A stretch of 64,000 bases of DNA from Euprymna scolopes (taxonomy: Eukaryota): NCBI GenBank assembly GCA_053919585.1, contig CM132793.1; one strand, 5' to 3'. Made by a program: the position numbers and the translations under genes. The notes below the pieces were generated by a model. That model saw only the letters and a list, made by a program, of their open reading frames with translations. It was not told the DNA's origin and searched no databases. Positions 1 through 64,000 of the stretch are shown here, one piece after another; position 1 is the first letter of the stretch; each line of letters opens with the position of its first letter.

Positions 1-542
1 ACACTGAATCACTTATCACAATATTCTGTGGATCTATATTAAACAACCTTGTTATACTTTGTGACATATTTCCATTCTGTGGAGGTCAGGAGCGGACGAA
101 CACCCCATAATTTTATTATACCATTTTTCTTCAAACTGAAACATGATTATCAAAGTATACTTACGCAGATAGATATAAAACGTATTTATTAAAGTGTGTG
201 CCTATTTTCATTCTATGAATTCCAGGTGCGAACGCAGATCCCACAATTTTATTATACCCTCCCTATTTAAGTTAAAACATACTTTTCAAAATATTCTTAA
301 GTCCATCTATATCAATAATACTTGTAAAAGTTTTTTTTTCATTTTTTTTAATTTTTTATTTCCATACTTTGTGGACCAGGCGCGAACTCAGACTCCACAA
401 TTCTAATAAACCACCGTTCTGCCAGATCACACATACCCATTCCTGTGTCTCGAAACAACTATTATGATATGTGATCGGTTTTCTATAATAGTCAACCATA
501 TAGGAGCCTATTCGTGGGCAGACACACAGACAGACGTATACC

Positions 543-607
<65 letters not shown>
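1..607 (+). mobile_element. 3' part of a non-autonomous Helentron/DINE-1-like element with central ~136-154 bp tandem repeats
   Basis: Three diverged repeat units (anchor CAGG at 87, 223, 377), then GATCGGTT...GGAGCCTATTCGTGGG, a CAGACACACAGACAGAC microsatellite (519-536) and a (TA)n tail (546-606). This layout is typical of DINE/HINE elements. Confidence 0.5.
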
Positions 608-1368
608 CAACTGATCATTATATATGCATAGCAAATAAGTGTGTGTAAAGATCATCTAACATAAGGAAATGAACAGATAAAAACGTAAAGTTGGTCTGAA
701 GTATAATTGTTGGTGCCGAAAATATATTTGAATGTTGCATCGCCCCCTTAGAATTTGTTTCTATTACGGTTACAAAATAGTGTGACATTCTACTGTAAAC
801 ATAAAATTGAAGAAAAACACGTTTATGCTAAAATATGTGTGTGCCTTTCTCTTATAATTTTCCCTGGTGGGTTTCCTCGGAAAATTAACCGAAATATTTT
901 GAATCGGCATATATTTTCTAGTGTAGAGACTTCATGGCAAATTATATTCTTATCACGATAGTTCAATGCATGTTATTAACTGTCAAGTAGCGGATATAGT
1001 AATACATTTGTGACGGATTTAGCTAAATAAAGATGCTTGACCTAAACCCCGCAAGGGGCCATAAACCCCCTAAATGTGTCTCACGTGTGCAGCTTTCAAA
1101 TGAATACTAAGTGTACCAAATAAAACTAGAATATTTGTACGGGCGATCAGATATGGACGATATAGTATGCCATTGACAAAAATAGGTTAACTAAAGTTAA
1201 TATATGCCGCAGTAAAACTCGAAAAATTAATAGCAATTCGTAAATGTTTAAATGGGAAGGAAGAACATACCGCGTAAACTGTTAAAATATGCTCGGTGGT
1301 AAAGCTTTTGCCAAAGCAATGAAGAATATATTATATAAATTATCTATTGACGATGTTATAATTTTTTC

Positions 1369-1415
1369 ATAACAAGGAATGATAATCTGTATTACAGATT
1401 ATCATTCCTTGTTAT
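1369..1415. repeat. Perfect 47-bp palindrome (23-bp arms, 1-nt spacer)
   Basis: ATAACAAGGAATGATAATCTGTA-T-TACAGATTATCATTCCTTGTTAT; the arms are exact reverse complements. Confidence 0.95.
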
Positions 1416-2630
1416 ATATGTATATTTTTTTCCAAAATAGAGGTTATCAATTTTCATAAAAAAAAACATTATCATTTTTTCTTATATTTTCTTCAGTTGT
1501 TTGTTGGTAATTGTTTTTGCCACTATTCTATTCTATAAAACCAAATGCTCCAAAATGACAGACATATTCACCTTATCACTAGACTGGTTGTTAAGAAATC
1601 AAAATTGAACAAATTAATTTATTTTTCTAAATAACCGAGACTACGATTAACGCCGCTTTTTATCAAATATTTTATTACGCTGTAATATTGATAAATTTAT
1701 TAGTAAATTAATGCGTATTAGTTGATCATCGCAACTATCGAACCTACTTACTTTATGAACTGACGATTAGTTTTTAGTATAAGGGCTAAGGACATGTCTA
1801 AAAATTCGGATACATTTTTCTAATATTAATATTACTGACTGTATTGAACTTGTGGTTGTAAATACGATTTATCTTAATTTTTAGATACGGATTCTGAACT
1901 GAGAATATAATTCAAATTATTATTACGTCCATTATATTTTTTAAATGGGTATTCTAAACTATACTAGTTTTTTTCTTATTTCGTTTAGGATCTCTAAAAA
2001 ATAGCCGTGAATACAAAGCATATAAAAATCGGTTTGTAATATTTACGTTTAGGAAAGTAGCGCAAAATCATACAGAATGTTTCGCTTTGTGTTAATTATA
2101 AAGATAAATTACCTATATTTGTTATACATAATAGCAATCTTCTAATATTTTATTTTTGTAAAGATTCAAACAGGGGGGGATTTCTTACATTAAATAAAAT
2201 CTTCGAGATGGACCAAAAATATTCTTAGCTTTGTACTTCTAAAAAAATAATACAAATTTAATATTTTCGCATGAAAGCGTAAAAAAACTAAGTTTGCATA
2301 ATTTATTCGATGTTCTTACATTTAATACACTTGAACATCAAAGTACTTTTATCATTTTGTGTTAGTATTCGTTCATGTAAATAATATATTACTTATATTT
2401 TCATTTACTGCAAACAAGAATATAAGATAAACTCGCGATTGTAATTTTTGTGTCTAAGTTTTATATATACATGTTTAATAAATTAATTTGATTTGATAAG
2501 GCGAAATTATTAGATTGTCAGAAACATAATAATGTTAAGGAAATACTTGTGGGTGATAGTGCATAGTACAGACCGGGTTTCTATTAATGCTTGCAGACGT
2601 TTGCCCGCCACTGATGTAAACAACCGAAAC

Positions 2631-2749
2631 ATGGCGAGCGTTGCCAAGCAAATTTTACAAAAGCTAGGACATATAAAATGCCAACATTTATCAAATACGA
2701 ATACCAGAAGAACATGGAGAACAAGCAAAATAAAATATAACAATCCCTC
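2631..2749 (+). CDS. Putative first coding exon of a host gene; mitochondrial-presequence-like N-terminus
   Basis: Strong start context GAAACATGGCG; open frame MASVAKQILQKLGHIKCQHLSNTNTRRTWRTSKIKYNNP (basic, S/T-rich, no D/E); canonical donor GTAAGT at 2750 (phase 2). No downstream exon was confidently identified. Confidence 0.4.
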
Positions 2750-4272
2750 GTAAGTTTCCTCAATAAATATTGTTTTTTTTTTATTGTTTTGTGTAAAAAT
2801 ATAAAAAAAACAACATTTTTCTCGCGTGATTAAAAACTAAAATGTTGGTGAGGGTGAGGGTTTTGAGTTCAAGGAATATAAAGGTTAGTCTAATTTTTTG
2901 TTCCGCTGGTCATTAATTGTAGCAATATTCTATTCATACTTCTGTATCATGTTCTGCACTTTTTTTAAGATTCTATCAGTTTGACAGTATTGTACGACTT
3001 AGTCTGACATCAGTAATTAATTGTCCAGTATACATTAATGATCGTGTGCTCTGCTATGATTTATAATAACTGACACTTTTTTCCTTGTCTTTTAATTTAA
3101 GAAAAACCGTATGATCGGCTTCTCATAGGAAAACCTCCTTTGTTGCCCGATTCTAATTTGCTGATGAATGTACACAATGCTCAAAATATTTGGTTGGTTT
3201 TCCTACGTTTCCGGTCAAGCTCTTTCAAAAATTTACTAACATCCAATTAGCAATATGAACTAATGCTTACTTTTAACTATTATTTCTTTGAATTTCTTAA
3301 ACATAAGTGATTGCAATCTATTGCATAAAAAATTAACTATACAGTCAGACGTGATACTTCTTGTAGCAAAGTGTTTTAATGTAGAGCCCTTGAAATTTCA
3401 ACATAAAATGACAAGTAATATATTATTATCAATTTTATTTTTGGTGTATTTATACAATACATTACTATTGAAATCTGACAGTACTATAAAAGGGAAGGGA
3501 TATATCAATTGTTTTAATTTATTTTACACATGAACTAAAATCTAATGTTAAATATTTTATGCGTTATAACGTCTACTGTTAATTTTCATAACATACTGTA
3601 TTTTATATTTACTGATCAGTTCATATAAAATTACTATTATATATATATGTATACATTATGTTAACACTGCTATATAGTGCGTATCATCTGATTATTTTAA
3701 CTACTGATACAGCTTGTATGTTATACTTAAACGTATTTGCCAATTTGACCTGAAAGTTAGGGGTTGGTCAATATGAGATCTGCAAAATACAATATAAAAT
3801 GCTAATATAAAAACCTGCATTTAAGCAAACTATATTGACTATTCTTATATTTTCCAAAGCAGGCCAGATAATTAGTTGGTAAAAATGTGGTGAGAACACT
3901 ACGGATTACAGTAATAAATGGTGATACAGTCAGAAGGCTCTGCATTCTTAATCTGCTGCGACTAATCACATGGAGACCAAAGGATGAGTTTTCCAAAACG
4001 TTGTGATACAACTATACGCATGAAGGTGGCAAACCCAGTCAGCAAATTAATTAAAAAGTGCACATCTCAAAGAATAACCACCATATAAAATGGAAAATAT
4101 GTTATAAAAAAGCCCTAATTTATAACAGAAAATCAAACCAATCTTAACTTCGTGGTCAATTATCATTAAATAAAATGATTTCTATGAAGATTGTAATCTT
4201 GGAATTCCTCACATAATTATTGCGCCTGTATCAAATAAAGTTTTATAACTTAAGCTGTTTATGATATTTGAT

Positions 4273-4311
<39 letters not shown>

Positions 4312-4569
4312 ATGTGTGTGTGTGTACTATATATATATATACGGGGTGAATCGATAACATAACGTTAGCGTTTTATTTTGAATATTTTAACAGGTCGCCA
4401 TAAAAACCATAAGCAAATCGTTTTTTGAGTTCCTTTTTGGAATTTATTAAATTGGGCAGTGTTTTTTTTTTTTTGTATTTTGTGACTAAAGTTACTACTT
4501 TGGCCATCCCATATATTGAATATTTTTATTCTATCAGTTACGAACAGGGTATCTAAAGTTTTTTGACAA

Positions 4570-5280
4570 TGAAGGCGTTCGGCTTTTTGTTAACGATTTA
4601 GTGTTAATACTCTAGCCATTTCCAGATTTTGCTGTTATTTTTTACGTTTTTATAAAAGTTTACCAATTTAATTGTGGCCTAGAACGCCAAGTAATGATTG
4701 AAAGATTGGAACCAGACTCAATCTGGAATGTTTGGAGTTATTGGAATTTTAACATGTCTCTCAGCTGTGTTGTCTAATTGAGCTAAAACTGTTGGTTTCC
4801 TTATTTTTCTGACAGATCAGCATTGTGATAAGTTATGATTATTTTATTGCTATTCTTGCAATATGTTTTCGTCCTGACTGGCCAATATTTCACCCAATGC
4901 CATTTACTTTGATAATAACAGAATCTGGATGATTTCTTTAACCTATCCGTGTTTTGTGTAATCCTGGATTAAAAACATGAAATTCCCGTTTTGCATTACA
5001 CTTGACAGAAGTTACTCTTGACAGTCCTCTGCGATTTTTTTAGAAAGACAAACATTGTTTGTTTTCAAGCTTGCTCAGTATCTGTTGAATAACATCAACG
5101 TCTTTTGTTGATACTAGAACTTGTGTAAATTTTAAGCACTAGAAATTTCTGGCAGTCATTTCGGCTTGAGTGAAATTATTATAGAGCTTTTTGACCTACA
5201 CTTACAAGGTTAGGACACATTACTGGTTTTCCTTAACTACGTTTTCGTATTTACAATATTGGTGGAACTAGGTTGTGTTC
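4570..5280 (-). mobile_element. Highly decayed Penelope-like element 3' fragment (GIY-YIG remnant)
   Basis: The minus strand at 4866-4889 reads NIGQSGRK, resembling the GIY-YIG YIGQTGR motif. RPQLN-like C-terminal residues lie near 4670-4690, followed by a degenerate hammerhead-like trace (CTGGAAA-tGGCT...AGCC-GAAC) at ~4575-4625. Confidence 0.35.
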
Positions 5281-5372
5281 GGCCAGAATAGTTTCGATAT
5301 AATCTTAATAGTTTCCAACAAATCTAAGTCTTTATTTTTGTTGGGTAATATCAAACTCACGAACTTACTATG

Positions 5373-5586
5373 TGTTGTGAGGAAACATTCTCCAAATGGG
5401 CTAATCCATCGTCCATATAAACTAACTCATGGCGGTATCAGGCAGGGATTTAATTCCAGAACAAACCGCATGCTCGGTGAACTACCAACACTTTCGTGTG
5501 TATCATTTCCGCTGTTTCCATATAATACATATTTTAAACTGTTATCCTTTGTTCTGTTCTTGTTATGGCTATTTGCGACCATAAGA
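5373..5586 (+). repeat. 5' LTR of Gypsy element 1
   Basis: Starts TGTTGTG immediately after the TSD; aligns along its length with 14683-14901; followed by PBS-like CTGCCTAC. Confidence 0.85.
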
Positions 5587-6889
5587 CTGCCTACATTGGA
5601 TTCGAGAAACATGCTAATTTCTAAAACAGTGTCCCTCCCCCCAAAACCCGTCAATATTGGATTCGAGAAGTATGCTAACGTCTAAAATAGTGTTTTCGAA
5701 ACACTAACGTCGTTGGCCTCAAATATTTATAACGCCTAAGAAAGTGGCCAGCATAACACTTACGACTGAGGGATTCACGGATTTAAAAAAAAAATACATT
5801 AACAACTGTCAGTTTACCCTAACAAAACAGATACGTACGGAACAAAAAGGAGTTGGCAATAAAAAGTTCCTTGGTACTTAAAATTGTAATTTTTACTTTG
5901 AAAAACTAAGTTCGTCACTTTTCTCAACTAAGGATAAATCATTGTTTAATTTTTTTCCAAAGGGAAATATACACTTGTCTTTCTTGTTAGACAATGAACT
6001 GTTTCCCTAGATTTATATTTTAGGGGCTTGCTTCATTGTCATAAGAAAAAGTCAAAACTTTTTGTTTTATCCAACAGATAACAAACGTTTTTTTTTTCCA
6101 ACCAGACAACGGACGTTTTAAAATTGCTAAAACAAATCAGCCAAAATTGACGAATTCAAATTAGCGTTAAACTGCAAATGGAAGCGGCCGCGTCCAATAA
6201 CATACAGAAGACCGACAAATTAAATTTCCAAAAAGACGACCGAAGCTAAAAAGCAGGCGATCGAAGCTCCAAAACAGTTGGCAGAACGCTAACAACGTAT
6301 AGACCAATAGACGTGATTAAAAAAGCGGTCGGCCGAATTAAACAAAACAGTTGCCCAAAGCAGAAAAACAGTTGCCCGAACGTCAATTACGAACAAAAGA
6401 ACTACTTGCAGAAGTCGTCAAGAAAAACGCGCACGTAGAAAGCAATTCAGCTTTTTCTCAAAAAACGATGTGGCACGCAATAAATATTTTAAGTACGAAG
6501 AAGATAGAAAAATCAATTACAACATATTCCAGGGGATATGAAGACTTTTAAATACCGACTGCGGTAACTGGTTTCATCAGAAGAAGACCAGACTGCTGGT
6601 ACTAAAACTTGAAACGGCAGAACATGAACAATTCGTGGTCTACATCAGGGGTCGGCAACCTACGGCACGCGTGCCACAGGTGGCACGCCAAGCAATTCTA
6701 ATGGCACGCCGAGCCTCCAAATCTTTTAAACTTCATACAGCCAAAAGGAAACAGTTCTCCTTGGAATTATGAGGATATCTGCGATCTCTTGCGTACTCTT
6801 GCCACCTAAGTGCATGCCCACAACAAGAAAACGCGTTTTATTTTTGTCCGTGCGAACCGTAGGCGTTAGATGCTCCATGCTCGTTCAAA

Positions 6890-9217
6890 GTATGTTCTGT
6901 CAGATACTATAATTTTGAAATGCGTTTTGAATTGAGTCTGGTGACTCAGTCTCACCGACCCAGATGAAATACAACGTAGCGTGAGAGAGTTACAAATGTA
7001 AAATTTAGTCAAAAATCATAATAAAAAAATCTAATAAATATATAAAAAGTAACTTATCAGACGAAAATAAATGACCATTAAGTAAATGAATGATTCCTCT
7101 ACAAAAATCAACAATAAAAATAATCAAGAATTCATAAATTTGGAAATTAAAGCAATATTTTCAGAGATAGGTTGATAAAATCCGCCCAAAATTTCAACGA
7201 ATCGCCGGAAGTTTTGTTTACATCAGCAGCAGCGCTGACATTTGAAATCTACGGATGCCTTGAAGTGTATATAAAATTTAACTTGAAATTATAAAAAGTG
7301 TATATGTAAACCAAAAAATCTTTTGACTATGATTATCTTAATTAAAATAAAACACTTACCAGTGATAATAACAACACGTGTAACATGGAGTTTATTTGTT
7401 TTTGTTTAAATTTATTTTAATATTTATACAAATAAAAAAACAATGCCGGAAATAAGTTAAGAAAAGTATATAAATTTTTATTTGTAATTATAAAACTTTT
7501 GTTTTTAGCTTTTTATTATTATTTAAGTTTTGTAATGAAACTAAGTATATGCTACCATATTCAAAATATGATAAACCTTATTAGGAAACAAATTATTTTT
7601 TGGTAGTCATTTTTTTTTCAATATCTGTCTGGCTGTCTGTCTGTCGTTCGTTTAGCAGAAAGAGAGAGAAAGAGTGAGAAATGATTATAATGTTCTGGAA
7701 CAATATGTAAAACCCCTCCTTTTTTCACACTAAATGACACTATTTACCATCCCTTGTGAAGAGACGATGACTGGCAATGGGTCATTTTGGGGTTAAAGCT
7801 TACCAAAAAAAACAAACTTCCATTTTTGTTATCTCCCTATACTGTAACTCTCTAACTTACCACTTACCCTTTCTTTCACTAAGCTTGTCATAAATCTGTC
7901 ATCAGCTCTAAGAGAGATTAAAAACACGTGGACTCTATTTGAAAAAAGGAGAATGTTTGTTGTGAGTACTTTAAGCTTTAAATAATGATTATAAATAGAA
8001 GGGATAACTTTCAGTTTATATTTTTTTTTGTTTTTAAATATTTTTACATGTTTTTTTTTTCGTAACATTTACTAAGTGTTCCGATACAGATAAAATAGCT
8101 ATTTTAGCAGATCTTCGAAAGAGCAAATTTAATTTTAAGGGAAAGACTAAAGAAACTTTAATTTTTTTAGCATGATAAAAATAAAAAAATTACACAGCTC
8201 ATAAATCTTTTTTAAAAAATAAAAGAATGTACATATTTTAAACTTTAGCGTTTATTTTCAAAATGAAGGGATAAAGGTTTAAAAAAAAACAACACATTAT
8301 TTTATTCATTTTTTTATGATCTTTAAATAAAGATATAAATTAGAGTGTTCCGAGACGAATTATGAATAGAAATTCATACTTTCATACTTTTAGACAGAGG
8401 GGGGGTAAAAATAAATAAAAGAAGTATGAAAATGAATTTTTCAGAAAATAATTTTATTTCCATTCGAAAGAGCGTAGAATTTTACATAAAATCTGAAAAA
8501 ATGAAAAGGATTTGATGAATAGAAAAAAAATTATCGATTTTTAAAATCATAGAAAATTTTCAAGAATTTACAAATTTACAAATTGAAATTGAAACTATTA
8601 CGTGAAAACGCTCACGCGCAGTAAGGAAGCTTTGACTTTTTTGTGATATTTTTTACGATAAAATTAATTATATGAGATTTTATTTTAAAAAGTTTTACTT
8701 TTCTTTAAGAAAAATCTTTCCTAAACACAATGAGCTAAAAAAAAATTGAAAATTATTAGTTTTAAACATTTTATTTGCTGTTTGAAATTGAGGGGTGTTA
8801 AATTTAGGAAGGGTGCTAGAGTTACAGAATTGTTCAGTGGTCAGAATATGAATACAAGATAAGGTATAATTGCCTTTCAAATTCTTGAAATTGTACTTTT
8901 AATTTTCAAGCTCGTAACTGGGATTAGAAGAGATGAGCAATTTCGATCATCTTCATACTAAACAAAATGGTATGATTGGAGGAATACGTGGATGAAATAT
9001 TTTTTTTAAATTGTGAATGCCACGCACGAATAGGATCCTAGCTCGAGCTAATCAAAACCTTTAGACTTTTTCTGGGACACCCTGTACATAATTTTTCTCC
9101 ACAATTTTTATTAAAATGTATCCTGGTTCTCCCACAGCAAAGGCAAGAATAATTTGTTTGGTATTATATATATATCATAATTGATGTTTACGTAATTAGG
9201 CCTATTTATATTTTCAG
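6890..9217 (+). other. Putative 5'-UTR intron of the hAT transposase gene
   Basis: Donor-like GTATGT at 6890; acceptor CCTATTTATATTTTCAG ending at 9217, 19 nt before the ATG. Confidence 0.4.
9060..9088 (-). repeat. Orphan Tc1/mariner-type terminal repeat inside the hAT
   Basis: The reverse complement reads TA-CAGGGTGTCCCAGAAAAAG, a typical Tc1/mariner MITE terminus. No partner end was found by eye. Confidence 0.4.
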
Positions 9218-9236
9218 AATACCCCTGCTGTTAGAT

Positions 9237-11093
9237 ATGACTGAAAAGAAAAGAAAACTTGATCATCGCCCATTTCAAGACAATTGGACAATAGAATATG
9301 GATTTGTGGAACAAAAGGATCGTGCTGTTTGTGCTTTCTGTTGCGAAAGTGTTGTGTGTCGCACATCTAGTGTACAAAGGCACTTTCAAACCAAACATCA
9401 ATCTAAGTTTAAAACTTCAGAAGAAAAAGGTGAAGCCATCAAAAAAGCTATTTCTGGTTTCAAAAAACAAACTGTTATTTTGATCCAAGCTGTTGGAATG
9501 AAGAGTAAAGCTACTGAATGTAGTTACAAAATAGCCCAGTGTGTGGCTTTAAATGGTAAACCTTTTACAGATGGTGAATACATCAAAGAAGCTTTTTTGA
9601 GTGGTGCTGAAGTTTTGTTTCGTGATTTAAAAAATAAGGACATTATACTCTCTCGAATTAGAGAAATACCAGTCTCTGCAAGATCAGTTGAGAGGCGCAT
9701 ATCTGACTTGGCTGAAAATGTGACAACTAAGCAAACAACTGGATTAAAGCAATCCCTTGTATTTAGTGTCGCTCTTGATGAAAGCACCGATGTAAACGAT
9801 GCGTCTCGCCTAGCAGTGGTTGCAAGATATCTCGAGAATAATCACATTTATGAGGAGTTGTGTTGTTTATTACCCCTTCATGATACAACCAAAGCAGAAG
9901 ATATTTTGTGTGCATTTACTGGTTATTTTTCTAAACAAGACATTAACTTGAAGAAATTATTCTGCGTAACAACCGATGGTGCTGCTGCAATGGTTGGCAA
10001 GAAGAAAGGATTTGTAAAACTTCTGGAAAATCATGTTGGACGCAAACTGTTAAGTTTTCATTGTATTATACATCAGGAGGGCTTATGTGCAAAGACCTCG
10101 TCTTTGGATTTGGTCTCTGTGATGAAAACTGTTGTTGAGATAATCAACTTTCTTATTTCTCGCTCTTCATTGGTTCACAGGCAATTCAAATCGCTTCTAC
10201 AAGAAGTTGAGTGTGAATATGGAGATCTTCTGTTATACAACAATGTTCGCTGGCTTAGTCGAGGCAAAGTTTTAGCTAGATTTGTTTGTTGTCTTGAGGC
10301 TATTAAGATGTTTCTTGATGAAAAACAGAAACGATTCCCTCAGCTGAATGATGAAAGCTGGTTGTTGAAGTTGATGTTTATGACCGACATAAACACACAT
10401 TTGAATGAGCTTAATTTGAAATTACAAGGACAGGGACAAACAGTCCTTGATCTTTTCAGCTATTGGAAAGCGTTTACAATGAAACTTGACATTTTTACCC
10501 GTGACATCAACATCAAAGCATTTAAGTACTTTCCAAATGTGAAAAATCATGCAAATCAATTCGAAGTGAACACAGATGAGCTTCAGGAGTACGTGAAAGC
10601 ACTCAAAGCAGAATTCGAAAAACGAAGCCAGGACTTCTACATTCATGGATCCTTATTTTCATATCTGATTAAGCCCGACATGCTTGATTTGACAAATGCC
10701 CAACTGGAACTTTTTAGCTGGATGGACATTGATGATTTTGAAATGCAACAGATTGAATTTAGGTCTTCAGAAATATGGACATTAAAATTTGCTGAACTAA
10801 GAAAGTCTCTGGAAGATGAAAATTTTGAAAAGTCTGGTGCTATTCTGAACTGTTGGATCTCCCTCCCAAGCTCATTCATCTGTTTGAAGAAAATTGCTTT
10901 TGCTCTTCTCTCAGCTTTTGGTTCAACTTATTCTTGTGAGCAAATTTTCTCTCACATGAAAGCAGTGTTGTCTCCACGTCGAAGTCGTCTAACACCTGAA
11001 CATTCAGAAAACTGTGTTAAGCTCAAAGTTACAAAGTATGTTCCCGACATTGAGGAATTGGCAAAGACCATGCAAGGACAAGGGTCCCATTAA
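9237..11093 (+). CDS. Intact hAT transposase, 618 aa (GTF2IRD2/EPM2AIP1/SPIN-like)
   Basis: N-terminal NLS KKRK, BED finger CAFC...HFQTKH, catalytic D (ALDESTD), D (TTDGA), CxxH (HCIIHQ), RWLSRG and E (YSCEQIFS), plus the C-terminal dimerisation region; no stops. Confidence 0.95.
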   Translation: MTEKKRKLDHRPFQDNWTIEYGFVEQKDRAVCAFCCESVVCRTSSVQRHFQTKHQSKFKTSEEKGEAIKKAISGFKKQTVILIQAVGMKSKATECSYKIAQCVALNGKPFTDGEYIKEAFLSGAEVLFRDLKNKDIILSRIREIPVSARSVERRISDLAENVTTKQTTGLKQSLVFSVALDESTDVNDASRLAVVARYLENNHIYEELCCLLPLHDTTKAEDILCAFTGYFSKQDINLKKLFCVTTDGAAAMVGKKKGFVKLLENHVGRKLLSFHCIIHQEGLCAKTSSLDLVSVMKTVVEIINFLISRSSLVHRQFKSLLQEVECEYGDLLLYNNVRWLSRGKVLARFVCCLEAIKMFLDEKQKRFPQLNDESWLLKLMFMTDINTHLNELNLKLQGQGQTVLDLFSYWKAFTMKLDIFTRDINIKAFKYFPNVKNHANQFEVNTDELQEYVKALKAEFEKRSQDFYIHGSLFSYLIKPDMLDLTNAQLELFSWMDIDDFEMQQIEFRSSEIWTLKFAELRKSLEDENFEKSGAILNCWISLPSSFICLKKIAFALLSAFGSTYSCEQIFSHMKAVLSPRRSRLTPEHSENCVKLKVTKYVPDIEELAKTMQGQGSH

Positions 11094-11288
11094 TAATAAA
11101 AACTTTTCAGAAACAGTTTTTTCACATTATTTATAAACTTTGACATTATTATATATTTTATGAAATAAATATAGAGAACAGGTATATTGACCTTGATCGT
11201 TATAAATAATAAATGTTGGCACGCTGAATAATTTGAAACCCTAAGTCGGCACACGCTAAACAAAAGGTTGCCGACCCCTGGTCTACAT

Positions 11289-14200
11289 CTTGCCACAGAA
11301 AACCGCGGATTTATCGTTCAATGATACAGTAAATCTCTTAGCAGGAAACGTCAATTTTTCATAAGAGATGGAAATTGTTTAATGTTGCCAAAGACGATAT
11401 TGACGACTTTGCCACGAACGCAGCAGTAGTGAAAACACATCGTGATGGGTTTAAGTTGTCTGAATTAACAGCAGACAATGTTAAATGCCTTGTTTTTTTT
11501 GCTCAAGGTTTAACCTCGGGCAAAAATACGGAAAGAAGGTGCCGATTTCTTACGAAGTTAGAAATCGAACCGATATTTACACTGCAAAAATTGTCTGAAG
11601 TTTGTCAAAAAGTGGAAATAATAAAAAAAATATCCAACAAATATCGAAGCAGGAATCGCAAATATAAAAAAAAATAACTTAGAAAAAACCGTTCAGACTG
11701 TACACAGAAAATTACCCCCAAATGTCCGAAAAACCAAGAGCAACAAGTTGTTGCTTCAGATGTGGTGGTAAACACTGGGTCAAGGATTGCCTATTCTTAA
11801 CAAATATGTAATTTAATCGTACAGAAAATCTCTCATTGCATGAAAAATTAGAACAAATGTCGTGTACCTCAAACAATAACTAAGGACGTCGTAGATGAAC
11901 ATCTACGCAAATATGTTCCAACCAAACTTCTCGGCAACTATATTAAATTTCAGTATGAAAGTTGGTCGGATCTTTCAATAATAAATTTACAAACCCTGGA
12001 AGAAATTACGAAAACCGACTATGCTAAAGAAACAGAACGGCGATGGCTTTAATTGTTCCAAAATTAATTTTAATGGTGAAGTAATCACCAACGCCATCTT
12101 GCTGGGGAGAACACCCCTTAAAATGTATGTATTAAAAATACTGAGAACCTGTTCAGTTCCGACAGCATGGATGAGTTTTATATTTGGGATCTTTGTATAC
12201 AAGAACTTTCAAAAATAAATAGAAACCTGTCCAGCGGAAACTGGGAAACGTATAGCTAGTTAAAAAAAAAAGAATTCCCAAATGTATTTACTCCTGGCCT
12301 TGGAAGATGCACAAAAATGGACACGGATTTTAAGGTGACACCCGGCACACAACCGATGATTGAATGAAATAAAAAACGTAATGTCCGTTCGCCTCCATGA
12401 ACAAGATGAATCAGAAACTGGATAGATTGGCTAAAATTGAATATAGTGAGTGGACTGCTCCAGCAGTCTACGTAAAAAAAGGTCCAGGAAAATCCACGTG
12501 TGTACTACCTTCTCGACCGGACGGTAAGGGTCGTTAGAAAACTTTCACTAACCATTATCAAGGCCAGAAGAAATGTTTACGAAATGGCGGCAAGTTTTTG
12601 TCTAAATCGACCTGAGCGACGCTTACTTACAAGTTCCTGTAAACGACAAAAGCGCTAACCTTCTCTGTATTAATACTCATCGGGGTTCGTACACATAGGA
12701 AATGCTCGCGTTTAGGATCAAGGTATCACCCGCGATATTACAGCAAGTCATGGATACTATGCTGAGCGTCCTTGTCAATGATATCGCATATCTAGATAAC
12801 ATCATTATAGCGAGCTGAAGCAGGAATGAACACGCAAACCATCTCAGACAAGTAATCAGTCAAATACAAAATTATAGGTTTACGGTCAAAGACAAGTGTG
12901 AATTTGTTTTACAAAAATCAAGTAGCTAGGACATCTCACTGATAAAGATGGCAGACGCCCAGATCCAGACAGGGCGACCGCCATTATAGAAATGCCGGCA
13001 CCGTAAAATATAGCATAATTACAAAACTTTTTAGGCTTGGCAAAATATTACCAAGGGGTTATGATTAACATTCACAACTTGCGTGCACTACTTAATCAAT
13101 TACTAAAGAAGTCGGCAGCGGATTGCCAGACATCATTGAAAGCAATAAAAGAAATCCTTACTTCAAAACTGTTCCTAGCTAATTTTAACCCGAAGTTAGA
13201 TATAATAGTTGCAAGCGACCCTAGTCAATATGGCGTTTGAGCGTGCATGTCACATAGAATGCCAATCGCATTCGGGCTCTGCTTCCAGCAGAGTAAAATT
13301 ATTCTCAGATCGAGAAACAAGGACTAGGCATTGGATTTTCAGTTTCGAAATTCGTCCGGTTCCTGTATGCAAGCCATTTTTATCTACAAACCAACCATAA
13401 GTATGTTATATCCATTTTTGGATTAAACTGGGGCATCCACATTCACAGCGAAACGAATATTAAGATGAGGAACTATTCTTCTAAATTATAATTTTACAAT
13501 AGAATTTCTCTCCTCAAAAACTCTGGCATATGTAGATCGTTTGTCGAGACTAATTCTTGCCCAAATGGAATCTCTGGAAGACTCAGTAATCGCGGCACTA
13601 CGTATTAATAATGAACTGAACGCCATGATTAATAATATTATCCGCGTACTGCTGGTCTCACTTTAGGAAATTAAGGCAGAATCCGTGAATAACAATTTCA
13701 TCCAAACTAAGCGGAAGTTAACACTGAGCGATACTGTTTCAGGCATTTTTTTCAGTTTGCAACGAAATGCTGCTACGGTGAAGGGGTTGTGATAAAAAAA
13801 TAAACCCTGCAAAAAATGGTTACTCGGGGATTTTCACATAGGGCATCCGGTAATAAACTGGATGAAAAACCTGATGTGAAGCTATTCGAAATGCCCAGAG
13901 GTCTCGAGATGAAAAAAAAATGACCACTGTAACAACGATGACTTTTTTTATTAGAGTTCTTTGCTCGTTTTGGGATTGTTGATTGGTCAGCGACAACGTT
14001 ACCCAGTTTATCTCAGAAGAATTCAGAAAATTCTGCGAGACCTACCAAGTAAAGCATATTACGACCCCCCCCCCAGAATCACACCAGGAGTAACGGCCAT
14101 GTTAATCGCTTCGTCGACACGCATAAAAGGGAGCTAAAAAATGCAGCACACCGACACAAAAGACGTTCCAGCAATTTCTGCAGGTCTATAAAATAACGAA

Positions 14201-14660
14201 CAATCTGTACAAACCAAATGCCAGATCCCGAACTTAAATCATGTTTGCGTGGAGAATAAAAGCAGTATTTGTATAAACTACTGCGCAAATATATAATAAA
14301 ATACATAATCTCTATAATGCCAACAAAACGGTTTCACCGCGGGGATTAAATATATTTCAAACATTATAAGAATAACGTTCCATTTGTTGAACAGGGCACG
14401 AGCTTACGAAAAGTCAGCCATGTTACATACATTATTAAGGCCCCTCAATTCGAACATAAGAGCAACCTGAACCAAATAATGAAACGCATCTCTGAGGATC
14501 AAAAATAACCACCGCAGGAAGGCAATTGATACCGTATATGACTGTTTTGACGTGGAACCTCAAAAAGGCATACCAGAACAAAGACGCTCCGGCAGAAAAA
14601 TGAAGCACACAGACCCCTTGCTGGCCTGCCCCCAAAAGAAAATATATTGATTTCACACCC
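11289..14660 (+). pseudogene. Gypsy gag (C-terminal part) and pol (PR-RT-RH-IN) pseudogene
   Basis: Motifs listed for the element, interrupted by many stops and frameshifts. ORFs 11375-11677 and 13037-13240 are fragments of it; the gag N-terminal part lies at ~6100-6645, before the hAT. Confidence 0.85.
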
Positions 14661-14682
14661 GGAAAAATCAGCGTGGGAGGGG

Positions 14683-14901
14683 GGATGCGGGGGAACAAGC
14701 CTCCAAATGGATTAAGTCATCGTTCATATAAAATAACTCATGGCGTTCCCGGGGAATAATCTAATTCCAGAGCGACCATCGCATTCCCGGTGAATTACCA
14801 ACACTTTACGTGTGTAAACATTCCGATGTTTTCATGTAATTTATGTTTTAAACTGTCATCCGTTGTTCTGTTCTTCTTGTGGCTATTTGCGAGCCATAAC
14901 G
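14683..14901 (+). repeat. 3' LTR of Gypsy element 1
   Basis: Follows the polypurine tract, aligns with 5373-5586 (many substitutions), ends CCATAACG and is followed by TSD CTATG. Confidence 0.85.
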
Positions 14902-17900
14902 CTATGTTATTTTCGGTCTTCTTTATAGTAGACGTAAGTTTTCCAATATGTAACCTTTCACAGTTTACGTTGAAAATATCTTCATAGTGCCTAAAAATAG
15001 CTCGAATGCTTTGTTATCTTATATATATATATATTAAAATGTGTTAACCGAGTTGTAGATTGCATATTGGGAATAAATCGCCGTATTTTGTAGAGATTTT
15101 AGAGCCACTTAATAAATATTCAAGCACTTTTTCAGAATGTGCTTGCTTACTTTTCGGAATAGTAAGTTGTTGGAATTTCAGTGGTCTAACACCATAAACA
15201 AATGTTGCTGAATTTCCTGTTTTTTTTTTTTTGGTGGAGCAACTGCCATTATTTTAAACTTTCGTAGATCAACGGAGCTTTTGCATTTCAGCGATCTTTT
15301 TTTTAATGTTCGATATTTGTGTAGGAAAATGTGGCAGTAGATTTTTTACCTTTGGCAAAAAGAGTGAACAAGGCACAACCAACGAAGAAAATGATAGCAA
15401 ATCACTCTTTATTTGAAACTTGGGCAGTATGTTTTGTTTTGCGAACAAAAGAAAAGTGGACAGACAATTCGTAAAAATAAACAACTTACGCTTTCGTTGA
15501 ATTTGAGATACCGTTGTTCCGTCAATTTTAATGTATTCATGTAATTTTGTTTAAAGACTAATAATTTTTTTGTTAGCCAAAATTATTTTAGGCAAGGAGA
15601 AATGAAAGTAATTTGTGGTAGAGGCCCCACGGTTTATTGCTAATGCGTTTGCAAGTAAGCAGGGTTTTTTCTAGAATCCCTTTGGGTATTTCTTGATAAT
15701 GAAATACAATCTTTTAAACGTGTGGGCAAGAGAGAAAAAATATCCTTCAGAGAAAAAAAAAGCTTGATATTTTGTTTTTGAATGGTTTGAGTCAGAACTT
15801 GTTTTTTTAAAGGAAATAATTCGCCTCGGTAAAGTTGAGGGAACAATAAAATGCTATGCACGATATTTTAGTAGCTTCAACGTTTGCTCTTGAAATTTTC
15901 AGTTTGTTTGATTTTTAACAACCGAGTTTTTGTTTTCTCTACGGAATCGTCCTCAACTCTTTTGTAGACATTTATATTGATTGGACTTACTTTAAATAAT
16001 CTTAACTTGGTCGTTGGTGTCGAATCGCTAGTACGTGATATATTTTGATAACCGGTATAATATTTTGTATGCAACCGTTATGTAGTAATGCCGGGTTAAT
16101 TTCTCGTTCAGTACTGCTGTGTTATTTAAAGCATAATTTATCGTTACTGATAGTTAGAGACGAAATTCTTCAGGAAATGTTCAAATCTTCTTCTGCTATT
16201 AATGTGGGACTTATTCCGCATTTGGGTTTCGGTGTGAGTGCGTTATATCTAATGCTTAAGTCCCCACTGATGTGGACCCAATTTGGGAATCACTGAAGAA
16301 AATCACAGAACATGTACTAGATGTAAGAAAGAGATAGTAACATAAAAGTTTACAAGTGTAGGATTAAGGGTAAGGGGAGCTTACTACCTGGGGGTGTTCA
16401 ATAAGAGTAGTGGTACTGCGCTACGAATTAATAGTACTCTTGATGATTCGAACGTATTACGATAGTTCCCCCTGAAAGTGTTATCTCACATCATAATATA
16501 GCCCTGGAAAATCTATGATTCAGGAAAGTTTCGGTTTCAAAACAATATTGTAGTATGCCAAAATAAAAACAAGAAAATCAAGAAGTATCTTTTCTAACAG
16601 AACAATTTTTGAAAAGGTGTTATATACATCAAATCTCACGAAATTTACTCATCACTAATTATGAGGTTCCAAAGCAGTTTTAATTGTATTTTCGTCGGTT
16701 TATAAAAACACATTTTGGATATTTAATGGTGAAATCACGCTATGGAAAATGAACTAAAACGAAAATTTAAAAAAAAAATGTGCAGGTATCCTTTTTTTTC
16801 GCATATTATTTTCGTCAAATAGTATGCAAATCTTTTATATTAAACTAAAACCTGTTCTACAACCATCATATCCTGAGTAACTTGATGATTTATTTAATGA
16901 ACACATTTAACAGCATTAATAGACAAGTGTATTTTGGAAACATGAAATAAAATGATCTAGTTTTAATATGAAAGAATGTGATAATACAAATGACAAAAAA
17001 GTATTAAGAAGCAGCCAAATATGTTATATGTGAACCTGTATTCAAGACATTGTTGTTTGTGCTACACAATATGAAGTCTAATTAATTTTACCGAGAATGA
17101 GAATGTTTTCTGATATTAACTTTTCTCATAAAACATTACATTTACTCACACGCGTGCATCTAAAGGTAAAATGAGGAAGAAAATGTAACTCAACGCATTT
17201 AGATAAACATGGAAATAAACATNNNNNNNNNNNNNNNNNNNNNNNNNNNNNNNNNNNNNNNNNNNNNNNNNNNNNNNNNNNNNNNNNNNNNNNNNNNNNN
17301 NNNNNNNNNNNNNNNNNNNNNNNNNNNNNNNNNNNNNNNNNNNNNNNNNNNNNNNNNNNNNNNNNNNNNNNNNNNNNNNNNNNNNNNNNNNNNNNNNNNN
17401 NNNNNNNNNNNNNNNNNNNATTTAAAAGCAATATTGTCAGTTCTGGAATAAAATTAAGAGCTGTTAAAAATGGAAATTAAATCTAAATAAAAAATAAATG
17501 AAATAGAAGAAAACAAGAACGAGGAATAAATATGGCTGAGGTAAACGGTTTGAGGAACAGGTGATCTTTTAGGAAAAATGTAAGATGGGAATCGTATTAT
17601 ATAGGTTGAGAGTAATATTCAACCTAAAGGAGTAGACGACGGGGAAATTATATAAAAAATGATAACTACGCCAAGACAGACATAAGAAAGAGAAATATTT
17701 ATGAATTGTGATTGTTGTTGGGGGAAAGGAATATCCAACACGAGATAAACAGACATGTAGCAAAATATGTTTAGGCAAGAATACAAGGAAAGGAATATAT
17801 TACCAATAATTGTGAGAATAATACAGGAAAATAAAAATAAAGTAACTTTGGATAATTTATGTCTCCAAGCTATTGCATTCGTTTATATAATATGTCCAAT

Positions 17901-18025
17901 CATTTCATTTGCATATACAGATCTCGAAAAATTGAAGGTATACATTTGTCAAGACAGCGGTAAAACTAATTTTGAGAATAATGTCGATTCATCAGTTAAT
18001 TTTGTACTTTGAGGGTCATTACGTA

Positions 18026-19246
18026 CGAGGAGCGTACAATAAGTAATGCCCCTGACCCACTTCCATTTATCTGATTTAGCTGATATTTTTCATGTACAAT
18101 AATTTATATCTCTACGAGTTATGTGGCGAATTACAGCTCTGAACTAACTGTGGTTTCTGTTTTACAGGTGTTTGAACTGAGCCAGGTTTGAAATGGAGCA
18201 TGTTGAATGTCGAACAGTGATCCGGTTTTTGTATTTGAAAGGACGCACACCACAGGAGACTTTTGATGAAATTAAAGAAACTTATGGTGATGATTCCCCG
18301 TCATATGACCTCGTAAAACGCTCGCATCGTGAATTCAAACATGGAAGGGAGTCTGTGGAAACAGCTTCCAGACCTGGCCCCCCCCTCTGCCATTGATGAG
18401 GCATCTGTCCGTCAAGTTGAGACTGCCATTTTGGAAGATCGGCGCAGTACTATTCGCCAAATAGCCCAAGATGTCAAAATTAGTACAGGATTTGTAGAAA
18501 CTATCATTCATGACCATATACATATGCGTAAGGCGTCTGCCAGATAAGTTCCCAGGTTGTTCACACCATTCCAGAGGAGAGAACGCGTCGAGTGCTCGAG
18601 GATGAATTTGGAGATGTGCCGAGAAGATGAATCAAAGTTTTTCAAAAGACTGATTTCACAGGATGAAACCTGGGTCCGTCACAGAGACCAAAGTAGAGTC
18701 AATGCAGTCGGAGCACTTGGACTTACAACCTCCACAGAAGGCAAGGGGCATCCCTCCGCTGGCAAGGTCATGCCCACAGTTTTCTGGGACCAGGACGAAG
18801 TAGTGATGACAGAATTCCTGGTAAAGGGTACCACAATTACAGGGGCCTATTATGCTTCGCTTTTGAAGAAATTAAGGGAATCTATCAAAATCAAGAGGCG
18901 GGGCAAAGGTACTTTCTTCCTGCAGGACAACGATCCGGCCCACAACTAGCATGTACCCAGATCAGAAGCACGGACGTGTGGTTATGAACTCCTCCCCCAT
19001 CTCTTCTCAGGCATGAAGTTGTTTTTGAAAGGAAAGTGTTTCCCAGATGATGCAGCCTTGATTTCTGAAGTCACGTCGTGTTTGGAGAACCAACCAAAAA
19101 TGTCCTCCAGAGTTGCCTCAAGCGATGGGAGAAGTGCATAACTCTGGGTGGTTCCTATGTGGAGAAAGTCTAATAAATGTGCCAAGTGTCGTTACTCTAC
19201 TTCTATGGGAAGTGGGTCAGAGAAATTACTTATTGCACACCCCTCG
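18026..19246 (+). mobile_element. Decayed mariner transposon (irritans/Bytmar-like)
   Basis: Imperfect ~38-bp TIRs (CGAGGAGCGTACAATAAGTAAT...CTGACCCACTTCC and its reverse complement) flanked by TA (18024-25, 19247-48). Confidence 0.92.
18193..19175 (+). pseudogene. Mariner transposase pseudogene
   Basis: MEHVECRTVIRFLYLKG HTH start, ILEDRR, SQDETWV, VFWD and LQDNDPAH; frameshifts, stops, and deletion of the YSPDLAPSD region. Confidence 0.9.
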
Positions 19247-19329
19247 TATAAAGACCAGAAAGCTATCCATGAATAAAAATGGTGTGTTAGCTAGATAGTA
19301 AAACAAGCTAAGCCACCGTAAAAACAAAT

Positions 19330-20830
19330 GTGGGGGTTAGATTATCTAAATGTCCTACTCGATATGATCTTATTTACTACAGCAATTTAAGAATACTGTT
19401 TTATAGTCAGCCGGTAAATAGTGGAGTATTATTGCTTTCAACAGATCGGCCGTTCTAGGGATGAAATTCCGCGCTTGGATTGCTGGTATAGTTTTGTTCA
19501 CAGGTATGGAGTTAGGAAAGTTGGCGATTGGTTCAACTACTTGGGCATATGAAGTGAGCGTTTTACAGGAAGGAACCATTAATTGGAGCTCAGTCGCACA
19601 TTTACTATTAAAGTATTGATGAAGCATCCACCGTTCACTAAATATTCAATGCTTATTAAGCTGTAATAAGTAGATGCTATATATATTTAAGTTGGGCCCC
19701 GATATTGCAACATTCCGTATTTTAATATTGTACAGGAACAAGATTGCGTCTAAAGTGAAATATTTCCTAGCAGAGAGAGAGATACCACTATCGTTCCAGT
19801 GATATTTGCCAACGTATCTGATTTAGATAAAGGTTAGTTCCAGAAGTTTGTTGAAGCTGGGCGTCTCATCGATGTAATATATAACATTTCAATTGGGGCA
19901 AAGTTTGTATTTGAGTGTTAAAAAATTAAAAAAAACATTCTGCATGTATTAAAAGTAATTAGCCGTTTTTATCTCTAGGTCGGACAGAAAGGAATTTGCA
20001 AGATCCTTATTTTTAATCGCTTTTAAAGTGTTGACATGGATTGTAGTATCATCTGCATAGATGATTACAAATGAACGAAGACGCGAAGTTTGGCTCAGGA
20101 TACATCTATGAGTCCTCCAGCATTATTACTGGGAAACTGATATTTATGCCCATTAACGACCACTTGAAAACACTTTTCAGAGAAAATGGATTTAATGGTC
20201 GAAAGTATGCTTTCAGCTATTCCGTACTTGAAAATCCTATAAAGTATACACTTATGCTGGGTCATATCAAATGTCTTTGATATGTCAAAAGCTACTGCTC
20301 GAGACAATTACATCGTCAGTTGATTTCTCAGAAGGGAAACTATATTTCATGCCCCTGCATAAGATGGTTTTCTGAGGCGGTGGAGAACTTCTCTGTCAAG
20401 ATTGTCGAAGGTGTCGGAAAACATCTTCCTTTAATTAAGCGATCGTTAGTATTGAAGAGACCCAGTGGTAGCTTTCAAAGCATAATAAATGAAATGTTAT
20501 CGGCCAAGTTTCTTTGCTCGTATCCACATTCCCGATACAATTGAATAATCTAGCACATATATGTGTGTCGCTTATAGTATTGTCAGTTCTGGGAGAAAAT
20601 CCAGGAGGCTAGGCGGCCATTTTCACATGTGCTTACTTCAATGCGAAGTTTTTTGGCGAAGGGTTTGACCTTGTCGCAGGCTGATGCAATCAACCCAGGA
20701 GGATTGACGACGTTTGAGATGGAAGTCACGCATATATTTAAGGCTCTGTTTGCACCACACTCCGGGGAACCTAGCCTAGGTTAAACTGCGTTGGAATATT
20801 AAGGCAGACGACTTTCTCGCCCTTAGGATA
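19330..20830 (-). mobile_element. Decayed CR1/Jockey-type LINE (RT to 3' end)
   Basis: Minus strand: AVAFDISKTFD...KYGI (ORF 20095-20307), IYADDT (20045-20062), and C-terminal YFNSKCATEL...FIPRTA (ORF 19370-19627). Confidence 0.8.
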
Positions 20831-21341
20831 TATTATTGCAGTGATTGCTAGCAGACCTATATGCAACTTTAATTTCTAGCTATCTGTTATTTTTTCAAGC
20901 AATTCAAATAACGATTTCTAACTCACATTGTAACAACACACTCATAGGCGTAGATCGGTTAGGTATTTTGTGTGATTTAATTTTTTTAGAGTGTGTGTAG
21001 TTATCAATACCAATGGTTAAGAGATTTGTCGGGGGTTTTACTTTACCTGATGTGCACTGACTCTTTTATCAAATCATTGTTCACACATAATCATACTTTC
21101 ATTTATTTCTCATAAATATACCCAAAGTTAACAAATATTACTTAATTGCGATGAAATTTTATATACGTATACGAATATTTTTATCTTCATAATTAAACAT
21201 GTTACAGTCTTTCTTTTGGCATGGGACTTCTATCGCTTTTAGGAGGCTGTTTTTTTAATTTATTTTAGAAATTAATCTCTTTTTAATGTTTCGGTTGTGT
21301 TTAACAGCGTGAGAAATGACCGTCTATATCTCCATATGTTA

Positions 21342-21426
<85 letters not shown>

Positions 21427-23280
21427 GCAATCATTCAGACCCGACATCAGAATATATTTCAATTGTCATCAGTAAATTGTGTTTGCTGCAATTACTGGTT
21501 TCTCGCATGTCGGTGTAATATGAATTTTCTGCACTCTTCTTTTTTACTACCAAGTATAAATGCAGAGTTTATATAGAAAACAGGCAATTTTATTTAAAGC
21601 TAAATATTTCCATGGTAAAATGGCCAATATTTTTTTTTATTATAGACCTTAAATAAATTACTGAAATCACAAGATACGTAGAAGTCGACGAATATCTAAC
21701 TTGCCAAATACAGTAAGAAATACATGATCGCTTTACATATTGTTTTCATTCGTAAACTTGTTCAGTTTTGCTTGAATGAGTCTGTTATGAGTTGGAAAAA
21801 TTGCGTCCCGTTTCGTACCAATTTATGCGGACTCGTTTACGGGCGGTATTTTTTTTTAATTTTCTATTCAACTCTTTTTTTACCACTGCATTGAAAATGT
21901 CCTCTCTGGTGTGACCTTCGGTAGTTTTCTTGCAACGAGGGTTACTCATCTGGATATATCTTTTTTTGGCCTGGTGACAATTTTTACGTGTTGATGCATA
22001 AACCCAAAAAGAAAGGGACGAATGCGTTGTAATGCATCAAAATAGAACACGCATTAATTAACCCCATAACAGTGGCTGACAGGCATAATGTAAAATACTA
22101 CAAGCAACAACAATGACATGCAATTAAATTCTGATGAAATAGAAAGAATGATGACTCTACTGCAGAGATATGAAATGTCCATGCAACCAGATACTGTTTG
22201 TAAAGCGACGTATACAGTGGTGCCTTTCCGATTGCATTATTATGGTATTGTGACGTTTTTTTCCAGCTAAAAACTGCTAACTTGAGGCTAAAAAAAGTAT
22301 CCAAATTACAGTGGCTTATATATGTCCAACAAATTATGTCTTACAGAGTTGCGTTTTAAATATTAACACTCGCAACACAACCTCACACACACATATACAC
22401 ACATATACACACACACGTTGATTCAAAAACTTTACGCGTTGTTTCTTTATGGCAAACTGCAGGAGCAGATAATTATACATTGAACGGGCATAAATGGAGT
22501 GGTCAATTTTAATAAAACCCGCAAAGAGGCACGCTCTAAAAATAAATGTATTGTTTTATTGAATTTCTCCAATGAAATAAACTTCGGAATCAATTTTATA
22601 TGTTTGTTAAGTATTACTAATACATTAAATATTGCAGTGTTAAATGCCTCAATAGAAATATATAATTTATACTGACGACAAAATAACGCATATGCAATAC
22701 GAATTATTAAAAGAGTATATTTAAGGATGTCTGGCGAAAAGGATATATACTATACCTATCTTTTATAGTTGAGATGAATGTGTATATAAGCTATTTGGAA
22801 ATTTCCATGGTGTGTATTTAATGATAACATCTCTAGCGATAGCTAATTCAACAATATACCATAGGAAAGATCATATTCCGACAAGGAGTTGTCTTTCTTT
22901 TTTTTTTTAAATTGCCGTCTTTGGTTTGTTTTTTTTCTTTCTTATTTGTGCACATTTCGCTGATTATTTAACGATATCGACATGTTGTATTTGCAGCAGT
23001 GATAACGTATTAAAAGTTGTTTTAAACGAAGAGTGTGCAGTGTTCATGGGAAATACCCTTAGAAAACCATCGTTGAAATTTCACGTCGGTGTATACCTAT
23101 CTAAATAGTAAAAGTTTATTGAGAAGAAAGTAACGTTACTTTCGGTCATTATTTGGTGATAGGCTTACGAGTTAGTCAGAAGAGATGATAAGCTGGTCAT
23201 GCCAACCGGAACGCGTTTCCCCACTGACTGATTGAGGGTCCAGCGAAAAGAGATAGAAATATACAGAACAGGAAGTGACG

Positions 23281-23640
23281 TGGCTGTCGTCTCTGGTTAC
23301 AATGGTTAAAGGGCGATAAGTATGTTAGCCTGGGAATTTCAATTCCCACACACTTTAAGGAAAATATCACTTTTACAATTAATTTTTCCAAGTACTCTAA
23401 GCACTGCGCCACGGGCCCTTGTATATTACTTAACACCCTTCACCACTCATGGCTGACAGAACAAGACCACGCTAATCCCGTGAAAAAGTAAAGGGTTCCG
23501 GATGAAATCCCGTTTAAATTATCGAGTTCGACAGAAACATTCCCTAGTTCGACAGGATAAACCTGGGGAAAGTCGGAGGTTACATCGGCGTAAAACATTA
23601 TGAAAACCACACCCAAGACAAGAACAGTAGCCCGACGAAT
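23281..23640 (+). mobile_element. Candidate old tRNA-derived SINE with RTE-like tail
   Basis: A-box-like TGGTTACAATGG (23294), degenerate B-box-like GGGAATTTCAATTCCC (23332), and GGAGGTTACATCGGCGTAAAAC (23575) resembling an RTE 5'-UTR-derived SINE body motif. Confidence 0.3.
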
Positions 23641-24020
23641 TCAAATAATACGACTGTTCTTTTTATTGTCAAGTAAATATTATTTAGATTAATGCGCAAG
23701 CTAGTAGCCTTAATATCATAAAATAAAATCCTTTTAAAATAATTAAATAACATTATATTATATAACAGAATATATTCCTAGTTTTTTTAAAAACAACTGA
23801 TTTTACTCGATTTTCAATCGTGAAATAGTTTATTACTTATGATTCGTCTCTGGTTTATAGAAAGCTCGTAAATTATAAATGATTTAATATCAGTGATTCA
23901 GAAAATAATAATAATATTGGTAATTTCACATTCAAGTAAAAATGTGATTAGAAGAACATACCATCACTTCATTAGATACATTTGAAACACTTAGAGATTC
24001 GTACGCGCAATTTCTCAATT

Positions 24021-24350
24021 TTAGGCACCGTAATTTATTAACTCTCGTTTAAGCGTTGTGTAAGAAATGCCCATTGCCAACTCAGGAATGCTGATCATGC
24101 TAATAGCCATCACTCTAAACAATCGACCCCAAGTAAAAGAGATATTGCTCAAAACGACAAGGTACCACAATAAGGGTGACAGAGATGCCCCATGGAAATA
24201 TCTTTTTTCTTCCTGTGCAAATGGAATCACTGAATGATTTAAAACAGCAATTGAAGTACATGTTCCCACATTGAATTTGTGTAGCGAAACCCACTATTCG
24301 CAAAGGTTTATTTCTAATTCCGCAGAAGCTACGGTCCAGAGGCAACATGC
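24021..24350 (-). mobile_element. Non-LTR RT fragment (R1/LOA-like motif)
   Basis: The minus ORF contains RYFHGASLSPLLWYLVV (cf. RGCPQGGVLSPLLWNLVV), followed by a degenerate GYxDD trace. Confidence 0.35.
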
Positions 24351-24789
24351 ATACGGCTTAAGTTCAGTAAAAATAGACAAAAGTTTAGATAAGAGAGAAT
24401 ATACCAAAACCACCAAAAAACGCACTGAACGCAGAAATTAGGAGCTCATGATTCTGAAGAATCTACAACAGTGTTATAAATAATAGACCATGAACAACGT
24501 TCATACGATCTAACAATCATAAGCTTGTTTGCACGGCAATCGAGAAAGGTAACATGCTTGCCCGTCATTTTGCCTCAAACGCTACATTGAACCCAGCAAA
24601 TCACTCTTTCCTTGATTTTTCCTTTGCGGCGGAGACCTCACTGAAAATCATCCGGTATCATAAAAAACGTAGACACCTCAAATGCAAGAGGGCATGATCT
24701 TATACCGACTCTACTATTTAAAAAATGGGCCGCTAAGTTCGATATAGTACTTTCCAAACTTGATTATAAATGCCTTAACGAATATTGCT

Positions 24790-25420
24790 CCTTACTGTTG
24801 GAAAAGTTCGTCCATGGAACCAGCTTACAAGAAGTCTTGCAGAAGAACCGACCCATGAAACCTGATATGGAGAAAATACACCGGGAGCATTGCCAAGGCT
24901 GCTGCGAAGAAGGTGGTCTCTCTCTTTGTCTCTCTCTCTCTCTTGTGCTAGAATGTTACTTACGCGTGAAAGTATCCTGTATCTCTACAAGGCCACTATT
25001 TGCCCCTTCGAGTAGTGTTGTCACATTTAGTCCGGTGCAAGTGCTACTGGTTTTTCCCTCCTAGAAAGTGTGCAAAAAAGAGTCGCCAACCTGACACGTC
25101 CTAAATTGTCATCTAAGTGTTAATCTCTTCCACCTAGGAAAAAATTGTCATCCTTCTGCGTGTACAGCATGTATTTAATAATAAATGCCCAGCCGAACTA
25201 AACGCCATCGTACCCCCTCTACATAAATACCTCAGATAAACCCAACAAGCAGCAAAGTTCCGCTCTTATACAGTAGAGGTTCCTAGATGTCAGAAAAACT
25301 TCTATTCTAATAGTTTATTCCCCAGGACCGCTAGAGTTTTAAATTCTCTTCCGGGTTATAGCTTCGCCAACTGTTCTGACATGTATAACATCAAAAGGGA
25401 TGTGAATAGACATTTTGCTA
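24790..25420 (+). mobile_element. CR1/Jockey-type LINE remnant, 3' end
   Basis: 25120-25415 encodes fragments NNKCPAEL...NSLFPRTARVLNSLP...IKRDVNRH, the same C-terminal motifs as at 19370-19627. The upstream boundary is uncertain. Confidence 0.6.
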
Positions 25421-25574
25421 CTCAACTCCTTACAGAGTATCTCTGCAACTCATGTCTCTTAGAGTTGATCGAATTTCCTTTCATAAGTATCGAAAATAGT
25501 TTACTGAGAATCGAAAAATCTGATTATACAATGGAGAGTCCGATTTAGAAAAATGTTAACACCTTATCAAATTC

Positions 25575-26680
25575 AACAAGACAAAGGTGTTTGAAGAGTT
25601 TTATCACTGCATAAGCAAAAGGGTTCGGCATCTAAAAAACAATATGTAGCCTTCACATTTTCACCATGTTTCAGAAAAATCTGATGGATGTGGAAAAAGT
25701 TATTGGGTCAAAAGTACTATTTTTTGCAATTTTGAGGCACTTATGACCACTTTTCACCTCCTCGGAACGCTGAGTCTCAGTGGAAATAGACAGACGGTGC
25801 AGTTTTACGCATTAAGACGTATACTTTAATTAAGAACTATAGAAAAACCACTATATAATCATACATATAAAGTGTTTGAGTAATATGAAAAAAGAGATCA
25901 AAGAAAGCATGTTTTTCAGCCTTAAAACTCCCAATGGGATTGGAACCAGGATTTTGCCAGTGTCACTCATACTGAATTTATATTAAGAATAAGAGCCTTC
26001 ACATGTTGGTCAAGTTTCAGGAAAACCTAATGGATAGATTAAACACAATGAGGCATAAAGTGTAATATTTTGCCATTTTGGGGGCATTTTTGACCTATTT
26101 TGAGGTCATTGTGACACCGACTCCCAGTGTAAATCAATAACGGTGCAGTTTTAGACCTTAACACATGTATATTTGAGTAGAACACCGAGAAAAACCACTA
26201 TAGAGTCAGACATATCAAGTTTTTGTTGAAAAATATGAAAAAAGAGCAACAAAAAGGGATGACCTTAGCACTGAAAGTTTCTAAGGACGCGAACAAGAAT
26301 TTTGGCACACTGAATTTTTATTAAAAACAGTTGACCCCACATTTTGTCCAAGTTTCAGAAAAATATAGTGCATGAATCCAAAGTTATGGGGCAAAACGTG
26401 TCATTTTTTACATTTTAGGTCAATTTGACCTCTTTTGAGAATCTGGGGAGGAAACGAGAATTTTCACAATTTTTTTTTTCACTGTGACATCTATTTAATG
26501 AAATGCACTTTGTGGCTAAGTTTCAAGAAAATCTAGGGTACGCCTATCTGGCAATCGTCCGTAATATCGTACGGACAGGCGCACGGACGGACAGACGGAC
26601 AGAAGCACGGACGGATGTATGGAAGCACGGATGCCACTGAAAACATAGGCCCCTCTCCGATAAATTCAGGGATCAAAATC
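25575..26680 (+). mobile_element. Non-autonomous Helentron/HINE-like element with ~340-bp internal tandem repeats
   Basis: Repeat units start at 25651, 25997 and 26335, with a partial unit at ~26505; then a (CGGA)n-rich microsatellite (26571-26632) and a GAAAACATAGGCCCCTC...AGGGATCAAAA hairpin terminus. Confidence 0.65.
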
Positions 26681-26931
26681 AATAATAATTACAATACAAT
26701 TCAATTTAGTTTACAATGTATTGTAAAGATATCACTACGGATGAGGTATGTGACGTTTACTATCATTGCATCGCAGTTGCTTTCACACTATAGAAATGAA
26801 TCAAACAATTTGATTGAAAAAATTGGCATATCCACCGATTTCAATGACAATAAAAGTATGGCCTTAAACATGTTTATATGCATTCAATCCGGCGCAATAG
26901 CGAGTCTCCCTGCTATTTTACGAGACAATAC

Positions 26932-27009
<78 letters not shown>

Positions 27010-28015
27010 GTTTTTATATATTATATGTGTGAGAGAATATATAATTATTTCCACTGCCAGACAACATTGCAGCCAGCAAGAGCCACGAAATCCAACGTGT
27101 GATTTTAAGTGTTTTTATTTAGACAGCATTCTTTTATTTAAACTAATTTTGTTAAAGTCAACACAAAGCGTCCGTTTGATTAGATTTGTTTTATCTGTTC
27201 AATTCATCTGCCGATCTTTTTAGTGTGCAGATTGAAAGAATCGATGCAACTCCCATGGTTACTTTGTGTGGTTTGAAGTTGGCCGCACTGTTGCCTCACA
27301 TCTTTCAAAAAAGACATCTTCAGGAGAGTTGTGTGCGTATTAGTGTGTGGAAGGTTGAGAAATTTTTATACAGTAGCAGCGGAGAAGCATCCCAGCTGTG
27401 AGTGCCCAGTATGTGAGAGAGAAGTGCCCAATTCTGTTGTCATGGTTGTGTCGTATAGTGTGTTGGCGGATTAGAACATACGTGTTAGTGTGTTTTTGCG
27501 GAATTATAATGTAATTTCATTAAAAGTAATATTTTTATTTTTAATATACATAGCATGGTTTCATCGTGCATTATTTTGTATTGAAAAAGAACCTCTCCCA
27601 CTTCATTGAGGAGGAAGGTATGTTTTTTGTGTAAATGTTGTCACATTGTATTTGATTCTGTATTATGCATGGAAATGCGACGTGATTCGATAGCCGTTGT
27701 GTAACTACTGTGGAGCTACTAGTTTTATAGTTATAACAGGAGCTACACTCTCTCCAAAGGGTAATTCGGACTTTTATATGTATACTATATAAATAATATG
27801 TATTAACATACCAACAAAACCTCCGACCCCCCTTGCACTAATATTTACATCTGTCTTAATAACGTGTTCTTTGAAAGAAGAAATACAACGCCGCGTCCAA
27901 TTGGGTATACACACGGATCTTGCATCAATTCTTTTGATCCACACATTGAAAAGATAACCAGAAACATTGAAAAAATATAATCAATGTGTATGTGTGTGTT
28001 CGGGCGCGCGCACGC

Positions 28016-28072
<57 letters not shown>

Positions 28073-28620
28073 GTTTAGGAGTGCTATGTTAAATAGATAA
28101 CCAAAGATGATTATATAAACTTTTTTTTTTACTTTAATGTAGCAGACCAATATTCAATGTAACGTTTAATTCTATTTTATAGATCCTACAACGGNNNNNN
28201 NNNNNNNNNNNNNNNNNNNNNNNNNNNNNNNNNNNNNNNNNNNNNNNNNNNNNNNNNNNNNNNNNNNNNNNNNNNNNNNNNNNNNNNNNNNNNNNNNNNN
28301 NNNNNNNNNNNNNNNNNNNNNNNNNNNNNNNNNNNNNNNNNNNNNNNNNNNNNNNNNNNNNTCAATTCAATTAATTATATGAATGTTCATTTTTTCCCTA
28401 AATACGAGTTGGGAATAATATTCCTCTTGACAATTTGTTTGCCAGCAAATAGAGAACGGCAATAATTCTTACTTGACACGTGTTTCCCGGTNNNNNNNNN
28501 NNNNNNNNNNNNNNNNNNNNNNNNNNNNNNNNNNNNNNNNNNNNNNNNNNNNNNNNNNNNNNNNNNNNNNNNNNNNNNNNNNNNNNNNNNNNNNNNNNNN
28601 NNNNNNNNNNNNNNNNNNNN

Positions 28621-28730
28621 TTTGTCTGAGTTCGGTCACAGCAAACTCGAAACGGCTGGGCTGATTTTTATGAAAACTGTGGCGGAATTACTTTAGGTAC
28701 CTGACAGAGTTCATAGGTAGCTTTTGTCTC
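28621..28730 (+). mobile_element. Helitron/HINE-like 5' segment adjacent to a gap
   Basis: TTTGTCTG...AACTCGAAACGGCTGGGCTGATTTTTATGAAA motif, common near the 5' ends of non-autonomous Helitron-type elements. Confidence 0.35.
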
Positions 28731-29275
28731 GGAATGCTCTTCATGAGTATCCATGACCGGTAATCGCCAAATATATTATGAGTGTCCTAGATGTCGATTT
28801 TGATCATAGTTTATACCTTGTAGCGCCTAACATCATGAATGCATATGAGAAGTTTTATTACTACACGAACCGAAAGGCCCAACATATAATCAATACCAGG
28901 ATCTTTGATATGACAGGTGCATGTTAGAAAAACACGTTTTTGTATAAAGCACAATTTGACCCAGATTCTTTGTATTTTTTTCAACACAAATTCAAGCACA
29001 TTCATCGCACGAGCAGAAAAGTCAGTCAGTTGAAATCAACAGTTTTTTTTTATAACAGGAGCGCGTTTAAAATAAATGTTTCTGTTTAAAGCACAATAGA
29101 AGCATGATACTTTAAAAATTAAACTTAAGACATTATATATAAAAATACGTTCATTAAATCAAAAGCAAGTTCCGTATTATGCAGTGTTTACTATAATATA
29201 TTGTAAACTTAGTAATTGCGAGAGGTATGTGAAGCTTCTTTCAGGTGCATCACAATGGGTTCAGAACTATAGCAG

Positions 29276-29348
29276 AAAATTTGATTTAAAAATTTCATTG
29301 AAAATTTTGATTGAAAAATTTGATTAAAAAATTTGATTTAAAACTTGT
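29276..29348. repeat. 13-bp minisatellite (AAAATTTGATTNA) x~5.5
   Basis: Direct inspection. Confidence 0.8.
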
Positions 29349-30390
29349 CGATTACACGATATCGAAACCATCAAATATGGGAGTGTGAAGCATTCGTTGA
29401 TTTTCCTGCTAGCATATATGAAAATATATATCATCATCGGCATTTACTAAAAATACATATGAAACAATGTAAAGCAATAATTTTAGATATTTAAGAATTT
29501 ACTATGAATATATCAAACCAAACGAGACTGGCTTTATCATTCCGATGAGACTTTGAAATGCATATAATATAGTTTATTTTTGAAATAATAGATTACAAAG
29601 GGAATAGGTAAAAAAGCGGGAACACTCTCCTGTGAAATGTAGTTATCTTACTGTCACTACCTAACGCGACAAGAAGATTTCATTTAAAGATGAAATGATT
29701 TTCTTGTAAATAGCTTCAAGCTAAGATGACAGAATGTATACGTGACATGTTTATTCGTATAGTGAGTACAAAAAGCTTATGAAAACCGACAGGAATTTTT
29801 AGAATTCATAAAAAGAATATTGACTATATTAGGAAAAATAGAAAAAAGGTGGTACATAAAGGGGATTTTGTTCCAAGAATAGTACGGAAAATATTCAGCG
29901 CTGAACAAAATATTATATGTAGATAAGTTTACATTGTGAATATATTAGCGTCAATAGTTTGGTGGATTAAAAATATATATAATAATACACGCGCCGAGAG
30001 GGATGAAAAGCGAGATTGATACACGAAAGGCAGACAGAAAGCTATAGAGAGAATTAATGTAATATATTCGTGTAAATTTGGTAGTCTATGTAATATTAAA
30101 AAGACAACTAATTTACAGTTAAGGCAAAACCGCCTACATAAAAATTGTTTTTATTGTTTCAGACTTGTAATTCGAATAACACTTTTTGATGCATGGAAAA
30201 ATATTAATATTTATTTCTATAGCAATAGTTCTATTAAAAAATGGATATATGCATGAGTTACATTCACATTCATGGATCAAATTTGAAAATGCGAGAATTA
30301 GAAATATGAACATGTCAAATCTGTTTAGTAAATAGTGACAACCCTTTTTTTCTGGATTGCCAATATCTATCAAATGGTGAATATATATTT

Positions 30391-30425
30391 AACTAGCAGG
30401 ACCCGTTACCTGACCTTGCCCGGTG
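30391..30425 (-). mobile_element. Helitron-type 3' terminus
   Basis: The minus strand reads CCGGGCAAGGTCAGGTAACGGGTCCTG-CTAG-T: a GC-rich subterminal segment followed by CTAG|T. Confidence 0.35.
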
Positions 30426-31410
30426 ATTTCATGCCCTTCCCGCGTAAAACAATTATTGTGGGGATGTTGTTGTTGTTTCCCCACCCTCAAATTTCTGATG
30501 TGAAGAACGTCTTTCGGAGTGGACGTCCTATTTTGTGAGTGGGGAAGAAATTTGCCGAAAAAATAATTTGGATAACACTTGCAGAATTTCCAGGCGCAAA
30601 TACTATTAACGAAAAACGAAATTTGGTGGTCGTAGTGTCGCTCGGCCCGTGCGTACAAATCTGTGGCAGGGTATGTTCAGGTTATGGTAAATTTGTTAGC
30701 AAGTCTGGGGTAAAAATGACAGTTTACAATAATCAAAAATAGAAACAACATAAACAGAACGGTTTCTTTAAATAATACACACAAATTATTTATTTAAACA
30801 ATATACAGGATTTTGTTTATACTATGAAGAATATAAATATTACACTTTATAAATTGAAACTATAAACCTTTGTAAATGTTTATTTAAGACAACAGAAAAC
30901 GAATTTTGATAGAAATATTGTTAAAATACATGTTTCCAATACCTACAAGAAAATAAAATATCGGAAATTAGTTAAAAACAATTTCTATTGTCTTGCGACC
31001 ATTTTCAGTTAAAAACAATAAGCAAACAGTAATTATTAGTTATAACTGTTTAAAGTATGTAAAACAGTTCCCAATGTGTATACCTAGGCGAAAACAATTG
31101 AATATGCTTTGTGATATATTTTCGTTGAAAAATAAAAGAAAAGCATGTAATAATAGTTATTACATGTGCGAGCCATGAAAAAAAACAACAAACAGAAATA
31201 AATTAAACAAAAAAGAAAATAGTAGCGAGTACACGTGCAATCGTAGAAATATTAGTTGCAGTAACGCGTCTGGAACTTTTTTTTTACATGGAGTTCACCA
31301 CTTATGAAGGCACAATGACCACTAACGCTAAAAGAAAATGGAGGTGTAAAACAGGAACATTTTGCTTAACTTGGCCACGGGAAACGGACAGCTTCTCGGA
31401 CCTTAAAAAT

Positions 31411-31546
31411 AACGCCTTTAAAATGTACTTTTCGCTAAACGTAAATGAATTTGCAAACGCCTTTATAACGAACGTTACATTAGACGTGAATAACTTTGCA
31501 AATGCCTTTAAAATGTACTATCGTAAGGCGTCAATTTCTTTGCAAA
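31411..31546. repeat. 45-bp tandem repeat x3
   Basis: AAYGCCTTTA...TTTGCA units at 31411, 31456 and 31501. Confidence 0.8.
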
Positions 31547-32597
31547 AGTGTCAACACATAAACTGATCACTCCTTGTTAATACAGCCCAGTTGATGGTGA
31601 AAGCTATCGATCCCATTTTGTCAATCTTTGTANNNNNNNNNNNNNNNNNNNNNNNNNNNNNNNNNNNNNNNNNNNNNNNNNNNNNNNNNNNNNNNNNNNN
31701 NNNNNNNNNNNNNNNNNNNNNNNNNNNNNNNNNNNNNNNNNNNNNNNNNNNNNNNNNNNNNNNNNNNNNNNNNNNNNNNNNNNNNNNNNTTTATTTCTTA
31801 CATATCCACTATTTTACTATAAAAAGCATCTTGTTGTGTTTGAAGTGACAGTTAATATTTTATTTTTTAACATTTCTTTTCTAAAATGATTCATTGACCT
31901 TACGTATATAGCGTTGTTGTTAAAATGCTACCTTATTTCCCGACATAATCTCACGATTGCAATAATGTTTATTCGACCTTTTTCTGTTGAAAGGTTTTCA
32001 TAAGGGTTACAATTTTAGCCCTATTTCTCATATACCTTCTTCGTTTGAAAACATTCCAATTTTACTGGAGGAAATTCTGAAACAGTCAAACTGCTAGTAA
32101 CAGCGGAGGGTAAAATGCAAAGTGTAGCTTTAATGCGGAGGAAAATCAGCAGGAACTTTAGGTTGTTTTTGTATTTAGTGATTGATCCTTTACATATAGA
32201 TTTTTGTCGATCAAAGAGCATAATATTTCCTTGTGGTACATTCATGGCTATATCATTCTCTTAGAAGGTATCGAAAATATTATTTAATATTAGGAATTGA
32301 TAGCGTGTTATTTATTTAGATATTTTATTACATTGCTATACCAGCGTGTTTTTAAAAACACACCTATACATATATTCATATGCATGTAATAAATGTAACT
32401 ATTTATAGATATATGTTCAATAAGTTTTAAAAGAAATAAAACGCCAAGTTACATGTTAAATTATTTCATTACCATAGCAATATGTATTATAGAAAGAGAA
32501 AAAGAAAGGACACCTCTTTAGGCTAAGATATTTGGCAATTAAATTGTCGTAAGAGAAAACTCGGTATTATACAAAGGTATAGATAAGAAGAGAACAT

Positions 32598-35396
32598 TAC
32601 TGTAGATCCGTGCTAGCGGCCACCAATGTAAGAAACCACACGTAGTGTAAAATGTATGAATATAATATGTATTTATCATAAATAATACAGGAGCCACTAA
32701 AGTGGTATGAGAGGAAGGTGTTCGTAGCATGCGGTGAAACATCGTATGAATGTCTCTATCTAGACTCTGACCCAGTTGTAATCATATCGCTGGTTGATTC
32801 CACTTAGTTCTCAAAGAAGGGTGATCTGTACCCACAACACACCCTCCCGAACTTTTCATTCCCCTGGAATGATCGTATAACTTTTTACCCTGGTGTTGAT
32901 CGCTATCGGGTCGGCCATTTTCCTTTCTCTGGAGAACCGGCGTTGTCCGACTGCTTGTGATGTTACCAGGTCGAGCGTGCCATATATCTGGCCCATTACC
33001 TCTTCTTGTTCAGCAAGACGTTTTTTTTTTTTTTTTGTCATCTGTGATACGTTTCCGAATTTAGTACAAGTGCTTTTTTGGAGTAAATCTCGGACCTTCG
33101 ATAATGTAAACCATCCACCCGATCCTTTTATGGATCTTTTTTGTTTCCACGTCGTACTATTATTTTTGTGTACCTGGAAAAAATACCTCTTTTTTCGGAA
33201 ACATAGTATTTGCTGGTTTCACGTGTTTTAGCAAAATTTTTTCCAAAATCGACCTAATTTTAATCGCGAACATTATCTTTGCCGGCGACATCTTCGATGG
33301 GGCGCTTTCATTAGGCATAATTCGGTAACTTGTGAAATTTTCTGGAACATCTTCTCTAAGGGCGTTCCTTTAGCGTCTTCAGATCTCTTTGCATCATCCA
33401 ACAAAACTCTGTGCCTGACCGTTACATCGGGGATGATATGTTGGCGTCGTTATGTTGTTAATCTGGAAATCCTCGCAGAAGCTTTAAAACTCTGCTGAAG
33501 TGAATTATGTGTACCACTGTCCGACACTTGTCAATCGACCGCACCAACCCTACCTTACATTTCGTGAAGAACACTAGTTGGAAAATCCGTTGTTTGGCCT
33601 TTATATCGAAATACCTTATCCCATTTTGAAAAAAACTATCTACCACTACTAAATAACAGTTTCCATCCATTTACGTGTATTATTTGAAATGGGTGATCCG
33701 CTTTAGGCTACGGGCTGAATTGTATTGGCGGCGCTTTTGCAGCCAATGCTCATCCCTTACACGACTTTACCGTGCCTTATATATCATTTTCTATACGCTT
33801 TCATTAAACGTAGGACGTCTCAAGCATCTTTATTCGGGTAGCGCCAGGATGCCCCGTATAAAACTCCTTTAGGATATTTTTTTTTTGTGAAGCTCGGATT
33901 ACTACACTTTCTCGCTACAACAGTACCGCATTGCACATAGAATAAACCTCCGCAGCAGATTCATCTGATTTAATTTTTTTTGTTTCGTTTCTTAGATGAA
34001 ACTATGCTCTTCACCCTCATATATAATATCTTCCAAAGTAACTGGTAGTTCCTTGATAGTATTACACAGTATTTTTTGTATAGTGCCTTTCACTTTGTAG
34101 TGACGATATTACTGTGTCTTCTAGTTGTTCCCTTGATTTTGGGATTAATCGCGGCAATCCATCTGCATGACTTAATTTCACAAATGTAAGAAATTCCAAA
34201 TTGAAGTCGTAATTCCATAGAATGGTCCCCTATCTTTGCTGTATGTTTGTTGTGTAATTTGGCAGACCTGTTTTAGAGGCAAAGATGGTAATAAGCGACC
34301 TATGGTCAATTTTTATTTAAATATACGACCATGTAAAAATCGGTGGAATTTTGTAATTCCAATATGATCCCCAGTGCTCTTTTTCGATTAGGGAGTAATT
34401 CATCTTGGTAGGCAGAAAAGATCTTGACGCATGGGCGATCGGCTTAGTCGACCCATCCGGCATCTTGTGTAAAATAATGGCCTGCTCCCATAAGAACTTG
34501 CGTCTTTTGCGACAATAATCTCTTGTTCCGGATTGAAATGAGTCAGAGACGTTAATACATCTTTTAACTTCTTAAGCCCTGTCTGGCACTCAAACATCCA
34601 GCCCCATTTTTGTCTTTGTAATAGTACGTTCAATGACGTGCGTCAAAACATGCATATTCTTAATCAACGTTCGATAATAGTTCGCGAGCCCTAAAAAACT
34701 CTGCAGTGTAGTTTTATATTTTAGAAATCTCACCGCACTTTTCTTATGAGTTCTGTTTCAACTTGTAGTTTTTCAATAGCTAGAGAATGTTTTTAGCGAC
34801 GTCTTTATAAAATGCTTTTCGACAAAAATTGTTGTCCTTTATCGAAGTCTTTTTTATTCCGCGCATCTGGATTTTTATGCTCGAATGTTAGTTTTCTCCC
34901 CAACGTTGACAAGTAGTTTTCCCCTTCTTCACCGAAATTTTGAAAAGAAATACTTTTAACGTTTCGAATTTCCTCCGAGTGTAGTAAAAATATTTTGAAT
35001 TTTCGGCGTGTGTTTTAGTTTGCTTGAATAATTTTGGTCGTTCAATGTTGTCTTTCAATGACTGTTCTCTTTGTGAGAATTATCTTTCCCGAATATTCGC
35101 CATCCAGTTGTTGTAGATTGATCCTAGATGTTCGTGCATTATCCTTGTCAGACGGTTGTTTAGACGCGTTTAGGGGTCCACAAATGAAAGATAACACAAA
35201 TAGAATGAAGTGTATGAATATATGTATTTATCATAACAAAATACAGGAGTCACTAAAGTGGTATGAAATGAACGTGTTCGTAGCATTCGGTTAAACATGA
35301 TATGAATGTATACATCTAGTCTCTGAAACCAGTGGTATTCATAGGACTGTTTGATTCCACTTGTGATCAAATAGAGGTGATTTGTCCTCCACAACA
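32598..35396 (-). mobile_element. Internally deleted Gypsy (Mag-like) LTR element 2
   Basis: ~240-bp LTRs at 35156-35396 and 32598-32839 (TGTTGTGG start on the minus strand); PPT GGGAGGGTG (32840-32848); degenerate PBS (35141-35155); near-TSD AACAC/AACAT; RNase H LTHFNPEQEIIVAKDASSYG (ORF 34400-34633) and integrase MDGNCYLVVVDSF (ORF 33458-33670). Most of gag, PR and the RT core are missing. Confidence 0.85.
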
Positions 35397-37269
35397 AACA
35401 CCAACTTAAAGTCATTTTACTTAGAAATATAAATATTGCGATTATATAACGGAGTAAAAAGCAAAAGTGTATATACGGAGAGTTTGCAAATCTAGAGAAA
35501 GAAGAAGGTAATACCGAGAAACAAGCAGATATAAAAGGAATAGAAGATGAGGAAGCATGTTTAAGGAAAATAGATATAAAAGAGAAAGAACATATGTAAA
35601 AACAAAATATTATAAAAAAATAAACAACAAATCTAAATGTAAATAAATAAACAAAACATAGGAAATAGAATATTTTAGAGTACGCCTACTAAAGTTCTTG
35701 GATATTTAAACAAAAAGAGATAAAAGTACTCCACAATAATAACTTGCACGGAAATATCTATTTGCCGTCGTCTCCTCTCGTTCGCTGGGGGTGGGGAACG
35801 AACATTGACGTGATAGAAATAAGAGATATCCTTATTTCTGCATTATTCTAAGATGCGTTAATTGAGGCCATGGGGTCCCAGAGTTGTTGACCTTCGAGGG
35901 CGCAAGGATTCGCGCCACATGGTATTATTTGTTGATGTAATTTTATTTATTTGAATTATGATTTATTGAATTATGATATGACAGTTCCTATGCCAGTGGG
36001 GTGAGCTTAGGATTCCCTTAGTAAAAGTGGGTAGTAAAAAATGTATGTCTTCGTCATACATTTTTATGAATAATAGGGGAAGGAATGTAAGAGAAAGGGG
36101 AGAGAGAGAGTGAGTGAATTATAGTGCAGATACGTTGACCGGAATTCGAGATCAGCTGATTTGATTGCGTGTGAGTCATGTGATCAGGTTTGCTGAATCG
36201 TGGAGATTTGGTTGCGACTTGGACGAGAGCGGACGGCTTTCCCGTTGTCTCCTCCCCTTCGCTGGGGTTGGGAACGAACGCTGACGTGGTAGAAATTAGA
36301 CCTGGAAGCAATAAACAACACAGCCCAAATTAACTTTCCACCTTCTGCAAGACATCTGGGAAAGTGAAATAAACTATAGAACCAATTTCTTGTCTTCCTG
36401 TGAAATAAATCTTCGTCCCCCACAACAGGTATCAAGTCTCCCTCCCAGACGAGAATTTCCAGATTGACCAATAAAATGGCAGAAGGTATGTTCAAATGAC
36501 ATGTCACACACATATTCACACTTAACAGCATATGGACATATGTAATAGAAAGACCACTAGATGATCACACACAAAACGTCATTTACTCTGATAAGATAAT
36601 CAAACACTCAATCTTTTATAAATAGACACGTTTTAATACATCAGCTCCATTCCAATTTCAACTAATATACAACACACGCTCAGTTATGATACGACATCGT
36701 AACATTTAATGCTTACAACTTAAAGAAAAGTAAGCATCCAAATAACATAGAAGAAATAATTAAGTATATACATGGGGAAAACAAACACCAAGAACGTTGA
36801 ATAGCAGACACGGTAGTAAATGCCATTCCGAGTTACGTCAAGCAAAGAATAAAATAAATGAAAGAAGATGTAACGATTACTTAGAAAATAGACAGGGATA
36901 CAAAATACATATAGAACCAACAGATATATTATAAAAATATTTGCCCATACAAGCAGTCACTTGAANNNNNNNNNNNNNNNNNNNNNNNNNNNNNNNNNNN
37001 NNNNNNNNNNNNNNNNNNNNNNNNNNNNNNNNNNNNNNNNNNNNNNNNNNNNNNNNNNNNNNNNNNNNNNNNNNNNNNNNNNNNNNNNNNNNNNNNNNNN
37101 NNNNNNNNNNNNNNNNNNNNNNNNNNNNNNNNNNNNNNNNNNNNNNNNNNNNNNNNNNNNNNNNNNNNNNNNNNNNNNNNNNNNNNNNTGCAGTGTATCC
37201 TAAATGTATGGACGTCGATTAAGTACATAATAAGAAATTCCTTGTGCCACATCTTCATTGTTTCTACTC

Positions 37270-37335
<66 letters not shown>

Positions 37336-37501
37336 CACTCATTCAGTAAATTTAAAAATTTGGGACGTGAGATGTTTGAATTTGAAATCAGATGATTTTT
37401 ATTATTCTATGTGAGACAAAGAATACATTTGAAATATTACGGCAATTAATGTAAGACGATTTAGATAATATAAATGTTATTAATGTTAGATAATTTTATT
37501 C

Positions 37502-37569
<68 letters not shown>

Positions 37570-37636
37570 TGCGTGTGCGTGTGTGTGTGTGCATTTCTCG
37601 ATCTGTGTGTGTGTCTCTCTCTCACTCTTTCTCTCC

Positions 37637-37697
<61 letters not shown>

Positions 37698-49976: not shown

Positions 49977-50205
49977 CATATATATTTTATAACTNNNNNN
50001 NNNNNNNNNNNNNNNNNNNNNNNNNNNNNNNNNNNNNNNNNNNNNNNNNNNNNNNNNNNNNNNNNNNNNNNNNNNNNNNNNNNNNNNNNNNNNNNNNNNN
50101 NNNNNNNNNNNNNNNNNNNNNNNNNNNNNNNNNNNNNNNNNNNNNNNNNNNNNNNNNNNNNTTTTCTGGGGCCCTATGCACGGTTCATAACTTTTTGTGG
50201 ATAAG

Positions 50206-50239
<34 letters not shown>

Positions 50240-50267
50240 TATCTATATATATATATATATTAAAAAG

Positions 50268-50534
50268 TGTGTCTCATGACCATGTAACCGACATGTAAAA
50301 GTTCACGTGTGTAGACCGAAAATTGGCAGAGGAGTTTGGTAGAGATGCCAAAGGCCAAATCGTTGAACTTTGACTCCTTGAAAGCAAAATTTTTTTGCCG
50401 GAAACCGATTAATTTTTTTTACCAAATCTTAATACTCTTTACGTCAAATCTGGAGTCTGTTGACTGAAAATTGATAGTAGTTTGGTAGTGAAATGTACAC
50501 ACACACAGACACACCGAGACAAGGTCACTCTTTT

Positions 50535-50540
<6 letters not shown>
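50268..50540. mobile_element. Short non-autonomous Helitron/HINE-like remnant between microsatellites
   Basis: CCGAAAATTGGCAGA motif and an ACACACACAGACACAC segment followed by (TA)n. Confidence 0.3.
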
Positions 50541-50597
<57 letters not shown>

Positions 50598-51337
50598 ATT
50601 GCACAAAATGCTTTTATCAGAGTAGGTATTATTTTATACATATTCTAAATATAAAATTATATATATATATATATGTTCTTATTAAAGTAATTCAAATCAT
50701 TTTCTTTATTGTCATTGATAACGTCTGCTACCATGTAAACTTCATTTAGCATATAATGAAATCGAGCAAACAATTGTAAATAAACGGTCGAATGTGTATA
50801 GTTCAATTAAACTGTACAGTCGACGCAAGGGAAATCATATCAGTGGTCTGCCAGTCGCATTCAGCGATAGACACTCTCATCTGCTCGTACAATGACCGAC
50901 AAAATGAAGCCAATGATATAAGTTCAGTTAACGGAAACTTTAAATGAACTTTGAACAAGGCAGCATCGACATGTTGGCTCTAGCTGGTAAAGCGTCATTT
51001 CCGCCAACATCCTGTCGATGCGTCCGCGGTTGCGGAGATCTACCCGACCTAGAGTGTGTATAATTATTTAATCTTTGAAAACAACGTCAGATGTATGTGA
51101 ATCTATGCGATCCCAGAAAAACCATCGTATTTGGTTTAGTGTTCATTTCCGCTTGTAACCGATTTCTAGAAGCCACAAAATTCCACACAATTTTACACAT
51201 ATAAAGGTGAAGACACGCTATTGCATGTAAGTATACATTGAAACTTATTTACAATGCACAGAAATAGATTACTACAAAAACGCCTATATCCGTATATAAA
51301 ATGTGCAGGTGTATTTCTTCCACGACCATTATATATA

Positions 51338-51406
<69 letters not shown>

Positions 51407-52255
51407 AAAGAAAGAGTTTATAATTCACCCATCAGGTAAGAAGTGCATCTAACATTAGTATAATATTATTATATTATAAAATGCATATCTGTGATACAAT
51501 ATCTTAAATATCTCTAAAAATAACTTATAAAGCTCGTTAAGTTAAAAAAAATGAAAGCAGCAGCATTCTTTGTAAAGAAATAAATTATTAGGAAGTATTT
51601 TAAATGATGACAAACGTATTTACTTTTTCCTTACTGTTTAATTTTCGTTGTAATATAATTTGCATTTTAATATATTAAGCAGAACTTTTTCAGTAAGAAT
51701 CATAATGCTCCATAGTATTAAACATGTATTCTGGTTTTAAAGAAATGTTCATGAGCTTAAAAGGCACATCATTAACATTGCTGCAAATACAGTGATATAA
51801 TGTATAATATGTGGACTGACGTATGAAGAAGTATTAAATAGTTATTTTATTACTGTATGGGGCGAGTAAATCCGACGACAATTCATTATTATTATGAGAA
51901 ATTTAATCTGATCATGCATTTATTCTTATTGCAAACACTAACCTATCAAGAGTTAATAATTTTGCGTTATAAACACACCCATACACACAAANNNNNNNNN
52001 NNNNNNNNNNNNNNNNNNNNNNNNNNNNNNNNNNNNNNNNNNNNNNNNNNNNNNNNNNNNNNNNNNNNNNNNNNNNNNNNNNNNNNNNNNNNNNNNNNNN
52101 NNNNNNNNNNNNNNNNNNNNNNNNNNNNNNNGCGATACGTTTTGAATGAATTCAATTATTTACGAACGTGCATTTTTACGTAAATGCGAGTTGGGGATAC
52201 TTTTTTCTTTAACCAATTTGTTACCTCAACATAATCAGCAGTGTATATAATATTT

Positions 52256-52299
<44 letters not shown>

Positions 52300-52301
<2 letters not shown>

Positions 52302-53660
52302 GGTGTTGTGATGATAACTCCCATCCACCTGGTCCCTCGATTGCGGATAGAGGGAGTGACCTCTAGTTGAGAGGGCTAAGCTGCGAGTGCATTGACCCAG
52401 ATTAAAATCACGAATACCCCTTTCACAAGGCGTAACACTCGGTAGCCTCTCCAAATAGGGTTCCGCTCTAAACTCGCGTGGCAGGTAGGCGACAAGGCGG
52501 TACGAAAAAGATGTGATTGTGTACCGACAACCTGCTGCAGGATGCCTTCCTAAACCTGCATGTGAAGCACACCTTTGTAGCCACAAATGGTGACATCTGA
52601 AGTGTGTGCGACACGAAGTTGCATCTCCTGGATCACCTAAAACAGATTTTAGCTTACGATACAGTGTAGATCTACGAGTCCCCGATCACCCTAATTCTAG
52701 CTATTTGTTTTCTTTTTTTTGTTGTAAACAATGCCCTGTGGCGACAAAGCAAGGGTGATGAGGGAAGGTTTGGCAAGCTGATAGCTGTTGTCTCTTATAT
52801 ACAGTCTGCGACAGATGTGTGATGTTCGCACGCGGGAGAAAAGATGGCGAATCTGGTAATGAGGTCCTGCAGGCCTTTTATTTTAGGACGTCCACTGCCG
52901 CTCTTACTATAAAACGCGCTATAGAAGCTGGGCAAAACATTGGACACCAATCCAAACACCTGGCTGGTATACCGCAATCAGCAGGTGACCAATATTGCAG
53001 TACAAAATCAGAGCAACGAAGATGATCATGTGACCATGAAACCTGGCACATAGAAGGTAAGAATCCGCCTTGATCTTCAAAATTGACATCGACTTAAAAG
53101 GAGCACGGCACCCGTCTACGACGAATTTGCCCTGTTTTCAATTGTCAACGCGAAATTAAGTGAGACAAGACTCTCAAACGAGTGAGGAATAAATAAACTT
53201 GAGGTCAGTTATTCAATCTTCTGGCGAGCGAAACCTGTTTTGAACGCCGGATTCATGGCCTGATTTTGCCGGTTAAAACACCAGTCGTGCGAAAACAAAA
53301 TCTGCTGCCCAAAGGAGTAAGTAGACGACTAATGAAACTACGTATTCCTCTTCCGAAGAACAACTTCCTACCCCTCGTATCGGCATACTTGCCGAATCTT
53401 GATTTAGAAGACGCAGAGAAGGAAGAGTTCTAACAACAAAATGAGCTTATCTCTTCCACTTCCTCAAAAGATAAATTACTCACACTCAGATATTTAATGC
53501 CCATGTGGGGAAGGACAGCATAGGAGCCTTTTAATGAAAATAGTGGTCATTAAAAATGTAATAACAATAAACTGTGCCTTCTCGACTTTTGTGCAGAGCA
53601 TGACCTTCTCATTACAAATACCATCCTTTAACTCCCTATGAGAAAAAAGACCACCTGAAA
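52300..53660 (+). mobile_element. RTE (BovB-like) LINE 5' UTR and APE endonuclease remnant, 3'-truncated
   Basis: Degenerate MKxGTWNVR (~53036), LSETRL (~53156), MKLRIPL...VSAY (53332ff), xFNAHVG, LDFCAEHDLLITNT and KTTW; RTE-type 5' UTR motif CCCTCGATTGCGGATAGAGGG...AGCTGCGA. Confidence 0.8.
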
Positions 53661-54075
53661 TCAAACCCTGTATAGTTTATATATGCAGCCATCAAATTTT
53701 ATTGACCTAATCAGATGTATATTTATCAGGTTTCGTGATATTCCATGCGAATAACAGTGTAAGCAGGGATCCCATTTTATCCCGTCCCATAGAAAGATAT
53801 AATCGAGCCTTACAGAAGTAATTAAATTGTGTTTATCAAACTACTGAATAGGATCAATCGGTCATTTTTCCGGACATGTTCACTAAACACAATGGAATTA
53901 AACCTATTTCATTTTGCTGGTTGGTTACAATTATATCCAGCATATTCCACACAATAAAACATATTAAACACTAACGGCTACTTGTGGTATCACTTTTTAA
54001 TTACAATCTCGATTACCGATTATCCACTTTATAAAATAAACTCGATATAAAAAATAAAAGTTTTCACCCAACTAC

Positions 54076-54321
54076 ACCCCTCCATAGCCTTGAGCCCCTA
54101 AGGAGCATAGGCCATCTACAACTTTGTTGATGCTTTTCTAGCGACTGGGTTATTTTTTTACGGGGTGAAGTTGCTGGCCCAACGCCCAACCTTTCCAGAA
54201 GGTACATACAGCGCCTAGTTTTCCCAAGTGGTCACGCATCTGATACTGGCCAGGCTCAACGTTGCTTAACTTCGGTTATCTGGCGAGAACCGATGTGTTA
54301 ACTTGATGATGCCGTATAGTT
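54076..54321 (-). mobile_element. 5S rRNA-derived SINE (SINE3) with bipartite RTE-derived body and tail
   Basis: Minus strand 54319-54204 aligns along its length with metazoan 5S rRNA (CGGTTCTCGCCAGATAACCGAAGTTAAGCAACG...AGTA...GATGCGTGACCACTTGGGAA...GCTGTA). Next come GGTTGGGCGTTGGGCCAGCAACTTCACCCCGTAAAAAA (RTE 5'-UTR motif) and GATGGCCTATGCTCC (RTE 3'-end motif). Candidate TSD AACTAC (54070-75, 54322-27). Confidence 0.8.
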
Positions 54322-56639
54322 AACTACGTTTAGTAAAATAATTAGTATATAAAATTGGTAAATATTAAAATTAATCACACAAACGTTTAAAACACAACAC
54401 GAAATATTAAAAAATACTATAGCAAAATGTTTAAAGTAAAGAAAACACAAAATACACCGCAAGTACAGAATATTAAAGACCTCAATATGATAAAATAAAA
54501 CAATCCAATCTATTTCTTGCAATTTACAAAAATTTGAAAGAATCATAGCGCCTTTGATATTTCCCTTTGGTTTTGTGCGATACATTGCTTGTAGATTATA
54601 GATTTCCATAGCATGCGTATTTCGCTTCCAGCAAATAAGTGTCTGCTGTTCAGCGATTTAATGTATGTCACTCTACTATTTGCTGTGTCTTAGGCATTTA
54701 ATAAAATGCTTATGCAACGTAGGGTTATATCGGCCGTACGTTTAATAAGTTTTCTGCGTTTCTGAGGTGTCCTGTTTATAGCTTTCTGCAGTAAGCAGGC
54801 GATATCTGAGGGTAATTTTTCATGTAATAACGGCTCGGATGAAAACTTTTCATATATATTTTGTTACCCTGGAAATAATGTTATGACAGGCATACATTTG
54901 GTTCATTCTGTTTATAATATAGGTGCGAGAGCATTTTCAATAACATCTGGCATATTTTAGTTAACATACATTATAATCTCATTAGTTATAGCAATGTATA
55001 AATTTCAGCAAGCATATAAAACAATAATGGCATTAATAATAACACTCATAATAATACCATAAATAATATTAATTTTGATTGTTAGCGACCAATCATTGGT
55101 ATGTATCTTCATTTATACTACTACTAATACTACTACTACTAATAATAATAATAATAATTATAATAATAATAATAGCTTTTAGAATACTAGACAACGTACT
55201 AAGACGATTCTAAGGGAAGTGAAGTATATAAAACGCATTATATAATGTTCGATTTTCTAACACTGCAATACGCAGTTATGGAGCCAGCATTGGTAAAACC
55301 GCTCATAATACTACTAATATTAAATAGACCAAAGGGGAAAGAGTGTCAGACTCTTCCAGGACTAAAGTATACTGATAGTTGAATCCCATGGAAGCTATTA
55401 TCCCTTGAATTCATGATAAGCCCAGGAACTGCATCAGTGAAACCTCAATTTAAACAGCCCTCTTAGAAACCCCAAACGATCATGTAATAGTAACCACAGG
55501 AGTTAAAAACACTTAAACTCTGAGAAAAATTTTCCCTCACTCTTATCCAAGGATATCTATCTTTTATAAACAGTGATCGATAACTTTGAATAACACTTAT
55601 GATACGTTCATATAAGTAATTCAGAACCCCTAATCATAATACCAAGCGCAATTTCTGCGAGAAACCTTTATTTTCATATCATCACATCCACAGAAGAAAA
55701 TAGAGTGGAGCTGCTTTACAACTAATTATCCCGTAAGTCTTCAAGCCCAGACTAAAATAAATGTGTGATGAATATTACACTTGATTATCTAATGCTTACC
55801 AGCAATTTCTATTCTTTCCATATGTTTGTAATTTTCAAACTGTACCTCTATTTAGCACATCATTCTAAATGGTGCTATTTGGTCTTTTGAAATAGCGACG
55901 TATTACTGAAAATAGGAGTTATAGAGGTTTTAATTTGTTACAATTGCGGCCGGTCTCCCGTGCTCAGGTCAAACAACTGACCTCTGACTTTCTTTGGAAA
56001 CTGTGGCTCGTGGTATCTAGTCATCTGGGAGACCTCTACATTAATTATCTACGTTTCTGTGTAGAATTCTGTTGAATGCAAAAGGAGAAACTTGCATGAG
56101 TACGAAAGAAAGACAGACGAATTAGGGTAATATCTACTAAAAATTAATTTCACGAAAGTTACCGTTCTTTTTTTCACATACATACAACGTTCACTTATTA
56201 ACACATTTTAAGTACTCGAATCGCTTTTCTTCGTCACTGGATGGTTGGTCGAGATAGCGCGGAGGGGATCAGGCGTCAGGAGCTATTTTCTTCGGAGATT
56301 CGGCGCAGGATCTGTCTGTTTTCGAGCGGGTATTGGCTTTTAGAGTAAGATCACAGGTTGGGGTGGACAATCTACCCAATCAATCATCGATACGTTTCCC
56401 GGGGAATTTCCATATACATTTGCGTGCGTGAAGTTCAGCAATAGTTTAGAGTTTTATAATCTGATACCAAAATGAAATCATCTTCACATAACCTGGGAGG
56501 GCAACCCTTGTCAATTGACAACTAAGAACACCTGGGCCGGTGTTCCTCAGGCCAAAGGAATTCCATTGTCCTTTATTGTAACATTCCCTGTCATATTGTT
56601 GTCAAACAAAAATATATACCTGGCTTTGACAATAAAACA

Positions 56640-56718
<79 letters not shown>

Positions 56719-57989
56719 TTGAAGTATTTTTGACATCAGCCGCATTCCGGGATTCACTTAAACAATCTTAGCATATTTACCCGGTCTTACTCAGGTCTCA
56801 GTGGGGTATGAACCTCCCCAATGTGGAGCAATCGCTCCCTCAAGTCGATCATCTCACACAATAATGCGAATATTACACAGAGCTTAGGATGCATTACTTA
56901 ATCAGCAAGTTTACTATCTAAAGCAATAATTTGGTATTCTTGCGCCGAATATTTTTGTTATTTACTTAGCTAAATGCTGATCCATACAACACGTGCTATA
57001 TTATATTTTAGTAAATATATGGGTATAAACAGGAGTTATAATCGCCCAAATTTTAAGTTTTAATATTTGAAGCGTTCAAAACGTCATAATATAAAACGTG
57101 TTGTTCTTCTGTAGTTTGGAGCACACATACCTATACGTTATATTGTCATGTTTTAAAAGGAAATTAATTATCAGTTAGATGATTTTTACACAAGTGAAAA
57201 ACATTATAAAACTCGATATAATTGCAGTCCTTACGTCAGAAACTATCATATTTCTATTTCCATAGCATGATTATGATAAAGAGTACATGTGCGATAAACA
57301 GTCGAATTGTGAATAATTACTTACGAAGCCATTTCAGAAGAGCAGATATATAGATGGGTAATTACATGTGTATTTATACAGATAAATACACGGCTTATAA
57401 ATGCAGTTGATACAATAGTAAAAAGACAGGCAAATTACGTTTATCCATGACTATATTAATATGCACTAGATTCGCTGTTTCTTTGAATATTTATTCATCC
57501 TTCATATCGTACACTAAATCATTTCCAAAGAATCGAAATGTTTACTAATGAGCTACTTGTCTGAAACTCATCCAGCAGAAAGAGCGTGTTCGATATGTAG
57601 TCAGCATAATTGTTCCTTGTCCATGAGAAGTGTAATTGATTCATTGGGATTTCAAGTAGACAAACAGTAAATAGATTTTCAACATTGACAACGAAAACAC
57701 AGCTCATATAGTTGATTTTTCTCGTATATTTTGTTGATAGTATTATTTCCGCGCTTTTCTCTGATAACTTTTTAATACGAACGGATTCATAGTTTTACTG
57801 TAGCGCGGCTTGTTTATTGGCATTTTAGTTACATACGTTAAGAAAATAGCTTTTGGCTAATCGTCTGAGTTTGTTTAATCAACAGAAGAATCGCTTTTTA
57901 GACTAAACATTCTTTAAAAACGGTTTTTTTTCGTATGTACACGATTTGTATATTTTATTTACTTGTAAATATGTGTAAATTTTTGTCTC

Positions 57990-58230
57990 GTCATCGCCGT
58001 GGGAAAATGCAACGTATTTGTTGGGAGTTCACTGTTTGAATTGATACGAAGGGCAAGAAAAGCGTCTTTCCGAAGAGATTTTGTGAAGAATTTGTTCATT
58101 TTATTTACTAGTTGTTCATTTTATTTGCTCGTGTACATGTGTGCCTTGTCACCGTCGTCATCGCCGAGGAAAAATGCATGGCTTTTGTTGGGATTACATT
58201 GTTTGCATTAATACGCAAAAGAGAAAAAGA
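57990..58230. repeat. ~167-bp-period diverged duplication
   Basis: GTCATCGCCG..GAAAATGCA...TTTGTTGGGA..TGTTTG..ATACG at 57990 and 58157. Confidence 0.7.
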
Positions 58231-58286
58231 AAAAAAAGAACAAAATTCCAACCCTTTATTTAATATTATTATTGTTGCTATTTTTA

Positions 58287-58338
<52 letters not shown>

Positions 58339-58559
58339 TATTATTATTAGTAGTTATTATTGTAGTAGTATTATGGCGGTAGTAGTAGAAGTAGTAGTAG
58401 TAGTATGTTCTATTGTTATTGTAACTTTTATTGTTGGTGTTGTTTTTACTGTCATTGCTATCGTTGTTGCTTCTGCTATTATTATTACTACCCATATTAG
58501 TGTTACCATTCTCATTGTAAGTTTTATTTCTATTGTTCTTGGTGGTAGTAATGGTTATA

Positions 58560-58857
58560 GCTTTGGTGCTGGAGGAGAAAGATCGAGAGCGGATCTTTAA
58601 CCTTGGTGGGGAACTCTCCTAGAGATTATGTCTAGATGAAACTGACGCTAAATTCACTAACCCATTTATGGGAGAATAACAAATCAATATGTTGAAAATA
58701 ACGACGTGAATGAAGTTCGAACACCTTGGGATGGTCTCACGTCCGATATGTGTCTTACTGGTAAACAGAGTGGGTTATGTCGTCATCATACAACTGTTCG
58801 AAATTTTGAAGATGTGGCTGGATATAGGCGGAATGAGAATTGCCAGAGATTGTCCCA

Positions 58858-58888
<31 letters not shown>

Positions 58889-61800
58889 ACAGGAAATGTC
58901 AAAACACCATGGACGGGTGAGGAAAGAAGAGTACCGTTGACATGCTTTGTAAGAAGTAGAAGTACCAAATATGTTGGTTATATGCGGAACGTGAAGCGAA
59001 AATGGGAATCGATAGGGGGAGGAGGAAGAAGGAGTGTTGCGAGTTCGGTATCACAGTTAAAACAAATTTAAAATAACAATATACTTTCAGTGATTGCAAG
59101 GGAAGAGATAGAACGGAGGTTAAGAATTAAATAAATGATGAAAGTAAAATTGATGACACTAGCTCTGATGAAAGCAATGAGACAGTGGAAGTGCAGAAGG
59201 GAAATGTAAGCGATGATGGGAGGCGGGCATCACAAGAGGAATGGAATCCTATGGCTAAGGGTAGTGATGAGAAGAAGTTTGAAGGATTTAAGGCAAATGA
59301 GATCATTTACTCTGAGACAATGGACCCAGTGAAAGGAACAAATTTATGGAGAAGTGATGATAAAGTTCGAACTTTGACTTCTGTAGAAAGAGAGGTACTT
59401 CAGGATTTAAGAGAGGTTCTTCTCAGAGACGAGATCATAGATATTCCAAGCATGAAGAGTATTGATAGGCGGAAGGTGAAAAACGAGGTAAAAATAGTTC
59501 AAGGAGTAATTAACAACATTAAAAAGACATTGATAGACTCAAAGAAATGAGAAAAGGAGGTACATTATTAAAGACAGCCAAGGACGAGCTTGAACGGAAA
59601 TGTAGATTGCTAGAAAATGGAACGATGACCGGTCTAACCATGGTGAAAGAGAACATCTACACTGGTGGTATGAAAATTAGGAACTTTGTTGGAAAAGTGT
59701 TGCATTTCGGCAGAACAACCTTTCCCGGAATAATCAGTCTATGCTGTATAAAGAAGTAAATGGTAGTAAACAGGCGGAAAATAACATCACTCCAAATGCA
59801 ACTGATGTCAGGAAGTTGTGGAGTGAGAGTTGGTCTGTTGTAAGGCTGTATAAAAAGAAGGGAAGCTTGTTGAAAGAGGTCAGAGAAAGGCTATTAGGAA
59901 TGCTGCATATGAAGAACCTTGAGATAACCATTGATGACGTGAAGGCTGGCAGACAGAAGGATCATAAACTGGAAGACACCTGGACAAGATGGAGTGATAG
60001 GTCTCTGGTTTAAACAGTTCCAATGCCTTTATCAATTGTTAGCTGCTGCCCAGAAAAAGGTCGTAGGAGATATCCCTGATTGGCTTAATATGGGAAAGAT
60101 GACACTGATTAGGAAAGATACTTCAAAGGGAACAGATGCCAACAATTATAGACCAATTACATGTTTTCCAGTAATGTGGAAACTATTAATTGGGATTTTT
60201 GCGGAAAAAAATTATGAACATCTTGTGAGTGATGGCGTTTTCCTTAATGAACAAAAAGGGTGTGGGAAAGGCTCGAGAGGTACCAAGGAACAACTACGGA
60301 GATTGACAAAGCATTAATGCAGGATGCAAAGAAGAAGAAGAAGAAGAAGAAGAAGAAGAAGAAGAAAAAGAAGAAGAAGAAGAAGATGAGGAATCTTAGT
60401 GTAGCATAGAACGATTACAGAAAGGCTTATGACATGGTGCCTCGTTCATGGATACATGAAACACTATTGTTGATGGAGGTTGCTGAGAATGTGGTAGGGC
60501 TTTTGGAGAGAAGTATGGCTCAATGGAAAACGGTGCTGACAGCAAACAGAGAGGTAATGGGACAGCTTGGCATTTAACGTGGAATATTCCAAGGAGATTC
60601 GTTTTCTCTGCTTCTTTTTGTAATGATAATGATGACATTGAACATACTCTTGAAGAGAGAAAAACTGGGATATTAATTGGATCGTGTGACATACGCCTCA
60701 ACCATCTACTGTTTATGACCAATATGAAAATATTCGGTAGAAATTAAAAGGGAATAGAGAGACTGGTAGAACTTGTGGGGGCATATTCAATACACAGTGG
60801 GATTGAGTTTGGGATTAGTAATTGTGCGGTGCTGGTGATGAAAGGGGACTATATGTTCATTTAGATTGAATAGGGCTGCCAAATGTAGATATCGTGAAAG
60901 AAATAGAGTTATAAATATTTGGGAGTGTTGGAGGGTTAATTACTCATGAACAGAGAAATGAAGGAGAAAGTCAGGAGAAACTTAGAAGAGTGAAACTTAT
61001 TGCAAAGTCGAAAGTGTATGGACGAAACCTAATCAAAGCAGTGAATGCATGGACAGTCAGTGATTTTAGATACAGTGCTGGAATTTTAGAATGGTCTGAC
61101 AAGGAGTGGCATGCCATGGATATCAAAACAAGAAACCTTTAAGCAATGTTTAGTATATTTCACATTCGAACTCGCGTAGCGAGGCTGTATCAAAATACGA
61201 AACACGTTGGATGATGATTTAAAAGTGTTCGAAACGAGGAAATGTCGTTGAAGGAGCATGTTGGCAGAAGTTAGGATTGGATGCTTAAGGTTGTGGCAAA
61301 TGAAGGGGAGGAATGTGAGACCAATGCTAATTATTTGAAACGTATGGATAGAGAAAAAGCAGAGAGAATGGCTAGGAAGAAATTGCATGGAAGGTTCTTC
61401 CAGGATATAGCAGAAGTGGATAATGAAAGATAATGGGCATTGCTTAGAGACGGGTATCTAAGAATACTGAACCATTTCTTTGGGCGGCACAAGAGTAGGC
61501 ATTAGAAACACCACTGTTTAAAAAAGTGATTATAGGAGAGGACGTTGCTGGAGAATGCCGGATTTTTGGTAAGAGTTCAGAGTTGTAGTGGATTGGCCCA
61601 GAGAGAGTACCGAAAAACACACGATCGCATGGGACTCCGGATATATTGGGAGGTGTGAAAGAAGGTTGAGGTTGAGTGTGCTAGAAAATGGTTTGAAGGG
61701 GTGCCTCATGCATGAACACAAGTGAAGATTACAAGGTAGAGGTTTGGTGGGACAAGAGTGTGATAACTACCAAGCAATCAGAACCTAATCGTCCAGACTT

Positions 61801-62129
61801 GCTCGTCATTGACAAGTTCTTAAAAACTGAAAGATTGTAGACTACTCAGTACACTGGGATAGTAATGTGAGAGAGAAGGATAACGAGAAATGGAGCAATT
61901 ATGCTCCATTGGCATCGGAGATAAGGTGTATACAGGGGGTTAAAACACAAATAGTCCCGGTCGTAATTGGGACGCTAGGAGTAGTATCAAGTCCTCTGGA
62001 AGGCAAATTTAAAAAAAAAAACTACAACTCCCTGATGTTTTAGGTTTCCTTCAGATCTCAGCTATTTTAGGTGCTTCCAACAACCTTAGGAAAAACCTTG
62101 GTCTTTGAAGATCCTAGTTTGGAGCCGGG

Positions 62130-62130
<1 letters not shown>
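58560..62130 (+). mobile_element. Decayed R4/Dong-clade non-LTR retrotransposon (RT plus restriction-like endonuclease)
   Basis: N-terminal WTGEER...CF...GYMR...W; NYRPITCFPVMWKLL, EQKGC...GTKEQL, DYRKAYDMVP, RGIFQGDS, NHLLFM, YKYLG, LHGRF, WWDKSV...NRPDL, VPVVIGTLG. 3' (TTA)n at 62130-62164; (ATT)n/degenerate triplets at 58259-58555 on the 5' side. Confidence 0.9.
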
Positions 62131-62164
<34 letters not shown>

Positions 62165-63479
62165 GTTCAAACATGTTCGACAATAGAAATCTTCTTCCGC
62201 TCTAGAAAGACACGACCATATGCCAGTCGCCCCCTCCAAAAAACGGACGCCGAACCATTATGTCAAACAGATGTAAATTATTCCAAAATTCATCCCAACT
62301 CTTAACAAATGTATTTCATCTTACCTTGTTTAAACTTGTTTTTCTTGTTTTATTTATGCATATGTATTTATTTGTCTCTGCTTTTCCTGTTTTGAGAAAC
62401 TTTAAGATGGGATTCGTCACCCCCCTTCGCGACTATATTGAAACAGGCAAAACACTCCTCACTCATGTTACATTGAAGTAAACTAGTGATAAAATACAAG
62501 AATGCCGGGAATTATTTTCTCTATTACAGTAGATGAAGTTAGGACTCTATTTAAGTAATAAACTTAATATATACTATTACTATAAGCTTGCATATCTTGA
62601 AAATGCTTGCTTCCTGACTAGCCAATCAAACCATCTAATATAGTTAGTCTTACTTTCAATTATATTCGAAATATAATACACAGTGACATTAGCAAAGAAA
62701 AAGTCACCTATGAAAACGGACCTCCCAAATAAAAACCTTGAATAATTATCTAAACTCAAATGTAAATTAATATTAAGCCGATTTCACCAATTGATAAAAG
62801 TTCATTATTGGATGTTAATTAAACGGTGAAGCTCGAATGATTCACACTCGAGATAGATGACGCCAAAAAATCCACCAATTAATATAGGAGGAGATATTCT
62901 CATCTAAAGCGTCCTAAATTGATAATTGACCACCGGACATTACTAAGTAGACATAAATAAGTCCCTTGTACCCATCCCCACGTTTTTTTAATGGAGAGTA
63001 GATAATAAAGTGGATGTGTTATCGGCAGCTCTAGTAACTCTCGCCTCTCCTTTTTTGTCCCTCATACCTTATTCCAATGAGTGATTTTTCTGACAAAGGG
63101 TGAAGAAAAAGCTGCTTTAAATGTCGGTGGTACTTGGTTAACAGTAGTCTGAGATATCGAAAATTGTTCTGTCTCTATGTCTATCTTTGTGGCCATGTCA
63201 CTAGTAAATGTGCTGGAGGTAAACGTTTCGTCTGGGCTGACGTTATTCGCCTGATCGTCATTGGATTAACCACTAACGAGGCTGTCCTATCAACAAATGC
63301 AAAGTACTGGGCCTGCTGGATTGAAATTTGGTGAATGGATTCTGGACCATTGAGAAGTATCCGGTGGAGCCACTCGATTCCATACTAGTGGGCAATAGTT
63401 ACGGCTTTACCTTTTTATGTGCTACAAAAAATCATGTCTTTTTCTCTCTTACTTTCTCTCTCTATCCTCTCCACCCAAG

Positions 63480-64000
63480 TATGCGGACCTGTTCTTCACA
63501 TCCGAAAACTTCAACATGAAATATCTCCAGAGAAAAAAAGTTAAATAAACCTAGAACCGCATCTTGCAACGTAGACTCATACTACCATGTCTCCTTCTCC
63601 AACATCGAGGGTCTACGTTCCAACCTTCCAGAAGTTGAAACCAAATTACCGAAGACGAAACCGGACATATTCTTTCAAAGCGAAACTTGAATAGGGACAA
63701 TCACTTCCCTAGATGAGTTCATAATTAACGGATACTCTAACTTAACAGCTAAATCTGGACCACAAGATCGTCATGGGCATGAAATATGTGCCTACATTAA
63801 AGATGGCTTCCCGTGTAGCAGGGATATCTCTAGAGAAGATCATAATTTACTCGATATGTGATTTCGGGTTGTACTTGCTTACACCACTGCATTTATATTC
63901 CCCCTCTATAGGCCCCATAACAGCGGAGTTACTATCTTTAAGAGTATATCTGAGAAAATAGACCAGATCCTGTCTGGACATCCCTCGGCTAACATCCACC
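63480..64000 (+). mobile_element. 5' part of a CR1/Jockey-type LINE (APE domain start), running off the window
   Basis: SFSNIEGLRSNLPEVE (~63590), KPDIFFQSET, ICAYIKDGFPCSRD and LYRP: APE domain I-IV motifs with stops and frameshifts. Confidence 0.8.

What the first reader, a model, noticed from the sequence alone, without database searches (positions are those of the whole stretch)
54076..54321. 5S rRNA-headed SINE built on a bipartite RTE scaffold
Seen: a full-length degenerate 5S rRNA (with Pol III A/IE/C box region) fused directly to a motif characteristic of RTE 5' UTRs and then an RTE-type 3' end, in ~245 bp with a candidate 6-bp TSD. Known: SINE3 elements are rare compared with tRNA SINEs, and RTE-mobilised SINEs typically carry both a 5'-UTR piece and the 3' tail of the partner. 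In some RTEs this UTR motif directly follows a twister ribozyme. Inference: probably an undescribed invertebrate SINE3 family in which a 5S head replaced the RTE 5' end. An RTE remnant lies 0.5-2 kb away.
Basis: partly seen in the sequence, partly recalled or inferred. Interest (0 to 1): 0.7.

Follow-up and report, generated by a model that had tools for sequence, protein, structure and literature searches.

The report
5S rRNA-headed SINE, old copy
This is a decayed copy of a real short jumping element whose front end is copied from the 5S ribosomal RNA gene. It belongs to a family of at least 4,200 copies in a large mollusc genome. It is a new example of a known kind, and its claimed construction from two pieces of an RTE element is not supported.

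Summary
On the minus strand (54317→54082) lies a 236-bp element: a full-length diverged 5S rRNA head (Rfam 53 bits; 83% identical to the host 5S gene; box A/IE/C region kept) joined to a 116-bp body with two 3' hairpins, ending in GGCTATGG and a decayed tail.

It is not a chance junction. The head/body junction occurs 4,232 times genome-wide (control 0). 49 of 68 distinct full copies have 10–16-bp TSDs (control 0). Copies end in (ATGG)n, and related species share the family. It is one of several families built on one 5S head lineage (about 21,500 heads; about 80,000 5S-like heads in all).

An RTE partner is inferred, not shown. Insertion sites show the published RTE signature (T-stretch at P-12..-10, Y|A nick). 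The tail type matches RTE-1_OL and Rex3, and intact RTE families are abundant. No LINE sharing the tail was found.

The "RTE 5'-UTR motif", the "bipartite scaffold" and the twister remark found no support. The neighbouring RTE-like remnant is unrelated to the element.

5S+RTE SINEs are already known (HaSE3, CoeSINE5, SINE-1_Pmo). The scan has noted 5S SINEs in this genome 38 times before.

The parts
54082..54317 (-). Whole SINE copy (236 bp), 90.6% identical to the 234-bp family consensus; an old, decayed copy
   Evidence: blastn of the consensus against the window; global alignment; 30-copy alignment that defines both ends
54203..54319 (-). 5S rRNA-derived head, full length (model positions 1-120)
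   Evidence: Rfam RF00001 at 53.4 bits, E 2.5e-08. The family consensus is 83% identical to the host 5S gene over 115 nt. A near-consensus copy scores 56 bits against about 115 for the true genes
54259..54272 (-). Box A-like part of the internal Pol III promoter (identical to the host 5S gene in the family consensus)
54250..54257 (-). Intermediate-element-like stretch
54221..54242 (-). Box C-like stretch (the consensus differs from host 5S at 2 of 21 positions; this copy has further changes)
54082..54202 (-). Non-5S body of unknown origin, shared by the family; no match to any accessible RTE 5' UTR or 3' end
54113..54132 (-). 3' hairpin 1 (7-bp stem in the consensus; one stem mismatch in this copy)
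54094..54106 (-). 3' hairpin 2 (GCCCC/GGGGC stem in the consensus, one change in this copy). Subfamilies keep the stem while the loop differs
54076..54089 (-). Terminal GGCTATGG plus a decayed remnant of the (ATGG)n tail
54322..54327 (-). Candidate 5' TSD (GTAGTT), 4 nt from the element; not significant alone
54070..54075 (-). Candidate 3' TSD (GTAGTT)
53036..53745 (+). Bystander: decayed LINE remnant covering only the N-terminal endonuclease domain. It is RTE-like (38-42% identity to RTE-type ORFs; named relatives are 'craniofacial development protein 2-like') and is not related to the SINE

Best explanation
The element is an old, inert copy of a 5S rRNA-derived SINE (SINE3 type) family of a large mollusc genome.

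Shown: the family consensus is 234 bp. Positions 1-118 are a diverged full-length 5S rRNA that keeps the box A / IE / box C region. Positions 119-234 are a body of unknown origin with two hairpins near the 3' end. Copies end in GGCTATGG followed by 0-3 ATGG units. The head/body junction occurs at least 4,232 times, dispersed on both strands. Copies carry individual target-site duplications of about 11-15 bp, and 5'-truncated copies exist.

[quoted passage not shown] A LINE reverse transcriptase recognises the 3' hairpin and repeat end and copies the RNA into a nicked target by target-primed reverse transcription.

The partner is most likely (about 60%) an RTE-clade LINE. The reasons are the insertion signature (T-rich stretch 10-12 nt upstream of a pyrimidine|A nick), the TSD length, the (ATGG)n tail, and the many intact RTE elements in the genome. 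The partner's sequence was not found, so this step is not shown.

The family is one of several that share one 5S head lineage but carry different bodies and tails.
For: 5S head.
Repetition of the whole unit: 40 of 40 scored hits span head and body at 85-89% identity.
Junction 28-mer: 2117+2115 hits, control 0.
Sharp ends, variable flanks and the (ATGG)n tail.
TSDs: 49 of 68 distinct copies have 10 bp or more, against 0 in the mismatched-flank control; mode 12-13.
DNA contigs of a sequencing run skip 257-267 nt at the L003 copy, roughly the size of element plus TSD. This suggests copies of the surrounding repeat that lack the SINE.
Best copies are 95-98% identical to the consensus, 5'-truncated copies exist, and the window copy is 90.6%.
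The family's 31-mers are held by runs of at least 7 organism labels in 10 studies, some labelled mollusc metagenome.
RTE-type signature: T is 65% at P-12 and P-11 (background 35%, p=3e-5). G+C is about 6-8% at P-13..-11. P1 is A in 65% and C in 0%. P-1 is a pyrimidine in 86%. This matches Nishiyama and Ohshima 2018 (PMC6007223). The same paper lists RTE-1_OL with an (ATGG)n tail, and Rex3 ends in (GATG)n (PMC6274825).
Three intact RTE-clade ORF families and about 209,000 first-look candidates are in the genome.
Sister families on the same head.
Against: No LINE with this 3' end was found. All of the best tail and middle hits lie inside SINE copies. No body segment is more frequent than the junction. 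None of the listed intact RTE copies has the exact tail 24-mer next to its ORF end. No other (ATGG)n-tailed element end occurs in about 350 kb of host DNA.
The body matches no accessible RTE UTR.
PolyA RNA-seq covers the element equally in both orientations with no defined starts, so Pol III transcription of the family is not shown.
The insertion signature rests on 48 copies chosen as best matches.
Observed TSDs (median 13) are slightly longer than the published RTE mode of 10-12.
Confidence: 0.8

Rival explanations
1. It is the same SINE3 family, but it is mobilised by a LINE outside the RTE clade (for example CR1, L2, Rex1 or another clade with microsatellite tails). The RTE-like insertion signature would then be coincidental or shared with that clade.
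For: No RTE with this tail was found. The body has no similarity to any RTE UTR tested. Median TSD is 13 bp, a little above the published RTE mode (PMC6007223). Other LINE clades are abundant in the host sample.
Against: A remote T-stretch near P-10 is reported as specific to RTE-related retroposons (PMC6007223) and is clear here. The only abundant non-RTE LINE seen in the sample ends in an A-rich tail unrelated to the SINE. (ATGG)n tails are documented for RTE-clade LINEs.
Confidence: 0.3
2. One reading: the body is a bipartite RTE scaffold (an RTE 5'-UTR motif plus an RTE 3' end) onto which a 5S head was grafted in place of the RTE 5' end, as in CoeSINE5 or SINE-1_Pmo.
For: Such SINEs exist, including 5S-headed ones, and cephalopod Ceph-SINEs carry an RTE 5'-UTR-derived half-domain (PMC5786205). 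The host has short bipartite RTE-derived elements (L075:627-850). The insertion signature points to RTE machinery.
Against: SINE positions 119-180 give only shuffle-level scores against the 5' UTRs of four foreign RTE families, a host RTE-derived 5' end and the neighbouring remnant. A profile of the non-coding block conserved among RTE 5' UTRs finds nothing in the SINE. No body segment is over-represented as a LINE-shared piece would be.
Confidence: 0.15
3. A chance juxtaposition: a single 5S pseudogene that happens to lie next to an RTE fragment.
For: An RTE-like remnant lies 340-1,050 bp away. The window copy's own TSD is weak.
Against: The same junction occurs 4,232 times with 0 in the control. 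Family-wide TSDs are present. The remnant shares no sequence with the element.
Confidence: 0.01

Closest known systems
HaSE3 (Helicoverpa armigera; Wang et al. 2012, PMC3272025)
   Same: An invertebrate SINE with a 5S rRNA-derived head that keeps boxes A, IE and C, a body of unclear origin and a microsatellite tail. Its partner is assigned to the RTE clade, and it is shared among related species.
   Different: HaSE3's 3' end was shown to match its partner HaRTE1, and its body and tail are shared with a tRNA SINE (HaSE1). Here no partner and no tRNA-headed twin was found. The tail is (TGA)n there and (ATGG)n here. Copy number is far higher here.
CoeSINE5 (coelacanth) and SINE-1_Pmo (python), 5S-headed SINEs with RTE 5'-UTR and 3'-UTR parts (Kojima 2018, PMC5786205)
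   Same: A 5S head followed by a short body, of similar size (about 240 bp for SINE-1_Pmo).
   Different: In those families both body parts align to known RTE UTRs. Here neither part aligns to any RTE I could test, so the bipartite origin is not established.
SINE3 of zebrafish (Kapitonov and Jurka 2003, as cited in PMC5786205)
   Same: The founding class: a 5S-derived head with an internal Pol III promoter, LINE-dependent, high copy number.
   Different: From my own knowledge, not tested here: zebrafish SINE3 is paired with a CR1-type LINE. It is a vertebrate element with an unrelated body.
Ceph-SINEs of squids and cuttlefish (Akasaki et al. 2010, as discussed in PMC5786205)
   Same: SINEs of cephalopod molluscs thought to use RTE. 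Their conserved domain starts with a CCTTGGG-type motif, and the present body begins with a similar short string (CCTTCTGGGAAGG).
   Different: Ceph-SINEs have tRNA-derived heads. The similarity here is about 11 nt with an indel and was not testable, because no Ceph-SINE sequence was at hand.

Membership tests
SINE3 (5S rRNA-derived SINE) | 5' head derived from 5S rRNA | tested here: met
   Rfam 5S_rRNA at 53.4 bits (window copy) and 56.1 bits (near-consensus copy), full model length; 83% identity to the host 5S gene
SINE3 (5S rRNA-derived SINE) | Internal Pol III promoter region (box A, IE, box C) retained | tested here: met
   Consensus against host 5S: box A-like 14/14, IE-like 8/8, box C-like 19/21 identical. 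This is sequence only; promoter activity was not tested
SINE3 (5S rRNA-derived SINE) | Short, non-coding, dispersed, high copy number | tested here: met
   234-bp consensus; 4,232 junction hits on both strands of all chromosomes, control 0
SINE3 (5S rRNA-derived SINE) | Target-site duplications that differ between copies | tested here: met
   49 of 68 copies with 10 bp or more against 0 of 68 in the control
SINE3 (5S rRNA-derived SINE) | 3' end shared with an autonomous partner LINE | tested here: inconclusive
   No LINE with this end was found in the best genome hits or in 350 kb of host DNA.
SINE3 (5S rRNA-derived SINE) | Transcribed by Pol III as a discrete RNA | tested here: inconclusive
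   PolyA RNA-seq shows both orientations equally and no defined starts or ends. This library type is unsuited to the question
RTE-mobilised SINE | Insertion signature: T-stretch about 10 nt upstream of the first TSD base (PMC6007223) | tested here: met
   T is 65/65/52% at P-12/-11/-10 against 35% background; G+C about 6-8% at P-13..-11; p about 1e-5; n=48
RTE-mobilised SINE | TSDs mostly 7-15 bp, most often 10-12 | tested here: met
   Range 10-16 (one of 20), mode 12-13, median 13. Within range, with the mode 1-2 bp higher
RTE-mobilised SINE | Microsatellite-type 3' tail of a kind used by RTE LINEs | tested here: met
   (ATGG)0-3 after GGCTATGG. RTE-1_OL has (ATGG)n and Rex3 has (GATG)n
RTE-mobilised SINE | 3'-terminal sequence identity with an RTE LINE of the same genome | not testable with these tools
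   Intact RTE copies were located, but their DNA could not be fetched, and records of this genome are withheld from the contig look-up
Bipartite RTE-scaffold SINE (AfroSINE / Mar1 / CoeSINE5 type) | Middle segment homologous to an RTE 5' UTR | tested here: inconclusive
   No similarity to the 5' UTRs of four foreign RTE families, to a profile of their conserved block, or to a host RTE-derived 5' end. The host's full-length RTE 5' UTRs were not readable
Ceph-SINE | tRNA-derived head | tested here: not met
   The head is 5S rRNA

The most novel reading that the evidence does not exclude
5S rRNA-headed SINEs, and not tRNA SINEs, form a large and so far overlooked SINE population in this 5.9-Gb mollusc genome: about 80,000 heads in several families, made by repeated swapping of bodies and tails on one diverged 5S head lineage. 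If the host is a decapodiform cephalopod, as its size and its 46 or more chromosome-scale contigs suggest, this contradicts published statements that such genomes contain almost no SINEs. It would also be the first mollusc SINE3 radiation described.
Probability: 0.4. Interest if true: 0.5.

Novelty: new member of a known kind. Interest (0 to 1): 0.3.

Why it matters
Taken alone, the element is an ordinary dead SINE copy. The family matters modestly.

- It shows that a mollusc genome carries tens of thousands of 5S-derived SINEs in several families. Mollusc SINE surveys list only tRNA-derived superfamilies (PMC4758252, PMC10294476), and cephalopod genome papers report decapodiform genomes as nearly SINE-free (PMC8967140, PMC13218726). 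That points to an annotation gap, since automatic pipelines leave such repeats unclassified.
- Several families share one head but differ in body and tail. That makes this a good system for studying how SINEs are assembled.
- The 5S-LINE chimera on C5 shows that 5S sequence and LINE sequence do get joined in this genome.
- For repeat annotation, the consensus and the subfamily structure would improve masking and gene models.

Tried and rejected
1. Partner LINE through genome searches with only the tail (66 nt) or only the middle (67 nt): every best hit lay inside a complete SINE.
From then on only coordinates and counts were available.
3. The neighbouring RTE-like remnant as partner: no similarity beyond shuffles.
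4. The abundant CR1/Jockey-like LINE in the sample: it has an A-rich tail unrelated to the SINE.
5. Scan of 350 kb of host DNA for other (ATGG)n-tailed element ends: none.
6. Metagenome-contig scan for the 3' hairpin: two chance 24-nt matches in GC-rich unrelated contigs.
7. Protein route and contig look-ups: these gave only foreign RTEs. L102 comes from a human-gut metagenome record and was left unused.
8. Resemblance of 3' hairpin 1 to the 3'-UTR hairpin of the foreign RTEs: by eye (3' ends printed) the architecture looks different (outer GTC/GAC stem, bulge and a following GAAC there; a plain 7-bp stem here), so I built no model.
9. Whole-element and body folding: not better than shuffles (z -1.0 and -0.6).
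10. Host clade from the window's hAT transposase: nearest named relatives are arthropods, so it is uninformative.
11. Rfam for twister or HDV-like ribozymes in the foreign RTE loci, window 52-55 kb and L075: none.
12. Earlier notes of the scan: they repeat the same reading and none located a partner.

Full report
**What is there**

Rfam finds one family above threshold in the whole 64-kb window: 5S_rRNA at 54319-54203 on the minus strand (53.4 bits, gathering score 38, full model length). The finding must therefore be read on the minus strand. In that orientation the 5S-like head is followed directly by about 116 nt of unrelated sequence that ends in GGCTATGG at 54082. The box A-like, IE-like and box C-like stretches of the 5S internal promoter lie at 54272-54259, 54257-54250 and 54242-54221.

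**Chance junction or family?**

A search of the window's own genome (5.9 Gb, 925 contigs) with the whole unit gave 4,467 first-look candidates. All 40 scored hits spanned both head and body at 85-89% identity.

Thirty copies aligned with their flanks show a sharp common 5' end (GTACGGCAC...), a common 3' end (...GGCTATGG) followed by ATGG repeats, and unrelated flanks. A 234-bp majority consensus was made for internal use. The best copies are 95-98% identical to it and the window copy is 90.6%. 5'-truncated copies that start inside the head also occur.

A 28-nt pattern across the head/body junction occurs 2,117 + 2,115 times with up to 2 mismatches. The reversed-pattern control gives 0.

**Relation to the host 5S gene**

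The genome has a true 5S rDNA array on C18 (about 115 bits per gene).

- The SINE consensus head is 83% identical to the host gene over 115 nt.
- Box A-like and IE-like stretches are identical; the box C-like stretch differs at 2 of 21 positions.
- A near-consensus copy scores only 56 bits, so the master head was already a diverged 5S.
- By my reading of the consensus printed, there is no run of four T in the sense strand, so a Pol III transcript could run through the element.

**Retroposition hallmarks**

Among 68 distinct full-length copies, 49 have a TSD of 10 bp or more. None does when 5' and 3' flanks of different copies are paired as a control. After trimming, TSDs are 10-16 bp (one of 20), with mode 12-13 and median 13. 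Tails are 0-3 ATGG units, often ending in a partial unit.

DNA contigs of a sequencing run skip 257-267 nt at one copy (L003). That is roughly the size of element plus TSD, and it suggests copies of the surrounding repeat that lack the SINE.

The window copy's own 6-bp TSD candidate (GTAGTT) sits 4 nt from the 5' end and is not significant alone.

**The wider population**

Whole-genome counts with up to 2 mismatches:

| Pattern | Hits | Control |
|---|---|---|
| Box A core, 17-mer | 82,840 | 382 |
| This family's head variant, 31-mer | 21,543 | 0 |
| Head/body junction, 28-mer | 4,232 | 0 |
| Mid-body 28-mer (two CpGs, many decayed) | 1,678 | 0 |
| Exact terminal 24-mer | 507 | 0 |

- The terminal region varies between subfamilies: the loop is TTA or TCCA on a kept GCCCC/GGGGC stem, and there are internal deletions.
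- Other elements in the fetched loci share only the head and carry different bodies.
- Read and contig depth on the head is about 20 times that on the body, and loose ends mark divergence exactly at the head/body junction.
- The window's family is therefore one of several built on one 5S head lineage.
- Its 31-mers are held by runs of at least seven organism labels in ten studies, some labelled mollusc or invertebrate metagenome.

**Which LINE moves it?**

No LINE with this 3' end was found:

- The best tail-only and middle-only hits all lie in complete SINEs.
- No body segment is more frequent than the junction.
- No other (ATGG)n-tailed end occurs in about 350 kb of host DNA.
- The abundant CR1/Jockey-like LINE in that sample has an unrelated A-rich tail.
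The contig look-up may withhold records of this genome.

Indirect evidence favours the RTE clade:

- The 5' flanks show T at 65/65/52% at P-12, P-11 and P-10 (background 35%), G+C of about 6-8% at P-13 to P-11, A at P1 in 65% (C never), and a pyrimidine at P-1 in 86%. Each has p of about 1e-5.
- A T-stretch about ten nucleotides upstream of the first TSD base is the signature reported for RTE-related retroposons, with RTE TSDs mostly 7-15 bp (PMC6007223).
- The same paper lists RTE-1_OL of medaka with an (ATGG)n tail. Rex3, also of the RTE clade, ends in (GATG)n (PMC6274825).
- The genome holds three RTE-clade families with intact single ORFs (open frames of 1098, 1118 and 1095 aa, matching residues 4-1056 of an endonuclease + RT query) and about 209,000 first-look candidates.

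None of the listed intact copies has the exact tail 24-mer beside its ORF end. I put the RTE partner at about 60%.

**The "bipartite RTE scaffold" and the "RTE 5'-UTR motif"**

Bipartite RTE-derived SINE bodies are well documented, including 5S-headed ones (CoeSINE5, SINE-1_Pmo). Cephalopod Ceph-SINEs carry an RTE 5'-UTR-derived half-domain (PMC5786205). Every test I could run on the present body was negative:

- The neighbouring remnant.
- The 5' UTRs and 3' ends of four foreign RTE families (L099-L101, L103, L104, L105).
- A profile of a non-coding block conserved among those 5' UTRs, which finds nothing in the SINE, the window or the 96 host loci.
- A host RTE-derived short element, L075:627-850.

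This does not exclude homology to the host's own RTE UTRs, so the claim stays open but unsupported.

The remark about twister ribozymes also has no support. Rfam finds none in the foreign RTE loci or in window 52-55 kb. Earlier notes on this genome's RTEs describe HDV-like ribozymes (not tested here).

**The RTE remnant nearby**

Frames at about 53036-53745 (+) match residues about 35-234, the endonuclease domain, of RTE-type ORFs at 38-42% identity. Named relatives are "craniofacial development protein 2-like". Pfam does not reach significance on the pieces. The remnant is a bystander.

**Expression**

A polyA RNA-seq run covers the element in both orientations about equally, with no places where molecules begin or end. 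This shows passive inclusion in longer transcripts. It neither shows nor excludes Pol III transcripts.

**Known or new?**

- 5S-headed SINEs with RTE partners are published for an insect (HaSE3, PMC3272025; SINE3-1_TC is cited there), coelacanth and python (PMC5786205).
- In the searchable literature, mollusc SINE surveys list only tRNA-derived superfamilies (PMC4758252, PMC10294476).
- Cephalopod genome papers state that decapodiform genomes have almost no SINEs (PMC8967140, PMC13218726).
That it is a decapodiform cephalopod is my inference from genome size and 46 or more chromosome-scale contigs, and is not shown.
- Repbase, Dfam and SINEBase could not be consulted.
- The scan itself has 38 notes on 5S SINEs in this genome, several with the same reading and none followed up to a partner.

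**Verdict**

This is a real SINE3-type family and a new member of a known kind. The RTE partner is plausible but inferred. The bipartite-scaffold and twister parts are unsupported. The window copy itself is old and inert.

**Housekeeping**

- L102, from a human-gut metagenome record, was not used in any comparison.
- No N stretch was touched.
- The consensus concerns a SINE, not a virus or provirus, and is kept only in the scratch folder.

Noticed in passing
L031:129-1619 (G000:C5, around 158595083-158595201): The best-scoring 5S gene of the genome (119 bits) is solitary on C5 and canonical in sequence. After 6 nt it is fused, on the same strand, to a 5'-truncated GC-rich LINE that starts at the FADD box of the RT domain (weak RVT_1 and zf-RVT hits). 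This looks like a 5S-LINE chimera of the template-switch type, and it shows that 5S and LINE sequences do get joined in this genome.
   Followed up: partly
L075:627-850 (G000:C41, about 24816933-24817156): A short element made of an RTE 5' end joined to a short 3' end with a (GT)n tail. The 5' part is 72% identical over 137 nt to the start of the 5' UTR of a foreign RTE (L104:9-145). It is probably a bipartite non-autonomous RTE derivative of the host. Rfam finds no known ribozyme in it.
   Followed up: partly
L018:2918-3233, L077:2874-3066, L007:740-1100, L009:676-1000, L038:400-767: At least four other 5S-headed elements share the same head lineage but carry unrelated bodies. One (L009) ends in GGCT and ATGG-type repeats. 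Loose ends in sequencing contigs confirm that abundant families diverge exactly at the head/body junction.
   Followed up: partly
whole genome: The SINE-type head 31-mer is markedly strand-biased (11,973 forward against 9,570 reverse), unlike the junction (2,117 against 2,115). The host 5S array should differ from this pattern at 3 positions and so should not count. The excess is unexplained and may reflect a tandemly amplified SINE-derived array.
   Followed up: no
L099:3476-3720, L103:2641-2885, L104:396-519, L105:2196-2440: Four foreign RTE families (45-60% protein identity) share a conserved non-coding block of about 230 nt just upstream of the ORF, not in the ORF frame. It may be the conserved RTE 5'-UTR domain described by Kojima 2018. 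Rfam finds no match.
   Followed up: partly
window 9237-11090 (+): An intact 618-aa hAT-type transposase ORF has an identical protein in a public run assembly. Its nearest named relatives are in a sea spider (65%) and crustaceans (53-56%), not molluscs. This patchy distribution may indicate horizontal transfer. The first stage already flagged this hAT.
   Followed up: no
L025:2356-3237, L015:2422-3240, L041:2658-3053, L080, L088, L052 (3' ends): An abundant CR1/Jockey-like LINE turned up in 6 or more of 96 random 3-kb loci. It has a conserved 3' UTR that ends in ...GTGAAAAT plus an A-rich tail.
   Followed up: partly
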